Source: Oligoflexales bacterium (GTDB lineage Bacteria > Bdellovibrionota_B > Oligoflexia > Oligoflexales > CAIYRB01). From it: a stretch of DNA of 64,000 bases. A program made the position numbers and the translations under genes. Positions 1 to 64,000 of the stretch are shown here, piece after piece. The stretch is taken from positions 6,863 through 70,862 of the forward strand of contig JBGSUI010000126.1 in assembly GCA_041736175.1 (NCBI GenBank), given 5' to 3'. The notes under the pieces were generated by a model that did no database searches, was not told the DNA's origin, and saw only the letters and a program-made list of their open reading frames with translations. Numbering within the stretch: the stretch's first letter is position 1; each line of letters begins with the position of its first letter.

Positions 1-2
1 CT

Positions 3-1082
3 AGCCTGATCTTTATCGGGACTTTTTTGTATGTTTTTGAAGATTTTTTAAATGTACAGGTGGCGAGCCTTTCAACTAACCTCCGTTGGTGGATGGCTGC
101 TATCCTCCAGGGAGCCCTTGCCTTGGGAGTGGCCCTCAGCACGGGGTTTTCCCTGAGCCACCAGCGGCAGGCCCCTCGCGGCATCGAGGCGACGGCCCGG
201 TTTCTGGCAGAAGACCCCAAGACCCTGGTCGCCTTTCGCCGGGTTTGGGCGGTGTTGCAAGGGTCGACATCCTTTGGGCTAGTCGGTCTTATCAGCTCTA
301 TGTGGCTGGTGCCCTTGGATCTCAGGGGAAACATCTTGATGTTTGTCGCGATGGGTCTCTTGGCCTGGCTCAGCTATGCACTTGCTTTACGCCGTCCGGG
401 GAGACCCTCCCCACTTGCTTTACGTCGTCCGGTGAGACCTTCCCCCGTCATGGACGCAAGCCCTGTTGTTGCTATGACCCAGTTTCGGATCTTGCAGCTC
501 TTCCATGGCAAACCCCAACTCCGCTGGGGGATTCGTCTCTCCCAAGGCGCTGTAGCCCTTGCCGCTCCTGCGAGTCTAGCCCTGACCCGTCTGGGTTTTC
601 TTGCTGGTTTCGGAGGGCTTCTGGCCGGGTTGATCCTCGCCGCATGGTTTGTGGTTTTTATCGCCGAGGATCTCACTCAGACCTGGACCGAAAAAGGCAC
701 GGGAATGCACCACAACGACTATATAAAAACCCTGGAAATCTTAAGCTGGCGGCTAATCCGCTGGCCCCTAGTGGTGTCGCTCCTGCTGACATCCCTGGTC
801 ATAAGCCAGAGACTAAGCCTCTCGTCGTCCTCGACAGAGATCCTCGCTTTATTCTCTTCTATGCTGCCCGCGGCTTTGACTGGTGCCTTGGGCGTGCTGC
901 TGGTCCCTTGGGTGGTGATGCAGATCGACGGGACGAAACCAGCGATTCCCCTGATGACCGTCACCATTATGGGGCTATTTATCGGCTCGGCGATGTTAGC
1001 CCATCCTCTCGGGATCCTGTTAGTGCCCTTGATTAGGAGCTTTGCGCTTAACTACCAGCAAGGACGGTTTTACCGAAGTTAA
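3..1082 (+). CDS. Polytopic membrane protein, 5'-truncated by the window edge (possible permease)
   Basis: Frame is open from the window edge to TAA at 1080-1082; many hydrophobic segments; no catalytic motif recognised. Confidence 0.7.
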   Translation, partial: SLIFIGTFLYVFEDFLNVQVASLSTNLRWWMAAILQGALALGVALSTGFSLSHQRQAPRGIEATARFLAEDPKTLVAFRRVWAVLQGSTSFGLVGLISSMWLVPLDLRGNILMFVAMGLLAWLSYALALRRPGRPSPLALRRPVRPSPVMDASPVVAMTQFRILQLFHGKPQLRWGIRLSQGAVALAAPASLALTRLGFLAGFGGLLAGLILAAWFVVFIAEDLTQTWTEKGTGMHHNDYIKTLEILSWRLIRWPLVVSLLLTSLVISQRLSLSSSSTEILALFSSMLPAALTGALGVLLVPWVVMQIDGTKPAIPLMTVTIMGLFIGSAMLAHPLGILLVPLIRSFALNYQQGRFYRS

Positions 1083-1104
1083 GGCACTGCCATTTAAATA
1101 TAAC

Positions 1105-1968
1105 CTAGGATTTCCATAAAGGTAGCTTTAGGTATATGCGTCCATTAGACTCAGGGTCCGGTAATTCACCCGCTGCAATGTTTACCTGAACACTGGGATA
1201 AAGAAGCCGCGGGGCTGCAAGGGTAGCATCTCGAGCTTTGCGAAACTTGAGAAAATCACTCTCGTTGGTCTCAGCGGTCAGCTGAATGTTGTGCCGCTTG
1301 GACTCCCCTATGGTCGTTTCAAAGGCCAACTCCCGCCCACCAGGCTGGTAGTCATGGCCGACAAACACGCGGGTGGCGTCGGGTAGCTTGTAAAGTTTAT
1401 TTACCACGGACTGGTATAAGTGTTGGGCATCGCCCCCGGGAAAATCGCAGCGACCGGTGCCGTAGTCGGGCATAAAGAGGGCGTCCCCTGTGAAGACCGC
1501 CCTATCAAACAAGTAACTATGACAGGCGGGTGTATGACCGGGCGTGAACAAGACTTTAAATTGGAGACTTCCTGCATTAACCACTTCGTTTTCTACAAAA
1601 AGGCGGTGGAATTGGCTGCCATCGGTCTTAAAGGTGGCTGGAAAGTTGAAGATCTCTTTAAAAGTCTCCTGCACCAGAGTGATAGGTTTCCCGATCCCAA
1701 TCTGGGCCGAGGGAAGATAGTGGGTTACCAGCTCGTGGGCGCCCGAAAGATGGTCTGCGTGGGCATGGGTCTCGAGGATAAAATGCACTTTAAGGGATTT
1801 TTTCTGTAAAAAGGCGACCAAGGAGTCAATGGATTTGGTGCTTATCGTAACACTCGCTGGATCAAAGTCTAAAACAGGATCAATCACGACGGCGTCTAGA
1901 GTCTTTTGGTCATAGAGCACATAGGTCAAAGTGTAGGTTTCGGGATCGAAAAAAGCGGTGATTACCAT
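1105..1968 (-). CDS. MBL-fold metallo-hydrolase, ETHE1/persulfide dioxygenase (Blh)-like
   Basis: ETHAHADHLSG metal motif, TPGHT, FTGDALFMPDYGTGRCDFPGG, GHDY, PRLLYPSVQVNIAAG typical of this family. Confidence 0.9.
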   Translation of the reverse strand: MVITAFFDPETYTLTYVLYDQKTLDAVVIDPVLDFDPASVTISTKSIDSLVAFLQKKSLKVHFILETHAHADHLSGAHELVTHYLPSAQIGIGKPITLVQETFKEIFNFPATFKTDGSQFHRLFVENEVVNAGSLQFKVLFTPGHTPACHSYLFDRAVFTGDALFMPDYGTGRCDFPGGDAQHLYQSVVNKLYKLPDATRVFVGHDYQPGGRELAFETTIGESKRHNIQLTAETNESDFLKFRKARDATLAAPRLLYPSVQVNIAAGELPDPESNGRIYLKLPLWKS

Positions 1969-2115
1969 GGGCTTAAATCCTAGTAAAAAATCGTGATTTT
2001 CTAAAAATCTCGAAAAGGAAACTCCACGATAAGTATGCCGCCCATTAGCGGCATCAATAAAGGATCTAGGTCCAAAGAGCTACCTCTTTAGTGACTCTAC
2101 AAACCTACCTTACTT

Positions 2116-2604
2116 TTAAAGGAGATGGGACGGATTTCTTACATTGATCAGAAAACGACAGCGGGTTTCTGGCTGGGGTACAACAGGCCGGGTACAGGTG
2201 ACATCATCAGCCAAGACTCCGATGATATCGGGTTCTCCCGTAAAAAAGAGTCCTCCTGCATCGAGTAAGATTTGGTAGAGGCTTGCGGCGTCCTTCATGC
2301 TAGGAGTCAAGACCTCCTGGGTTTCAAGGATAACAGAGCATTCTGGGTGTCTGCGAGGGCCGATGGCTCGTTGGCAGGTTATGGTTTGGGCTTTGATGTT
2401 TTTGGCACCTAGGAGTCGATCAGTATCCAGGACTCCAGAGTTTTCCATGGCATCCAAGAGTTGATTGGCTGCGGGTCCACTCAAGTTGACAAGCCCTGAT
2501 CTTGGGTGGGAATGGGTGGGAGTGGAGGTGCTCTTTCCGCTGGATGAGTCACAACCGGTCAGAACCCCAAACACTAACATTAAAGGTAGATAAGCGTTTC
2601 GCAT
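2116..2604 (-). CDS. Hypothetical lipoprotein
   Basis: Signal peptide with lipobox VLTGC, Ser-rich linker, four further Cys; GGAG upstream of the start. Confidence 0.75.
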   Translation of the reverse strand: MRNAYLPLMLVFGVLTGCDSSSGKSTSTPTHSHPRSGLVNLSGPAANQLLDAMENSGVLDTDRLLGAKNIKAQTITCQRAIGPRRHPECSVILETQEVLTPSMKDAASLYQILLDAGGLFFTGEPDIIGVLADDVTCTRPVVPQPETRCRFLINVRNPSHLL

Positions 2605-2720
2605 ATTAGGTCTCCAAGTGAATTTAAAGCTTTTAAAAAATAACGGACTGCTGAAAGCGATAGCCCCTTATAGCTGATCTCCAGTCAAGAGTGTTAGACC
2701 TGGCCGGCCAGTTAACACAT

Positions 2721-3701
2721 TTAGGTGCGCTGGAGGCCGGGTATCAGGGATTTTATTCCTAGGAGTGCAAAGGGTAAGAATCCCTGTGTCTCTTTATCCA
2801 CCGTCTGACCAAGGGGGCCAAAGAGTTGCCACTCAGTTCTTCTGGTACCAGCTTCCACAAAGATGTGCCATGGAATGCCTATTTTTTGTTGCAATCCAAC
2901 GAAAAACGAATTTGTCTCATAGAGCTCAAGGGGCCGAGGTGGTCCCTCAAGGGCAGCCAGTGGCCTACGATAGTGGTGATCGACTTGAGCCCCTAAATAG
3001 ATTTTTGGGACATGGGCACGGTATTGAAACCCAACAATCATATGTTTTGGAAAAAGCAGGTCGAGATCGATGCCGGTCTTAGAGAGGAGCCGGTAGCCAA
3101 GGGCCAACTGATGCTTAATGATCCCCAAACGACTCCATCCATTCACTTCGGCGACGAGAAACCCGTCAGGTCTTCCCATGCTGCTAGTCACGGAATTATC
3201 GAGACCTCTGAGGTTTAAGTCGCGAAGTCCCCACTGGAGGCGGAGTTGGCCTTTAACGAGAGGATTTTGAAAGTTGGTGTTTTGGGTTGAATCGGTGCCA
3301 GCGGTTTCACCTGGAGCGACCCAAGTTTGAGTTCCATCAAGGCGTAACGAAGCGGGGGGGATTCCTTCGCCCACATAGGGGGTTAGGGTGACTCCAAGGA
3401 GCCCCTCGCCTTGGGTGCCGGATTCTAGGATGCCTTCACCATGGAGAAGGATTGCTGCCCTGAGGGGCATCTCCATGGTCAGGGGGTGATTCGCCTTAAG
3501 GTGAATCCGGTTCCCGGGCATGGTTACGTTGTCGGGGGATTCGGGATCGGCAGTGGGATTTTTGAAGCGGGTGATACTTAATGAAGTGCCGGGACTGGGT
3601 GGTGGGGTAATCCCCGCTGGTTCCGCTGCGTCCCCCCTGGTTCCTCCGGCTCCCATGACATTTGTAGCGCCAAGGGTACTTAATAATATTAATACTATCA
3701 T
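2721..3701 (-). CDS. Hypothetical exported protein, probable outer-membrane beta-barrel
   Basis: N-terminal signal peptide, Pro-rich linker, alternating amphipathic strand-like segments. Confidence 0.55.
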   Translation of the reverse strand: MIVLILLSTLGATNVMGAGGTRGDAAEPAGITPPPSPGTSLSITRFKNPTADPESPDNVTMPGNRIHLKANHPLTMEMPLRAAILLHGEGILESGTQGEGLLGVTLTPYVGEGIPPASLRLDGTQTWVAPGETAGTDSTQNTNFQNPLVKGQLRLQWGLRDLNLRGLDNSVTSSMGRPDGFLVAEVNGWSRLGIIKHQLALGYRLLSKTGIDLDLLFPKHMIVGFQYRAHVPKIYLGAQVDHHYRRPLAALEGPPRPLELYETNSFFVGLQQKIGIPWHIFVEAGTRRTEWQLFGPLGQTVDKETQGFLPFALLGIKSLIPGLQRT

Positions 3702-3893
3702 GGAGTTAATAGAATGTTCTCCGGTTTTAAAAAGGAAGGCCGTAGCGGATGGGGGTGCTCTTAGGATCAGTATGGCCCCATAAAAATCTTACCAGAAGTC
3801 TCGAGTAATTTGACGGCAGCCGCTATCCAAAATATATAGGGTTCGTCGGTGTTGTGGGGTCGAGGGGGCTCAAAACATTTGGAGAAAAGTTTG

Positions 3894-4706
3894 ATGATCG
3901 ATATCCAGTCTTCAGAGAGTTTGTCGTCCTTTGCGATCGATCGCGTGGGGGTCACAGGTCTTAAATATCCATTTATTTTTAGGGATATCGAAACGGGAAT
4001 CGAACAACCGACCGTGGGTGCATGGACGATTTCGGTCGCTCTTCCCCAAGAGCGTCGCGGGACCCATATGTCCCGACTGATCGAAAGACTTCACGAGCAG
4101 TCGCAACAGGCTTGGACCTTGGACCTTCTCTACCAATGGGCAGAGACTTTGGCGGCTCCTTTAGATGCACAACTTGTAGATATAAAAGTTGAATTTACTG
4201 TTTTTAGAACCGTCTATGCGCCCCAGTCGCAAAAACCCTCCTTTCTTGAGCACCCTATGGTGTTTCAGGTCCAAACCGGGCCTAAACCCCAAAAGATCAT
4301 GATCGTCGATACCTTTGTAAAAACCCTATGTCCCTGCTCTAAAGCGATCTCTGAACGGGGTGCTCACAATCAAAGAAGTCTCATTAGAGCCCACCTCCTC
4401 TATCCAGTGGATTCCCAGGAGGTTTCCTTCCACGCGCTCGCGCAGCTCGTGGAGTCCTGTGCTAGCTCTCCTGTTTATCCGATCCTAAAAAGGGCTGACG
4501 AAAAATACGTTACTGAACAGGCCTACGATCATCCTGGTTTTGTGGAAGACGTGGTTCGTTCGGTGGCACAAAAAGTCGTTGGCTTAGAGGGTTTAAAGGG
4601 TTTCACCATCGAAGTCACAAACTATGAATCCATCCATGCCCATGACTGTTTTGCGAGGGTAACCTGGCAATCCCCTCGTCATCCAGACGTGAACGTGTCA
4701 GGATAG
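3894..4706 (+). CDS. folE2: GTP cyclohydrolase I, FolE2 (type IB)
   Basis: IDRVGV, RGTHMSR, TLCPCSKAISERGAHNQRS, FVEDVVR, NYESIHAHD motifs; GGAG at 3881-3884 supports a start at 3891/3894. Confidence 0.95.
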   Translation: MIDIQSSESLSSFAIDRVGVTGLKYPFIFRDIETGIEQPTVGAWTISVALPQERRGTHMSRLIERLHEQSQQAWTLDLLYQWAETLAAPLDAQLVDIKVEFTVFRTVYAPQSQKPSFLEHPMVFQVQTGPKPQKIMIVDTFVKTLCPCSKAISERGAHNQRSLIRAHLLYPVDSQEVSFHALAQLVESCASSPVYPILKRADEKYVTEQAYDHPGFVEDVVRSVAQKVVGLEGLKGFTIEVTNYESIHAHDCFARVTWQSPRHPDVNVSG

Positions 4707-4767
4707 GGGAGAGCTTGAGGGATTCGTTCAATAGAATATGTTTAGAAGGTGGGCCCAAGGGAGGTGA

Positions 4768-5430
4768 GTGATGAAACGGATTGGTCTCGTGTTGAGTGGG
4801 TCGGGGTTTTTAGATGGTTCTGAAATCCAAGAGACGGTGCTGACGCTTCTGTGTCTCGCCCGCGCTGCCCAGCCGGTGGAGGTTTTGGCCTATGCTCCCG
4901 ATTGCAGTCAGTTTGATGTGGTAAACCATCTCAGTAGTAAGGCGCAGGACCAATCTCGAAACGTTCTGCAGGAATCAGCTCGCATCGTCCGGGGAAAGAT
5001 CGAGCCCCTTACGGCAGCAGGGGCAGCTCGTCTCGATGGATTGATCATCCCGGGGGGTTACGGAGCGGCAAAGAATCTATGTTCCTTTGCCAAAGATGGT
5101 GCCAATATGCAGGTTTATCCTGACTTGGCAAAACTCCTTAAAGGGATGAACCAAGACCACAAACCTCTCGGAGCCATCTGTATCGCGCCTGTGATCTTTG
5201 GAAAGATTTTTGGACACCAGAAACCCAGGCTTACCGTGGGTTTTGATCGGGAAGTTGGCATGATCTTGGAGGGGTGGGGAGCCACCGTCATCAAAAAAGA
5301 TGTGGATGATATCGTCGTCGACGAAGTAAATCGATTGGTAACAACTCCGGCATTTATGTTGGACCGGAGTTTAGACCTTATGGAAAAGGGTATTGCAAAG
5401 CTCGTTCATGAGATTTTGCGCATTGCTTAA
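4768..5430 (+). CDS. elbB: ElbB/DJ-1 family glyoxalase (isoprenoid biosynthesis protein ElbB)
   Basis: LSGSGFLDGSEIQE, ESARIVRG, PGGYGAAKNL, ICIAP, VTTPAFM. Confidence 0.93.
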   Translation: MMKRIGLVLSGSGFLDGSEIQETVLTLLCLARAAQPVEVLAYAPDCSQFDVVNHLSSKAQDQSRNVLQESARIVRGKIEPLTAAGAARLDGLIIPGGYGAAKNLCSFAKDGANMQVYPDLAKLLKGMNQDHKPLGAICIAPVIFGKIFGHQKPRLTVGFDREVGMILEGWGATVIKKDVDDIVVDEVNRLVTTPAFMLDRSLDLMEKGIAKLVHEILRIA

Positions 5431-5444
5431 AAGGTGGTTTTAAG

Positions 5445-7196
5445 ATGAAGATTGAGTTTGATGAGAAGGCACAGAAATCAGCTAGGTTCGCTTATTTTTC
5501 CATGGAAGTAGCCCTCGATAACGAACTTCCGACCTATTCGGGCGGATTGGGGGTTTTGGCAGGAGATACTTTGCGGGCTGCAGCGGATATGGCGATGCCA
5601 GTCTGTGCGGTCACCCTTCTCTATAGGCAAGGGTACTTTAAGCAGAGTCTAGGTCCAAAGGGTCATCAGGCAGAACATGCGGTGGAGTGGCGACCGGAGG
5701 ATGCCCTTGAGCTCCTCCCCTATACGGCAGCGATCACTATCGAAGGTAAGCCAGTCCACCTGCGGGCCTATCGCTATATCATCAAGGGGGCCAAGGGACA
5801 TAAGGTTCCTGTTTATTTTCTTGATACGGCGCTATCGTCCAATAGTCCAGAGCATCAAAAACTCTCTGGCCAGCTCTATGGGGGCGACGAACATTACCGC
5901 CTTTGTCAGGAAGCGCTCTTGGGACAGGGTGGGATTGCCATGCTGGAGGCTCTAGGTCTGCCACCCCAAAAAAATCTAGACGATCACAAAGGCCCTGGGA
6001 TTGAAGTCTTCCACATGAACGAAGGTCATGCAGCACTGCTCACCATGGCGCTTTTGGAAAAGGCCCCTAAAGGAGTGCAAGGGGAGCTGTGGGTTAAGGC
6101 TCGATGTGTTTTCACCACCCATACACCTGTGCCTGCTGGTCATGACACGTTTCCAGTAGCTCTTGCGGAAAAAGTCCTGGGTAAAGGGCTTACCAAACAG
6201 TTGATTGATCTCAAGGTTTGCCCCCATGACCGGTTGAATATGAGCGAACTTGCGATTCATTTTTCTCGCTTTGTAAACGGAGTGGCAAAGCGCCATGCTG
6301 AGGTTTCTCGGAAAATGTTTCCGGGTGTGGCCATCGAGGCGATCACGAACGGCGTCCATGCGGTATCTTGGACGGCAGATGCCATTCGCGAGCTTTTTGA
6401 TAAATGGTGCAATGGCTGGCGGGAGGACAACAACTACCTCCGCTATGCATGCGAGATACCCCTTGTGGATGTCTTCGAAGCCCATAAAGTCGCAAAGGGG
6501 GCTCTTCTCGCCGAAGTGGCTAAGCGGACCGGTGTCGTCCTAAGTCCCAATGTGTTTACCATCGGCTTTGCCCGGCGAGCTGCGGAATATAAGCGGGCTG
6601 ACCTCCTGTTTCACGATATCGCCGCTCTGGCCAATATTGGCCGTAAGCATCCCCTTCAGATTGTTTTTGCTGGTAAGGCTCATCCTAAAGACCAAGGTGG
6701 CAAAAAGCTGATTGAGCGGGTCTTTGCAGGCGCCGAGTTGCTTAAGGAACATGGCATCAAGGCGGTGTATGTAGAAAATTACGATATGAATTTTGGTCGC
6801 TTGATCACCTCAGGCGCAGATGTATGGCTTAACAACCCAGTGAAGCCCCTGGAAGCTTCGGGTACCAGCGGAATGAAATCTGCAATCAACGGTGTCCCTA
6901 GTCTGTCGACTCTTGATGGCTGGTGGGTTGAGGGTTGTGTGGAAAATCTAGTGGGATGGGAGATCAAAGACCCTGCTGATGCCTTTGGGGCCGCTAAAGA
7001 TGACGGAGTCCATCGGGATATCGCGGCTCAATCCCTCTATGAGCTTCTGGACCAGTTGATCGTCCCTGGATTTTACAACGACCCCCTTTGGTATGCGGGG
7101 ATCATGCGTCATGCTATGGCACTTAATGGGCCCTACTTCAATACCCATAGGATGGTCCTTCAATACCTCGTACAGGCCTATACCCGAAGAGTCTAG
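5445..7196 (+). CDS. glgP: Alpha-glucan (glycogen/maltodextrin) phosphorylase
   Basis: YFSME, YSGGLGVLAGD, HMNEGH, FTTHTPVPAGHD, FARRAAEYKR, EASGTSGMK PLP-lysine motif. Confidence 0.95.
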   Translation: MKIEFDEKAQKSARFAYFSMEVALDNELPTYSGGLGVLAGDTLRAAADMAMPVCAVTLLYRQGYFKQSLGPKGHQAEHAVEWRPEDALELLPYTAAITIEGKPVHLRAYRYIIKGAKGHKVPVYFLDTALSSNSPEHQKLSGQLYGGDEHYRLCQEALLGQGGIAMLEALGLPPQKNLDDHKGPGIEVFHMNEGHAALLTMALLEKAPKGVQGELWVKARCVFTTHTPVPAGHDTFPVALAEKVLGKGLTKQLIDLKVCPHDRLNMSELAIHFSRFVNGVAKRHAEVSRKMFPGVAIEAITNGVHAVSWTADAIRELFDKWCNGWREDNNYLRYACEIPLVDVFEAHKVAKGALLAEVAKRTGVVLSPNVFTIGFARRAAEYKRADLLFHDIAALANIGRKHPLQIVFAGKAHPKDQGGKKLIERVFAGAELLKEHGIKAVYVENYDMNFGRLITSGADVWLNNPVKPLEASGTSGMKSAINGVPSLSTLDGWWVEGCVENLVGWEIKDPADAFGAAKDDGVHRDIAAQSLYELLDQLIVPGFYNDPLWYAGIMRHAMALNGPYFNTHRMVLQYLVQAYTRRV

Positions 7197-7285
7197 AGCC
7201 GCTCGAAGTACCTAAAAGATTACGAAAAAATGCCGGCTCGAGGCGAGCCGGCAAATTTTTAGGCTTGTGCTGAAGTTCTAAAGCT

Positions 7286-7480
7286 TTATGCCTTTTTAGA
7301 ACGGGAACCGGCCTTTTTCTTGCGCTTTTTCTTTTTGGTCGGTGCAGCACTGCCAGCACTAGCGGTCGCTGCTTTCTTTGCTTTCTTCTTCGCCTTTTTA
7401 GCCTTCTTCGCCCCTTTTTTCTTCTTAGCTGCAGCGGGCGCCTTCTTCTTTACAGCTTTTTTCTTTTTCTTTTTAACCAA
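7286..7480 (-). CDS. Small Lys/Ala-rich histone-H1-like basic protein
   Basis: 64 aa, 31 Lys + 2 Arg, no acidic residue; TTG start with strong GGGAGGAG RBS. Confidence 0.75.
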   Translation of the reverse strand: MVKKKKKKAVKKKAPAAAKKKKGAKKAKKAKKKAKKAATASAGSAAPTKKKKRKKKAGSRSKKA

Positions 7481-7510
7481 GGTTTTTCTCCTCCCTACAC
7501 GTTAACAAAA

Positions 7511-7527
7511 TCCCTAAAATTTAGGGA
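7511..7527. promoter_or_regulatory. 17-bp palindrome upstream of the basic-protein gene (candidate operator or hairpin)
   Basis: TCCCTAAA-A-TTTAGGGA. Confidence 0.35.
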
Positions 7528-8049
7528 ATAGAAACCAAAATCGTCGGAACCCTCTACTCCTCATCGAACCCACCTTACCTCCTCGTCACCAACTACTTGC
7601 TCTCAGGATTTGTTTTTAGAAAAGTGGTCACGAGAAAGCCTGCTCTTTAGATGTTATCATGAAGTCACTCAATGATGTAAATCTTTGCCCAATTAAAAAT
7701 GACCTTAGAAACACTTTTTTGATCTCTTGGCCCATTCGCATCACACCAAGATCTCTTCCATCACACCAACCTCACTCCGTATCGGCAGGTCAAAAAAATA
7801 ATTTAGAGACTCTTTGAGAAAAATTGAAGTCGGCAAAAAAAATCTCCAAGTCACCATGCCCATGCAATCGCTGCTCCAACGGTGCCCCACACTTCCAATT
7901 GGGATGGAGGCTAATTAAATCTATAAACTTGGTAAAAGGCAAGGAAAGTTTATTCATTCCAGTGAAAAGGTTTTCATTGGGACGTAGGATGGAGTCGCGA
8001 AAAAAGAAGATTTCGGCTACACAACAAACGTCAAACAACGGTTTTAGAC

Positions 8050-8393
8050 TTATTTTAGGCACCCTGCATGGATAAAGATCCTCTCGAGGTTATGTTCTTG
8101 GTTGTCTGTCGTTAGGCCCACCCGGAATAAATCCTGCTTGCCAAAATCTCTTTTCACCCAGGCTACAGTCAACGGGATGACCAAGAGATCGCCATTGATC
8201 GTGCATTCAAGCGTTGCTTCGGTGCCTTCCTGGACCGCTTCGGGTATTAAAATTCCGAGCCCATGCTCTGAAATATCAACGGGGCGACAGGATATATTTG
8301 ATCTGAAACCCTCAATCCTGAGTCGGCCTGGTAAAAGTCCCGTGAGTCGTTGCCTCTGGGCTAGCCTTTTTTCTTTAAACATTGGTAGTGACA
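8050..8393 (-). CDS. Single-domain PilZ protein (c-di-GMP receptor)
   Basis: RLAQR (RxxxR) and DISEHG (DxSxxG) motifs; likely start MSLPMFKEKR at 8393. Confidence 0.85.
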
Positions 8394-8726
8394 TTTTGGT
8401 TGTACCTCCTAAAATCGGTATGTCCCTTAAGTGACTGAATGGGACTGGTCTTCGACATAAAAACAAGAATTTGTTGCGAGACCGATACCTGTGTTTTCTT
8501 CATTAACCATATTCCTCCATCGGCAGACATGATGAAAAACTTAGGAATGCTTAAATTTATATTAATAATAGATAGATAGACTGTGCTTAAAAAGCCGATT
8601 CCAGGACCCAAATGCTCAAAAGTTAAGGTTTGAAGGGTTTACGGCTAAAAAAAAGTGGTTTATGGACGACCTCTTCACCACCCAGCTCGATACCCCGTAA
8701 ACCCTATGGCATAATAGCTATGGGAG

Positions 8727-9584
8727 GTGGTACCTATGATTGCAATTTTTCCAGAGACTTTGACCTTTGCTGAAAAAGGTATGATCGAACATCTTGCTGT
8801 GTCAGCAAGGCGTTATTTTGAAAGGCTTAGATCTCCCCTTTTGGATCTTGATGGGCTCCTCAGAAATATGGGGATCGCTGTAGAAGTCACTGGCATCGAT
8901 GGCTTTGGTGCGCTCCTCGCCCAAGACCGGCAGGGCCGCTTTACCATAACGATGGTGCTCGAAAAAAAATCAGATGGTTTTAGCCAAAAATTTATCAAAG
9001 CCCACCTCCTGGGGCATTACCTGCTTCATCTACAGCCCATGATAGCCAGAGGAGAGTTAGGATCCTATGGGTTTAAGGAACTTGATTGCCCTCTACAGCG
9101 CTACTCTGTGGGGGGACGAGACGGTGGGATGGGTATGGAGGCTGATCTTGAACGGGTGCGGGAGGAGCAGTGTGATCAATTCGCCGGTGCTCTCTTGATT
9201 CCAAAGGGCATGTTGCAAAAAGCTTGGGGGGCGCTCCAAGATGTTGAAAAAGTTGCAGACTTTTTTGGTGTTACAAAAACTTGTTTACAGAGACGCATGG
9301 TCGACGTAGGGCTTGTCGTCAAAGGGCCTCAGAGTTTTCTGGAGGCCGAAAAAGCGCTTCGCAGAGAGTCTATTGAAAGGCATCCTCATCCCTCGGAGAT
9401 AAAACCGAGTGAGTTTCAACTCACTGCACCTAAAACTCCCCCACTGATCCCCCCATCGTACAGCTCCTCAACAGCTTCGCCATCAGTCCCAAGAAAATCC
9501 GAAGCCCTCCCCTTAAAGAACTCCCCTGGTGGCATGTCCCGACTTCGGGAAATTGCCAAAATGCTTGACAAAAGCCGCGGTTAG
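8727..9584 (+). CDS. ImmA/IrrE (Peptidase M78)-like protein with a degenerate HExxH motif
   Basis: KFIKAHLLGHYLLH and EEQCDQFAGALLIP, followed by HTH-like VADFFGVTKTCLQRR; GGAGG RBS. Confidence 0.8.
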   Translation: MVPMIAIFPETLTFAEKGMIEHLAVSARRYFERLRSPLLDLDGLLRNMGIAVEVTGIDGFGALLAQDRQGRFTITMVLEKKSDGFSQKFIKAHLLGHYLLHLQPMIARGELGSYGFKELDCPLQRYSVGGRDGGMGMEADLERVREEQCDQFAGALLIPKGMLQKAWGALQDVEKVADFFGVTKTCLQRRMVDVGLVVKGPQSFLEAEKALRRESIERHPHPSEIKPSEFQLTAPKTPPLIPPSYSSSTASPSVPRKSEALPLKNSPGGMSRLREIAKMLDKSRG

Positions 9585-9659
9585 AACCACCTTTAGGCAC
9601 CGTCCCAAGGACGATCCTAATAACTCTTCTTATAGACATACGAGAAGTGGAGGTGGTGA

Positions 9660-11735
<2,076 letters not shown>

Positions 11736-11745
11736 GTGGAAATGA

Positions 11746-13017
11746 TTAAGCAGACTGCTTTTTCGTCGGATTCTCTTCAATTTCCATGCGATCAAAATTG
11801 ATGGCTAGATCCGGTTCCTCAGCGGGGGAATCCGGTCTGCTCCCCTCAAGTCGTTCTAATCCTCTTTTGGGTTTATCAAAATTAGGTTTATGGAGGAGAG
11901 CCTGGGCGTAGTACCATTTGGCTTTTTCGGTGTCGCTATTTTTTTCGTGGGCATGGCCGATATTAAACAAGATCCGAGGATCATGGGGTACAAATTTAAG
12001 GGCCATCATATACCGAGCGATACCCTCTTGAAACTGGCCCAGTCGGATATAGGAGGTCCCGAGGGCATTGAGGGTGCTAGCGTCTTTGGTATCCAAGTCG
12101 ATAGCCTTTGAAAAGTGTTTACGAGCCTTATCATACTCATCTTGGGCAAGATAGACGTAGCCTAAACCTTTGTAGCCGTCAGCCAGCCGAGGGCTTAATT
12201 GGACGGTTTTTTTAAAGAATTTTTCTGAGGCTTCCAGAGCCGAGATTTCCAGATAACAGCGTGCAAGGACGAGGGTGTAGCGGGGATTTTCGGGGCTCAT
12301 CTCGTGGAGGATGATAGCCGTTTGCAGCATACCTGCCCGGTCTTTGCGCTCTTCTAGGACATCCAACATCATTCTAAAGGCCTCGATATATTCAGGGTTT
12401 GCCTGAGTTGCCTGGTTTAAATAGCGTAGTGCCCCCATGGAATTTTTCTTTTTTTGCTCGATCATAGCTAAACCAACAAGAGCTTTTGCCGATTTTGCCT
12501 GGATACTCAGGGCTTCGTTAAAGAGACTTTCACTAAGATTCAAATCCCCTTTTTCTAGCTGCTCGTGGGCAAGATCCAAGATCTGCGCAAGGCGGGTCGG
12601 AGACTGTTGCAGTTTGATAATGCTTGCTAACTGATAACAAAACTCCTCATAAGAAAACGGTTTGAGAAGGTAGGAATGGATTTTAAGCTCCGAAGCTAGG
12701 ATCACGTCCTTCCGCAGGTTTTCCGTCGACAAAAGCATAAAGGCGGTGTCTTTGTAGCTGGGTTCTTTGCGTAGCGACCGACAAAACTGAAGTCCATTTT
12801 CGCCTTCCATCGACCATTCAACGATAAAAAGACCGACCCGCGCTGTCAGGAGTTCGCGACGGGCCTCTTGGACTGAACTCACCAACTTGATTCTGGTTAC
12901 TCTGAGATTGGTGAGAAACTGCTTGATGGAAGTCCGGTAATTGACGGAGGGCTCCACCACAAGGACAACCTTGTCGTGGAGAAACTCAGAGAGGCGTTTT
13001 TGGACTGCGTTATTCAT
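11746..13017 (-). CDS. Atypical receiver domain + TPR repeat protein
   Basis: CheY-like N-terminus (VLVVEP, FIVEWSM, YLLKPF) followed by multiple TPR-like helical repeats. Confidence 0.85.
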   Translation of the reverse strand: MNNAVQKRLSEFLHDKVVLVVEPSVNYRTSIKQFLTNLRVTRIKLVSSVQEARRELLTARVGLFIVEWSMEGENGLQFCRSLRKEPSYKDTAFMLLSTENLRKDVILASELKIHSYLLKPFSYEEFCYQLASIIKLQQSPTRLAQILDLAHEQLEKGDLNLSESLFNEALSIQAKSAKALVGLAMIEQKKKNSMGALRYLNQATQANPEYIEAFRMMLDVLEERKDRAGMLQTAIILHEMSPENPRYTLVLARCYLEISALEASEKFFKKTVQLSPRLADGYKGLGYVYLAQDEYDKARKHFSKAIDLDTKDASTLNALGTSYIRLGQFQEGIARYMMALKFVPHDPRILFNIGHAHEKNSDTEKAKWYYAQALLHKPNFDKPKRGLERLEGSRPDSPAEEPDLAINFDRMEIEENPTKKQSA

Positions 13018-13155
13018 CAAAGTAGGTATCGGAAAAACCCCCATTGAGCCTTAACTGGGGCGCAGGCAGAGGACCCGGAAGAAAGTAGATAATATTGAAA
13101 GTACTAAATAAATTGGGCTTATTTTGGATTTGACGATGGGACCTAAAAATAACCC

Positions 13156-13185
13156 TTGCACCTAGACCAAGAGACCCGGTGTAAT
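13156..13185 (+). promoter_or_regulatory. Candidate sigma70 promoter for the ABC pair
   Basis: TTGCAC-18 nt-TGTAAT, followed by AAAGGAGG RBS before TTG 13215. Confidence 0.35.
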
Positions 13186-13214
13186 AGTCATGTCTGGCGG
13201 CTAAAGGAGGTCCA

Positions 13215-14900
13215 TTGCAAACCGGGGTGCTTAAATTATATAGCCAATCGCTCTTAAGGCACTGGCCCGCTTATCTTTTTGGGACGTTTTTTCTGCTTTT
13301 AACGAGCGTTTCAGAGATCGTGGTTCCCAAATTTATCCAGTGGACGCTTGATGCCGTTCACGTGTCCGCAAAGCTTGGAGGCGGAAGCGGTGCCGCGCAG
13401 CTTGGTCACTACGCATGGTCCCTGGGAGCTTTTTTGATTTGTGGATTTATCGGGCGGGTCGGCTGGCGGCATCTTTTAGCCCGAAGGACCCACGAGGCAG
13501 GGTATGAATTAAAAGTCGATTTTTGGAATGCGCTCCGTCGCCAACCCCTGTCTGTATTTGATCGCTATACCCTGGGGGATCTCATGAACCGCGCTACGGG
13601 GGATTGGCATGCGGCGCGGGTGATTCACGGTTTTACCTTGGTCTTAACCTTGGACTTGATTTTCTTTACCGTCTTTGCCCTCGTTATGATGTTTGCCATT
13701 GACCCCTTTGTGGCGCTTCTCTGCATCTTGATCTTTCCTTTTTTGCCGCCCAAGATTCTTAAAATTGCCCGCAAAGAACATGATCTTCATCTCGTCGCAC
13801 AGGAAGAGCTGAGCTCCCTCTCACAGGCAGTCACCCAGACTCTCAGCTCCCTGCGGTTTAATCGAGCCACCGATAGCGAAGAGGTGAAAGCTAAGATCCT
13901 CACCCAGCATGCCAGGGATTATGCCGATAGGCGGCTTGCGGTGGTTCAAACAGGATGGAAAATCTATCCTTGGAGTGCCCTTCCGACACTGATCGCCTAT
14001 GGAATCCTCCTTGGAGTCGGAGTCCTTCAGGTTTCCCGAGGGCTTTTGACGATTGGCGAGTTTGTGGCCTTACAGTCCTATGTCCTTATGCTGCAAGGCC
14101 CCCTTTTGGAGTTAGGAGACTGTATTGCTGAATGGCAAAAAGGTTTTGCCAGTTTGGGACGCATCCACGAAATCATCGGCCTTAAGGACCGGGTTGACCG
14201 GCAGCACTGGCATGACGTCTCAGCGGCCGAGTCGACGCAACCGCTACCTATCTTAAGACTCAGGGAGGTCTTCTTTCGCTATGGTAGCGAGGGTGACTGG
14301 ATCCTCAACAATATTCATTTAGCTGTTAATCCTGGGGAATGGGCTGGACTCTCGGGTCCCATCGGCGCGGGTAAGACCACGTTGATCCATCTTTGTGCGG
14401 GACTACTCCCCTCAAAACAGGGCACGGTGGATATCGGGGGTCGTGACATTAGTGGTGTGTCAAACCAATGGTTGCGGTCTCAGATTACGGTGATGACCCA
14501 ACGATCTTTCCTATTTGCGAGCACGATTCGCAGCAATCTCTGCCTCGATTTAGCTTTTACCGATGAGCAGCTATGGGAGGTCTTGGAAAAGGTCGGGCTG
14601 GCTGCGGATTTTTCCCGTTTGCCTGATAAACTGGACGAAGTTCTCGGTGAGTCAGGGGTAAACCTCTCGGGAGGCCAAAGGCAGCGGCTTGCTTTTGCAA
14701 GGGGGCTCTTACGCCTCAATCCCGTACTTTTAATCGATGACGCCCTGAGTGCGGTGGATGCACAGACCGAAGCCAAAATCCTTGAGGCTATCAAACCGAT
14801 CCTTCGGGACAAAACGGTTTTATGGGCAGCCCATAGGGGATCTACCCTTGGTCTCTGCCACCAGGTCTATCATCTGGAGCGAGGCGTGCTGAGCTTATGA
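13215..14900 (+). CDS. ABC exporter ATP-binding/permease, MdlA-like half
   Basis: TM domain; Walker A GPIGAGKTT, LSGGQRQR, degenerate Walker B LIDDALS. Confidence 0.9.
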   Translation: MQTGVLKLYSQSLLRHWPAYLFGTFFLLLTSVSEIVVPKFIQWTLDAVHVSAKLGGGSGAAQLGHYAWSLGAFLICGFIGRVGWRHLLARRTHEAGYELKVDFWNALRRQPLSVFDRYTLGDLMNRATGDWHAARVIHGFTLVLTLDLIFFTVFALVMMFAIDPFVALLCILIFPFLPPKILKIARKEHDLHLVAQEELSSLSQAVTQTLSSLRFNRATDSEEVKAKILTQHARDYADRRLAVVQTGWKIYPWSALPTLIAYGILLGVGVLQVSRGLLTIGEFVALQSYVLMLQGPLLELGDCIAEWQKGFASLGRIHEIIGLKDRVDRQHWHDVSAAESTQPLPILRLREVFFRYGSEGDWILNNIHLAVNPGEWAGLSGPIGAGKTTLIHLCAGLLPSKQGTVDIGGRDISGVSNQWLRSQITVMTQRSFLFASTIRSNLCLDLAFTDEQLWEVLEKVGLAADFSRLPDKLDEVLGESGVNLSGGQRQRLAFARGLLRLNPVLLIDDALSAVDAQTEAKILEAIKPILRDKTVLWAAHRGSTLGLCHQVYHLERGVLSL

Positions 14901-16801
14901 AACCTTTTTTTAATAAACAAATAAATCCCAGCGATCCCATAAGTGGTGACGGGTCCACAGGACTCCTCGAAGCTGATGATTTTGCGACTTTGGTCAAGAG
15001 CAAGTCCATGGGACTCACCTACCTCTTTCGGTTTGCCGAAGGTTTAAAGGGCCCATTTGTCGGAGCACTTTTGCTTATGGTGTTGTCTTCGGCGATGGTC
15101 ATGGCCTCGGCGAGGGTTTTAGGATCTCTCGTGGAAATCTTGGTCAAACTCTACGGGGGCGGGGATACCCAAGGTGCATCTCCCAGCCGGGCGACTGCTT
15201 TTCCAATGATACCCACTATACTATGGATCTACGGAGCTTGTTTTTTGGGATTTGAGGTGACAGCGATGGTGCTTCAATATTTCGGGCGGATTCACCTCGC
15301 TAAAGCGACTATCGAGCTGACGTTTCAGGTGCGTTGCCAACTCTTCCAAAAAATCCAACGCCTGCCCATGAACTATTTCGATACCCAGCCCCTCGGTAGG
15401 ATCATTACGCGGGTGACAGCAGATGTGGAAGGAGTGGAAACCTTTTTTCAGACGACCTTTGCCCGGGTGCTTATCGCCTTGATCAATATCGTCTCAGTCC
15501 TGGTAGCCATGCTGCTAACGGATCTCAAGTTTGGACTGATTATTTTGGTTTGTAGCTTGCCAGCCTTGGCATTTACCTTAAGCTTTCGAAACGCTGTACG
15601 CTACTGGCTACGGACCTATAAACGAAAGGGTGCTTTCGTCAACGCCAAGCTTGCCGAGTATCTCAACGGAATCGGCGTGATTAGGCTTTTTGGCCTCGAG
15701 GACTGGAGTAAACGCTCGTTTACGGCAGCATCCCTTGAAATGCGCCATGCAGGTCTAAGGATCATGTTCTGGAACAGCATTCTGCGGCCGATCGCCATCC
15801 TGCTGTGTTCTTTTCCAACGCTGCTTATTCTCTATTGGGGCGGGCTCCGGGTCTTAGCGGGAACCCTTCCCATCGGAGCCCTTGTGGCTTTTGTTCGCTT
15901 AAGCGAGCGGTTCACCAGCCCCATTCGCACCCTGTCCCAGGAGGCACCTAATATCCAAGAGGCTCTCGTCTCGGGAGAACGGGTGCGTCGTATGCTCCTC
16001 GAAGGAGAAGAGGATGAGACCCTAGGTTCCGACGGCACCCTGACCCCTGATTTGGTGGGAGACGTGGAATACCGTAAGGTGTCGATGCACTACCAAGGAT
16101 TCCAAACGCTCATCCTTAAAGAAGTGAGTTTTAAAGTTAAGGCAGGGATGTCAGTGGGTATTGTCGGAGCGACGGGGTCAGGCAAGACCACGACGATCAA
16201 CCTTTTACCCCGCTTTTATCCATTTCAGAGTGGAGAAATCTTCCTGGATGGCACGTCGATCACAGAGATTTCGCGCAAACACCTAAGGTCACAGCTTGGA
16301 TATGTTTACCAAGATACGGTCTTGTCCCGAGGGTCTATCCGCAACAATCTTAAAGAGCTTTCGGGCCAATCAGACCTGAGCGATCGCAATCTCACCGAAG
16401 CCGCAGCTAAGACTGGACTGCTGCAAAGGGTCCAGGAGTATCCCCAGGGCCTCGATCTCGATGTGGGCGAAAATGGGTGTCGGCTGTCTATGGGGGAGCG
16501 CCAACTGGTCGCCCTGACGGGGGTGATTCTGCGTAGCCCACGGATCTTAATCCTGGATGAGGCGACGGCCCATATGGATGAAACCGTCGAAAAGCTTGTG
16601 CAGCAAGCGGTCTATGAAGTCATGGAAAACAGAACAACATTTATCATTGCCCACCGGCTATCTACGGTGAGACGCTGTGATCTGATTTTGGTGTTTGACC
16701 AAGGCCAAATTTGTGAGCAAGGCACCTTTGATGAGCTTATGGGGGCCCGGGGGAGATTTCACCAACTTGTCACCTATCAGCAGGTTTTAGGCGTTTCCTA
16801 G
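14897..16801 (+). CDS. ABC exporter ATP-binding/permease, MdlB-like half
   Basis: ATGA overlap with the upstream gene; GATGSGKTT, LSMGERQL, LILDEAT, IAHRLST. Confidence 0.9.
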   Translation: MKPFFNKQINPSDPISGDGSTGLLEADDFATLVKSKSMGLTYLFRFAEGLKGPFVGALLLMVLSSAMVMASARVLGSLVEILVKLYGGGDTQGASPSRATAFPMIPTILWIYGACFLGFEVTAMVLQYFGRIHLAKATIELTFQVRCQLFQKIQRLPMNYFDTQPLGRIITRVTADVEGVETFFQTTFARVLIALINIVSVLVAMLLTDLKFGLIILVCSLPALAFTLSFRNAVRYWLRTYKRKGAFVNAKLAEYLNGIGVIRLFGLEDWSKRSFTAASLEMRHAGLRIMFWNSILRPIAILLCSFPTLLILYWGGLRVLAGTLPIGALVAFVRLSERFTSPIRTLSQEAPNIQEALVSGERVRRMLLEGEEDETLGSDGTLTPDLVGDVEYRKVSMHYQGFQTLILKEVSFKVKAGMSVGIVGATGSGKTTTINLLPRFYPFQSGEIFLDGTSITEISRKHLRSQLGYVYQDTVLSRGSIRNNLKELSGQSDLSDRNLTEAAAKTGLLQRVQEYPQGLDLDVGENGCRLSMGERQLVALTGVILRSPRILILDEATAHMDETVEKLVQQAVYEVMENRTTFIIAHRLSTVRRCDLILVFDQGQICEQGTFDELMGARGRFHQLVTYQQVLGVS

Positions 16802-17022
16802 GCGTGGATTTAAGAGCCCAAAAACTGCCTAAAAAATGCATAAAAATTGGTGATTTTTGTTTAAACTTTTTACTTTACGCTTGATGACCCAGGGTCTCGC
16901 TGCGAAATTTCTTGAGGATTTTGCCACCGTCAAAGTAAGCACAGTTTTTGCACTGATAGATAGATCACCAACAGAATTGTATTTGTTATGAAATCTTTCC
17001 CGTTCCCATACCCATTGTTTCA

Positions 17023-17967
17023 ATGGTTTCAGGGTGTCTAAACATCTTTATGGGGAGACTAGAATTGAAAGTAACAAACAAAACGGGAATGATTGTGAGT
17101 TTGGCATGTTTTATGGCGACTCTGGGATTCTATGGAACCCTGGGCTGTCATCAGCCAGCGACCGAAAGCAGTTCGGAGGTGATGGCTGTAGATTCCGGAG
17201 CACAGATTACGGGGCGTACCTCCATGGGTCCACGTGATGGCTACCAGTGCCAACCCTATTATTCCTATACAGGAGATGAACAGGTCGAAGGCCGCTGGAT
17301 TGCTGGTCTAGATGGTAAATCTTTTGGGAGCCTCTATGATGCAGAAGGCCCAAAATTGGGTCAGCTGGCTTGCAATAATAAGTTTACAATCACCTACAAT
17401 GGCAAATGTGAAAACTTTATCGTTATGGACCGCATCTGGGAAAATGATGGAGCAGGTGAGCAAACCTATAGTGATAAGGGCAATTCTTTGAAAAAAATCA
17501 ATGGCAAGGGGCCAGGCTACTCTCAGATGGATATTGCAAATGGGCCCTTCCAAAGCCTTTTTCAAGGCAAGAATCCAGCCGTCGGGAGCTACCATATCAA
17601 CCCCGGTGCTACCTGTCCTACGGGGGGAGTCACATCGCAGTCACCTTCCCAACCGGTGACAGGCTCCCCTGGAATGCAAGGTGCCTCGCCACCAAACGCT
17701 GAGACCAGCAGTGGTTTCAATGCAGAGGCCGGTTTTGGCGCTCCCAATTCCTTAGCTGGGACTGGGGTTGGAATGCCGACGACGACTCAGTCACCAGTGG
17801 CGACAACCTCACCACAACCCCCACTTTCTACGCCTGATTTCCCAAATTGTATCAACAGGGATTACTGCTCAGAAGCCTGGGGGTGGCATAAACAGGGTGA
17901 ACATGGCTGTAACGCCGGAAGCCCTGGGTGGATTCAGGACCAGAATGGATGTAGCTGTCGGTGCTAA
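17023..17967 (+). CDS. Hypothetical lipoprotein with Pro/Ser/Thr linker and Cys-rich C-terminal module
   Basis: Lipobox TLGC; low-complexity linker; C-terminal CINRDYC...GC...GCSCRC. Confidence 0.7.
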   Translation: MVSGCLNIFMGRLELKVTNKTGMIVSLACFMATLGFYGTLGCHQPATESSSEVMAVDSGAQITGRTSMGPRDGYQCQPYYSYTGDEQVEGRWIAGLDGKSFGSLYDAEGPKLGQLACNNKFTITYNGKCENFIVMDRIWENDGAGEQTYSDKGNSLKKINGKGPGYSQMDIANGPFQSLFQGKNPAVGSYHINPGATCPTGGVTSQSPSQPVTGSPGMQGASPPNAETSSGFNAEAGFGAPNSLAGTGVGMPTTTQSPVATTSPQPPLSTPDFPNCINRDYCSEAWGWHKQGEHGCNAGSPGWIQDQNGCSCRC

Positions 17968-18070
17968 ACAAATTTAGACTTCATGCCTTCCATCAGGGGC
18001 TCGAAGCTATTCCTTAAAATCTAGATTTACATATCCAATAGATGGTCCGAGGGCACGAATCTCGAGAATC

Positions 18071-18913
18071 TTAATTGTCCTCGGATTCTAGATATTTTTT
18101 GATGAAATCTGCAACCACGGCAATCTGTGTATGGGCCACGATGATCGATAGATTTATCTTAGGGTCGATCGTTTCGGAATTGGTCCTGGCTGCAATGCCG
18201 ATAATGACGCCCTCTGCATCCAGCATGGGTCCGCCTGAATCGCCGTGGGCAAGGGCGACATCTGAGCCCGTTGGCTTATTGAGCCCTTGGGGCATAGCGT
18301 CGCGTATGCCGCGGGAATAGATAAAGTGATCGTCTAGGTAGGATATTTGAGTGGTGCCCATGCGTTTAACACCTGATCCGGTGACGATTTCCCTTATTGC
18401 CGTGTATTGATTGCCCCCAAAACCTACCAGTTTGACTTGGTCGCCTTTTTGGGGAAGTTTAGCCGCAAAGTCCATGGGAACTGCATTTTTGACCTCACCA
18501 TCAAGCTTTACCATGGCTACATCAAAACGCGGTTGGCCCCTATACTCAGGATGGATTATAATCTCCAGGCTGCGCAGTCCTGCGGGGCTGGCTAACCTGA
18601 TCGTCCGATCCTGACCCGATTTTTTGTTTTTAACACAATGTGCGGCTGTCAGAAGAATCCTTGGCCTAATAAGGCTTGCGGTGCACCTTGACGGTGTTAC
18701 GCTCCCTGGTTCTTCACCTTGGATCATAAACACGCCCTGATCCCCTAAATCCAGCAGTCCATTAGTCACTCGAGGTGATGAAAAGCTTTCAGGCCGACAA
18801 CTGCATAGAATCGCAGAAAAACATACAAAAACCAATTTTGGAACACTACCCAAGGTTGTTTCCTCAATATTATTGATGGAGTGGAGAGGGCAATCAGCCA
18901 TTTGAGGCAGCAT
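18071..18913 (-). CDS. Trypsin-like (S1) serine protease, lipoprotein
   Basis: LTAAHC, FDVAMV, GDSGGP triad; lipobox ILCSC; start uncertain (ORF track extends to 19165). Confidence 0.9.
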   Translation of the reverse strand: MLPQMADCPLHSINNIEETTLGSVPKLVFVCFSAILCSCRPESFSSPRVTNGLLDLGDQGVFMIQGEEPGSVTPSRCTASLIRPRILLTAAHCVKNKKSGQDRTIRLASPAGLRSLEIIIHPEYRGQPRFDVAMVKLDGEVKNAVPMDFAAKLPQKGDQVKLVGFGGNQYTAIREIVTGSGVKRMGTTQISYLDDHFIYSRGIRDAMPQGLNKPTGSDVALAHGDSGGPMLDAEGVIIGIAARTNSETIDPKINLSIIVAHTQIAVVADFIKKYLESEDN

Positions 18914-19161
18914 CAAAGGATTCAGCCCCTTGAGGCGCTTCACCACGCAAACTCCCCTGCAAAAACTGATCCGCTTTTTTGAACAGATGTTCGCCCGACC
19001 TAGCATTCGACATGTATTCGTTGGCGAGGCTCCCAGAATTGGATTAGTTGGCGGGCGGGCGGAGAATCGTAATCGTAATGCACTTAATACTTTTTTCTCG
19101 TCGTCATAGCATTTTCGAACTAGGCAATTACGATGCGTGCGTTCCGCTAGCTCATTAAAAA

Positions 19162-20319
19162 TCAACTCCTAGGTGGATTTTTCGCAATAAACAGAGATAA
19201 GAGTGGATCCGAAATTCGGTATCCCATGTCCAACTCCCATTCTAGGACTCCCAGACGTATGAATTTATCGATCGACTTGCTAATACTGCTGGCATTGCTC
19301 ATAACATCTTTTATAAATTCATTGGAATTAGGTGCCGAAACATAAGTCCTTTTGGCAACGGCATGTAGTATGGCTTTTTCTTTGATGGAATAAGGCGCTA
19401 AATGATAACGATAGGTCTGTTGCTTGCCTTGAAGCAGTCCATGAATCGAATTCCATGCGTCACTTGAACTTATAATTCCTGATAAGTTGGCATCATGTCT
19501 AAACCAAAAACCGACTTCCGATATTGCGTTTGGGACATGACATAATCGTTCGCAGATTTCGCCCAGCGTTTCGATGGAAATACTCTTGTTGTGCGCCTGT
19601 AGCCTTATATTAAAGTACTCATGCCAATCGCTTACCGGGATCGGTGGTAAACTAATCTCATCGCCAAAACTAAAGAAAGGTGCATGAGCAGAAGCGAACA
19701 TTTCGGTTAACAGCTGGCGCTTTGAACCGGAAATCAACGTTGGAATTTTTGTAATTCTCTGCAGATGACTACGCAAAATTCCTTCTGCTTGGGGTACAAA
19801 TTTGATATCTTGAAACTCGTCAAGCACTAGCAGGACGGGATGTTGCTTGCTTATGTTAAATAAAGCCGCAAAATATTCTTCAATGGTTTTCTGCTCTTTG
19901 CCTAGCTGACCTTTGATAGACGCCGAAGGCTGGCCTGTCATAGGATCTATATCAAAGGTCAACGACAGGTTTTTAAAATAGTTTGCCATCGATTCAAAAA
20001 AGCCACGAACTGGTGACTTTGAGCGAAGGGACTTTGAGATGGATTGAGTCAGGCGCTGCTCTATGGACGATAGATCAATGACATCCATAAAATCTACATA
20101 AAATAAAAATCCCCCTTTATGAGTTTCCAAGAAGTCAGCTGCTAGGACGTTCTGCATAAGTGATGTTTTGCCATATCGACGAGGCGCATAGATGACGACC
20201 TTCTGACCACGAGAAATCATACGGCCAATGGCCGCTGTTTCCGATTTTCGATCGCAAATGTTACACCGATCTACTAATGTATCATATTGAAATTCACGAT
20301 TAATTGTCTTTTTTGCCAT
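19162..20319 (-). CDS. AAA ATPase (archaeal-ATPase/ATPase_2-like) with probable C-terminal winged helix
   Basis: YAPRRYGKTS Walker A, LVLDEFQ Walker B, ISDPLL end motif; visibly more AT-rich than its neighbours. Confidence 0.85.
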   Translation of the reverse strand: MAKKTINREFQYDTLVDRCNICDRKSETAAIGRMISRGQKVVIYAPRRYGKTSLMQNVLAADFLETHKGGFLFYVDFMDVIDLSSIEQRLTQSISKSLRSKSPVRGFFESMANYFKNLSLTFDIDPMTGQPSASIKGQLGKEQKTIEEYFAALFNISKQHPVLLVLDEFQDIKFVPQAEGILRSHLQRITKIPTLISGSKRQLLTEMFASAHAPFFSFGDEISLPPIPVSDWHEYFNIRLQAHNKSISIETLGEICERLCHVPNAISEVGFWFRHDANLSGIISSSDAWNSIHGLLQGKQQTYRYHLAPYSIKEKAILHAVAKRTYVSAPNSNEFIKDVMSNASSISKSIDKFIRLGVLEWELDMGYRISDPLLSLFIAKNPPRS

Positions 20320-20350
20320 GGAGCGCCCTTGTCCTTGTCCTTGATATGAT

Positions 20351-20392
20351 GCTTTTAGCATAACGCTTTTAGCATAACGCTTTTAGCATAAC
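20351..20392. repeat. Perfect 3x14-bp tandem repeat GCTTTTAGCATAAC
   Basis: Units at 20351-20364, 20365-20378 and 20379-20392, read directly. Confidence 0.95.
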
Positions 20393-20450
20393 CAAGACAG
20401 TAAAAAAGCGTGTATCTCCACCCACCGCAGTGTTTCTTCCATAAGGGCAA

Positions 20451-20473
20451 AAGGCACCTTGCATGGGTGCCTT
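20451..20473. terminator. Hairpin downstream of the M13 peptidase gene (possible terminator)
   Basis: AAGGCACC-7 nt-GGTGCCTT. Confidence 0.35.
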
Positions 20474-20516
20474 GAATGGATGTAGCTGCCGTTGTACATC
20501 AGGCTTCCGGCATCGG

Positions 20517-22532
20517 TTACCAGATTTTGACCACCTCCTTAGGGGGAAGGACCATGGCATCCTGGGCACGACATTGAAAGGCTTTGGCAAATGCAGGCTG
20601 GTTTTTGAGCTGCTGATTGACCCGAGCCACACCTAAGGAGTGGGGGTCGGTCTTAAGGAGCGCCTCCCTGGTTTTGGGGAGCATCACTTGGCACCAGACT
20701 CGGGCATATTGTAGGAAAAAAGCCTTTTTCATCTCGTCTGAGCCCTTCCCCTCTGGGAAAGCAGCGTTATAGGCAAAGGTGATGCCGGTCAGATCGCCGA
20801 TGTTTTCCCCTAAGGTAAGTCTGCCGTTATGTCCGATGGCATCAAATTGTTTGACAAGCTGCTGTCCCCTCTCTTTAAAGTTTTTGAGATCAGCCTCCGA
20901 CATCCAGGGGACGAGACGGCCCTCGGCGTCAAACTGGGCTCCTTGATCATCAATCCCATGGCCCAGCTCATGACCAATCACCGAACCCACGGCACCAAGG
21001 TTTACCTCGAGGGGCAGTGCTGGGTCGTAAAAAGGGTACTGCAAAATGCCGATGGGCATCACAAACTTATTATCTCCCGCACTATAGTAGGCATTAACAG
21101 TTAAAGGCCCCATCCCCCAGCGGGTAGGATCCCGTTTTTCTTTGAGCTCTCGCAGCTCCCTTTCTTGTAATTTAAGGGCTCTTGTTTCGATGTTGCCCTG
21201 GGGCTCCGTCTGGCTATAGGTGGCCTCAGGATTAAAATACCACTCGTTGTCGTTGCGTGGTTTGACCAGCTGGAGCGTGGCTTTTTCCATCTTTTTTCGA
21301 GCCCCGGCTTTTCCCTGCTCGCTGAGCCACTGGTTTTTATCGATACCTATGATAATGGCTTTGCGGACTTGTTCGGCAAGGGATACAAACTTTTCGTCGG
21401 GAAAGTCAGGAAACAGGGTCGGCAAAAGCTCGGCATCCAGCTCTTTGGTAAACATCTCCATCACCTGTGTGGTGCATCTCTCCTCCCGGACGGGTCGGGT
21501 CTTAGGTGCTCCGAGGTAGGTGACATTGAAGTTACGATAGGTATTGTAGAAGGAGGCATAACCATCGTCTAAAAGCGAACCAAGGCTAGCAAAGAGGTAA
21601 ACAGATTTTAGAGTCTCCAGGTCCTCTCGGGACAACCGATCATTGAGCCAGGCAAAGGTTTCGGGGGTCAAGTGCCTTACAACCGTGGCCTCAGGGACCA
21701 TTGGCAAAAAGTCGTCCAAATGAAACGTAGGATATTTGAGGACGAGATCGTTCCGACTGATGGCTGATTTTTTGACGATGATCTCTCGCCATTCCTCGGG
21801 GAGCGGGCTGATTTTAGCAAAGGCGGTTTCAAAATTCAAAACCGCAGTCGCTCGCTTAGCGCTGTCTTTATAGCCAAGGGTTTGGAAAAACTGGGTGAGC
21901 ACCATGGTGTAATCGAGCCGCAGTTTAGGATTGTCGTAGTAGGAGCGCTCCGGAAGGGTCATGGCATTGGCTGTAAAATAAAAATCCGAGTCCTCTGGAC
22001 GATCTTGGTTGGCGATGCCGCCGATCTCCAAAAAGCTGGTGCGGGCGGCTAGCCGCTCATCACCGAGGAAACGGGCAAAAGCTTTGTGGTCCTTGATTGC
22101 AGCCATGCGTTTGACCAGGGAAGCCACACGATTTTTGGTTTCTTTTTCCGCAGACTGGGGGTCCATGCAGGCGTTATAGACGGTCGCAAGGGTGTTGGAC
22201 CGGGTGGACAATGACGTACCCTGGCGGGAGGCTGTGGCGACCCCCTTGAGGTAGGCGGTTTTCTTAGCGAGGAGACGTTCGGAGGAGTCATTAAAGGCAA
22301 AGGTATGTTTGGAGCGATCGGGTCTTAAGGCAAAACTGTCAATCGCTTGGTTGCAGGCATAGGCGTAGAAGTCCTGGCAGGGATTGGTTTGGGGATCTAC
22401 AGGAAACTCCCGCCGCTCGGGAATCGAGCTGGAGGGCTCTGGTTTGGCTATAACGACTCCTCCCAAGACGAATAGAGGAAAAGTTACTATGGCAGTTAAT
22501 AGCAAGTTGCCAAACTTGGAAAGTATAAGCAT
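20517..22532 (-). CDS. M13 family metallopeptidase (neprilysin/PepO-like)
   Basis: PCQDFYAYAC, VNAYY, IGHELGHGID, TLGENIGD, DPHS. Confidence 0.95.
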   Translation of the reverse strand: MLILSKFGNLLLTAIVTFPLFVLGGVVIAKPEPSSSIPERREFPVDPQTNPCQDFYAYACNQAIDSFALRPDRSKHTFAFNDSSERLLAKKTAYLKGVATASRQGTSLSTRSNTLATVYNACMDPQSAEKETKNRVASLVKRMAAIKDHKAFARFLGDERLAARTSFLEIGGIANQDRPEDSDFYFTANAMTLPERSYYDNPKLRLDYTMVLTQFFQTLGYKDSAKRATAVLNFETAFAKISPLPEEWREIIVKKSAISRNDLVLKYPTFHLDDFLPMVPEATVVRHLTPETFAWLNDRLSREDLETLKSVYLFASLGSLLDDGYASFYNTYRNFNVTYLGAPKTRPVREERCTTQVMEMFTKELDAELLPTLFPDFPDEKFVSLAEQVRKAIIIGIDKNQWLSEQGKAGARKKMEKATLQLVKPRNDNEWYFNPEATYSQTEPQGNIETRALKLQERELRELKEKRDPTRWGMGPLTVNAYYSAGDNKFVMPIGILQYPFYDPALPLEVNLGAVGSVIGHELGHGIDDQGAQFDAEGRLVPWMSEADLKNFKERGQQLVKQFDAIGHNGRLTLGENIGDLTGITFAYNAAFPEGKGSDEMKKAFFLQYARVWCQVMLPKTREALLKTDPHSLGVARVNQQLKNQPAFAKAFQCRAQDAMVLPPKEVVKIW

Positions 22533-22573
22533 CGGAACCTCTTTTTGGTCGTCAGTAAAAGTATTTGCTGGAC

Positions 22574-23299
22574 TTAGGCTAGCCCAGCATAGATGCGGTG
22601 TACATCGTCAAAGTCGTCAATATCTCCAAGAAACGCTTCCACTTCGGCTTTTTCGGTGGCACCGAGGCTGACTCCGTCTTTAACGATATAACTCAGCTCA
22701 GCCTTGGAGGCGGACCAACCCTTTTCAGCAAGCTGCTTACCAACGAGGTCTAGATCTTCGGGGTTGGTAAAAAACCGGGCTCCGGTCTTGTCTGATTCCA
22801 CTTCTCCCGCTTCCAGGGGCTCGACTTCTTGGGCTCCCGCTTCGATAGCAGCCTCTTCGATATCGAGAGAGGGGGTCTCGTGGGAGGCTTCGATGACGCC
22901 GAGGCGGTTAAACATCCAGGCGACGGCGCCCATGGAACCCAGTTGTCCTTTGCGAAAAAGCCGCCTGATTTCGGCTGCGGAGCGGTTTTTGTTGTCCGTA
23001 AGGCACTCCACGATCACGGGCACGCGGTGGGGTGCGAATCCCTCGTAAGTCACCAGTTCGTAGGTGATCGTGCCGTCGAGGAGTCCTGCGCCTTTTTTGA
23101 TCGCCCGTTCGATGGTGTCCCGTGGCATTGACTGCTTACGGGCTGCTTCGACGGCCGCTCGCAGCCTGGCGTTATGGTCCGGGCTGGGATCCCCTAAGCG
23201 CGCAGCGACCATGATTTCCTTGGCTAGCTTACCAAAAATCAGCCCTTTTCTAGAGGCTGAGTCCACTCGACCGGCATGTTTCCATTGTGCGCCCATCAT
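22574..23299 (-). CDS. yebC: YebC/PmpR family protein
   Basis: KGLIFGKLAKEIMVAA, MPRDTIERAIKK, YEGFAP, TDNKNRS, DDFDDVHRIY. Confidence 0.93.
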   Translation of the reverse strand: MMGAQWKHAGRVDSASRKGLIFGKLAKEIMVAARLGDPSPDHNARLRAAVEAARKQSMPRDTIERAIKKGAGLLDGTITYELVTYEGFAPHRVPVIVECLTDNKNRSAAEIRRLFRKGQLGSMGAVAWMFNRLGVIEASHETPSLDIEEAAIEAGAQEVEPLEAGEVESDKTGARFFTNPEDLDLVGKQLAEKGWSASKAELSYIVKDGVSLGATEKAEVEAFLGDIDDFDDVHRIYAGLA

Positions 23300-23390
23300 C
23301 TCTCCCTTCCGGCTAAAAATCCTCACTCTTTGTCACTTAGAATCGGGTCCCCTGTCAATGGGTAGGGCGACTTAGGGGTGGTTGTACCGA

Positions 23391-24863
23391 TCAAGGAGAC
23401 TGTTGCAAGCCGTCTTGTTGTTCCCAAAGAGCTTGGAGAAACGCAGCCACGGACCGACAGGCGGCCTCGGGGGATACTCCGACGGGAGGGGCGATCACCG
23501 CAGCCATGTCGGCGACCGACCGCTTACCATCGATCAGGTCGAGAGTTAAAGAGAGGATCTTATGGTGGTGGGCTTGGTTTTTAAAAAGCGTGTTTCGGGG
23601 GATGGAGATCTGGTGGTCGATCAGCCAGGGTGGCCATTTACCTAGGCTTGAGGATTGGGTTCCCCTAGCAGGATTTCCAACAAGTGGTTTGCGGGCCCTA
23701 AAGACGAGGATATTTTCCCAGCGTTTTTGGGCCTCACAGGGTGAGTGGAGGTAAGGGATGTCTTTTTCCTGGGAGACTTGGACCTCAAAGCCAGCATCCT
23801 GGACCGCTGCCAAAAACTCCCCACGGCTCCACCGGTCCTGCGGAGCCCCCTTTTGAAAGGCTGTAGAACCCGCAAACGTCCAGAGGCCCCCAGGCTCAAG
23901 CAGATCAAAGATGCGGACGATGCTGTGCTGGGGGATTTCCGGCAAAATATCGATGATCCACGGGGTGATGATGGCCGCGAGGGACCCAGGGGAAAACGGC
24001 GGGTTTAACCAGTCTCCAGCCCATAGATGCAAGGGGATTTTGAGGGGCTTAGTTTGCGGCAATCTCAGGGTATGCCTAGACCCGGTTTCGTAACCCAGCC
24101 GTGGTGCAACCGGCCATTCGATCAGGTCTAGAGAGTCCCCTGCGATGACCGTGGCACCGATATGTAATAGGTAGGGGTTGATATCAAATCCTACGAGGGC
24201 GCTCCAAGGAACCTCAGGGTCAGTCGCCAGATCCCAGAGGAGCCGTCCTGAGCCGCAGCCCGCCACCAGGCAGACGCCAGGTGGGCCGGGATTATCCTCG
24301 GACTTGGGGATCGCTGTGGGGCGGACAAGATCATAGAATATGGCATTTTCTTCGCTTTGCCAGCTCCAGTCCCTGAGTGCATGGGTGCGGTATGACTCCA
24401 GAGTCTGTTGGTAGCTCATGGGATCAAAAAAAGCTTTCTTGGCCAGAGGGGGCAAGTGATCCTGTTGAGGCTGTGATCGCTCCCAGGTGAGGGACTCAGC
24501 CCAGTGTTGCAGGCTGGTGAGTTCAAATTTTTTTAAGTCCCGTTGGCGACTCATCCGTTTCAGGGTGATTTCGGTCACTTTTTTGGTTTCTAAGAGGGAG
24601 CTAGAAAGCTCCTTAAGATTTTTTTCTAGACATTCAATCTCCTGGCCCAGCGTCTCACACCGGGTTTCAATACGGACCTTCCATTGGTCGTATTTCAAGC
24701 GTGAGTCCACAAAAAACCAGGGGATGCCGCCGACAACTTCCAAGTGCCAGGGACATTTTAGGCACCTCACATCGATGTCAGAGTCGTGATGGGGGATGTG
24801 ACTCCCACACCGGGGGCAGGAAAACGGTCCGTGGGGGAGCCCTTTAAAATTGTTCGGTTTCAA
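23391..24863 (-). CDS. Class I SAM-dependent methyltransferase with N-terminal Cys (Zn-ribbon/Trm112-like) module
   Basis: VAGCGSGRLLWDL motif I, GFDINP, TPWIIDIL, LLEPGGLW; CPRC...CLKC at the N-terminus. Confidence 0.7.
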   Translation of the reverse strand: MKPNNFKGLPHGPFSCPRCGSHIPHHDSDIDVRCLKCPWHLEVVGGIPWFFVDSRLKYDQWKVRIETRCETLGQEIECLEKNLKELSSSLLETKKVTEITLKRMSRQRDLKKFELTSLQHWAESLTWERSQPQQDHLPPLAKKAFFDPMSYQQTLESYRTHALRDWSWQSEENAIFYDLVRPTAIPKSEDNPGPPGVCLVAGCGSGRLLWDLATDPEVPWSALVGFDINPYLLHIGATVIAGDSLDLIEWPVAPRLGYETGSRHTLRLPQTKPLKIPLHLWAGDWLNPPFSPGSLAAIITPWIIDILPEIPQHSIVRIFDLLEPGGLWTFAGSTAFQKGAPQDRWSRGEFLAAVQDAGFEVQVSQEKDIPYLHSPCEAQKRWENILVFRARKPLVGNPARGTQSSSLGKWPPWLIDHQISIPRNTLFKNQAHHHKILSLTLDLIDGKRSVADMAAVIAPPVGVSPEAACRSVAAFLQALWEQQDGLQQSP

Positions 24864-24901
24864 TGGAAGACCCCCCGGAGGGTTAGAAGGTGGTCACTTG
24901 A

Positions 24902-25795
24902 TCAGGTGAGTTTAAAGGAGCGCATCAGCTGGGAGGCCAAGGGGTTTTGGATCCTCCGCTCTGCAGCGATCAACCAAAGCTCTTCGTAAAGATTTGGGAT
25001 CGTGCCGATCATAAACAGGGATTTTTGCTGAACCGCCTCTTCGGCCTGGGGCAAGGGTAGGGGAACCAGGCCCTCACCTTTGGTCGCAAGGAGTATTTGT
25101 AGCGACCGGCTTTGGACTTCCGCAACCGTTCTAAATTCAATTCCTGTGAGATTCATGGAGTGATTAAAATCCTGCCGGAGTTTGCTCTTGGTACTAGGGA
25201 GAATAAAGTCCTTATCCCGGAGGGATTCTGGAAACTGTTTTTTAAGGTCGCTGGACCCCGCAGCACCACAGATGACCACCGGAAACCGGGCGATGCAGCG
25301 GGAGTAAAAGGTTTGGGCTTCGGTGACCGGTGGTGGCTCGTTGGTCAGCGCTAGATCAATCCGGTGGGCCTTAAGCTCGCGAAGCAAGTCTTCAAGAGAG
25401 CCCTCCATCATGGTGACTTGGCATTCTTGATTGGCCTTTGCATAGGTGATGAGTTGTAAGCTGTATTGGTGGGAGACGCTGTCCGCAGCCCCAAACTGAA
25501 TGTGGAGTTTGGTGCCAGTATGGTGATCCGTGAGGGAGTCAACCATCTCGTCTCCCAAGCGAAAAATCTCTTGGGCATAACCTAGGACCAGCTGGCCGGC
25601 CTCGGTGAGAGTCAGCCTCCGGTTGGTCCGATCAAAAAGGGTGTGGCCGATAGCATCTTCAAATTGTTTGATCTGGGTGGACAGGGTGGGCTGGCCGAGG
25701 CGTAGTTTTTTGGCGGCCTTGGCGATCCCCCCTTCCATGGCGATGGTCTTAAAATAGAGCAGGTGATGATAGTTGACCCAAGGGCGGCGACCCAT
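24902..25795 (-). CDS. LysR family regulator, NhaR-like
   Basis: NYHHLLYFKTIAMEGGIAKAAKKLRLGQPTLSTQIKQFE helix-turn-helix. Confidence 0.9.
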   Translation of the reverse strand: MGRRPWVNYHHLLYFKTIAMEGGIAKAAKKLRLGQPTLSTQIKQFEDAIGHTLFDRTNRRLTLTEAGQLVLGYAQEIFRLGDEMVDSLTDHHTGTKLHIQFGAADSVSHQYSLQLITYAKANQECQVTMMEGSLEDLLRELKAHRIDLALTNEPPPVTEAQTFYSRCIARFPVVICGAAGSSDLKKQFPESLRDKDFILPSTKSKLRQDFNHSMNLTGIEFRTVAEVQSRSLQILLATKGEGLVPLPLPQAEEAVQQKSLFMIGTIPNLYEELWLIAAERRIQNPLASQLMRSFKLT

Positions 25796-25922
25796 AAATT
25801 CGTCCCCTATATTGGCGTACTCAGTGAGTTTCAATAGGACTCTAGGTCTTTTTGTTGTACCATGAAAGTTTACCATAGTTCTAAAGAAAACCACAGAAAT
25901 CCATTGTTTTAAGGAGCTCTCT

Positions 25923-26357
25923 ATGAAGTCTCACATGTCCCAAAAACCAGCGACCCCATCCAAAATCTCTCTCTGGAGTCTTGATGGTCGGTCCTTTGTG
26001 TTTGGTCTCACTTTTGCCTTGGTAGGAGGTCTAGGAGCTGAGATGGCGGGAGCCTTTAATCTGGCCAATATCACTAAATCCGTTTCCAATTTAGTCAATA
26101 TTAAAAAAAATCTAGACAGCGACGTTAAACTGCTCACAGCAGACGCTAAAAAACTCCTTGGTAGCAAAGACCAGCTTTTGCAGATCAAGGACAAGCTTTT
26201 GAACCTTGCCAAAGACACCAAATCTCAGGTGGACTCCATCCAGAGCTTGGTTTCCCAAGTTGAAGGCCAACTCAAGGCCACAGAGGCTAACATCGCCACG
26301 ACCGCAACCCACGTGAATGAGATCGACCAGGTCCGCAAAGCCTTAGGAGGATCCTAG
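25923..26357 (+). CDS. Hypothetical membrane-anchored coiled-coil protein
   Basis: AAGGAG RBS; one hydrophobic segment then heptad-like helices. Confidence 0.65.
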   Translation: MKSHMSQKPATPSKISLWSLDGRSFVFGLTFALVGGLGAEMAGAFNLANITKSVSNLVNIKKNLDSDVKLLTADAKKLLGSKDQLLQIKDKLLNLAKDTKSQVDSIQSLVSQVEGQLKATEANIATTATHVNEIDQVRKALGGS

Positions 26358-26384
26358 TCGAGCCGATTTGTTTTACATTTGGTT

Positions 26385-26420
26385 AAGCCGGGCGGCTCCC
26401 TGAGGGGGAGCCTGGGGCTT
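26385..26420. terminator. GC-rich hairpin between convergent genes (probable terminator)
   Basis: AAGCC..GGCTCCC-TGAGG-GGGAGCC..GGCTT. Confidence 0.55.
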
Positions 26421-26670
26421 ATTTCATCTTCTGTTCTTTAAAAATCACGTGTTTTTGGACTTTAGGATCGTATTTTTTACGTTCGAGTTTATCACGGCCC
26501 TTTTTGCGGGCTGTCACATAAAAGTAACCGGTATCTGCGGTGGATACCAATCGTACAAGTTCTCGGTTTTGCTTCTTTGCCACGGGGATCTCTCCTGTTG
26601 ACCTTTAAATGACCCATTTAAGGTTGGTGAAACTAGCAATTAAAGTGGGGTGGGGCAATCTCTATTTTTT

Positions 26671-28062
26671 TTAGCCTTCAGGTTGGACCATTTTTTCGGG
26701 TCTCACATGACGATCAAAGTCTTCTGCAGTCATAAGTCCTAGTTGGACGGCTGCCTGTTTGAGGGTGAGATTTTCTTGGTAGGCTTTTTTTGCCACCTTT
26801 GCCGCCTGGTCGTAGCCAATCACCGGATTGAGGGCGGTCACCAACATCAGGGACTGATCCAGGTGGCGTTTGATCATATCGCGGTTTGCTTCGATGCCGA
26901 CGATACAATTTTCATTAAAGCTTTTCATGGCATCGGCCAGTAGCCCAAGGGATTCCAGCACATTATGGATGATGACCGGCTTAAAGACATTTAGCTCAAA
27001 GTGCCCCTGGCTGCCGGCGATTCCGACCGCAGTATCAAGACCCATCACGTGGACGGCAACCATCGTCAGAGCCTCGCACTGGGTGGGGTTCACCTTGCCC
27101 GGCATGATCGAGCTTCCGGGCTCGTTGGCAGGCAAGATCAGCTCCCCTATCCCCGACCGGGGTCCACTCCCAAGGAGTCTGATATCATTGGCGATCTTAA
27201 GGCAAGCTACGGCCAACCCCCGCAAGGCACTGCTGGCTGTCACCAAGGCATCATGGGCCGCAAGGGCCGCAAACTTGTTTGGCGCCGTCCTAAAGGCAAA
27301 TCCCGTCAGTTTGCCGATATGGAGCGCGACTTTTTCGGCATACTGGGGATGGGTGTTAAGTCCGGTGCCGACAGCGCTGCCACCCAGGGCTAAATCCAAG
27401 AGGGCTTCGATGGCTTCGAGGATTCGCTTTTCCCCTTGTTCCAGCTGGGAGGCGTATCCCGAAAACTCTTGGCCTAGGGTGAGAGGAGTCGCATCCATCA
27501 AGTGGGTTCGCCCGATTTTGATGATGTCTTTAAACTCTTCGGCCTTTGCCCAGAAAACCCGCTGGAGGTTGCGTAACTCAGGGAGGAGGTTTTGTTGGAA
27601 GTCGCTAACCGCTGCCACATGCATAAAGGTGGGAAATGCATCGTTAGACGACTGGGACATATTGACGTCGTCGTTAGGGTGAACAGGCTTTTTGGAGCCT
27701 AGTGTCCCCCCAGCGATCTCAATGGCCCGGTTGGCGATCACCTCGTTGGCGTTCATATTGGACTGGGTGCCGCTGCCTGTCTGCCAAACCACCAGGGGAA
27801 AATGGGAGTCGAGTTTGCCGGCAATCACCTCGTCGGCAGCCATCACGATCAAGTCGCATTTTTCTTTAGAAAGTTTGCCCAGCTCAAAGTTAGTGAGGGC
27901 TGCTGCTTTTTTGACGATTCCAAAGGCCCTGATCATGCCCCGCGAAAATCGGTGCCCGCCTATCTTAAAGTTTTGCAAGGACCTCTGGGTCTGGGCCCCC
28001 CAGTAGCGATCTTTTTGGACTTCGATGCTGCCTATGGAATCGGTTTCGATGCGCGCGGACAT
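26671..28062 (-). CDS. fumC: Fumarate hydratase class II
   Basis: [52 protein letters not shown]. Confidence 0.97.
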
Positions 28063-28073
28063 TGTAAACACTC

Positions 28074-28904
28074 CTATGTTTTGGCCTTAATTTTGGCGTA
28101 CAGATGGTAAGACCCCAAGATCGAACCCATCCACCAGGCTCCGAGGATAAGCCTAAGGAGGACTTCCCAGGTTTCGGGAGTGGTCCAAGACCCCCACGTG
28201 CCAAGCTGCTGGGACGCTGCTGCCGCTCCTTTAGAAACATCTTCCACAAAGAGCGATAGACCCTCCGGTAGTAGCACCATAAGGAGGATAAAAGCTACCA
28301 AAAGCGGGGTGTGGCCTTTGGCCAACTGGCGGCTTCGAAACCTTGCCTGCCAAGGGCTCAGGGACTCCACCACCACCAAGGTCTGGGCATAGACCAGCGG
28401 CACCATCACATAGGTTGCGCCAATGATACCGTAGGGTATCAGGGCATAGGGGGAATCCCATTTGAAGAGATAATTGACCAGAAGACCCGGCAGCAGGGCG
28501 ATGGCCGTGCCCCCCATCAAAATAAAGCTTATAATAAAACTGACAATCAACAGGGATGACCAAAGGCGAAGACTGGTACCTAGGTTCTCCAAAAGAGCTG
28601 AGGTTAACGCCGGAAGAGTGTCGGATCCCCCTGTCCTAGGCGCCGGGTGGGGAGCGGGGTGAGGTTGGGAGTGGGGCCGGGATCGTTGGTGGAGGACGAG
28701 GAGGACCATGGCGGTGAGGATCGGGGTTAACAGGATCCCGATGGCCCCGTCAAACACAAATCCCGTAACCTGCTCGGAAGCCCCCCAATGCTCCCCTACC
28801 GTCCAGCGTAGGAGTTCGAGTGGTAAATCGACTATGAAATTGAGAAAGATAAGGTTGACGACTAGACTTTTTGTGATCGGAGAATCCACCGCCGCCTCTG
28901 CCAT
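28074..28904 (-). CDS. Hypothetical polytopic membrane protein
   Basis: Several TM segments, His/Pro-rich loop; directly upstream of fumC. Confidence 0.65.
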
Positions 28905-29089
28905 GTCTGGAATCTCCCCAAAAAATAAAGACCCTTAACTGGGCTCAACCTGCCGAAATCCTATATTTTACCAGAGGCTGAGTCAATCTGGCTTTTATAT
29001 GATTTGCTTGGGACGGCTCGCCGCTGGTAAACCTTGTCGGTGGGTGACTCTGAGACACAAACGGAACCGGACGATAGGGAGCATTTATT

Positions 29090-30331
29090 GTGATTTTTTG
29101 CGCGATGCTGTTGTTGTTAAGCGGTCGGGTCCTAGCCCAAGGGGCTGCCAAGGAGATCTCAATGCCCGCGAGCCCTGGTCCACTGAAGGAGCGCCTTTGG
29201 GGCGAAGTGAGTCAAAAGCTGATGGCCATCCCCAACCATCCCTGGGCGCTGCCGGTGGCGACTCCCCTCTATCAAAAGACTATCGGTTCTTGGCAGTTAC
29301 CTCCCGGCATTGCCGACACATCCCCCTCGCTCTGTCCATCTCTCTACCCACCCGTGCGTCAGCTCCTCCAGGCGGTCGGCCCGTCGCTTTTTCTGGTGGC
29401 TCCCCAAGATGGGGAGGTGACTGTCCTCCAAAACGCTTTTGATCCCGAGCAGGCTCAAAAACCCTCAGCGCCTTTGGTGGGAGCCTATCTCAAAGCCCGA
29501 GGGCAGCGGATCTTTGTGGCTGCAGTCCTTCAGGGCTCGCCAGCTTCCATGGCGGGGGTGATGGCCGGGGATGAGGTCGTCTCCATCCAGGGTAAACCAC
29601 CAAAGGTGGATCCCCAGGGTTTCCCTAAGGGCGCAACCCAGTGGGTCCTCCGAAGGTCCCCCTCTCATCTCGTGCCTGTGATGGTGCCAGCACCCGTAGC
29701 ACAAACGATCGACGACCTGATTGCCGAACATATCAAGCTTGTCCCTCGAAAAATTGTGACTAAAGCTGGGACTTCCACAAAAAGTGTCGTCTATGCCCAC
29801 CTAGCTTCGACCCATCGGACACGATTTTTTATTGATTTTAAGGAGGCTGTGAACGCCCTTCTCGTTCCGGAGGGGCCTCTCAGGCCCAAGCCTCCTTCTA
29901 AGGCCCACAAAGTCACCGGACTGATCATCGACCTTAGGGGTCCCTTTGGCCCGGTGGGGTCGAGTTTTGCGGAGCTTCTGAGTGAGCCAAATTGGTTTTT
30001 TGGAACCGATCCCCAAAAACCCTTACGCCCTGTGGCCGTGCTAGTGGACGAGACGACCCTAGGGGGACGGGAGTGGTTGGCATGGATGCTGAAATCAAAG
30101 GCAGGAGCCACCTTGGTGGGAGCCCATACAGGAGGCATGTGGGCTTCGAGTCAGTGGCTACCCCTTGAGGTGTGTCCTGGATATTTACTAGTCCCCCAGG
30201 GCTCTACCAAAGCTCCTTTACCCGAAGGGATCGGGCTAACACCAGATGTGGTGGTCCCTACTTCTATAGTCTATATGAGCGGTGCAGATCCTGTTTTGGA
30301 AGCTGCGATCCGGTCTCTGGACCGGACTTAG
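29090..30331 (+). CDS. PDZ + S41 (tail-specific protease)-like protein, apparently catalytically degenerate
   Basis: SPASMAGVMAGDEVVSIQG (PDZ), LIIDLRG, VLVDETTLGGRE, LVGAHTGG, GIGLTPDVVV. Confidence 0.7.
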   Translation: MIFCAMLLLLSGRVLAQGAAKEISMPASPGPLKERLWGEVSQKLMAIPNHPWALPVATPLYQKTIGSWQLPPGIADTSPSLCPSLYPPVRQLLQAVGPSLFLVAPQDGEVTVLQNAFDPEQAQKPSAPLVGAYLKARGQRIFVAAVLQGSPASMAGVMAGDEVVSIQGKPPKVDPQGFPKGATQWVLRRSPSHLVPVMVPAPVAQTIDDLIAEHIKLVPRKIVTKAGTSTKSVVYAHLASTHRTRFFIDFKEAVNALLVPEGPLRPKPPSKAHKVTGLIIDLRGPFGPVGSSFAELLSEPNWFFGTDPQKPLRPVAVLVDETTLGGREWLAWMLKSKAGATLVGAHTGGMWASSQWLPLEVCPGYLLVPQGSTKAPLPEGIGLTPDVVVPTSIVYMSGADPVLEAAIRSLDRT

Positions 30332-30383
30332 GTCGTTTAAACCTTCTTTCGAGCTTGGTCCACGAATAGAGTTACCTATGGGC

Positions 30384-31298
30384 TTATTCAGCTGGGCGTA
30401 CATAGACCTCGATATTTTTTTCTGGTTGAGTTTTGTTAAGTTGTTGGTAGAGGGGTTTGCGAAGATCAAGATGGAGAGATCCTTTTGCGCAAGGGTTTTT
30501 CCCCTCATAAACCTCTTTGTAACGGTTGTTCCAATGTTGGGAAGGACAAGCATCGTAAATCACTGCTGGCACACTCTTTGACTTATCTTTCGTGGAGACG
30601 ATAAACTTTTTTCCACAAGGGACATTGCAACGGGGTTCACGCACCATTTTTTGACCGTTCTCGACTCGCTTCACATCATTTGGCATCTTATCCCACTTAC
30701 CTTGGCAATCGGAATGATCGCATATTGCCCAGCTTTCATTTTCACAGGAACCAGGCCAAAAAGGTGACTGTTCGGTGACAGCAAAATACAAGCCTCCGTG
30801 ATTGTTGGCATCGCCGCAGGTGGTTTTATAATAGTGCTCACCATTGAATGGGTAGTAGGTGGTGTTAAACAAAATATCTTTGCCATTGTTTACATTGTTT
30901 ACAGGCGTCGGAGCTTTCTGGGCTGTAGCATTATTTTGGGTTTTCAGAAATTTACATGATTGGTTTTTTTCCCATCCCCATCCTTGGACATGATTAGGTA
31001 CGGCTTTAGGTGAGCAAATCGGCCATAGCAGACAACTCTTTCCGTTTTCATAGCCCCAAGTATTGTCTGGAGAAGGAGTCGCTTTGTTTTGGCAAACAGG
31101 ATAAACAGTGCAGGAAGTTCGATTTTCTTCCCACCCAGTGCCATCGTTTTCAGGATCTATCGCGCCTAAGGTGCATGTCGGTAAGGAATTCGCTGTTACT
31201 GAAGAGTCAGAGCTTTCAGTGATATTGCAGCCCTGTGTAGGAAAAAAAACAAGATTGAGGGTAGCAAACAGGATTCCGAAATACAAGGTTTTGTTCAT
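30384..31298 (-). CDS. Lipoprotein with three CBM10-like repeats and a DPBB (expansin/RlpA-like) domain
   Basis: Repeats P.C...GWEENRTSC, WGYENGKSC, WGWEKNQSC; C-terminal VIYDACP...HLDL; Cys after a hydrophobic signal (TQGC). Confidence 0.7.
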   Translation of the reverse strand: MNKTLYFGILFATLNLVFFPTQGCNITESSDSSVTANSLPTCTLGAIDPENDGTGWEENRTSCTVYPVCQNKATPSPDNTWGYENGKSCLLWPICSPKAVPNHVQGWGWEKNQSCKFLKTQNNATAQKAPTPVNNVNNGKDILFNTTYYPFNGEHYYKTTCGDANNHGGLYFAVTEQSPFWPGSCENESWAICDHSDCQGKWDKMPNDVKRVENGQKMVREPRCNVPCGKKFIVSTKDKSKSVPAVIYDACPSQHWNNRYKEVYEGKNPCAKGSLHLDLRKPLYQQLNKTQPEKNIEVYVRPAE

Positions 31299-31512
31299 AA
31301 GTAAAACTCTCTCTATAAACGTTTGATGATTTGGCACAATAGTAAATCTTTCAATTTTTATGCCAATGATTTACAGGAGAATTTTTGAGTATCGTCTTGT
31401 TATAATTTAGGAATTTTTTTCGTAAATGTTTAAAGATCTTTCACTGAAAAGTTTGTGAACATGTTGATAGGTGGCTAATCGGTGGATTATTTTCTCCCTA
31501 ACCCGAGGGTAG

Positions 31513-33455
<1,943 letters not shown>

Positions 33456-33465
33456 TTAGGTTCTC

Positions 33466-33891
33466 CTAGACTTGATGATCTTGGTTATCAAAAAAACCCT
33501 GAATCCCTTGTTTAAGAACCATAAACTGGTCTTGTCCGTAGGCCACTCCAGGGCCTCGACCCCACACGGGTCGAGGCCATAGGGAGTCCGTGGATTGGCG
33601 CCCGACCACATGAATATGGAGCTGGCTGACGATATTGCCGAGGGCACCGATGTTGATCTTTTGGGCATTGAACACCTGTTTGACTAAGTTGCTGACAAGC
33701 ACCACTTCGTCCATTAACTGGTGCTGGTCTTGGGGGGACAACTCAAAAATTTCAGTGACCTCCTCACGGCGAGGAACCAGGATGAGCCAGGGAAATCGCT
33801 GGTCGTTCATCAAGACAACCTGACAGAGGGGGAGATCCCGTAAAAAAAGGGTTTCAGCGGCCAATGAGGGGTGGAGTCGAAAGGGAGGCAT
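33466..33891 (-). CDS. HIT family protein
   Basis: FPWLILVPRR, NIGALGNIVSQLHIHVVGR. Confidence 0.9.
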   Translation of the reverse strand: MPPFRLHPSLAAETLFLRDLPLCQVVLMNDQRFPWLILVPRREEVTEIFELSPQDQHQLMDEVVLVSNLVKQVFNAQKINIGALGNIVSQLHIHVVGRQSTDSLWPRPVWGRGPGVAYGQDQFMVLKQGIQGFFDNQDHQV

Positions 33892-33949
33892 GGGAGTCTT
33901 TCTGTTTCTAGGTCACTGGGACCATAAAGATAGCAAGAAAAGTTTTTTT

Positions 33950-34834
33950 TTAAAACGCTCGATCATTCCACCTGGGATGTTCTTGCTCTGCCACGGTTTT
34001 TTCGATCCAATCGGCTAAGAACCTTATGTCGACATTGTAGCCATATTGACGACAATTTGGGTCTCCCGAAACGTGGATTCCTGCAAGGGTCAGTCCTACG
34101 TCCTTTCTCTTTATAAAAACCGGGCCACCTGAATCCCCATGACACCCCCCGCGGCCTTCGTAGCGGAAGGTTTTCGATTCAGGGTAAAACTTTGAAATCC
34201 TTTGACTCCAGCCCGTGGAGCGGAGAGTTCCACGAGTCTCATCTGGGGCATCCCAGCTGGTTTTTCCATATCCCGCAAGCAAAATCGTCTCTCCAACCTG
34301 TAGTTCGTCCTTCTGGGTCAGGTAGGGGACAGGTTTGTAGCTCGAAGGTGCATCCTTAACCAAATAAGCGATGGCAACGTCATCATGAGGGGGGCCTATA
34401 ATCGCCTTGCAGTTGATCGACTGGGCTTGGGGATCGTCGAGCCTACGGCCAAAGATGATTTGGCAATCGGTCCCTGCCTTAAAGCAATGTTTGGCCGTAA
34501 GAACGGTTCTTTTTCCCACCAAGGCTCCACTACAGGTTTTCCCTGCACGGACTCTGAGTTCCTTATGATAAACCACTGCGACTGTTGACAAACCAACCTG
34601 GTCATCAACTCCGACGTCACACCCGCCAGCGATCTTTAGGGCCGATCCCAACTGATCTGCGGATTTTCTAGAGACTGACCAGTCACAACTGGGCAGGAAC
34701 AGGATAAAACTCAACAGGTTGGGCATGTAAGATCTGAAGATTTTAGAGAACATTTTAAAGGAACTCCTAGGAGCTGGGAAACCAGGAAATAGTGTAGACA
34801 GGACCACGCTCAGAAATGACCGAGCAAAATCCAT
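33950..34834 (-). CDS. Trypsin-like (S1) serine protease, lipoprotein
   Basis: LTAKHC, DDVAI, CHGDSGGP; lipobox LPSC and K-IAGG activation-like site; true start may be 34753 or 34726. Confidence 0.9.
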   Translation of the reverse strand: MDFARSFLSVVLSTLFPGFPAPRSSFKMFSKIFRSYMPNLLSFILFLPSCDWSVSRKSADQLGSALKIAGGCDVGVDDQVGLSTVAVVYHKELRVRAGKTCSGALVGKRTVLTAKHCFKAGTDCQIIFGRRLDDPQAQSINCKAIIGPPHDDVAIAYLVKDAPSSYKPVPYLTQKDELQVGETILLAGYGKTSWDAPDETRGTLRSTGWSQRISKFYPESKTFRYEGRGGCHGDSGGPVFIKRKDVGLTLAGIHVSGDPNCRQYGYNVDIRFLADWIEKTVAEQEHPRWNDRAF

Positions 34835-34956
34835 TCCAAAAAGCTAAGGAGGCGAAGGAAAGTCGGGCTCCCGAGCTATTTCCTGGTCCAGACCAAGCAA
34901 CTTGAGGTAGGGTCGGTGTCGGAACTGTCTTAGTTGCCCCCTATAGGAGACCGACC

Positions 34957-35385
34957 ATGCCTGCTACCATGACCATTACCCGAACTTTTGAGTTTTGCGC
35001 AGGTCACCGGCTTTTTCGACCCGATTGGTCCGAAGAAAAAAATAAGCAGATCTTTGGTTTGTGCGCGAATCTCGAAGGCCACGGACACAACTACACCCTC
35101 GAGGTGAGTGTCTCCGGTCCTATCGATCGAGAGACTGGGATGATCATGAATCTCAGGGAGCTTAAGGAGATCGTCAAAGACCATGTGATCGCTCAGATCG
35201 ACCACAAAAATCTCAATAAAGACGTATCCTGGATGGCGGGGGTTAACCCGACCACCGAAGAATTTGCAGAAAAAATCGGCCAGCGGCTTCGGGAGCTGTT
35301 ACAAAAAAAAGTACCACAAGTTAAGCTTGCTGCCATCGTTTTGCATGAAACAACCAACAACAAGGTGATGATCCAATGGCAGTAG
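34957..35385 (+). CDS. 6-pyruvoyl-tetrahydropterin synthase family protein (CX5HGH, PTPS-II type)
   Basis: FCAGHRL, CANLEGHGHNY, ETGMIMNL, DHKNLN, PTTEE, LHET. Confidence 0.9.
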   Translation: MPATMTITRTFEFCAGHRLFRPDWSEEKNKQIFGLCANLEGHGHNYTLEVSVSGPIDRETGMIMNLRELKEIVKDHVIAQIDHKNLNKDVSWMAGVNPTTEEFAEKIGQRLRELLQKKVPQVKLAAIVLHETTNNKVMIQWQ

Positions 35386-36212
35386 AACATCCTCTGGGAG
35401 GTCCCCACACCGACGCCAACCTAAGCCGCGACTTAACCCACTTCTACGGAGTCCAAGGCTTGGTAGCCCTCGTCACAGGTGGTGGAACGGGTATCGGACA
35501 AGCTTCGGTGATGGTCTTGGCTAAAGCGGGGGCGAAGAAACTTTTTATCGCTGGGCGACGCCTAGGACCGCTGCAGGAGACGGCGGCCCGCGTCAAAGAG
35601 GTGAGACCGTCCTGTGAGGTGGAAGTCATCGAATGCGATCTTGCCCAGAGCGCATCAGTAGCCGCACTCGTCCTAAAAATAAAAAAGTATGGTCAACTTG
35701 ATATCCTCGTCAACAATGCGGGGCAATTCCAATCAGCATCCTTAGGGGCCACCACCGACGCCCTTTGGGAAGAGACCCTTAGGATCAATCTCCAGGCTCC
35801 CATGGGCCTTACGCGGGATCTACTACCCCTCTTAAAGCGCTCTGATGCGCCGGCAGTGGTCAATATCAGCTCCACCTTGGCGGTGAAACCAATCCCAGAG
35901 GCGTCCGCTTACAATGCCAGTAAGGCTGCCTTGGTGCAGTTGACCCGGTCCCTAGCCCTGGAGCTTGCCCCCGATGGAATACGGGTCAATACAATCCTTC
36001 CCGCCGTTGTCGAGACTCCCATGTACCGGGGACGCTACGACAACGAGACCACCTACCAGGAAGGGGTTCGGCAGGCCAACAGGCTCCATCCTCTCGGACG
36101 CATGGGGCAGCCCGAAGACATCGGCATGTCGGTTCTGTTTCTCGCCAGCCGGGCATCGAGTTGGATTACTGGAGTTGCTTTACCTGTAGATGGCGGGATG
36201 TTGGTCACTTAA
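35376..36212 (+). CDS. Short-chain dehydrogenase/reductase (SDR)
   Basis: TGGGTGIG, NNAG, NISS, YNASK; start overlaps the PTPS stop. Confidence 0.92.
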   Translation: MAVEHPLGGPHTDANLSRDLTHFYGVQGLVALVTGGGTGIGQASVMVLAKAGAKKLFIAGRRLGPLQETAARVKEVRPSCEVEVIECDLAQSASVAALVLKIKKYGQLDILVNNAGQFQSASLGATTDALWEETLRINLQAPMGLTRDLLPLLKRSDAPAVVNISSTLAVKPIPEASAYNASKAALVQLTRSLALELAPDGIRVNTILPAVVETPMYRGRYDNETTYQEGVRQANRLHPLGRMGQPEDIGMSVLFLASRASSWITGVALPVDGGMLVT

Positions 36213-36245
36213 TCTATTTATTTGTAAAGATAATTTAGAAAGATT

Positions 36246-36280
36246 TAGGTAGGGAGTCTGTGTTCATGATGACCTACCTA
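36246..36280. terminator. Inverted repeat between the convergent SDR and toxin-like genes
   Basis: TAGGTAGG-19 nt-CCTACCTA. Confidence 0.3.
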
Positions 36281-36290
36281 GCTATTCCAA

Positions 36291-36623
36291 CTAAGAAACA
36301 ACCGATGAAATAATTTCTTTTTGTAAACCTGCGTCTCTGATATAGCCACACTTATTGATTAAGTGATTGACAGGCACAGTTACCAAGAAGTCTGTCCAAG
36401 CATATGAGTCATACTGCAGGCAAAGTAGCTGACTCTTCTTAATCAATACATCTGTCTCTAGTCCACGTTTCATTGTGGAAATGGGTATTAAGTTTAAAAG
36501 GATATTGTTCTTATCATCATAAGTTTCGGAAGATATAACTATGTAAAAATGACTTGGCGGATTTGTTTTATCAGCAGGAATGAAAGTATTTATTTTATAA
36601 ACACACCATTTTAAGGCAGACAT
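36291..36623 (-). CDS. PemK/MazF-like putative toxin
   Basis: 110 aa; pattern HFYIVISS..YD...LLNLIPIST...DVLI...DSYAWTDFLVTV...L...GYI resembles the MazF/PemK fold; AT-rich. Confidence 0.55.
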   Translation of the reverse strand: MSALKWCVYKINTFIPADKTNPPSHFYIVISSETYDDKNNILLNLIPISTMKRGLETDVLIKKSQLLCLQYDSYAWTDFLVTVPVNHLINKCGYIRDAGLQKEIISSVVS

Positions 36624-36901
36624 TGAATAGCTATGATTTCATTTGTTAAATCAGATTGACCGTTACTTACTCGATTGGATCTATTTTTAATCTGCACTTC
36701 ATCTTTGACAGAGTGGTAATAGTTTTCTATAGCTTCGAATTCAGATACATTTGGGTAAACACTGATAGCAGTTTCCGTTACTTTATTAAAATCAGATTGT
36801 CCTATTCTCTTGAAGAATAGATCAATTCTTTCTATCTTTTTCATATTGGCCTCGATTCCAGGAGTTTTGTAATCTATTTGTTTTGCTGTTGAGTCGACCA
36901 T
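36611..36901 (-). CDS. Putative antitoxin of unrecognised family
   Basis: 96 aa, AAGGAG RBS, stop overlaps the toxin-like gene start by 13 nt; AT-rich. Confidence 0.5.
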   Translation of the reverse strand: MVDSTAKQIDYKTPGIEANMKKIERIDLFFKRIGQSDFNKVTETAISVYPNVSEFEAIENYYHSVKDEVQIKNRSNRVSNGQSDLTNEIIAIQCLP

Positions 36902-37036
36902 GTTTTTCTCCTTGCCTCGATCATACCTACCTCCAGTATGCTTCTAACCTTTCGGAATTTCAACAGAAAACTTTAGATGTTTTGGATAACTATCTGTTGT
37001 TACTATTATTTTAACACGCCGCTCATATCCTTACTC

Positions 37037-37417
37037 CTACGCAGATCGGCGACCAGGTCTATGGGTGGTTGGTCTGAGAAGATGATCATGGATATCTTGG
37101 CAGACCAGCCGTGCTTCTTTGTTAAACAGAAGCTTTTGCAACGTTGCAAAAGGCACCGATACCTGATGACACTTAAGACACACCTGGGCTCCGAGCCAAG
37201 CCTCGATTCCCCGTTTGTCTGAAGGTCCTAAATCGATCGATTGGTCGATCACAGATGTCTCGTGTCCACAGGCGGAGCAATGATTTTTGTGAACGCTCTC
37301 CGCTTGGGCTTTTTCTTTTTCAGCCCGTTCTTCCTTAAGTCGCTGGACGAGTTCTGCGTCCTGTTTTCGAAAATACTCTTCTTCTGCTGCCCTAAAATCT
37401 GTACGTGGTTCTTTCAT
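37037..37417 (-). CDS. Zn-ribbon protein with IF1-like N-terminal helix
   Basis: GAGGAGG RBS; AAEEEYFRKQDAELVQRLKEE; CSAC and CLKC pairs. Confidence 0.75.
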   Translation of the reverse strand: MKEPRTDFRAAEEEYFRKQDAELVQRLKEERAEKEKAQAESVHKNHCSACGHETSVIDQSIDLGPSDKRGIEAWLGAQVCLKCHQVSVPFATLQKLLFNKEARLVCQDIHDHLLRPTTHRPGRRSA

Positions 37418-37571
37418 AATGAGACCCTCCTCTTGACGCATACCTTAATGGAATGCCATATAAGAGATTCTTCGGAGTTTATGGGAAAGACTTAAATAAT
37501 TTTAAAAATATTAATTATTTTAGATAAATGAGATGTCTTTTTAGGGAAGCCTTCAAACAGGGGAGTTTGCG

Positions 37572-39311
37572 ATGTCACAGGAACCTAGGATTCAGGGATC
37601 CCACCGGAGAGATTTAAAATCCCCTCTAGAGCAGGGATTTACCACTAAAACCAAACCCTGGGCACTGCTGTCTGTGACCGACAAAAAGGGGCTTGTTGCG
37701 TTTGCTGGTGGACTCGTCCGCTTGGGCTACGGAATCCTCTCGACCGGAGGCACCGCTCAGACCTTGAAGGAGGCTGGGATCGAGGTCAAAGAAGTCGCTG
37801 ATCACACCAAAAGCCCAGAGATCCTTGATGGCAGAGTCAAGACTCTGCATCCAAAGATCCATGGAGGCATTCTCTTTGACCGGCAAGATCCGGACCATCT
37901 CAAGGAGCTGGCGGTTTTAGACATCGAGGCGATCGACATCGTTGTTGTGAATCTGTACCAGTTCGAAACAAAAGTTCCGGATATTAAAGTTCCCCTGGAA
38001 GAGGCGATTCATTCCATCGATGTGGGCGGACCCAGCATGCTGCGGGCTGCGGCCAAAAACAGTCTCTTTGTGACCACTCTGGTCGATCCCAATGACTACG
38101 ACCGTGTCCTCAAAGCCCTTGAGACCGGAGGAGTGTCAGGAGTTCTTCGCCTTGAGTTAGCGGCTAAAGTCTTTGAAAAACTCTCCAGCTATGACGGCAA
38201 AATCGCCCACTATCTTCGGAGCCAATGGAGCCAAAAGACCCAGGCGCAGGTGACTCCGATTGAAACTGATAAGAATCGCGAGATGGAGCAGCCCTTTGCG
38301 CCCACCCTCCAAGAGACTCTAAGCCCGACTCCAGTCCCTCTGGTTCAGGCCTTGCGCTATGGTGAAAACGCCCAGCAAAAAGCCGCCCTTTTTGGCCGGC
38401 GGGAATGGGGAGGGTTTAGTGCTATGGATATCCTCCAGGGCAAAGAACTTTCCTATAATAATATCCTGGATCTCGACGCCGTGGTGCAGCTGACGGAAGA
38501 GTTTTGCGGCCAGGATGCCAATCTTCCACATCTGCCCCAAGCAGTCGTTGCGATCGTCAAACACACCAACCCTTGCGGCGTAGCGACCAGGGACGCGGGG
38601 TCCCGCCAACCTGGGGATCTAGCCGCACTTGTGGATAAGGCGCGGGCTTGTGATCCTAAATCAGCGTTTGGTGGGATCATCGCCACCAATCAGACCATCG
38701 ACCAAGGGGCTGCCCTGGCGATGACTGAGTTTTTTGTGGAATGCATCGTGGCCCCGCAGATTTCCGACGAAGCTCTCGCGGTCTTTAGCCGCAAACCCAA
38801 CCTCAGGGTCATCAAGATGGCCTTGGGTCGCAGCAGCATAGGGCAACCGCCCCAAGTCAGGTCGGTCAAAGGTGGTATGCTCCTCCAGACTGCAGATGAT
38901 GCTCCTATCCTCCAAAAAACCTGGAAACTGGTTACGAAACGCCAAGGGGACTCAGTGATGATGGCCGACCTCCTGATGGCCGAAAAAGTCGCCAAACATG
39001 TCAAATCAAACGCCATCGTCCTGGTCAAAAACGGCCAAACCATTGGGATTGGGGCCGGCCAGATGTCGCGGATTGACGCTGCGTTTATGGCCATCAAAAA
39101 AGCCCAGGAAGCCGGGTTTGAAGTCTCTGGTGCGGTTTTGGGGAGCGACGCTTTTTTCCCTTTTGGGGATACGGTGGAGTTTGCCGCCCAGCATGGCATC
39201 AGTGGTCTGATCCAACCGGGAGGATCGGTCAAAGACCAGGAGTCAGTCCAAGCTGCCGATACCCACGGCCTTGTGATGGTCTTTACGGGCGTGCGGCACT
39301 TTCGACACTAG
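37572..39311 (+). CDS. purH: Bifunctional AICAR formyltransferase / IMP cyclohydrolase
   Basis: ALLSVTDKKG, LSTGGTA, GRVKTLHPKIHGG, IDVGGPSMLRAAAKN, LRYGENA, KHTNPCG, SDAFFPF, FTGVRHFRH. Confidence 0.97.
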   Translation: MSQEPRIQGSHRRDLKSPLEQGFTTKTKPWALLSVTDKKGLVAFAGGLVRLGYGILSTGGTAQTLKEAGIEVKEVADHTKSPEILDGRVKTLHPKIHGGILFDRQDPDHLKELAVLDIEAIDIVVVNLYQFETKVPDIKVPLEEAIHSIDVGGPSMLRAAAKNSLFVTTLVDPNDYDRVLKALETGGVSGVLRLELAAKVFEKLSSYDGKIAHYLRSQWSQKTQAQVTPIETDKNREMEQPFAPTLQETLSPTPVPLVQALRYGENAQQKAALFGRREWGGFSAMDILQGKELSYNNILDLDAVVQLTEEFCGQDANLPHLPQAVVAIVKHTNPCGVATRDAGSRQPGDLAALVDKARACDPKSAFGGIIATNQTIDQGAALAMTEFFVECIVAPQISDEALAVFSRKPNLRVIKMALGRSSIGQPPQVRSVKGGMLLQTADDAPILQKTWKLVTKRQGDSVMMADLLMAEKVAKHVKSNAIVLVKNGQTIGIGAGQMSRIDAAFMAIKKAQEAGFEVSGAVLGSDAFFPFGDTVEFAAQHGISGLIQPGGSVKDQESVQAADTHGLVMVFTGVRHFRH

Positions 39312-39312
39312 G

Positions 39313-39738
39313 TTAGGCGTCTTTTTCGCTGGTGACGGATTTAACATAGAGATAGGCTACAGCGGTGCCGATGGTATAGGTAAAGAGGCTAAAGGCACCT
39401 TGAAATTCCCCTACAAGGCGTAGACCAAACCCAAGCTGGCAAAACACCATCCCCGAGACAAAGAGCGCCAAGTTTAAAACCAAAGGATAGACAGGCTTGA
39501 GAAGTTCGCCCTTAAGGAGGCTGGCCACAAAGAGCAGCGCCGCTAGGACTTCGAGCGCGGCAATGGAATAGAAAGATAGGGTCAGTCCTGGAAAGCTGGC
39601 GAGGAAGGATTTCCCAAACTGGTCGATAAACCACTGGGGGACGCCTCCTCCTGCAAACTTGCCAAACCCAGCAAGGGTGAATGTGGTCAGAAAGAGCCCG
39701 TAGACGGGGAGGAGCTTTAAAAGGCGGCTAATGTTCAT
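39313..39738 (-). CDS. DoxX-like four-TM membrane protein
   Basis: LAGFGKF...WFIDQFGKSFLA, IAALEVLA; likely start MNISRLL at 39738. Confidence 0.7.
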   Translation of the reverse strand: MNISRLLKLLPVYGLFLTTFTLAGFGKFAGGGVPQWFIDQFGKSFLASFPGLTLSFYSIAALEVLAALLFVASLLKGELLKPVYPLVLNLALFVSGMVFCQLGFGLRLVGEFQGAFSLFTYTIGTAVAYLYVKSVTSEKDA

Positions 39739-39858
39739 AATTTCTCCAATTTCAAGTTGTACAAAACCTTTGCGGTTGGTGTTTTGCCAAATTTTAGGGT
39801 TTTTGTCGATAATAATATTCGTAAGACTTGTTTTCGGGGAGGAAGGCTTCTTGATTCC

Positions 39859-39878
39859 ATGTCTTATTTGTGAGACAT
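39859..39878. promoter_or_regulatory. Imperfect inverted repeat abutting the toxin RBS (candidate TA operator)
   Basis: ATGTCTTA-TTTG-TGAGACAT immediately before GGAGG (39880-39884). Confidence 0.4.
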
Positions 39879-39885
39879 TGGAGGT

Positions 39886-40203
39886 ATGATTGAGGTCATC
39901 AAAGCTTGCGAAAAAGAAATAGCGGCGCTGCCGCAGATCGTCCGCGAGGATCTGGCTGATGCCCTCGCTCGATTGGATGCCGGCCTTACTTTGGCAATGC
40001 CCCTTTCTCGACCGATGCCTGATATCGGGCGAGGCGTTCACGAGCTGCGGTTGCGTGACCGTAGTGGTATCTATCGAGTTTTCTATTTCATTCGCTCACG
40101 GGGAACGATCTTCCTCCTGCATGCCATGTGGAAGAAAACGCAAGCAACGCCGCTTCAGACCATAAAACTTGTCAAAAAGCGCCTCCAGGAGGTTTTGCCA
40201 TGA
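39886..40203 (+). CDS. RelE/ParE-superfamily toxin (HigB/Gp49-like)
   Basis: SRPMPDIGRGVHELRLRDRSGIYRVFY, LLHAMWKKTQATP. Confidence 0.9.
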   Translation: MIEVIKACEKEIAALPQIVREDLADALARLDAGLTLAMPLSRPMPDIGRGVHELRLRDRSGIYRVFYFIRSRGTIFLLHAMWKKTQATPLQTIKLVKKRLQEVLP

Positions 40204-40481
40204 AGAAGATGAAAACCAGTGAGCTAGCTAAGAGGCTCAACATCAGCCCTAGTCGCGCCCTCGAAGCGGTCATCAAAGCCCAATTGATTGCGGCTATCGT
40301 AAAGGCAGCTCAAAAGAAAGGGCTCACCCACGAGATCTTGTCGGAGCGCTCAGGGCTGCCGCGCAGCGCTGTAACCGGCATCTTGTCGGGCAGCGTTCAG
40401 AAGGTGACGATCAATCGGGTCTTGAAACTCGTAGAAGCTGCGGGTCTAGTGGCCGAGGTAAAAGTCAAGGACGCAGCTTAG
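40200..40481 (+). CDS. XRE-family HTH antitoxin (HigA-like)
   Basis: ATGA overlap with the toxin stop; LTHEILSERSGLPRSAVTGILSG HTH. Confidence 0.88.
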   Translation: MKKMKTSELAKRLNISPSRALEAVIKAQLIAAIVKAAQKKGLTHEILSERSGLPRSAVTGILSGSVQKVTINRVLKLVEAAGLVAEVKVKDAA

Positions 40482-40549
40482 GCCCTGCTTAACAATAACT
40501 TACTGATTTGCATGCCAAAGCATTGCAAAGCACTTGTTGTAGACCACCG

Positions 40550-40576
40550 CGTCATCCCAAGCCAAGCGAAGGATCT
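40550..40576 (+). repeat. Single CGTC-type REP-like element
   Basis: CGTCATCCCAAGCCAAGCGAAGGATCT resembles CGTCATCCTGAGCGAAGCGAAGGATCT-type palindromic repeats; only one copy in the window. Confidence 0.45.
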
Positions 40577-40821
40577 GTCTGATATCATTGAGATCAATCG
40601 CTTCGCTCATGATGACGCAAGGTGTTTTTTCCGTACTTGTTGAGAAGGTACCCTAGACCTTCTGAAAATCCGAAAAGGGTTCTAAAATATTTAGATTTGC
40701 CCGCAAATTTAGGGGCAAATATTACTATAGCTCCACTACGGTTGCTTGCCACATCCTTCCCCAGTCTTATCGTACTTTCCTGACAGAATAGCCTCTTTGC
40801 CACCTGGTATTCTTTCCCAGT

Positions 40822-41541
40822 CTAGGGCGCGGTTCTCTTTACAGGTGGATGTGATTTATCTTTACAGTCACGGTTATTGTCTGTGCATTCTACCCACGTC
40901 ACATTCCCGCTCGACTTATCAAATTGACATTGGTAAGACAAGTTAAGGAACTCCGACGGGGTCAATAAGTAAGAAGTGTTACATCGATGATCTCCGCTTG
41001 CGCCTATTTGAAACCAAGGTGTAGTCCTTATTGCAATCCTCCCAGGAGGTTGGTAATAACATGCAATTTTGCAATTATATTCCTCGGTCATCCATAAGTC
41101 TTTCTGTTTTTTCAATTCTGCCTTGCACAGGGTCTCGGATTTGCTCGTAATGTTACAAGACCTTTTCGGGTGGGAAATTCCCTTGTCATTACAGAGAAGG
41201 CCATCATCTCTCATATCTTCGCACTTTTCGTAGCATTTATCTCCTAAAGGACCGGTCCAACCCCCGGGACAGCTATTATCACAGCTTATTTTGTTTACAG
41301 TCTCTTTTGGCAATCCCCCGAAGCGATAATCTATGCATTCTCCTGTATCCGGATAGCCACTTGGATTGCTGTAGCGGCTGGCAGTCAAACTAGAACTATC
41401 AGTCAAATCATCACCCATCTTGCTATTACCGCTCTTGCAACCAAATGTTGCCGTTAAGAGTAAAGCGGTGCAAAGTGGTGCAAAGCGTCGTAAACCATTC
41501 AGCACTCCTATAACATTTTTGCTCATTCTTACAGTTTTCAT
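40822..41541 (-). CDS. Cys-rich hypothetical lipoprotein
   Basis: Lipobox TFGC; many further Cys including CPGGWT...CYEKC..DDGLLC. Confidence 0.75.
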   Translation of the reverse strand: MKTVRMSKNVIGVLNGLRRFAPLCTALLLTATFGCKSGNSKMGDDLTDSSSLTASRYSNPSGYPDTGECIDYRFGGLPKETVNKISCDNSCPGGWTGPLGDKCYEKCEDMRDDGLLCNDKGISHPKRSCNITSKSETLCKAELKKQKDLWMTEEYNCKIACYYQPPGRIAIRTTPWFQIGASGDHRCNTSYLLTPSEFLNLSYQCQFDKSSGNVTWVECTDNNRDCKDKSHPPVKRTAP

Positions 41542-41599
41542 GATAACTTGCCCTTTCGTGTTTAAATAATTATTAGTTTATCTATTGCACCTAACCTAA

Positions 41600-41615
41600 T
41601 GCATAAGATGTGCCA
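41600..41615 (-). promoter_or_regulatory. Candidate sigma54 promoter for the Cys-rich lipoprotein
   Basis: Minus strand TGGCAC-ATCTT-ATGCA: GG-N10-GC spacing, about 60 nt upstream of the ATG. Confidence 0.55.
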
Positions 41616-41791
41616 TCGTATACAAGCTGCACTTATTTAAACTGTATCCTAGTTTTCAAGGCAAAAATGATACCTTGCTGCCGTTACGGATTGTATGCAA
41701 GTTTACCAAATGTCAAAACATTCCTTAGTTGACCAAGATTTTGCCGACCAGGCGAATTCACAGGGGGACAACGACTGCGTGGAATGAGTGA

Positions 41792-41944
41792 GCACCAGGG
41801 AGGACAAACATCCATCACCAAGAGATAGGTCCCAAAACCCCATTTAAATTCCTGGGTTTTGAAGTACGCTGGATCAAAGGCCGCAATGGCCGTCTGAGGC
41901 CAGTGTACAACCCGCGATTAGACCGCATTATCGAAAATAAATAG
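41792..41944 (+). pseudogene. Possible fragment of a group II intron reverse transcriptase/maturase
   Basis: Start-less frame APGRTNIHHQEIGPKTPFKFLGFEVRWIKGRNGRLRP..*; FxFLGF..RW.K..G resembles RT domain 7. Confidence 0.45.
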
Positions 41945-41966
41945 GTATGTTAAAATTGTGTTCTGG

Positions 41967-41990
41967 GAGAATGCTCATTTGAGCGTTCTC
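41967..41990. other. Hairpin between the RT-like fragment and the HipA-N gene
   Basis: GAGAATGCTCA-TT-TGAGCGTTCTC (one G-U pair). Confidence 0.45.
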
Positions 41991-42077
41991 TGAGAAAATG
42001 AAAGGATCACAAACTTGAAGTGCTTAGGGTGTCTGCCTCCTGGACCTGGTAAGCCGACGTTTTGAGGAAATCCTCCT

Positions 42078-42713
42078 ATGGAAATAAAAGTATTATGCCA
42101 ATTCCCCCGAAAGCGACTCAGCGTAGGTATTTTAAAGTACGACGACAGTGAGTTTACCTTTGCCTATGATCTTGCTTGGCTAAATTATAAATATAATTTG
42201 CCCTTAGGTCCTGATCTCCCTTTACATACGAAAGAATATCGATCTGCGACCCTCTTTCAGTCGTTTGCTCGGAGAATTCCTCCGCGCAACTCCGAAAATT
42301 ACGCCCGCTACGCTAAGGATTGTGGAATCAGTATTAACGAGAAAGATCCCATGATACTGCTCGGCACAGTGGCTCATATGGGAGCGTCGTCTTTTGTCTT
42401 CGAACTTGATTATAGCCAAGAACGCCAGGAGTATGTCTTGGTAAACATCCAGCGACTTGTTGACAGTCTCTCTTTTGAGATCGTAGCAGCAGGCTTTGGA
42501 GTCAACAAAACAGGTCTTTTTAAGCTCTTAAAAAAAGCTGTACAGCCTGAGAATTCAAACATCTATGATCTACTCGAAGTCTGTTTTTTCAACCGGCAAG
42601 CAGGGGTGTGGAAAATCAAACAGTCGCTCCTTGCACCCGACAATATGAAACACAAGCTGACCAAGGCCTTTTTGACTGTATTGGATGAGAATCCCTTTCG
42701 CAGGGAAACCTAG
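42078..42713 (+). CDS. HipA N-terminal (HipS-like) domain protein with probable C-terminal HTH
   Basis: VGILKYDDSEFTFAYDLAWL..PLGPDLPL...LFQSFARRIPPR; then FEIVAAGFGVNKTGLFKLL helix-turn-helix-like segment. Confidence 0.75.
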   Translation: MEIKVLCQFPRKRLSVGILKYDDSEFTFAYDLAWLNYKYNLPLGPDLPLHTKEYRSATLFQSFARRIPPRNSENYARYAKDCGISINEKDPMILLGTVAHMGASSFVFELDYSQERQEYVLVNIQRLVDSLSFEIVAAGFGVNKTGLFKLLKKAVQPENSNIYDLLEVCFFNRQAGVWKIKQSLLAPDNMKHKLTKAFLTVLDENPFRRET

Positions 42714-42855
42714 GTCATCCAATTTTAGACCAAGCAACAACAGATCTACAATGTTTGGAAAGCCCTTGCGACCCCTGCAATCTTGGTGTTAAAACCCCTA
42801 TAGTCGTAACGTCACCGCTATCACAAATCTCCTGATTGTTAGGTTTTTAAATACC

Positions 42856-45573
42856 ATGGTTCATCCCAAGATCTTAGAGCGTCTTAGTCATTGGTTTGTC
42901 GTCTCAACTGCTTTGGGGGCTCTCGCAGGCAATCCCCTCCCAGGGATCGCCCAAGGGTCGCCGCCAAAGGGGGCCGGATCCTCCGAAATGGAGCTCTTTG
43001 GTGACCTCTTTAGGCATGATGGTGGGTTCCCTATCCATGGCGATCCGAGTGGCGATCAAAGAGATCTCATCGAAATTAAAAATCAATTTTTAGGAGACGA
43101 TCCCCGCTACCGTGCGATTCCCATAGACGTAGTCCATTACGGAATCAATCTGGATGTCAATCACCTTACCAGCGAAATCCAGGGACAAGTGCAGGTGGAT
43201 TTTGTGGCCACTAAGTCAGGGGTCGCAGGCATCTCGCTTGATGCAAAGGAGCTGAGAATCCTCCGTGTCCAGGGTGAAACAGCAGAGACCCTGACTTTTA
43301 ACCAAGAAGGCGATCTCCTTAATATTCAACTTAAAACACTACTGGGTAAGGGCCAATCTTCTTCCGTGACAGTGGTCTACCAGACCATAGCGCCCCAGAG
43401 CCTTCATCTCACCGGACCCGATGCCTCGAGTCCTGAGCGTATGGCCGCGGCCTATACCTATACCCAGCCCGAGGAAACTCCAGCGTGGATGCCCTGTATC
43501 GACCGGCCTGATGACAAAGCTTCGATGGAAATTGAAGTCAGAGTTGCAGAAGGTCTCAGCGTCCTTAGTAATGGAAAGCTCCTGTCATCAACCTCTGAAA
43601 AGGGTAAATCACGCTGGGTTTACCGCATGGACGAACCCATCGCCCCCTACTTGATCAGTCTCGCTATCGGATCCTACCAGCGGCTGTCTCTGGGAGATTT
43701 CCGAGGCAAACCTCTCCAGTTGTGGACGCCCCCTGCACACGCCCAGGCTTCCTTGCGGGAGACTGCAAATACTCGGCAGATGATGGAGATCTTTTCGAAC
43801 TTTACGGGAGTGGAGTATCCCTTTGGGAGCTACTCCCAATCCGTGGCAGAAACTTATCGAGGGTCCATGGAGCACCAGACCGCTACGACGATGGGTGGGG
43901 TGAGGATGTCGGGGGACGGGAGCGGTGAAGGTGTGGTGGCCCATGAGTTAGCCCACCAATGGTTTGGCGACTGGGTGACCTGTCGCACCTGGGGCGAGTT
44001 GTGGCTTAATGAGGGGTTTGCCAGCTATCTGCCCTATGTTTATGCCGAGAAAGCTGGACAACCCCTTCGGGAGTTAGGGCAGCTGGATTCCTGGCGTCAG
44101 GGATATTTTAAAGAGGCCAAAACCAAAGCCCGCGCCCTATCGGAAAGCGATCCTGTGGTCGATACGATCTTTGATTCCCATGCCTACGATAAAGGGGCCT
44201 TGGTGATTCATCTTATGCGCGCACTGGCTCAGTCTAACCTCGCTGATCGCGAGGGTTTGACAGAAGCCCTAAAACTCTACCTCACCCGCCATGGACGCGG
44301 CAACGCCACCAACTGGGATTTGCAACGGGCCTTAGAGGAGACGACAGGAGAGTCGTGGCAACTGTTTTTTGACCAATGGGTCCGGTCTCCAGGGCATCCA
44401 CGGCTTGCCATCAATTATTCTAACCGGACGACCGCCAACGGCCTAGAGCTAGTGCTCAACCTGCGACAGACCCAAACAACTCCCAACCAGACCAACCCCG
44501 AAACTCCCCCAGCAGAGGGCCATGTGGATCTTTCACCATGGCGGACTTTTACGTTTCCTCTGGAAGTAGAGCTTTTGGATGAGTTTGGCCAAATCAAGAC
44601 GGTCTCTCTGGATGTTTATGCCGAAGAGCAGCAGTTTGTGCTGCCCCGCTCCCACCCTGTCGTGGGGGTCGGCGTCGATCCTCGGTGGTTGGTGCCCGTG
44701 GAAGTCACCTTAGACCAGGGTGCAGATGCTTGGCTTCACATCTTGCGGAGCTCACTTAATACCCCAAGCCGCTTGGCGGCTCTTCGTAGCCTGGCCCAGC
44801 TAAAGGTTTTAGCCCCGTCCCATCCCCAAGGACAAACGGCTTTTAATTTAATCCTAGGGGACCAAGATCCCTACATTAAGATTCAAGCCCTCGAAATCCT
44901 CATCCAAACCACTCCCGATTCCCCCTCGGCCGAGCTGTTGGCTTGGACCAAAACTCTGATCGAATCTCTCCGGGCCTTAAATCTTAAGGACTACCAGACC
45001 ACTGGAGCTCTTGCCCGGGGACTTGAATGGCTGGTGACCAAGGCTCTAGTTCCACCGACCCCTCAAGAGGAAGCCCGATGGCAAGAGGCTTTTTTAAAAG
45101 CCTCTTCCGTTGCCGAACGTTTCGCCTATCTCCGGATGCTCCATGTGGCCTCGGTTCCACGGACCCAAGAGTTTATCAAGGCGCGGCTCGGGGAATCCAG
45201 GTGGGTCACCCAAGACCGTAGCAATATGGTGAGTGAGCTGCTACGATTTCCTACTGAACTAAGCTTGGGTGTGTTGGGAGATCTTCTTCAAACCTCCCAA
45301 AACAGTCTTTTTCCCGCCCTGGTATTTGCAGAGGGGATTTCCAAAAAATGGGATCAGCCGGCCCTGGTCAAGCCCAGTTTGACCTTATTGTCTCACCACA
45401 CTAAACAGAGTGTCGCTAAGCAAGCTCTTACGTTTTTATCGGGTCAAGACTCCAGCCGAGAAGAGATTTGTACCAAAATCAGCCCTTGGCTTACCCAACC
45501 ACCGGCGTCATTGCGGGTCTTGTCTAAAGAGTTAGGAGAGGTCTTAGTCCGCTTGAAATGTGGCTCCACGTAA
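42856..45573 (+). CDS. M1 family aminopeptidase with C-terminal helical (HEAT-like) region
   Basis: GSMEH, AHELAHQWFGD, WLNEGFASY, YDKGA. Confidence 0.93.
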   Translation: MVHPKILERLSHWFVVSTALGALAGNPLPGIAQGSPPKGAGSSEMELFGDLFRHDGGFPIHGDPSGDQRDLIEIKNQFLGDDPRYRAIPIDVVHYGINLDVNHLTSEIQGQVQVDFVATKSGVAGISLDAKELRILRVQGETAETLTFNQEGDLLNIQLKTLLGKGQSSSVTVVYQTIAPQSLHLTGPDASSPERMAAAYTYTQPEETPAWMPCIDRPDDKASMEIEVRVAEGLSVLSNGKLLSSTSEKGKSRWVYRMDEPIAPYLISLAIGSYQRLSLGDFRGKPLQLWTPPAHAQASLRETANTRQMMEIFSNFTGVEYPFGSYSQSVAETYRGSMEHQTATTMGGVRMSGDGSGEGVVAHELAHQWFGDWVTCRTWGELWLNEGFASYLPYVYAEKAGQPLRELGQLDSWRQGYFKEAKTKARALSESDPVVDTIFDSHAYDKGALVIHLMRALAQSNLADREGLTEALKLYLTRHGRGNATNWDLQRALEETTGESWQLFFDQWVRSPGHPRLAINYSNRTTANGLELVLNLRQTQTTPNQTNPETPPAEGHVDLSPWRTFTFPLEVELLDEFGQIKTVSLDVYAEEQQFVLPRSHPVVGVGVDPRWLVPVEVTLDQGADAWLHILRSSLNTPSRLAALRSLAQLKVLAPSHPQGQTAFNLILGDQDPYIKIQALEILIQTTPDSPSAELLAWTKTLIESLRALNLKDYQTTGALARGLEWLVTKALVPPTPQEEARWQEAFLKASSVAERFAYLRMLHVASVPRTQEFIKARLGESRWVTQDRSNMVSELLRFPTELSLGVLGDLLQTSQNSLFPALVFAEGISKKWDQPALVKPSLTLLSHHTKQSVAKQALTFLSGQDSSREEICTKISPWLTQPPASLRVLSKELGEVLVRLKCGST

Positions 45574-45738
45574 TCGGAGGTCGTGATTTATTGTTGAATG
45601 ATTCCCAATATAGCGCTTTGTTTGGTCTCAATCTTGCTGGGTAGTCCAACAAGTAAGGCTGTGGCAAAGTGCCGTGGCGAGATTGTTTGGGTATCAATAA
45701 AAACGGCCGTGAAAAAAGCCAAAACAGGTGTAAAAAAA

Positions 45739-46731
45739 ATGAGCAAATTGAAAAATCTTCAATCAAAGGTTGTGATTGTGGGGGTGCTCTCACTAATCGG
45801 CTGCGGTAAAAACTCGAATCATTCGAGTGAGGCAGCCGTAGCAGATGGCATAAGCAGTCCGGGTGCCGACACCAAGACGTGGTGGTCCAAAGGTGTGACG
45901 TCGACCCGTCTGTTACATAAAGCGGATATTAAGGTTGAGAGGGTTGAAGGTGGCTGGTTTAGTGATCCAATGCTAAAAGTTCAAATGGAAGTGCTATTGA
46001 ACGTTCCGGGTGAACCGGCTGATAAGATTGTAAGTATTTTTCCAAAGTCTGGGAATAACTGGAGTCAAGGTGACAAACCCCTGAGCGAATTGGGCAAGGC
46101 ATTTAACGATTTCGAGCCTAAATTTGTCAAAAAAATAAATAACGGTCGTGAGTTATGGTCGGCTCATAAAGAAGTCCAAGTCAAGGATGTTTGGAGCGGA
46201 AGGAACAATTATCCTGTCCAAAAACTCCTCTTCAGCGTAACGACCAAATCTAGCGGTCACGAAGTGGCTGCTGAAATGCTAACCTTGGACCTCAGGGAGT
46301 CCGGGGTTGTCATGACTTCAGAGGTTTGGCAAAATGGTCATACCTGGGATAAATCTGCTTCGAAGTTGTGTGTTGAAGCCATCGGCAGAACAAATTGGGC
46401 TGAGTCACAAGGCGAGCTTGTATACCGAGTCGAAGGCAGCAATGAAACGCAGACGGAAAAGTTGGTACTGACTGATCCAAATGGGCTGTATAACGCTCAT
46501 CCATACACGAATCCAAAAGGCAAATTTATCAATACAGAAAACGATAAAAGTTATCTCGTGATGTACAAAGCCTGTATTCCCATTAATAAGTGCGTCAACT
46601 ACGTCTTGCGCCATAAGCGCGGCGAAGCGGAGTTACTCGGTTACCCTTATAGCTTGGACGACAATTTTGGTGAAACCTACCGCTACTGCCCGGTAACCGC
46701 GGCAATGGGTGATGGCGAAGCCAGTATCTGA
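45739..46731 (+). CDS. Hypothetical lipoprotein
   Basis: Lipobox LIGC followed by Ser-rich linker; start probably MSKLKN at 45739. Confidence 0.7.
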   Translation: MSKLKNLQSKVVIVGVLSLIGCGKNSNHSSEAAVADGISSPGADTKTWWSKGVTSTRLLHKADIKVERVEGGWFSDPMLKVQMEVLLNVPGEPADKIVSIFPKSGNNWSQGDKPLSELGKAFNDFEPKFVKKINNGRELWSAHKEVQVKDVWSGRNNYPVQKLLFSVTTKSSGHEVAAEMLTLDLRESGVVMTSEVWQNGHTWDKSASKLCVEAIGRTNWAESQGELVYRVEGSNETQTEKLVLTDPNGLYNAHPYTNPKGKFINTENDKSYLVMYKACIPINKCVNYVLRHKRGEAELLGYPYSLDDNFGETYRYCPVTAAMGDGEASI

Positions 46732-46825
46732 ATCAGACAGCATTAGACAGTCTAGATCAGAAGGGGACCCGAGATTTTCCACTCAAGGAAAAAGTACTCG
46801 CGTCCCCTTCCAGAGTCTCTTTAAA

Positions 46826-47449
46826 TCACTTTGGAAATTTTTCATTCCCCCAAACCACAAAAAGATTGAGTCCCGCTGCGCTCAGTGGCGGCTTCACAAT
46901 CGGCATTCTTCCTGCCCGAATCGAACCTAAAGAGACTGCATAGTTTGCAACAACGGCATCATAGGTATCGAGAGCAATATTTTTTGCTGGATTTGGGGTT
47001 GAGTGGCACCCTGCACCAAGACAAGACGCTACCATTTGAGGGGCTATATCTTTGGCATAGCTGGTTGTAGGCGCAGGAGCTGGGGGTGGGACTGGAGCTG
47101 GGGGTGGGACTGGAGTGGGAGTTGGAGCAGGGGGTGGGACTGGAGTGGGAGCTGGGGCAGGGCATGGTTTCTTTTTTGATTTATTCTTCTTCCCTTCATG
47201 ATCTTCTTTGAGGCTTAAATCAAAATCGTCGTCTTCATTATTTTTGTTTTTTCCTGAACCCTCCGCACCTCCTCCCGGTGTATTCGTTTGGCATGTCCCA
47301 CTATTTGCCTTGTTTTTAGCAAGATCATAACTTTCAACATCTCCCTGATGAGACTCATTAGGGGTTGCTCTAGAAGCAGTTCCAGACCTAACTTGGGTTC
47401 CACAGGAAATTAAAAAAACCGAGAACCAAACACTTCTGAAAGTTTGCAT
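46826..47449 (-). CDS. Lipoprotein with Pro-Ala linker and small c-type cytochrome-like domain
   Basis: Lipobox LISC; PAPTPVPP repeats; SCLGAGCH and GRMP. Confidence 0.7.
   Translation of the reverse strand: MQTFRSVWFSVFLISCGTQVRSGTASRATPNESHQGDVESYDLAKNKANSGTCQTNTPGGGAEGSGKNKNNEDDDFDLSLKEDHEGKKNKSKKKPCPAPAPTPVPPPAPTPTPVPPPAPVPPPAPAPTTSYAKDIAPQMVASCLGAGCHSTPNPAKNIALDTYDAVVANYAVSLGSIRAGRMPIVKPPLSAAGLNLFVVWGNEKFPK
47076..47160. repeat. Coding 18-bp-unit repeats (Pro/Ala/Thr linker)
   Basis: GGAGCTGGGGGTGGGACT at 47076 and 47094, variant at 47124. Confidence 0.8.
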
Positions 47450-47744
47450 AGATCCACCTCGTTTGTTTGTTTTTTCTACGAAGTCACTTGCCTGCGTAGA
47501 ACTAATCGAGCCTTCGGTGGCCTGTGCTGAAAATTCAACTGCTTTTTTGAGGGGAGTATTTTAATGTATAACATTATATAGTTATAGGTAGTCAAATCAT
47601 TGTGAATTTTACCAAGGCTGAGAGGATGTTTTAAAATCGATTTTATTTCTTGCGGCTGAGCCAAGCTCTTGCTCGGCCCCGTCATAACAGGTACCCTGAT
47701 AAGGCCATCGGTAGTCTTGCAACGACCTGAAAAGGCCTCTTTTT

Positions 47745-48638
47745 ATGTCACAACCAGCTGCTCTCCCCATCCTAAAAGCGCGCCAAGTCGGCAAAGTCTT
47801 TGGGACCCAGGTCGCCATCAAGGACCTCAGTCTTGAGATTTATCCCGGAGAGTGCTTTGGACTGTTAGGGCCCAACGGCGCAGGTAAATCCACGATGATC
47901 AAGATGATCTATGGTGTCGTGAGTCGCAGCAGTGGGGACCTAACGGTGCTGGGTTTTGATCCCCAAAAAGATAGCCGGGCTTTACGGCGTTACCTGGGTG
48001 TGGTGATGCAAGAAGACGCCTTAGATGAGGCCATGACAGTCCGGGAAAACATGCTGATGTTTTCAAGATTTCATGGCATCGCTCGTAAGGAAGCCGCGCC
48101 CCATGTGGATCAGCTTTTGGCAGAGTTGTCCCTCACTGCCAAAAGCCAGGCTCCCATCTTTGCCTTATCGGGCGGCATGAAACGCCGGCTTGCTTTTGTA
48201 AGAGCTCTGATCTGCCGTCCCAAAATCCTCATCTTAGACGAACCCACGACAGGGCTTGATCCCGCGGTGCGCCATGTCCTGTGGGAAAAAATCCGCCAAC
48301 TCAAGAGTCAGGGTACGACCATTATCCTGACGACCCACTATATGGACGAAGCGGAGCTGCTCTGTGATCGACTTGTGATCATGGACCAAGGCGCCCTTAA
48401 GGGTGAAGGGAGTCCAAGGCAACTCATCGCCACTCACTGTCCAGGATATATCGTGATCTATCAGGAGGATTTTCAAACTAAAAGACATCAGTTTACAAGC
48501 CTCAAAGCCCTGACAGATCATTTAGAAACGGTCCAAAAGCATGAGTCCCAAGGTGGAGTGCCCACGATGATGCGGCCTTCTAATCTCGAAGATGTTTTTC
48601 TTAAACTCACAGGACGAGAACTCGATGAGCATGCATAG
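47745..48638 (+). CDS. ABC-2 exporter ATP-binding subunit (NodI-like)
   Basis: GPNGAGKST, LSGGMKRR, LILDEPTTGLDP, LTTHYMDEA. Confidence 0.93.
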   Translation: MSQPAALPILKARQVGKVFGTQVAIKDLSLEIYPGECFGLLGPNGAGKSTMIKMIYGVVSRSSGDLTVLGFDPQKDSRALRRYLGVVMQEDALDEAMTVRENMLMFSRFHGIARKEAAPHVDQLLAELSLTAKSQAPIFALSGGMKRRLAFVRALICRPKILILDEPTTGLDPAVRHVLWEKIRQLKSQGTTIILTTHYMDEAELLCDRLVIMDQGALKGEGSPRQLIATHCPGYIVIYQEDFQTKRHQFTSLKALTDHLETVQKHESQGGVPTMMRPSNLEDVFLKLTGRELDEHA

Positions 48639-49419
48639 CCAAGTGGAATCAGGACACCAGTCCCTTCGGCTTTCGGCCCTAGTGGCCCACAGGCATTGGA
48701 CGATCTATAGGCGGAATTTCTGGGCAAATATCTCCCCGACCTTGGTCGATCCGACCCTCTATGTGATTGTCTTTGGGAGTTGGCTTGGCTCCCAGGTCCA
48801 GACCCAGGGCGATAGGTCCTACCTGGCCTTTATGGCACCTGGAATCAGTGCCATGACAGCTTTCTTCACGTCTTTCTTTGAGGGAAGCTACGGGTTTTAT
48901 GTCCGACTCACCTACGAAAACATCTACAAAGCCCTTATGACCACCCCGGTGGGTCCACGGGAGATCTTGCTGGGAGAGATGCTCTGGTTAGGGCTTAAGT
49001 CGGCTATCATGGCAACGGCAGTCAGTCTTGTCCTCGTCGTCCTAGGGATCAGTAAACCACATTATCTCTACCTTATCCCATTGATGGGTTTTCTGATCGG
49101 GACATCCTGTGGCAGCATCGGTCTCCTATCTTGTACTTTTGTGCAAAATATCAACCAATTTCAGTCCGTCTATGCATGGATCATAAGTCCGATGTTTTTT
49201 GTCTCCGGAATGTTTGTCCCTACCAGCGTGATGCCCGATATCATCAAAAAGCTGATTTGGATGTCGCCTTTTTACCATGGAGTCCAGCTGGCCCAGGGGA
49301 TCCTTTGGGCAGAAAACGTCGGCGAAGTCCTGTTAGTTCATGGGGGCCTGCTTTTGGTCATGAGCGTAGCCCTCACTTTTTGGATGTGGCGTCGGATCTA
49401 TCCAAAACTCTATTTTTAA
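48625..49419 (+). CDS. ABC-2 exporter permease (NodJ-like)
   Basis: YLAFMAPG, F..SG.F.P; six-TM pattern; overlaps the ATPase stop. Confidence 0.88.
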   Translation: MSMHSQVESGHQSLRLSALVAHRHWTIYRRNFWANISPTLVDPTLYVIVFGSWLGSQVQTQGDRSYLAFMAPGISAMTAFFTSFFEGSYGFYVRLTYENIYKALMTTPVGPREILLGEMLWLGLKSAIMATAVSLVLVVLGISKPHYLYLIPLMGFLIGTSCGSIGLLSCTFVQNINQFQSVYAWIISPMFFVSGMFVPTSVMPDIIKKLIWMSPFYHGVQLAQGILWAENVGEVLLVHGGLLLVMSVALTFWMWRRIYPKLYF

Positions 49420-49432
49420 GTCCTGATACCAT

Positions 49433-51295
49433 TTACAGAACGCTCCCCAACATTCCCAGCCCTTGCCCCACCAGCCATGGGGTATCCCCCGAGGATGTGG
49501 CAAAATCTTGGACCAGCCTCTGGCGCAAAGTGTTTAGCCTTTCCTTGAACGCAGGATCGATCGTCTTAAGGGGGGTTTTGCGGAAATGCCACACCGCCAA
49601 ATCCAGGGCATCAAGTCGTAGAAGCCACTCTTCAGGAAACTCCCAGGACAGGAGTTCCGCCTTTAGGAGTGCGGTTTCTAAGGTATCGGTTTCGTGCTCC
49701 CTGCTATCACGGAGCTCCTGATAAGCTGCAAAGGAAGCGACTTCTACCGGGCTATAGGGGGAGGTGCGGGCTGGGGAGGTGGATGCTGTCCCCATCTCAA
49801 ACATTCCAAAGTCTGAGGGATCACTGGGACCACCTGCGACGGATAAGATCGACTCGCCCACGGCCCAGTCAAAGTCACCCCAATCAGGCTGAAAGTAAAC
49901 ACGGCCTGATTTTGTAACGGTGCATCTCTTCCACTTCATCACCAAGATTTGGTCTTTATCCCCACGCACGACTTGGACCAGCTCTCCTTCGATCTGAAAG
50001 CCCGACGTGAGACGAAGGGTTGCAAACTCACCTTTATAAAGGCCCAATTGCGCTAGGTCCCCGTCGCTGAGGGTGGCAAGGGGCCGGTCGATACGGGCAG
50101 CGGCTCTGCCCAAGACGGTGCTAAAACCCTGGGGGTGTTGGGAGACTCCCTGTCCTGCCAGGATTTGGCCTTGGTAGGCAAGCTGGCTGGGGCCACGCCA
50201 CCGAACCCACTCGACCCTGCCACGCTCCCCTTGTGGGGCGGAGGCTCCAGTGTCGTCAGTGATCATGTCGTCGATGATGCCGGAGATTTCGACACCAGAG
50301 TCAAGGATGGTGGTGGTGACGGTTCCTGCGTTGTGCCCCTCTTTAAGGGCATAGACGCCGCCCCGTTTGTAGGCCAGGGTGGCTTCAAACTCTTCAAGAA
50401 CCTGTTTAAGGTGGCTGATGCTGTCGGCCACAAATAGCTGGGGTTGGGGCTCGGTGATATCGTAGGCCTGATCCACACAGGCGACGGAAAGCCGGATTTT
50501 TGCTACTTTTGGACTGAGACAGTTTTGACTTTCTCGCACCGACGAAAGAAGGCCGGCTCCATAGATCTTTGGCTCGGTGAGGGAACCGAGGAGGCCGTAT
50601 TCAACGGTCCACCAGTTCATACGGGTCACCTTGGCTGCCTCGGACGTGGTGGTGATCTTTGCCGTCGCTGCCTTAAGGGCAGACTCCGCCTGGGCGATCT
50701 GCTCCCTCGTGGAATCCGTGTTTTCCTTAAGATCCGAGAGGATTCGGATCGCCTCATAGAGTTGGAGATCACTGTGGCTTAAAATGGCTTTTTTGGCCAT
50801 GGAGGCATAGCGAGTGAGATAGTCGGAGTAGTCCTGATCGGCGAGGATCGGGGCATGTCCTGCGGCCTCATGGACGATGTCCGGTGCAGGGGTGTAGCCC
50901 ACGTGGTCGATGGAGCGCATATCGTAGGCTATGGGAAGGATTCTGAGGGATTGAAATTCTAAAAACGCAGCAGGAGGGATAAATCCACAGACCGGCACAG
51001 CACCCCAGCCGAGATCGCGGAGTTTGGAGTCCATGTCTTTGATCATGGGAATACGATCTGTAGTGACCCCCGTTTGAGCGAGCCCCGCTATGTAAACAGG
51101 GACGGCATAGTCTTTAAAATAAGCCCGGTTTTGGCGCATGATATAGCGCCAAACGGCATGATCTCTCGGTGTGTAGCGATCGTCGTTTTGTTCGACCACG
51201 TATTTGTGCAGATAGTCAGGAAGTCCTTCAAGGGTTGGGTTCAAATTCCACCTCACAGGTTGATTCTGCCGTTTGTGATATGATAAGCGTCTCAT
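49433..51295 (-). CDS. phhA: Aromatic amino acid (phenylalanine) 4-hydroxylase, long form
   Basis: YTPAPDIVHEAAGHAP (2 His), WWTVEYGL (Glu), KIYGAGLLSS; about 300-aa C-terminal extension. Confidence 0.9.
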   Translation of the reverse strand: MRRLSYHKRQNQPVRWNLNPTLEGLPDYLHKYVVEQNDDRYTPRDHAVWRYIMRQNRAYFKDYAVPVYIAGLAQTGVTTDRIPMIKDMDSKLRDLGWGAVPVCGFIPPAAFLEFQSLRILPIAYDMRSIDHVGYTPAPDIVHEAAGHAPILADQDYSDYLTRYASMAKKAILSHSDLQLYEAIRILSDLKENTDSTREQIAQAESALKAATAKITTTSEAAKVTRMNWWTVEYGLLGSLTEPKIYGAGLLSSVRESQNCLSPKVAKIRLSVACVDQAYDITEPQPQLFVADSISHLKQVLEEFEATLAYKRGGVYALKEGHNAGTVTTTILDSGVEISGIIDDMITDDTGASAPQGERGRVEWVRWRGPSQLAYQGQILAGQGVSQHPQGFSTVLGRAAARIDRPLATLSDGDLAQLGLYKGEFATLRLTSGFQIEGELVQVVRGDKDQILVMKWKRCTVTKSGRVYFQPDWGDFDWAVGESILSVAGGPSDPSDFGMFEMGTASTSPARTSPYSPVEVASFAAYQELRDSREHETDTLETALLKAELLSWEFPEEWLLRLDALDLAVWHFRKTPLKTIDPAFKERLNTLRQRLVQDFATSSGDTPWLVGQGLGMLGSVL

Positions 51296-51346
51296 ACCGT
51301 AAAAAAAACTCGACAACACTTTTAGACTGGGGGAGCACTCGTTCAC

Positions 51347-52024
51347 ATGCCGACAAGCCGCCTTAACTTGCTGAGGCTCACCGTGACCTTACCGCTGGTG
51401 TGGTGTTTGAATCCAGCCTTTTTATGGGGTGCTCAGGAAACAGTAGACCTACATGCCAACAAGTTCCAAACCGTCCGTTTTGCCAAAATCGAACCTACCA
51501 TCTACACCGACGACCAGGGTGGTCTAAAGATGCAAGTCAAAAGCTCTGCAGCTTTTTTATTGCAGTCTTTTGAACAGATCAAAAAAATCAAAAGCCTTCG
51601 GTTTCAATGGAAAGCCGACGGCAGCCCCCGCGTCAAAAACCAGGAGCAGGAGCGGGAAAAAGCTGGCGACGACGCTCCCCTGCGGATTGGGCTCCTGGTG
51701 AGTGGTCCAGCACCGACCATTCCGTTTTTTGCCTCGGCTTGGATCAAAGCAGTAAGGGATCACATGAAGCATCCGTCAGACAAGATGATCTACGTGGCTG
51801 TCGGCACCAAAAATCCCCCAGGGGCTACTTGGGAGAGCCCCTATACGGACAGCATCCAGGTGGTGGTCGCCGGAGATCAGCAACAGTCCGATGGCTGGCG
51901 GCAAGCCCAATTCCAGCCAAAAACGCCCCTCTCCATCGTCGGTCTTTGGATTATGGCCGATGGAGACGATACCAAATCTCAGTTTACCACCTGGCTTAGG
52001 CAGTTAGTCCTGGAAACCCTGTGA
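51347..52024 (+). CDS. DUF3047-like exported protein
   Basis: Signal peptide; LRFQWK, KAGDDAPLRI, IMADGDDT. Confidence 0.65.
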   Translation: MPTSRLNLLRLTVTLPLVWCLNPAFLWGAQETVDLHANKFQTVRFAKIEPTIYTDDQGGLKMQVKSSAAFLLQSFEQIKKIKSLRFQWKADGSPRVKNQEQEREKAGDDAPLRIGLLVSGPAPTIPFFASAWIKAVRDHMKHPSDKMIYVAVGTKNPPGATWESPYTDSIQVVVAGDQQQSDGWRQAQFQPKTPLSIVGLWIMADGDDTKSQFTTWLRQLVLETL

Positions 52025-52060
52025 GCTTCTCTAAGGGGAACTCATCTAGAAAGGATTTTT

Positions 52061-52282
52061 ATGTGTATCATCTGTATCGAATTTACCAAATCGCGAGATC
52101 TCCTTGATGCAAGGCGCATGTTGGCCCACGCCCGTAAGGAGCCCCAAGCGATTGGGGCCGAACACCTTGAGGAGCTGGGAGCAGCCTTGGACCAAGATCT
52201 AGGGACCGCCTTAGACGAAATTAAGAAAATTTCCAAAGACCCCAGTGAGACTCAAGTGACAACGCCTCTGTCGCGGGTTTGA
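52061..52282 (+). CDS. Small protein with N-terminal CxxC
   Basis: AAGGA RBS; MCIICIEF start, acidic helical C-terminus. Confidence 0.6.
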   Translation: MCIICIEFTKSRDLLDARRMLAHARKEPQAIGAEHLEELGAALDQDLGTALDEIKKISKDPSETQVTTPLSRV

Positions 52283-52323
52283 TCTCCGCGTAACCTACTG
52301 GAATAAATAGATTTAATATAGTT

Positions 52324-52374
52324 TGTATTTCCTACAATACAATTTTCAGGTATTTTTGTATTGATAGGAATACA
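52324..52374. promoter_or_regulatory. Two palindromic boxes TGTATT-N6-AATACA upstream of the AAA ATPase
   Basis: Boxes at 52324-52341 and 52357-52374, 33 bp apart. Confidence 0.7.
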
Positions 52375-52394
52375 GATGTCATTTGGGAGGTGGT

Positions 52395-53660
52395 ATGGTG
52401 TCGATTGATTTAGAGCCTTTTTATAGGTTTCATCAAAATGTTGTGAGTGACATCGTCAGCGCAAAAAAGCGCTATCTCGCTGACCAGATTGATTGGAGCG
52501 AAAACGCGATCATGGTCGTGGGCGATCGAGGGGTCGGAAAAACCACCATGTTGGTCCAAAGAGCACGCCTAACCTACCGGGATATCGATGAATGGTTATA
52601 TATCGCAGGGGACTATTTTGAGCTCGCGGAAACAAAATTGTATTCCACGGTCGATTCTTATTTTGCTCAAAAAGCTGGAAAATGCATCATTCTCGACGAA
52701 GTTCATAAATATCCTAATTGGAAAACCGAGCTAAAAAACATTTTAGATGCGTTTCAAAGTAAAAAAATTTTTATTTCTGGAAGTTCCAGCATACATCTCC
52801 TCGAAGGCACAGATTCGCGACGTTCCTCTATCAAAGATTCGAGCACGGATCTTCAGCGGCGCCGGACTCTGTACCTCCTGAAACACCTGAGTTTTCGGGA
52901 ATACCTTGATTTTAAACTGGACCTTCAGCTCCCTAGTGTCGGTTTGTCCGAAATGATAGAAAACGCTAGCTCCATCGCTTTGTCGGCCATAACCCTTTTG
53001 AAAGGAAAGGATATGACAGTCCTTCGTGCTTTCGAAGACTACCTTTTACAGGGGTGTTATCCCTGGTTTTTGTCTGCCCCCAACAGCTATGGAAAAAGAC
53101 TTGAAGGCACGATCAATCAAGTGATTGAGTCTGATATCGCTCTATCCATGGAAATAAATGCCGAGGGCGTTCAAAAAATAAAAAAGCTTTTTTCCTTGAT
53201 TGCATCATCAAAACCTTTTAGCCCAAATATTAATTCCCTCTCGCGGGAACTCGGGTCCACACGGGATACGATTTATAAATATATCTCATATATGGAAAAA
53301 TCTGGTTTAATTCGGATTTTACATGATGAGATAAGCAAGGCGAGTCAGATTCTGACTAGACCCGATAAAATCTGTATTGCTAATCCTAACCTTCTGCAAA
53401 TACCCCATGATATAAGGATGCATTCAGAATATCGCGGATCGATGCGCGAATCATTTTTTGTCTCTAACTTCTCCACACAGGATATTACTTCGACAAAAAA
53501 AGGTGATTTTTGTGTCGGACACTATACTTTCGAAATAGGTGGACCTAACAAGACCGCCTCCCAAATCGAAGGTATTCCAAATTCTTTTGTAGTTCGGGAT
53601 GGGCAAGAGATACCGTCCAATAAGTCTTTACCGCTGTGGATGTTTGGTTTTTTGTATTGA
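52395..53660 (+). CDS. AAA_14 + DUF4143-type ATPase
   Basis: GDRGVGKTT, IILDEVHKY, ISGSS, SFREY, PDKICIANPNL, RESFF, DF...FEIGG; AT-rich. Confidence 0.88.
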   Translation: MVSIDLEPFYRFHQNVVSDIVSAKKRYLADQIDWSENAIMVVGDRGVGKTTMLVQRARLTYRDIDEWLYIAGDYFELAETKLYSTVDSYFAQKAGKCIILDEVHKYPNWKTELKNILDAFQSKKIFISGSSSIHLLEGTDSRRSSIKDSSTDLQRRRTLYLLKHLSFREYLDFKLDLQLPSVGLSEMIENASSIALSAITLLKGKDMTVLRAFEDYLLQGCYPWFLSAPNSYGKRLEGTINQVIESDIALSMEINAEGVQKIKKLFSLIASSKPFSPNINSLSRELGSTRDTIYKYISYMEKSGLIRILHDEISKASQILTRPDKICIANPNLLQIPHDIRMHSEYRGSMRESFFVSNFSTQDITSTKKGDFCVGHYTFEIGGPNKTASQIEGIPNSFVVRDGQEIPSNKSLPLWMFGFLY

Positions 53661-53789
53661 ATATTAGCCTATTTAATATACTAATATTATTATTGTTTAT
53701 AAATTAATTATAGTTTTTTATGCTTTTTTCCGAAAAGACTCCTAAGGTGAAAATAGATATTGATTTGATTCGGCGGGAGAGGAGTCATC

Positions 53790-54749
53790 ATGAAGGGCAT
53801 ATTTTGGCTAGCTGTTGTGAGTAGCATAGGGTTGTTGAGCTGCGAGAGTGGCAAAGACACGCGAGAACTGATTTCGGGATCAGAGATGAAAGGAGCAGCT
53901 TCCAGCAGTGGAGAGCCTCAAACTGGCTCCAATGCGGAGCCCAAACCTGACCCCGCCCAGACAAACCCACCCCTCTCGTCTAATGCACCTAATGGAAACG
54001 GACCCCAGGGAGGTGTCTCAACCCCTAATATTCCGACACCTTCGGCACCTACCACGCCCCCCACGTCGTCCCAGCCACCCAGTGGGCCGAGCTCCCCCCA
54101 GACACCCCCACCTCCAGCCGTGGTAAGCCTTGAGGAGTGTGCTAACCAAAAGAAAGCGTGGCCCGCGGTCGTCAACCAAAAGCAACCAACCCAATGCGGT
54201 GACCAACTCGTCGACTGGTGCTGTACCCGTGAAGAAATAAAAGCACGGTTTCCGACATTAGCTTTAACATTAGAGGAAAAATTTAAAAAGCAGGCTGACA
54301 CGGACCAATTTGTCCTCTATCAATGCTCGTTTAACCTTACGGGTTCGCCCCAAAAAGGCATCCAGTATACCTTTCATTTTGCTAAGGTCGTCGAACCCCA
54401 GGTCTTTTACCAACCTATAAATGTTTATAATATCACGGCGACAACACCAGCTCAGCCACAAAACCCTTGTCCTCCTCCTGTGACCGTGGACAAGCTAAAA
54501 AAGCCGCCGACTCTCCCTGCGCCGGATTTTGTGGCTGTGATCAAACCAATCCTCGACGCCAAGTGCGGTGGGACCAACTGTCACGGAGCGGCGACCACCT
54601 TGGGGGCTGCCTTAGACTTTAGTGTTCCCGCTAATCTCAAGAAAGCCAATCAGGCGTTTTTGTTTTCTATGCCACCGGCGAGTGCTGGAAAACCCCCCTT
54701 GACGGGAGCAGAGGTCAAGGCACTCACAGATTATATGGCTACGCCTTAG
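53790..54749 (+). CDS. Pro-rich lipoprotein with C-terminal c-type cytochrome-like domain
   Basis: Lipobox LLSC; Pro-rich linker; KCGGTNCH and SMPP. Confidence 0.7.
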   Translation: MKGIFWLAVVSSIGLLSCESGKDTRELISGSEMKGAASSSGEPQTGSNAEPKPDPAQTNPPLSSNAPNGNGPQGGVSTPNIPTPSAPTTPPTSSQPPSGPSSPQTPPPPAVVSLEECANQKKAWPAVVNQKQPTQCGDQLVDWCCTREEIKARFPTLALTLEEKFKKQADTDQFVLYQCSFNLTGSPQKGIQYTFHFAKVVEPQVFYQPINVYNITATTPAQPQNPCPPPVTVDKLKKPPTLPAPDFVAVIKPILDAKCGGTNCHGAATTLGAALDFSVPANLKKANQAFLFSMPPASAGKPPLTGAEVKALTDYMATP

Positions 54750-54878
54750 GGCTCGTCACACTCTTCTAAATCCTCTCTGATGAGAGCGTTTGATTTTTGA
54801 GTCTATCTAAGCCAGGATAGGGTCGGTCGTCAAACCGCGCCCTTCCCGCTCAAAGTCAAAACCCTAGGAGAGACTTCT

Positions 54879-55571
54879 ATGACCGCCTCTGATCTCTATA
54901 TTAAGCAAATTCCCGTAGGTCCGATGCAAAATTTCGCCTATCTGATCGGCAGCCAGTCTCGGGGCGAATGTTTTGCCGTTGATCCTGCCTGGGAGCCCCA
55001 GAAGGTGATCGATGAAGCGGCCAATGACCAGATGAAAATCAAGGGTCTTTTGGTCACCCACTATCATCAAGACCATTGTGGCGGGAGTTATGGTGGCCAC
55101 CAGATCCCTGGTGTTGCCGAACTTCACGCCACCCTTGGCGTTAAGGTCTATGCCAACACCCATGAAGTCGACGGGATCATCAAAGTGACGGGTTTAGCGA
55201 AAAACGACTTTCATATCTGCCACGGAGGGGATGTGCTGGACGTGGGGGGGATTAACCTAAAGCTTATTCACACTCCAGGGCACACACCTGGAAGCCAGTG
55301 TCTGCTTTGTGAGAGTCGGCTGATTTCTGGAGATACGCTCTTTATTTCGGGGTGTGGCCGGGTGGATCTACCCGGTGGAAACGGACCGCAGCTCTATGAG
55401 AGTCTGAGAAAGATATCGACCCTTCCCGGTGATACAGAAGTCTTGCCAGGTCACCATTATGATCCCCAGGCTACGGCGTCCCTTGATTATATCAAAAAGG
55501 TGAATCCCTACCTCCGGGAAGCGACTGTCGAGGGCTTTCGCTCCCTAAGGGAAAAACCACGGGAAACCTAA
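54879..55571 (+). CDS. MBL-fold hydrolase (glyoxalase II-like)
   Basis: THYHQDHCGG, HTPGHTPGS, SGDTLF..GCGRVDLPGG, PGHHY. Confidence 0.9.
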   Translation: MTASDLYIKQIPVGPMQNFAYLIGSQSRGECFAVDPAWEPQKVIDEAANDQMKIKGLLVTHYHQDHCGGSYGGHQIPGVAELHATLGVKVYANTHEVDGIIKVTGLAKNDFHICHGGDVLDVGGINLKLIHTPGHTPGSQCLLCESRLISGDTLFISGCGRVDLPGGNGPQLYESLRKISTLPGDTEVLPGHHYDPQATASLDYIKKVNPYLREATVEGFRSLREKPRET

Positions 55572-55651
55572 GCGCCGCCCTTTTCAGTTCGAACTGGGAC
55601 CGGTCCGACTTTTTTGGTATGATGACAGCAACGAAATAAGAGGAAACTGTC

Positions 55652-57286
55652 ATGGGTTATGCCAAAAGGTTTTGGAGTGGGTGGGTTTTCTGGGGCCTTC
55701 TAGGCATGTTGAGTTTGATCTTTTTAGGCGAGACTAGGTCCGAAGGGTCAGGGCTTAACCTAGCCCGAAAAAGCGTGTTTAAAATCAATGTGAATACCAG
55801 TATCCCCAGCTTTACCGAGCCATGGCGTCGCCAGCCCGACGGCGGTGGGTCTGGGACCGGATTCTATATCGGGCAAAACCGTATTTTGACCAATGCCCAC
55901 GTGGTGGCCCATGGATCCTATATTACGGTGCTTAGGGATGGGGACTCACGGCCGGTACCTTCCGTCGTCACGTTTATTGCCCATGACTGCGACCTAGCGA
56001 TCTTAGAGCCCAGGGATCCGGAGTTTTTCCGCGACGTTCGTGAGATGGAGTTTGGGAGTGTACCTCGACTCCAGTCGCCTGTGGTCACAGTAGGGTTTCC
56101 CACGGGAGGAGAACAGCTATCCATCACCCAGGGAGTGGTCTCAAGGATCAGTTTTCGTCGCTATGTCCATGACGGTGTGTCAGATCACTTGCTCATCCAG
56201 GTGGATTCTGCCATCAATCCAGGAAACAGCGGGGGCCCGGTCCTCCAAGGCGGTGTTGTGGTAGGGGTCGCCTTCCAAGCTTACACTCAAGCCGAAAATA
56301 CAGGGTATATCATCCCGACTCCAGTGATCCAAAGATTTTTAAAGGATATCGAGGATGGAGTCTATGACGGACATCCTGTTGATGGCATCACGATTATGGA
56401 AAATGCAATGGAAAACGCTGCCAATGCAGCGTTTTTAGGCCTAAACAAAGGGGATGGGGGGGTTAAGATTTCCCATGTGGCCCGTTGGGCGCCTAGTTTT
56501 GGGATTTTACAACCAGGCGATGTGCTCCTTGAGATCGACCAACAACCGATCGGCGTGGATGGAAAGGTCACCTTCCAGGGTGAGAGAGTTAGTTTTCGGG
56601 TACCCTATGATCTTAAACAGGTCGGTGGTGCAGTCGAGTTTAGGATCAATAGGGATGGGGTGTTTAAAAAGGTTGTGGTCAGTCTTACTAAACGTCCGAG
56701 ATTTCCCGAACAAGGATTTGTTTTTGCACGGCATCCAAAATATTTTGTATACGGTGGTTTGGTTTTTACCCAGCTCAATAGGAGCTTTCTGAAAAACTGG
56801 GGGGAAAAGTGGTATTCAGAGGCTCCCCTAAACCTTCGTTTCATAACGTTTAACTGGCCGTTTCTTAGGGATACCGAAAATGCACAGGATATTTTGGTCC
56901 TCGCAAAACTCCTGCCCGATCAGATAAACACTTACTCTAGGTCCAATGTAGACGGAATCGTCCTGAGCGTCGATAAAAAGCCGGTACGATCGATCGAGGA
57001 TTTGGTAGAGCTTTTAGAAAAAGGTGAGAGTGAATTTGCAGTGATCGATTTTCTCGGCAGTGACGACCCAACCGTGATCTCCAGGTCCGAAGTCAAACTG
57101 AGAGGACCTTTGATCAACAAAAAATATGGTGTTGTTCCGGATCGCTGGCTCTTTGGACCTGAAATCGATGGAACCAGGGACACCAGCTCTTCTGAAATGG
57201 GCCCCAACAACAAAATCACTAAGGACACGATCTCTAAGGACACGATTCACCCCAGTCAACCGCAAGGGGGCAAAGATGGGATTTAA
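55652..57286 (+). CDS. Deg/HtrA-type serine protease with PDZ domains (plant Deg2-like architecture), active
   Basis: LTNAHVV, HDCDLA, AINPGNSGGP triad; YFVYGGLVFTQL second PDZ. Confidence 0.92.
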   Translation: MGYAKRFWSGWVFWGLLGMLSLIFLGETRSEGSGLNLARKSVFKINVNTSIPSFTEPWRRQPDGGGSGTGFYIGQNRILTNAHVVAHGSYITVLRDGDSRPVPSVVTFIAHDCDLAILEPRDPEFFRDVREMEFGSVPRLQSPVVTVGFPTGGEQLSITQGVVSRISFRRYVHDGVSDHLLIQVDSAINPGNSGGPVLQGGVVVGVAFQAYTQAENTGYIIPTPVIQRFLKDIEDGVYDGHPVDGITIMENAMENAANAAFLGLNKGDGGVKISHVARWAPSFGILQPGDVLLEIDQQPIGVDGKVTFQGERVSFRVPYDLKQVGGAVEFRINRDGVFKKVVVSLTKRPRFPEQGFVFARHPKYFVYGGLVFTQLNRSFLKNWGEKWYSEAPLNLRFITFNWPFLRDTENAQDILVLAKLLPDQINTYSRSNVDGIVLSVDKKPVRSIEDLVELLEKGESEFAVIDFLGSDDPTVISRSEVKLRGPLINKKYGVVPDRWLFGPEIDGTRDTSSSEMGPNNKITKDTISKDTIHPSQPQGGKDGI

Positions 57287-58808
57287 CCGACATCGAGCTT
57301 TGAGGACTTGTATGGGGTTCGCCCTGTGGCTTGTCCTGTTTTATAGACCCCAAACTTGCTTTGCCGCCTCGCCTGAGGAGCAGTTTGTAAAACTCTTTGT
57401 CAGTAAGGCTGAGATCGATCGGAGTTCTCCCTGGCAGCTTGAGGAAGTCTCCCAACAAGCCTCCCTCGGGGTTGTGGTCGCAGGAGGAAAGATCCTAACG
57501 ACGGCCCTGACGATAGCGAATGGGACCCTGATCGAAATGCAGGTTTTTGGCGCCAACCAACGCCATGAAGTCGAAGTCGAGTTTGCGGATTTTGAAGTTA
57601 ACCTTGCCCTCTTAAGGCCCAAGGATCCTACCGTTGCCCTTAAGGGCCTCTTGCCGGTTGTGTTGGGGGAGGACCTTGAGATCGATGACCAAGTGGAGAT
57701 CTTTCGTCCCCGTGATCTGTATCAGCTAACCAAAATGTCTGGTAGTTTTCAGGAAGTGGGTATCTACACTGCGGTGACGAGCTATTATGGCCTCGTGGCC
57801 TATCTTTTCAAGGTTCAGCAGACAGGTCTAGGTTGGGCCGAGCCGATTATGAAAAAAGGTCAGCTTGTTGCCCTAGCATCTGGCCAGGATACCCAATTTG
57901 TCCATGGTATACCAAGCGACGTCATCAAACACTTTTTAAGTGACCATCCTGGTGGCGCTTACCGGGGATTTCCCTCAATCGGGTTGCAACTAGCTCCGCT
58001 AATTGATCCTAATTTAAGAAAACTTCTCAAGGCAGACAATGTTGGCAATGGGATTCGTATCTCCAAAGTATTTCCATCGAGTCCTTTTGTTGGGCGCGTT
58101 GACCAGAACGACGTGCTCCTGGAGATTGATGGTTTTCCGATCAGCGAGCATGGGTATTTTCAGCACCCTAAATGGGGTAAAGTTTACTTAAAGCATCTTG
58201 TCACCAGGAAATTTGCGGGAGACAGCATGCGGTTAAAAATCCAAAGGGCGGGACAACCCTTAGAGGTCGAAGCGGTCCTGAATCGATTTATTTCTAATGA
58301 TTTTCCAGTGGTCGGTTACCGGACGAAGCAGCAGGAACCACACTTGATCTTTGGAGGACTTCTCTTTCAGGAGTTATCCCAGGATTTCTTAAAACAATGG
58401 GGCAAAAACTGGCGTTCTTACGCCCCTACCGATCTCGTCTATGCCATAGAAAACCAAAACGAGCCGGAAAAGATCCCAGGACGGAGGATTATCTTTTTAT
58501 CTAAAGTATTACCTGACCAGTTTAACCGCGGGTACGAAAAGCTTAAGTATCATATTGTAGAATCCATTAACGACCGCCCGGTGACCTCTATCCAAGGGGT
58601 CCGTGATGCCCTGCGATTCCCGACTTTTTCTAATGGACAACAATTTGCCAGGATCAAGCTTATCCTAGAAGGGGGTGAAATCATCCTCTCATATAACAAA
58701 CTCCAGACGGCCCATCAGAGGATCGCCAGAACCTATGCGGTCACCTCCAAAGACTCTTTTTTTGATCCTCAAGAGGCCACAAGGCCCGTAACCGAGCCTA
58801 ACAAATAA
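57276..58808 (+). CDS. Deg2-like paralogue lacking the catalytic triad
   Basis: LTTALTI, EVNLA, TGLGWAEP at triad positions; HLIFGGLLFQEL PDZ; ATG overlaps the upstream gene end by 11 nt. Confidence 0.85.
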   Translation: MGFNRHRALRTCMGFALWLVLFYRPQTCFAASPEEQFVKLFVSKAEIDRSSPWQLEEVSQQASLGVVVAGGKILTTALTIANGTLIEMQVFGANQRHEVEVEFADFEVNLALLRPKDPTVALKGLLPVVLGEDLEIDDQVEIFRPRDLYQLTKMSGSFQEVGIYTAVTSYYGLVAYLFKVQQTGLGWAEPIMKKGQLVALASGQDTQFVHGIPSDVIKHFLSDHPGGAYRGFPSIGLQLAPLIDPNLRKLLKADNVGNGIRISKVFPSSPFVGRVDQNDVLLEIDGFPISEHGYFQHPKWGKVYLKHLVTRKFAGDSMRLKIQRAGQPLEVEAVLNRFISNDFPVVGYRTKQQEPHLIFGGLLFQELSQDFLKQWGKNWRSYAPTDLVYAIENQNEPEKIPGRRIIFLSKVLPDQFNRGYEKLKYHIVESINDRPVTSIQGVRDALRFPTFSNGQQFARIKLILEGGEIILSYNKLQTAHQRIARTYAVTSKDSFFDPQEATRPVTEPNK

Positions 58809-58965
58809 TCCGTTCCGCCCGATTTATGTCGGTGACAAGTTATTTGGCCCTAATTAGATTTGTAAAATCATGATATTGCCAATAGCTCTTGGTTTCACAA
58901 GAGTTGATTCCGATGAGTTGGATGTCCTTGAAGGGTTCGTCACTAAACTCAAATTAGGCGGAATT

Positions 58966-59997
58966 ATGTATCAATCTCGTAACAATTTAAAAAGTATGAT
59001 TGCAGAAAACAGCTTTTTGTTTTGTTTTGCGTTTGCTCTTTCCCACTCTATTTTGGGGTGTACGAGCAGTGACGCGATTACGGGTAGTTCCAAAAAAGTT
59101 CAAGGCCCTCAACCTACCGGTGGGTCAGCCCTGCAATCGGACGAAGACGATGCTGAGGACGATAGAATCGACGAGCCACAGATGATCTCAGGGGCTTTCT
59201 TAACCTGCACTCGTGTGCCGCAAACCGAGATCACGGCCCAAGATCCAGCGGATACGGAGCCTGTTGGTTGTACGATCAGAGCAGCAGACCGCAAACAGTT
59301 TAACACATCGGATCAAGAAAAAATTCAGATCGTCACCAAACATAAGTTCGCTGAAGTAACCAAACCTCTGCCAAGTCGCAGGAGTGCTCAGGGTTCTCGT
59401 TGGAATGTGATCGCCTTTTTACCGACAGCCCAGTTATATACCGGTGAATTAATCGTGGAAGTCTCCCTCAAGAGCAAACCACCCTTGATGGTGCTTCCTT
59501 TTGCCCTCAGTAACCTCCAGGCATCGACTGTGAAGGAAAGCGAGGAGATCAAACAGGCAAGCACCGAAAACCCAGATGCGGGTCCAGGTCCTAAATCAGA
59601 GCCCCCCCCAGCTCCGGAGATCTTTTCCTTGGGCGGAGATAATATCCAGCCAAGCCACGTTTGGAGTTTGGGCCTTATTAGGTTGGACACCTACGCATTC
59701 TTCCCCTCGAAGCTTTGTCAGTCTGACGGAACTGTAAAAAGAACCGCAGACGGTGAACCGATCAAATCTACAGAGCCCACGATGAGTCAGCCTAAGTGTT
59801 TCGGGTCACTGACTAATAGTGAGACCTTACCTCCACGAAATCAACAAGTTGTAAGTAGTTCCAATTGCATGTTTATTCATGATGGAAACAATATTTATAT
59901 ATTTGATTCCAACAGAATTCAAAGCGACCCAGACAAGTATTCAGTCAGAAATCTCAGTGATCTTGCGATCTCAAAACCGAGATGTTTTGGTCGCTAG
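58966..59997 (+). CDS. Hypothetical lipoprotein
   Basis: Lipobox ILGC; acidic and Pro-rich linkers; several Cys. Confidence 0.65.
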   Translation: MYQSRNNLKSMIAENSFLFCFAFALSHSILGCTSSDAITGSSKKVQGPQPTGGSALQSDEDDAEDDRIDEPQMISGAFLTCTRVPQTEITAQDPADTEPVGCTIRAADRKQFNTSDQEKIQIVTKHKFAEVTKPLPSRRSAQGSRWNVIAFLPTAQLYTGELIVEVSLKSKPPLMVLPFALSNLQASTVKESEEIKQASTENPDAGPGPKSEPPPAPEIFSLGGDNIQPSHVWSLGLIRLDTYAFFPSKLCQSDGTVKRTADGEPIKSTEPTMSQPKCFGSLTNSETLPPRNQQVVSSSNCMFIHDGNNIYIFDSNRIQSDPDKYSVRNLSDLAISKPRCFGR

Positions 59998-62483
59998 GCG
60001 ACTTGTGGCAACTTATAGGTCTCCCATCTTGAGAGGAGGGCAATCAACTTAGGATCCTGTGAAGTCATCTTGGTCTTAAGATCGGCAACATATCGATCAA
60101 GTTGGGTGCCATGTTCGGGTTTGATTTCGAAATAAATCCCAAGCTGGGAATGGAGATACTGGTGGGCATCCAGCAACAGACACATGGTTTCCGGGGCGAC
60201 CGCTGCCTCGACAAACCATTTTAAAAAGCTTTCAAAGACGATTTCTAGGCTGGCGTTAAACGCAGCCTTTTTTGTGGTTTCAATCTGGCAGCGGGCGAGG
60301 GAGCAGAGAGCTTCGACGGATTTTGCTTGGGGAAGCCTTAGCTGAAAGATTTCGGGATGTGTGCCTAAGGAACCTAAGAATTTCAGCAGTTCATAAACTC
60401 GATCCTTATCAGTCCTCTGAAAGTCAAAGGAGGCCAACAGGAGCCAGGCCTCAGCAAATCGGGGGTGATAGGGCGTCTGGGCGACTTCGATAAGTTTTGT
60501 AAGATCTCTTAAAATATTTTTAGCCACTTGGGCCATATGCAGTGTCTGACTGGGGTAGCCAATCTTAAGGATCGCCTCGTGAACAAGCTCCTGCGCCCGT
60601 AGAGCTTCGGGTCTTTGATCCTCAGCGAGGAGTCCTGTGACTTTAAGGATTTTGCGGATCTGCTCCTGGGCTTGGATGATGAGTTTGATGGCACCATCTT
60701 TTTCTTTAAATCCCCGCCAGGGGACCGATTGGATTGTCTTGAGAATGGTAAAAATCTCTTCAGTAGTGCCGGCTCTGGGGATCTGTAAGTTGAAAAGATT
60801 AAGAAACTGGGAGCTTTCGGGGGAGGGATCAAAATCAAGAATAATCTGTCTCAGGGAGTCCAGATCAAAATACCGCTGGAGCCTTGGAATCAGCTGCTCA
60901 AACTTGATCACGAAAAAAAGCTCGTCGGCAGCATTTTGATCAAACTGGACCGGATTGGGTTCGATAATATTTGCAAGCGAAGGTGCTTCTTGGAGGATTC
61001 TCGACCGGGCCTCAGGAGAGACCCAGATGGAGTTTCCATAAAGTTGCAGTTTGTCGGATTTGCGCAGGCTGCTGATGAGTTGGCCGGTGGCGTAGTTAGC
61101 CAGATTGACATCATAGCGAGCTAGGTGGACGGCCTTGGTGATACGCTGGTCGATCCAGCCAAAGTCGATATAAAAAAACCAGTAGTTTCTTTTGAGGAGC
61201 GCATTTAGTTCCCGCGGCTCAAGCAACCGTGCCAGCTTGGGGTCGACGATAGGAATCAGGCTGGAAAGTCCATTGATGCGGCGCTCCACGAGGGGGCCAG
61301 CATCGAGATATAGGCAAGAAAAGAGCCGTAGCAGGTCGACGCAGGGTCTGATAGAGGCTTCGGCATCGATAGCCCCATGGATGGTGTGGCCAATTTCTAA
61401 CAGGTGTAGGTTCATATTTCCAAGCATCTGGCTTAAACAGCGGTGGATTTCTTCGGCTCGGAGTTGGCGGACGGAGCTAGGAATATTCATCATAAGGATT
61501 TCTTGGGGATCATGGTCGATCATATAGGTTGATGACTTAAAACCCACAGTAGCGGCCCAGTGGCTCCCCTCTTTATCGTGACGGGACAGGAATCTTTTGG
61601 CAGAGTGATTGAGTAGTTTAGAGGCGAAAAGGTGTTTATTGAGGATGATCGACGAATTTTTTAAGTCATAGTATGAAGAGTAACCAAAAGCCAAGAAACC
61701 AAGGTGAACCTCAAAAAAAGCATCGAAAAATCTCAAGGTATCCGGTTCTACTTTTAACCCCCATACCAAAAGACGCAAGGCAATACTTGCAAAACTCAAA
61801 CCAGCCGCCCCAATCATGGTATTTCTATGATGACGCTCTTGTTTGCTTAGGGGGAGGCGTAGGAGCAACGAATTAAGTCGACTGGCCGGATCCACTTGGT
61901 AGCCTTTGACAAAGGACACTAAGACTAAGGGAACAACCATACCACTACAAATTACCAGGTCTCTCAGGACCCCTAAGGTCATGGCCTGTTCGGAAAGAAG
62001 CCGCCACTGGTAGCTAAAAAACCCCACAAGTGTGATCAGGAAAAGCACGCCTGAATGGATCCCCACGATAGTCAGCTTTGTATTTAGATTAGTCTTGAGG
62101 TGTTCGAACACCCCACCAAGCATAGTCGTCCCATAGAGGGATGTCAGGACCCCAAAGAGTGCAAAATAAATGACAGGGTTGACTAAGTGCAGTTTTCGAG
62201 CGATGAGGAGGTGGGCTATCAATGCAATGAGCGTACAGGTGGCGCTTTTAGCGAGAACCCACGGGCTAGGGTTTAGGACATAGCTTAAGAGCGATATCAT
62301 CGATAAAGATGTCCCAGCTAAAATCACAGCATAACAAATCCATAACCCAAGGGCCTCGACGTGGGTCGAGCGATCAGTGAGATTTCCAACTAAGAAAAAT
62401 GAGGCGATATTTAGGGATAAGGCGATGGCAATCGAAATAAAGACGACCAAAGTAAGTTTTTTTGGAAATTCTAACTGGTCCAT
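59994..62483 (-). CDS. Large protein with multi-TM N-terminus and possible degenerate class III cyclase-like domain
   Basis: Eight or more hydrophobic segments, then a cytoplasmic region with weak cyclase-like segments, then a helical tail. Confidence 0.6.
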   Translation of the reverse strand: MDQLEFPKKLTLVVFISIAIALSLNIASFFLVGNLTDRSTHVEALGLWICYAVILAGTSLSMISLLSYVLNPSPWVLAKSATCTLIALIAHLLIARKLHLVNPVIYFALFGVLTSLYGTTMLGGVFEHLKTNLNTKLTIVGIHSGVLFLITLVGFFSYQWRLLSEQAMTLGVLRDLVICSGMVVPLVLVSFVKGYQVDPASRLNSLLLRLPLSKQERHHRNTMIGAAGLSFASIALRLLVWGLKVEPDTLRFFDAFFEVHLGFLAFGYSSYYDLKNSSIILNKHLFASKLLNHSAKRFLSRHDKEGSHWAATVGFKSSTYMIDHDPQEILMMNIPSSVRQLRAEEIHRCLSQMLGNMNLHLLEIGHTIHGAIDAEASIRPCVDLLRLFSCLYLDAGPLVERRINGLSSLIPIVDPKLARLLEPRELNALLKRNYWFFYIDFGWIDQRITKAVHLARYDVNLANYATGQLISSLRKSDKLQLYGNSIWVSPEARSRILQEAPSLANIIEPNPVQFDQNAADELFFVIKFEQLIPRLQRYFDLDSLRQIILDFDPSPESSQFLNLFNLQIPRAGTTEEIFTILKTIQSVPWRGFKEKDGAIKLIIQAQEQIRKILKVTGLLAEDQRPEALRAQELVHEAILKIGYPSQTLHMAQVAKNILRDLTKLIEVAQTPYHPRFAEAWLLLASFDFQRTDKDRVYELLKFLGSLGTHPEIFQLRLPQAKSVEALCSLARCQIETTKKAAFNASLEIVFESFLKWFVEAAVAPETMCLLLDAHQYLHSQLGIYFEIKPEHGTQLDRYVADLKTKMTSQDPKLIALLSRWETYKLPQVA

Positions 62484-62507
62484 TTTTGTGCCATATCCAA
62501 ATAGTTT

Positions 62508-63779
62508 TTAGCCTGCGAGGGGCTGATTTTTGACGACATCATCGAGAGGGATTTTAATGGTAAATCGGGTTCCAACATCGACCGTACTCTCAACCTCTAA
62601 GGTTCCATGGAGGTCTCGGACGATCGTGTAGCACAGGGCTAATCCCAATCCAGTCCCCTCACCAGGATCTTTGGTGGTGAAAAAAGGGTCAAAGATGCGG
62701 TTTAAATGCTCCGCAGGGATTCCCACTCCCGTGTCTTCAATTTGATAAACGCCGATTGGCCGATTTTGTTTTTGGTCAAAATAGCTTGAGGCCTTAATCA
62801 TAAGTGTGCCTCCATCAGGCATCGCTTGGATTGCGTTTTGGGCAAGATTGAGGAAGAGTTGGATGATTTTATTGCGATCACAGGTCACGAAATGATCGAG
62901 ATCTTTAAATTTTTCTTCAATCTCTAAGTGATGACTTTTAGGGATGCTAACCCGACCAAAACGAACGGCGGTGCGGATCGCTTCAAAAATCGAGGACCGA
63001 CTCAGGGAGTGTCGGTTTCCGTGGGGATTGGCCCGAGCAAAATCCAGGAGGGATTCGACGATGGCTTTGCAGCGCTGGGTGGCTGCTTCGATTTCGACCA
63101 CATCCTGGTAATGGGAACTGGTTTTGGGCAACTCTTTGAGAAGCATCTGCGAAAAGATCAAAATACCGCCAAGGGGGTTATTGATTTCATGGGCAATCCC
63201 TCCAGCCAGGAGGCCAATAGAAGCAAGTTTATCCTGTTGGGCGAGTTGGTCACGCATCTTGCGAGCTTCGGTTCGATCCCGATAGATTTGGACAAAGTTG
63301 GTTTCTTCTTGGTTGAGTCCGGCAAGAGCTTGGGAACTGACCTCGTAGAATCTGTTGTCTCTAATCCCCTCGATCTCGTATTGGATCGAGGGTTGGCCCA
63401 AAGCGGGCTGGGTCAACCTCTGGCCTTTGGTTTTAGCTATTTTACACCCTGGACAGGGAGTCTTGCGGTTGGCAAAAACCTCAAAACACTTTTTGCCGAG
63501 GACTTGCTTAACCTCAAGTCCAGCAAGGTTTGCCATGGCGAGATTGGCTTTTTGGATCCGGTAGGTTCGATCGATGATGGCTAAGGGGTCGACTAGCGCG
63601 TCGATGGTGGCCATCCACTGCCGCTTGATTGATTCTACAAACTTGAGCAGCTCTCCAGGGGAGTCAGGGTATTCATTGAATGGAGGTGTGATCTTAAGCT
63701 TTGGATGAGCGACGGTCTTTTGTTTTGTGGCTTTTTTGTTAACGACAGCTTTTTTTTTGAGTTTTTTGCTGGTTTTCAT
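62508..63779 (-). CDS. PAS-domain sensor histidine kinase (NtrB-like, cytoplasmic)
   Basis: AHEINNPL H-box, NLAQNA N-box, DTGVGI, FDPFFTTK, GTGLGL. Confidence 0.95.
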   Translation of the reverse strand: MKTSKKLKKKAVVNKKATKQKTVAHPKLKITPPFNEYPDSPGELLKFVESIKRQWMATIDALVDPLAIIDRTYRIQKANLAMANLAGLEVKQVLGKKCFEVFANRKTPCPGCKIAKTKGQRLTQPALGQPSIQYEIEGIRDNRFYEVSSQALAGLNQEETNFVQIYRDRTEARKMRDQLAQQDKLASIGLLAGGIAHEINNPLGGILIFSQMLLKELPKTSSHYQDVVEIEAATQRCKAIVESLLDFARANPHGNRHSLSRSSIFEAIRTAVRFGRVSIPKSHHLEIEEKFKDLDHFVTCDRNKIIQLFLNLAQNAIQAMPDGGTLMIKASSYFDQKQNRPIGVYQIEDTGVGIPAEHLNRIFDPFFTTKDPGEGTGLGLALCYTIVRDLHGTLEVESTVDVGTRFTIKIPLDDVVKNQPLAG

Positions 63780-64000
63780 GGTTCCTCAGCTAAGAAGAGT
63801 CTGTATACCGATCCTGTGTCTTTACACTGATCGGACACTGACCCTTGTAAGCTGAGGATAACCTCGGAAAGTCCCCTTAATGGGCGAAGGATAACTCGCC
63901 AGCATTGACTTCAGATTCGGTGATTTTTCGCAGTTTCTCAAAGAGCTCATCCCGCTCCTCGCTGCCCGGCTGTTTCCAGACCAGAGCATGGATCAATACG

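Follow-up and report, generated by a model that had tools for sequence, protein, structure and literature searches.

Two overlapping genes of an Oligoflexales bacterium, one for a relative of animal 6-pyruvoyl-tetrahydropterin synthase (PTPS) and one for a reductase of the SDR type, raise the question of which pterin they produce and which enzyme uses it. Synthesis of tetrahydrobiopterin (BH4) is known from few bacteria, and the role of bacterial biopterins is often unclear. The genes are located in a stretch of 64,000 nucleotides, referred to as the window, which corresponds to positions 6863-70862 of contig C182 in a 6.08-Mb assembly (264 contigs, 91.6% complete). An initial annotation of the window had proposed that the pair makes tetrahydrobiopterin or a related pterin, a proposal that is largely supported by the PTPS-II motif and by the synteny described below, with the SDR step as its predicted part; the computational checks suggested in that annotation all gave results in its favour.

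The first gene (34957..35385, + strand) encodes a protein of 142 aa that belongs to the PTPS family (PF01242) and, as judged from its motif and the alignment with rat PTPS (1b66), to the PTPS-II type. An AGGAG ribosome-binding site, read from the sequence (34945..34949, + strand), precedes its ATG by 7 nt. The motif region of the ORF translation is FGLC36-ANLEG-H42GH44NY, i.e. CX5HGH, exactly as had been pointed out in the initial annotation. In the published signatures PTPS-II is characterised by CxxxxxHGH, PTPS-I (QueD) by CxxxHGH and PTPS-III by ExxHGH (PMC5041015; also PMC5445326). The separation of COG0720 subfamilies by this motif and the reading of CX5HGH as the biopterin type, both adopted earlier, are in agreement with this signature (PMC5041015) and with rat and human PTPS as the closest solved relatives, and the window protein fits the PTPS-II motif only, neither that of PTPS-I nor that of PTPS-III. 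Profile scores were 107 bits against Pfam PF01242 (cut-off 22.4) and 86.6 bits against NCBIfam TIGR00039, which is below the cut-off of 125.5; neither model resolves PTPS subfamilies. The best solved relatives are the rat (1b66, E 1e-28) and human (3i2b, 7e-28) enzymes, and QueD structures match much more weakly (Pseudomonas 6e-8, E. coli 4e-6). In the alignment with 1b66 the zinc ligands H17, H42 and H44 correspond to H23, H48 and H50 of the rat enzyme, and the catalytic residues C36, D82, H83 and E131 to rat C42, D88, H89 and E133. None of these seven residues varies among 16 aligned homologues (44-79% identity), and within the motif C36, H42, G43 and H44 are invariant across the same set. 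The predicted reaction is most likely the conversion of dihydroneopterin triphosphate to 6-pyruvoyl-tetrahydropterin.

The second gene (35376..36212, + strand) begins inside the first. Its ATG occupies positions 35376-35378 and the TAG stop of the PTPS gene positions 35383-35385, so that SDR start and PTPS stop overlap by 10 nt (ATGGCAGTAG; 35376..35385, + strand, from the ORF coordinates), which bears out the overlap noticed initially. An AAGGTGA Shine-Dalgarno-like site for the SDR, likewise read from the sequence, falls in the 3'-terminal part of the PTPS gene (35362..35368, + strand). The overlap suggests that translation of PTPS and SDR may be coupled. An equivalent is found in relatives: six of seven related contigs with gene calls have a PTPS/SDR overlap of 4 nt and the seventh has a gap of 3 nt, and the two genes are adjacent and co-directional in all nine genomes of the family in which the PTPS locus is intact. 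This arrangement is not due to chance. No suitably placed sigma-54 promoter (TGGCAC-N5-TTGC, up to two mismatches) was detected before the PTPS gene or before the hydroxylase gene discussed below; the pattern gave 24 matches, with 31 expected by chance, and a promoter/terminator scan of 34600-36500 yielded counts not above those of shuffled sequence. A recent foreign insert was considered for the pair and rejected, because the GC contents of the two genes (0.48 and 0.57) are like those of their neighbours. Directly downstream of the pair lies an AT-rich insert of two genes (GC 0.33-0.34).

The product of the second gene has 278 aa and is predicted from Pfam, alignment and an AF2 model to be a 6-pyruvoyl-tetrahydropterin (sepiapterin-type) reductase. 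It matches adh_short and adh_short_C2 with 170-186 bits (adh_short_C2 186) and is a classical SDR, in line with the TGxxxGIG type assigned to it in the initial annotation: T34GGGTGIG41, N113-N114-A115-G116 and the N-S-Y-K residues N138, S166, Y179 and K183 are conserved in the SDR alignment. A GRR after strand beta-2 of an SDR points to NADPH use; this element is present in the alignment, and we infer that the window SDR is of the NADPH type. The AF2 model (pLDDT 89) has a Rossmann fold, the top fold matches of which are NADPH ketoreductases. The nearest relatives (278-284 aa, 65-93% identity) keep the long N-terminus, which speaks for the ATG at 35376 being the true start codon. Around 55 clusters with at least 248 bits and lengths of 253-284 aa constitute the orthologue group; the next matches, generic proteins of 246 aa, reach only about 200 bits. 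By these scores the group is a sharply bounded clade of its own.

As a canonical (animal/fungal) sepiapterin reductase the SDR was ruled out by the model TIGR01500, against which it reached 57.1 bits at a cut-off of 206.55. The best match to this model anywhere in the genome had 60.2 bits, and the term 'non-canonical', by which the candidate had been described before, is apt, as the genome holds no better candidate. None of 14 control genomes passes TIGR01500, the BH4 producer Synechococcus elongatus included, so that failure in this test says little on function in bacteria; the bacterial enzymes for the sepiapterin-reductase step evidently lie outside the model. Comparison with solved structures revealed no PTR1, DHPR or FolM, neither among the best 60 matches by sequence nor among the best 50 by fold; sepiapterin reductase was sought in the same two ways, and the high-ranking relatives were only generic ketoreductases, 17-beta-HSD14 and FabG-like enzymes. 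Neither kind of match is informative as to the substrate of the SDR. With the SDR of a PTPS-FolE-SDR cluster (L097) as the query against the PDB, the sepiapterin reductase of Chlorobium was not among the best 60 matches. We nominate the clade of the window SDR as a candidate for the bacterial equivalent of sepiapterin reductase.

Among 80 loci from other phyla PTPS-II adjoins FolE in about 55 and has an SDR nearby in about 28, the latter showing that the link between PTPS and a reductase is a general one. The window SDR is 26-33% identical to the SDRs of PTPS-FolE-SDR loci and forms a separate cluster at 40% identity; the PTPS-linked SDRs of other phyla make up two or more further clusters at this level. 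This suggests that PTPS-II has acquired SDRs repeatedly, from different lineages. A hydroxylase gene is not adjacent in most bacterial PTPS-II/FolE/SDR clusters.

In the relatives of the present bacterium the pair is accompanied by such a gene. Wherever a related contig offers enough flank (13 of 13), the hydroxylase, PTPS and SDR genes lie side by side in the same orientation. After removal of contigs from the same record these 13 comprise five from metagenomes and eight from GTDB genomes that belong to the window's family; two of the seven looked-up contigs appear identical with two of the eight GTDB genomes. The look-up from PTPS homologues (62-76% identity) gave four metagenome contigs with the order hydroxylase (571-594 aa), PTPS, SDR, and the look-up from SDR orthologues on long contigs gave the trio in three of three. 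The synteny of PTPS and SDR, for which a check in relatives had been proposed at the outset, is conserved in all relatives examined and extends to the hydroxylase gene immediately upstream, a feature that the initial annotation did not contain. The window SDR is 51-57% identical to the operon SDRs of these relatives, and the window hydroxylase is 53-58% identical to the hydroxylases that directly precede PTPS-SDR. The present genome contains a rearranged version of the operon, in which the hydroxylase gene has moved 13 kb downstream and to the other strand. A gene pair for a sigma-54 response regulator and a FolB-family protein flanks the operon in most relatives and is here found on contig C219.

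The hydroxylase gene of the window (49433..51295, - strand) encodes a long-form pterin-dependent aromatic amino acid hydroxylase (PF00351, NF010657, 7vgm) of 620 aa when counted from the ATG at 51295; the ORF is open further to a GTG at 51346. The protein scored 614.5 bits against the NCBIfam model NF010657/PRK14056 'aromatic amino acid hydroxylase' (cut-off 346) and aligns over about 550 residues (E 1e-120) with PDB entry 7vgm, a protein of 592 aa deposited as 'phenylalanine-4-hydroxylase'. The HEAAGH, WWTVEYGL and YGAGLLSS motifs align to 7vgm, and the 2-His-1-Glu iron site is intact. A Pfam search with the C-terminal 297 residues (E up to 10) gave no hidden domain resembling pterin-4a-carbinolamine dehydratase (PCD). 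In one related family a hydroxyphenylpyruvate dioxygenase gene lies beside the long hydroxylase, which fits a phenylalanine hydroxylase and the catabolism of Phe and Tyr. We consider the enzyme to be probably a phenylalanine hydroxylase that feeds this catabolism, and presume that it is the user of the PTPS-SDR cofactor. Outside the window's family the neighbours of the long hydroxylase include a class-III aminotransferase; no PTPS, SDR or FolB is nearby.

A survey with 60 GTDB relatives found PTPS-II in 11 of the 12 genomes of the window's family, whereas only one of the 49 that represent the 15 other families of the order has it. Of the 61 genomes of the order, 54 carry the long hydroxylase, among them 42 of the 49 from other families, and all of these 42 except G013 lack PTPS-II. 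Being common in the order without PTPS-II, the hydroxylase is not strictly dependent on the PTPS-SDR pathway; the pair represents a family-specific add-on, presumably for cofactor supply, to an older hydroxylase that is nearly order-wide. Two Biopterin_H genes were found in the present genome, namely the long form in the window and a short hydroxylase of 337 aa on contig C6. FolE (GTP cyclohydrolase I) is encoded at C156:4064-4804, unlinked to the pair, and its gene adjoins that of a BLUF blue-light sensor. PCD was not found in any of the 12 family genomes.

We propose, with a probability of roughly 65%, that PTPS and SDR form a dedicated branch of a tetrahydrobiopterin-type cofactor pathway that supplies the long hydroxylase. 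The pathway would begin with the formation of 7,8-dihydroneopterin triphosphate by FolE (C156:4064-4804). PTPS-II would strip the triphosphate from this compound and rearrange it to 6-pyruvoyl-tetrahydropterin, with zinc bound to H17, H42 and H44 and with C36, D82, H83 and E131 as the catalytic residues. The coupled, presumably NADPH-dependent SDR would then reduce both keto groups of the unstable side chain, leaving a dihydroxypropyl group, and the product would be tetrahydrobiopterin or a stereoisomer thereof. This pterin would serve as the electron-donating cofactor of the long hydroxylase (49433-51295), the substrate of which is probably phenylalanine, and may also be used by the short hydroxylase on C6. 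Several observations count against this reading. The SDR fails TIGR01500 and resembles a generic ketoreductase by sequence and fold, the long hydroxylase occurs in 42 of 49 other-family genomes nearly all of which are without PTPS-II, and none of the 12 family genomes has PCD, on which recycling in a biopterin/hydroxylase system usually relies. In addition, the hydroxylase gene is unlinked from the pair in the present genome, and PTPS is below the TIGR00039 cut-off.

It is highly improbable that the PTPS homologue is instead QueD of queuosine synthesis, or a PTPS-III acting in the FolB bypass, with the SDR as an unrelated neighbour. Close homologues are named '6-carboxytetrahydropterin synthase' by NCBI pipelines, the QueD model TIGR03367 gives a sub-threshold match of 70.9 bits (cut-off 89.25), and similarity to rat PTPS alone may indicate the wrong paralogue, as for Synechococcus (PMC5041015). 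The CX5HGH motif, however, agrees neither with CX3HGH, the spacing being five residues and not three, nor with EX2HGH, from which E40 is one residue out of register and unconserved in orthologues. The queuosine pathway is absent as well: for QueC a profile search of this genome gave only PP-loop matches of 21 bits inside ORFs of 416-532 aa, and throughout the 12 family genomes such matches had at most 28 bits and were located inside ORFs of 416-726 aa, which argues against QueD. A PTPS that clusters with QueD, next to queCE elsewhere in the genome, had been named in the initial annotation as evidence against its own proposal; QueC is present neither in this genome nor in 11 family relatives, so that this objection falls away. 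A FolB homologue on C219 (75.8 bits) makes the bypass superfluous and, together with the missing Glu motif of PTPS-III, speaks against a function in it. As far as the sequence allows, QueD and PTPS-III are thus largely refuted. The main rival to a side-chain reductase, which we regard as unlikely, is a function of the SDR as a pterin-ring reductase (quinonoid dihydropteridine reductase or FolM/PTR1-like) that recycles the cofactor, in which case a carbonyl or aldo-keto reductase encoded elsewhere would act on the side chain. The SDRs also include the known dihydropteridine and pteridine reductases, and the NCBIfam pteridine reductase model gives 156 bits on the window protein, though this is under its cut-off of 288. 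None of the 12 family genomes has PCD or a recognisable recycling gene, so that an activity of this kind is required, and the operon includes a consumer of the cofactor, for which recycling matters. On the other hand, the start/stop overlap of the SDR is with the PTPS gene and not with the hydroxylase gene, PTPS-SDR pairs exist in many phyla without a nearby hydroxylase, and neither DHPR nor PTR1 nor FolM was among the best 50 fold or best 60 sequence matches. 6-Pyruvoyl-tetrahydropterin is unstable and requires an immediate reductase, and with a mere ring reductase the PTPS product would be left without one.

The SDR could also do both, side-chain reduction and recycling. A far-reaching form of this idea, to which we give rather poor odds, is a self-contained pterin system free of PCD, in which the FabG-like SDR clade would be bifunctional, acting on the diketone of the side chain and on the quinonoid or dihydro ring, and in which the module would have been joined to the long, order-wide hydroxylase, an enzyme that would use another pterin elsewhere; if true, this would constitute a natural cofactor switch. 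Decidedly doubtful is a further alternative, in which the biopterin-type pterin is mainly not a hydroxylase cofactor and has the function of a redox protectant, of a light-related pterin or of a precursor of glycosylated pterins, along the lines suggested in cyanobacteria and green sulfur bacteria. The general lack of an adjacent hydroxylase in bacterial PTPS-II/FolE/SDR clusters, the pterin glycosides of unclear function in cyanobacteria and Chlorobium (PMC3546692), the position of FolE beside the BLUF gene and the presence of the long hydroxylase without PTPS-II in most of the order are in favour of such a role. The pair is, however, part of a hydroxylase operon in 13 of 13 family contigs, and a consistently adjacent glycosyltransferase gene was not found on the related contigs, one of which has such a gene at a distance of about 5 kb. 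A role other than that of a cofactor is possible, but the operon structure does not speak for it.

Bacterial PTPS-II and its motif are described in the literature, as is the clustering of PTPS-II with genes of the BH4 pathway (PMC5041015, PMC5445326), and bacteria that produce BH4 are known (PMC3546692, PMC5227711). The pathway proposed here is of a known kind, as PTPS-II/SDR clusters have been described and recur in many phyla, and the reductase is a new variant from an uncharacterised clade. In the literature we found no description of the hydroxylase-PTPS-SDR operon of this Oligoflexia family, of the window SDR clade as a candidate reductase or of the family-wide absence of PCD. The gene order in relatives ties the PTPS-II/SDR pair to a pterin-dependent hydroxylase and provides a concrete, testable role for a bacterial pterin. 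A compact BH4 module of two genes could moreover be of use where microbes are made to produce hydroxylated aromatic amino acids, a process now limited by cofactor supply; this need has been addressed in PMC10354952 and PMC11885754. The occurrence of the hydroxylase without PTPS-II across the order raises the question of which pterin is used in the other families, and the absence of PCD in the present family is a question for pterin biochemistry.

Comparison with the animal BH4 pathway of GTP cyclohydrolase I, PTPS and sepiapterin reductase reveals a homologous PTPS of equal length with the same motif and the same set of zinc and catalytic residues, a reductase that is also an SDR and probably NADPH-dependent, and a product that would serve an iron-dependent aromatic amino acid hydroxylase. 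The system differs from that of animals in that its reductase and sepiapterin reductase are not orthologues, in that the genes are organised as a bacterial operon in which reading frames overlap and in that PCD was not found, nor a dihydropteridine reductase encountered in searches aimed at other enzymes. Known bacterial PTPS-II/BH4 producers include Synechococcus PCC 7942, Chlorobium and gut Actinobacteria (PMC5041015, PMC3546692, PMC5227711). With these and with the PTPS-FolE-SDR clusters the window shares the PTPS subfamily and the clustering of PTPS with a reductase; in contrast to the PTPS-FolE-SDR clusters, FolE is unlinked here, the partner is a long hydroxylase, the SDR belongs to another cluster and there is no glycosyltransferase. 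QueD and PTPS-III have the T-fold, PF01242 and the substrate dihydroneopterin triphosphate in common with the window PTPS, and are distinguished from it by CX3HGH or EX2HGH in place of CX5HGH; a queC/queE context is lacking and FolB is present in this genome.

Pseudomonas and E. coli are said, in work by Pribat et al. 2010, to have a phhA-phhB(PCD) system that relies on tetrahydromonapterin formed via FolX and the SDR FolM. That system and the one proposed here would both supply a PAH-type hydroxylase with a dedicated, unconjugated tetrahydropterin derived from dihydroneopterin triphosphate, with an SDR acting last, and the sigma-54 activator gene beside the operon in relatives of the present bacterium recalls PhhR. 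No PCD gene is found in the present system, however, and its hydroxylase is of the long type of about 590 aa (NF010657) as compared to the monomeric enzymes of about 260-300 aa in those bacteria. PTPS-II would here replace the FolX epimerase, and the resulting cofactor would thus carry a side chain of the biopterin type rather than of the monapterin type.

The long pterin-dependent aromatic amino acid hydroxylase, the presumed user of the cofactor that the PTPS-II/SDR pair is predicted to make, is carried by all 12 genomes of the GTDB family to which the window organism belongs. Its long form (NF010657) was detected in 54 of the 61 order-level genomes, among which PTPS-II is limited to this family and one further genome. 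A pterin-4a-carbinolamine dehydratase (PF01329) was found in none of the 12 family genomes. The long hydroxylase gene is adjoined by a hydroxyphenylpyruvate dioxygenase gene in one genome of the order (G015). We also note that in a single close relative a fatty-acid-hydroxylase-family gene (PF04116; L091:232-1065) is located upstream of the hydroxylase gene, at a distance of two genes, an arrangement that was seen once. The BH4-dependent alkylglycerol monooxygenase belongs to this superfamily.

Outside the window, the same genome harbours a second hydroxylase locus on the minus strand of another contig (C6:3357-7163), in which the gene for a short hydroxylase of the Biopterin_H family (337 aa) is succeeded, with the same orientation, by those for a group II decarboxylase that depends on PLP (522 aa, PF00282) and for an FAD monooxygenase (427 aa). 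The short hydroxylase would be a second, predicted consumer of the pterin, and the order of hydroxylase and decarboxylase is that of a putative biogenic amine synthesis of the serotonin or dopamine type.

Elsewhere in the genome, the interval 3620-4804 of contig C156 (minus strand) contains the gene of GTP cyclohydrolase I (FolE, 246 aa) and, directly after it, that of a BLUF blue-light sensor (141 aa). A 323 aa protein with two PTPS-like halves is encoded on the plus strand of contig C96 (9406-10377). Its N-terminal half has kept the LDH motif and is missing HGH; the C-terminal half features C-QRLF-HGH and thus CX4HGH, a spacing described as 'PTPS-II-like' (PMC5445326). A queC context is absent around this gene.

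Directly after the SDR gene, the minus strand carries a pair of short reading frames that overlap each other and code for 110 and 96 aa (window 36291-36901). They have a GC content of 0.33-0.34, compared to 0.48-0.57 in the surroundings, neither was matched in a Pfam search, and the pair looks like a toxin-antitoxin-like insertion. Window positions 31513-33452 (minus strand) encode a glutathione-dependent formaldehyde detoxification pair, in which one protein is a class III alcohol dehydrogenase (669 bits with TIGR02818) and the other an S-formylglutathione hydrolase (320 bits with TIGR02821).

In other phyla, PTPS-FolE is followed at five loci (L044, L046, L051, L055 and L082) not by a single SDR gene but by two in tandem, both from one SDR cluster, and at L090 two such genes follow PTPS without FolE. 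In most relatives (L092, L093, L098 and L104-L109) the hydroxylase-PTPS-SDR operon is flanked by a sigma-54 response-regulator gene with a FolB-family gene after it. The window organism has this pair on a different contig from PTPS-SDR (C219:46132-48178), and the FolB-family gene is the sole FolB homologue of the genome. The position of the sigma-54 regulator beside the operon suggests a possible regulatory link that recalls PhhR.

Follow-up and report, generated by a model that had tools for sequence, protein, structure and literature searches.

HtrA proteases are textbook homo-oligomers, and the locus studied here, in the 64,000-nucleotide stretch of Oligoflexales DNA that we call the window, raises the question of what a full-length HtrA paralogue without catalytic residues does directly behind an active one. 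An earlier note on this DNA had described a tandem with the same protease-PDZ-PDZ layout in both members and an intact catalytic triad in the first member only, and both observations held: two separate open reading frames lie on the + strand in different frames, and their products align over the full length in BLASTP (25% identity, 522 columns, E 7e-32), a similarity that, judged from these alignment statistics, is far beyond chance. The first gene has the following features.

55652..57286, + strand: gene 1, active Deg2/Deg9-type HtrA serine protease (ORF, 544 aa, P0001)
55769..56347, + strand: gene 1 protease domain (triad columns in the profile alignment; 4fln alignment)
55823-55825, + strand: gene 1 loop-LA Trp58, equivalent to Deg2 Trp134 (4fln alignment; numbering from PMC3481350)
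55898-55900, + strand: gene 1 His83 (profile alignment)
55991-55993, + strand: gene 1 Asp114 (profile alignment)
56228-56230, + strand: gene 1 Ser193 (profile alignment)
56348..56695, + strand: gene 1 PDZ1 (weak Pfam PDZ_2 match, residues 266-343; aligned to Deg2 PDZ1)
56696..57151, + strand: gene 1 Deg2-type PDZ2, PF17815 (Pfam PDZ_3; 4fln alignment; internal-ligand strand KYFVYGG)
56738-56740, + strand: gene 1 Tyr363, equivalent to Deg2 Tyr440 (4fln alignment; PMC3481350)

The catalytic triad of the HtrA/DegP family (MEROPS S1C) is present in gene 1 as His83, Asp114, and Ser193, within the motifs TNAHVV, CDLA, and GNSGGP. The S1C layout, a chymotrypsin-fold protease with at least one PDZ domain, was found in this protein by its Trypsin_2 (4e-22) and PDZ families, the latter including PDZ_3 (PF17815; 2.5e-22, residues 359-495). 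The chain has a predicted hydrophobic signal or anchor at its N terminus and a low-complexity tail at its C terminus, and its best PDB sequence match is plant Deg2 (4fln; E 5e-73, residues 41-518).

The second gene follows at once, and its features, with those of the junction, are listed here.

57266..57286, + strand: gene junction (GGGGG run 57266-57270; ATG 57276; gene 1 TAA 57284-57286)
57276..58808 (or from 57312), + strand: gene 2, catalytically dead Deg2-type paralogue (510 aa, P0003)
57378..57950, + strand: gene 2 degenerate protease domain (alignments A1 and A2; triad read-out; family tally)
57432-57434, + strand: gene 2 loop-LA Trp53, kept (alignments)
57507-57509, + strand: gene 2 Leu78, at the His position (alignments)
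57600-57602, + strand: gene 2 Asn109, at the Asp position (alignments)
57834-57836, + strand: gene 2 Trp187, at the Ser position (alignments)
57951..58295, + strand: gene 2 PDZ1 (Pfam PDZ_2; YRGFPSIG loop aligned with the start of Deg2/Deg9 PDZ1)
58296..58760, + strand: gene 2 Deg2-type PDZ2, PF17815 (Pfam PDZ_3; 4fln alignment; strand EPHLIFGG)
58341-58343, + strand: gene 2 His356, at the Deg2 Tyr440 position (4fln alignment)

The longest open reading frame of gene 2 begins at 57126, and its extra N-terminal stretch is unmatched in the orthologues, so that the plausible starts are ATG 57276 and ATG 57312. The former has a Shine-Dalgarno-like GGGGG upstream and gives an 11-nt overlap with the end of gene 1, while the latter (public gene call P0004, corresponding to Met13) leaves a 25-nt spacer after gene 1; the overlap claimed for the two genes thus stands with the first of these starts and not with the second. 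A scan for promoters and terminators gave matches that were not commoner than in shuffled sequence. The neighbors of the pair, an MBL-fold hydrolase and hypothetical proteins, are unrelated to a magnetosome gene cluster, and when the flanking ORFs were clustered across loci in search of a conserved third gene, only clade-specific synteny and antisense-ORF artefacts were obtained.

The HtrA/DegP triad is absent from gene 2, where TTALTI, VNLA, and GLGWAEP place Leu78, Asn109, and Trp187 at the three catalytic positions; because the His-Asp-Ser triad is missing, we class the product as a non-peptidase homologue rather than a protease. Pfam returned PDZ_2 (residues 235-332) and PDZ_3 (PF17815, residues 354-494, 8.9e-23) and no trypsin-family match, and every NCBIfam model scored below its own cut-off. 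The S1C layout is nonetheless seen in the alignment of the protease region with gene 1 and Deg2/Deg9 and in an AF2 model (pLDDT 89, pTM 0.82), which superposes on Deg9 and Deg2; Foldseek gave TM 0.81/0.89 to Deg9 and a range of 0.79-0.89 over Deg9/Deg2. Of the additional C-terminal helices that go with the Deg2/Deg9-type second PDZ domain, the one at residues 476-486 is seen in the same model. A putative Sec signal peptide is predicted at residues 1-30, with cleavage at CFA|A, from the N-terminal sequence (a basic, then a hydrophobic stretch) and the N-terminal helix of the AF2 model.

Both proteins find their best whole-chain PDB sequence matches in plant Deg2 (4fln) and Deg9 (5il9), at E 7e-31 for gene 2 as a single sequence and 2.5e-65 with its family profile. 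The atypical second PDZ domain (PF17815) that is the hallmark of Deg2/Deg9 scored above cut-off in both, which bears out the assignment made earlier for this domain. Assembly into hexamers keeps Deg2 locked at rest by way of PDZ2 and loop LA: Trp134 of loop LA docks on PDZ2, and strand beta21, with Tyr440 and an Ala/Gly-Gly turn, forms the internal PDZ2 ligand (PMC3481350). The PW motif of loop LA is invariant in 30 of 30 sequences (alignment A1), Trp58 of gene 1 and Trp53 of gene 2 both fall on residue 66 of the 4fln chain (Trp134 of Deg2), and strand beta21, the internal ligand, is conserved in the two proteins together with its GG turn. The Tyr440 position is occupied by Tyr363 in gene 1, by Tyr in the Verrucomicrobiota pseudoproteases, and by His356 in gene 2; since His replaces the internal-ligand Tyr in the Oligoflexales pseudoproteases, a Deg2-type lock may work differently in them. 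Within the pseudoprotease family (alignment A2), Y229, G231, F232, and G236 of the PDZ1 loop YRGFPSIG are invariant and EPHLIFGG is the most conserved motif. The window proteins share with Deg2/Deg9 the protease fold, PDZ1, the Deg2-type PDZ2, the loop-LA Trp, and the beta21 strand; however, Deg2 and Deg9 are active and homo-oligomeric (a hexameric cage for Deg2, an octameric one for Deg9) and belong to eukaryotic organelles or the nucleus, whereas the window proteins are bacterial, predicted to be exported, and paired, with one member lacking the triad and carrying His in place of Tyr440.

The catalytic loss extends through the family. Among 144 further representatives, Asn occupies the Asp position in 103 and Trp, Phe, or Tyr the Ser position in 85, while the His position is highly variable (D/E/Q/Y/A/S/F); the pseudoproteases carry conserved motifs of their own, such as VQQTGLGW[AS]EP and EPHLIFGG (alignment A2). 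For all unsaturated pairs, dN/dS was 0.077-0.125 for gene 2 and 0.089-0.112 for gene 1; with the nearest relative, at 80% amino-acid identity, dS was saturated. Gene 2 evolves faster than gene 1, by a factor of about 1.6, its three domains are conserved about equally, and in one relative (G013) it is frameshifted beside an intact gene 1. The earlier note had asked whether gene 2 decays or is absent from relatives; with dN/dS of about 0.1 and conservation across phyla, gene 2 is under strong purifying selection, like gene 1, and is not decaying. It is almost certainly a functional, non-catalytic protein, as far as sequence can tell.

Phylogenetic analysis placed the pseudoproteases in one ancient clade (support 100), which points to long retention of gene 2. 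The partnered active proteases form a clade of their own (support 98), outside which lie a stand-alone Deg2-like protease of bacteria and the plant proteins Deg2/Deg9. The topologies of the active and the pseudoprotease clades are mirrored, with a patristic distance correlation of r = 0.99, and the pseudoprotease clade joins plant Deg2/Deg9 and the stand-alone bacterial homologues in a basal polytomy, on a long branch. As read from these trees, the pseudoprotease arose once and is inherited with one active subclade across several phyla.

The two genes lie side by side on one strand, in the order active then pseudoprotease, in the window, in other Oligoflexales, in Chthoniobacterales/Verrucomicrobiae, in Desulfatitalea MAGs, and in one MAG labeled Granulicella, so that the pair is found in Bdellovibrionota, Verrucomicrobiota, Thermodesulfobacteriota MAGs, and a single MAG with an Acidobacteriota label. 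A survey of the window's phylum found both genes in 48 of 49 positive genomes and neither in 55 genomes. In Verrucomicrobiales, four genomes have an unlinked pseudoprotease gene, each with one strong active orthologue elsewhere. The culturable Luteolibacter algae KCTC 22040 (locus L062) is a carrier in which the two lie apart. With alignment A2 as the query, the locus search yielded more than 545 loci in species-representative genomes, and it yielded none with the gene 2 protein alone; a profile search at E <= 1e-30 collected 1373 protein clusters (50% identity), a total that takes in active as well as dead Deg2-like members. The public names of the paired proteins go no further than "S1-C serine protease", "PDZ domain-containing protein", or "hypothetical". 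A fused active-pseudoprotease form of about 1000 aa was absent from the best 150 family representatives, whose lengths are 267-554 aa, and at five loci (L066, L044, L051, L059, and L079) both genes lie in the same frame, parted only by stop codons. Because mirrored trees and co-occurrence are expected for any genes co-inherited in an operon, they speak for shared inheritance and joint retention rather than for contact. Functional coupling of gene 2 to gene 1 is probable, and the earlier proposal gains support in part: the dN/dS values, the cross-phylum pair, the 48 of 49 genomes, and the retention of both genes where they are unlinked speak for a functional though inert partner of the active protease, whereas the obligate hetero-oligomeric cage of that proposal stays a conjecture.

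We favor, somewhat above an even chance, the explanation that gene 2, a Deg2-type paralogue without catalysis, is kept by selection and would form a two-gene periplasmic module with gene 1. A putative physical hetero-oligomer of the two proteins is plausible, and we hold the case for it to be evenly balanced. Both proteins would be exported to the periplasm and would build a mixed Deg2-type cage, either from mixed trimers or from an active trimer with an inactive trimer as its cap. The pseudoprotease would contribute peptide binding by PDZ1 and cage closure by PDZ2 and loop LA, with no cleavage, and so would gate, tune, or target its partner's activity. A co-fold of the read-through fusion (1025 aa as a single chain, stops treated as residues, 5-row alignment A4) was of low confidence (pLDDT 60, pTM 0.38). 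For the favored explanation speak the assembly elements kept in both proteins and the precedents of DEG7 and MamO; against it weigh the lack of a fused form among the best 150 representatives, the His at the internal-ligand Tyr position, and the frameshifted gene 2 of G013.

A rather unlikely alternative is that gene 2 encodes an independent periplasmic holdase or chaperone with its own homo-oligomeric cage and no mixed complex, co-expressed with gene 1 for shared envelope quality control. Protease-dead DegP keeps its chaperone activity, and gene 2 retains the complete elements of a Deg2 protomer (fold, PDZ1 loop, PDZ2, loop-LA Trp, and internal-ligand strand), so that self-assembly is possible. 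The independent role would also fit the unlinked genes of Verrucomicrobiales, the self-association of the degenerate domain of DEG7 (PMC3194040), and the chaperone-like activity known for Deg2 itself (PMC3481350). However, one would expect a stand-alone chaperone to turn up sometimes without that particular partner, and the co-occurrence is near-strict (both genes in 48 of 49 genomes, neither in 55); the partnered active proteases form a dedicated subclade (support 98), and the bulky Trp, Phe, or Tyr at the Ser position may fill the cleft that takes the client strand in HtrA chaperones.

We consider it improbable that gene 2 acts as an inhibitor specific to gene 1, or as an anti-protease decoy, which shares PDZ ligands with the active trimer or caps it, keeping it at rest until a signal arrives. 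The elements of the Deg2 resting-state lock, PDZ2 and loop LA (PMC3481350), are kept in both proteins, and gene 2 follows directly on gene 1, whose stop codon may overlap the start of gene 2, which would favor balanced expression. Such an inhibitor is, however, a sub-case of the hetero-oligomer, for which the data do not tell inhibition from activation, and MamO, the sole characterized bacterial HtrA pseudoprotease partner, activates rather than inhibits (PMC4794232). It is very improbable that gene 2 is a hydrolase with a non-canonical nucleophile or base: in some Verrucomicrobiota members a Ser directly precedes the canonical position (DNSY, SSF, GSF), and the loop alignment there could be one residue off, but Ser is missing from the GLGWAEP loop of the window protein, the His position has Leu here and is highly variable family-wide, the Asp position is mostly Asn, and no alternative triad is conserved in the family. 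That gene 2 is a duplicate in decay, without function and on its way to a pseudogene, would match the loss of three catalytic residues, the faster rate, and the frameshifted relative, but this reading, to which we give next to no credence, is refuted by dN/dS of about 0.1, open full-length frames in dozens of genomes of several phyla, the family's own motifs, a confident AF2 model, and a clade of support 100.

The preferred reading, a selectively maintained pseudoprotease in a module with its active paralogue, has counterparts among known systems, of which DEG7/Nma111 and MamE/MamO come nearest. To our knowledge, HtrA pseudoenzyme subunits are known only in the fused DEG7/Nma111 proteins and in magnetosome MamO. 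MamO carries a TauE-like membrane domain, and together with MamE it forms a bacterial set of an HtrA protease and a paralogous pseudoprotease, as in the window; MamE and MamO belong, however, to the magnetosome gene cluster and MamO has a di-His metal site, whereas the window pair is Deg2-type and lacks that context, and the NCBIfam MamE model gave 53.8 bits on the window pair against a cut-off of 800. The triad is intact in Deg5 as well as in Deg8, and a PDZ domain is missing from Deg5; their hetero-hexamer in the thylakoid lumen and the ClpP/ClpR rings are, like the proposed pair, proteolytic oligomers of paralogous subunits. Some subunits of the mixed ClpP/ClpR rings are inactive, as mentioned in PMC3194040 (see also PMC3640471); the Clp fold is unrelated to the window pair. 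DEG7 of Arabidopsis and Nma111p of yeast have an active HtrA unit followed by a duplicated one with a triad-less protease domain, in the same order as here, and the degenerate protease domain of DEG7 mediates oligomerization (PMC3194040); DEG7/Nma111 is, however, one polypeptide of about 1100 aa with four PDZ domains, whereas the window pair is two genes, and the Nma111-type PDZ_1 Pfam family had no match in either window protein. MamO, with its degenerate site, has a non-catalytic role and activates its partner MamE (PMC4794232). In the literature on HtrA pseudoproteases and inactive paralogues, we found DEG7 and MamO described and not the bacterial pair itself. The claim that such an arrangement is not well characterized in HtrA biology is thus apt for separate bacterial genes and too broad otherwise, given the precedents of DEG7/Nma111 (PMC3194040) and MamO/MamE (PMC4794232).

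Taken together, the pair points to an undescribed two-subunit periplasmic protease or chaperone system, as far as can be judged from the genes. Tentatively, and as a possibility that we hold to be short of even, the two proteins may form an obligate hetero-oligomeric Deg2-type cage, an unfused bacterial counterpart and possibly the forerunner of DEG7/Nma111, in which the pseudoprotease would sense ligands or gate the cage; this would be a widespread, multi-phylum class so far unnoticed. The finding describes a large bacterial family in which a dead Deg2-type subunit is kept beside, or at least with, a dedicated active partner. If co-assembly holds true, the pair would offer a natural system for the gating or targeting of a self-compartmentalizing protease by an inactive subunit and would serve as a prokaryotic model of the architecture seen in DEG7/Nma111.

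The earlier note had read a tandem of an active protease and a pseudoprotease of Deg2-like architecture from the sequence, and every detail of that tandem stood except the size of the overlap between the two genes. The two open reading frames are the following.

55652-57286, + strand: gene 1 (P0001), ORF of 544 aa, the active member.
57276-58808, + strand: gene 2 (P0003), ORF of 510 aa counted from ATG 57276, the catalytically dead member.

Gene 1 matched the Pfam families Trypsin_2 (4e-22), Trypsin, and PDZ_3 (PF17815, the Deg2-type second PDZ; 2.5e-22), with a weak PDZ_2 match between its trypsin and PDZ_3 matches, and against NCBIfam it was a sub-threshold relative of Do/HtrA only. Its catalytic triad is present as His83 (TNAHVV), Asp114 (CDLA), and Ser193 (GNSGGP). 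Gene 2 aligns with gene 1 from end to end, across 522 columns, at 25% identity and E 7e-32, and matched PDZ_2 and PDZ_3 (8.9e-23), while no trypsin HMM match was found for it in Pfam. At the triad positions it carries Leu78 (TTALTI), Asn109 (VNLA), and Trp187 (GLGWAEP), and, because it lacks the His-Asp-Ser triad, gene 2 is classed on its sequence as a predicted non-peptidase homologue. The signal-like sequences at both N termini suggest that both proteins would be exported.

The longest ORF of gene 2 begins at 57126, with an extension that has no counterpart in the orthologues, and two later starts are plausible: ATG 57276, with GGGGG ahead of it at 57266-57270, which gives an 11-nt overlap with the gene 1 stop (57284-57286), or ATG 57312, the start of the public gene call (P0004), which gives a 25-nt spacer. 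The last ~44 aa of gene 1 (57152-57283) are a low-complexity tail. Within it, KDTISKDTI is a small direct repeat (two copies of aaggacacgat in 57221-57246), and no other sequence of alignment A1 has the tail.

The domain architecture places both proteins in the Deg2/Deg9 subfamily. Their best solved relatives are Arabidopsis Deg2 (4fln) and Deg9 (5il9), with matches that, in both proteins, begin where the protease domain begins and run through to the end of PDZ2 (E 5e-73 for gene 1, 7e-31 for gene 2 alone, and 2.5e-65 for the gene 2 family profile); canonical structures of the DegP/DegQ/HtrA1 type scored worse by at least 50 orders of magnitude. For gene 2, a confident AF2 model from a 21-sequence alignment (pLDDT 89, pTM 0.82) superposes on Deg9/Deg2 with a TM of 0.79-0.89 and, across some 470 columns, an rmsd of about 3-4 A, so the dead paralogue is predicted to retain the entire fold. 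The Deg2 subfamily is marked by an atypical PDZ2, by strand beta21, an internal ligand within the same chain that carries Tyr440, and by Trp134 in loop LA, whose stacking on Tyr440 locks the hexameric cage (PMC3481350). Residues were mapped from HMMER alignments (4fln chain index + 68 = Deg2 numbering). The counterparts of Trp134 are Trp58 (gene 1) and Trp53 (gene 2), in a loop-LA PW motif that all 30 sequences of A1 share without variation; those of Tyr440 are Tyr363 (gene 1) and His356 (gene 2). The strand and turn around His356, EPHLIFGG, are conserved more strongly than any other motif across the pseudoprotease family.

Matches were found in 23 of 41 relatives, nearly all as two adjacent genes, the active one upstream, and a pattern scan with one genome per species gave more than 545 confirmed loci. 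The triad was read in every HtrA-like ORF of 92 of these loci; an active (HDS) gene followed by a pseudoprotease gene on the same strand occurs in Oligoflexales, Chthoniobacterales/Verrucomicrobiae, Desulfatitalea, and one MAG labelled Granulicella. Within the window's phylum (104 genomes), 49 genomes were positive, all from the window's order, and the other 55 had neither gene. Both genes are present in 48 of the 49, the lone exception being at a contig end; gene 2 is kept together with one dedicated active subfamily. The Verrucomicrobiales (Luteolibacter, Akkermansiaceae) have the pseudoprotease gene without an active neighbour, and exactly one strong gene 1 orthologue lies elsewhere in the genome, on another contig, in all four genomes checked (E about 1e-92 to 1e-99). 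A long-branch subclade with E/Q-N-F/Y at the triad positions and lost linkage to the active gene comprises 24 Verrucomicrobiales pseudoproteases (loci L026-L034, L038, L049, L056-L062, L071, L074, L077, L078, L083, L084, L090, and L092).

No third gene conserved across phyla was found at the loci, so the module consists of two genes. A gene for an MBL-fold (Lactamase_B-like) hydrolase lies just upstream of the pair in the window (54879-55571), and a same-family gene is also upstream at loci L094/L095, with a methyltransferase in between; since it is absent from L093 and from other phyla, we regard it as local synteny outside the module. The window's own genome has an unusually large Trypsin_2 complement (41 matches), which fits the predatory or protein-scavenging lifestyle typical of Bdellovibrionota. 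As the matches include two canonical HtrA genes elsewhere in the genome (contigs C68 and C47), the pair is accessory and not the housekeeping DegP/DegQ.

In a tree of 134 sequences, the active proteins and the pseudoproteases formed two clades with support of 100 each, whose internal topologies mirror each other; the one apparent exception is an active gene with its His column in an alignment gap. The correlation of patristic distances between the two clades is r = 0.99, and the pseudoprotease evolves ~1.6x faster. When plant Deg2, Deg9, and other triad-bearing representatives were added, the pseudoproteases were still monophyletic (support 100), and the partnered actives formed their own clade (98). 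That clade includes the proteins P0070 and P0072, each with a downstream pseudoprotease partner at its locus. The clade of P0066-P0068 lies outside it, and P0067, the member whose locus was checked, has no adjacent pseudoprotease partner. The simplest reading of these sequences would be a single ancient duplication and a single loss of catalysis, after which the pair was inherited; the multi-phylum distribution suggests that horizontal transfer took part.

The possibility that gene 2 is decaying, named in the earlier note as what would count against its reading, was not borne out. The tandem recurs in the two nearest relatives, at amino-acid identities of 80% and 73%. Gene 2 homologues, from 84% down to about 27% identity, all have about 480-550 aa, with no trypsin Pfam match among them. 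Nei-Gojobori dN/dS, the check that the note had proposed, was computed for all relative pairs close enough for unsaturated dS and indicated purifying selection on gene 2 (0.077-0.125), similar to that on gene 1 (0.089-0.112); for the window against its closest relative, dS was saturated and dN was 0.15. Per-domain identity within Oligoflexales showed the protease domain of the active partner to be its most constrained (68% vs 46-51% for the PDZ domains), and the three domains of the pseudoprotease to be equally constrained (43-47%). What catalysis added in constraint is gone, but the pseudoprotease's protease domain is still needed.

A search of 1.84 billion protein representatives supplied 144 further representatives. 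Among these, Asn occupies the dead-site Asp position in 103, Trp, Phe, and Tyr occupy the Ser position in 58, 17, and 10, and the His position is variable. The former active site has a conservation of its own. Profile matches at E <= 1e-30 fell into 1373 clusters (50% identity), active Deg2-like proteins included. Among deeper Oligoflexales, the triad positions are Ser/Asn/Lys at L021, L023, and L024, with a CKSDP loop instead of GLGWAEP, and Phe/Asn/Trp at L019; the very long branches of both groups (1.2-1.5 substitutions per site) suggest that the dead site may have been remodelled further there. In just one of the 49 positive genomes, the relative G013 from the window's order, the gene 2 orthologue is in two open pieces in different frames (345 + 132 aa; G013:C5:57998-59300) beside an intact active gene; the split reflects either genuine recent inactivation or an error in the MAG assembly. 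In one Oligoflexales MAG (L012 2819-4283, L018 2439-3999), the active partner is split into two overlapping ORFs by an apparent frameshift between its protease and PDZ parts, and the pseudoprotease is intact.

Gene 2 has the Deg2 fold at full length, lacks His, Asp, and Ser, and is under purifying selection. Its conserved loop YRGFPSIG aligns with the start of PDZ1 in Deg2/Deg9 and is a putative peptide-binding loop, and the protein would have the PDZ2 and loop-LA elements that close the Deg2 cage; a bulky aromatic residue in place of the Ser probably occupies the dead catalytic cleft. We hypothesize that the most likely arrangement is a mixed Deg2-type cage of both proteins, to which the pseudoprotease would contribute ligand binding and gating, without cleavage. 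In the HtrA superfamily, oligomerisation of DEG7 is driven by its degenerate protease domain (PMC3194040) and the pseudoprotease MamO activates MamE (PMC4794232), so both kinds of role occur. In the main rival reading, gene 2 forms a homo-oligomeric holdase of its own and shares no more than co-regulation with gene 1. Mirrored trees and co-occurrence establish joint retention, not contact, since any two operon-linked genes would show them; a single-chain co-fold modelled on natural same-frame read-through fusions of relatives gave a pLDDT of 60 and a pTM of 0.38.

The order and the logic of the pair recall DEG7/Nma111, but the pair is encoded by two genes and hence is not of that type; no fusions were found among the 150 best family representatives, and neither window protein had a PDZ_1 (Nma111-type) match. 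The MamE/MamO system was ruled out as the identity of the pair. No account of a bacterial Deg2-type protease/pseudoprotease pair came up in the literature searches, and database names for these proteins are generic only; we therefore judge it to be new as a module. Pseudoenzyme partners are already known in the HtrA family, and what this pair adds to them is a widespread, separately encoded module that spans several phyla.
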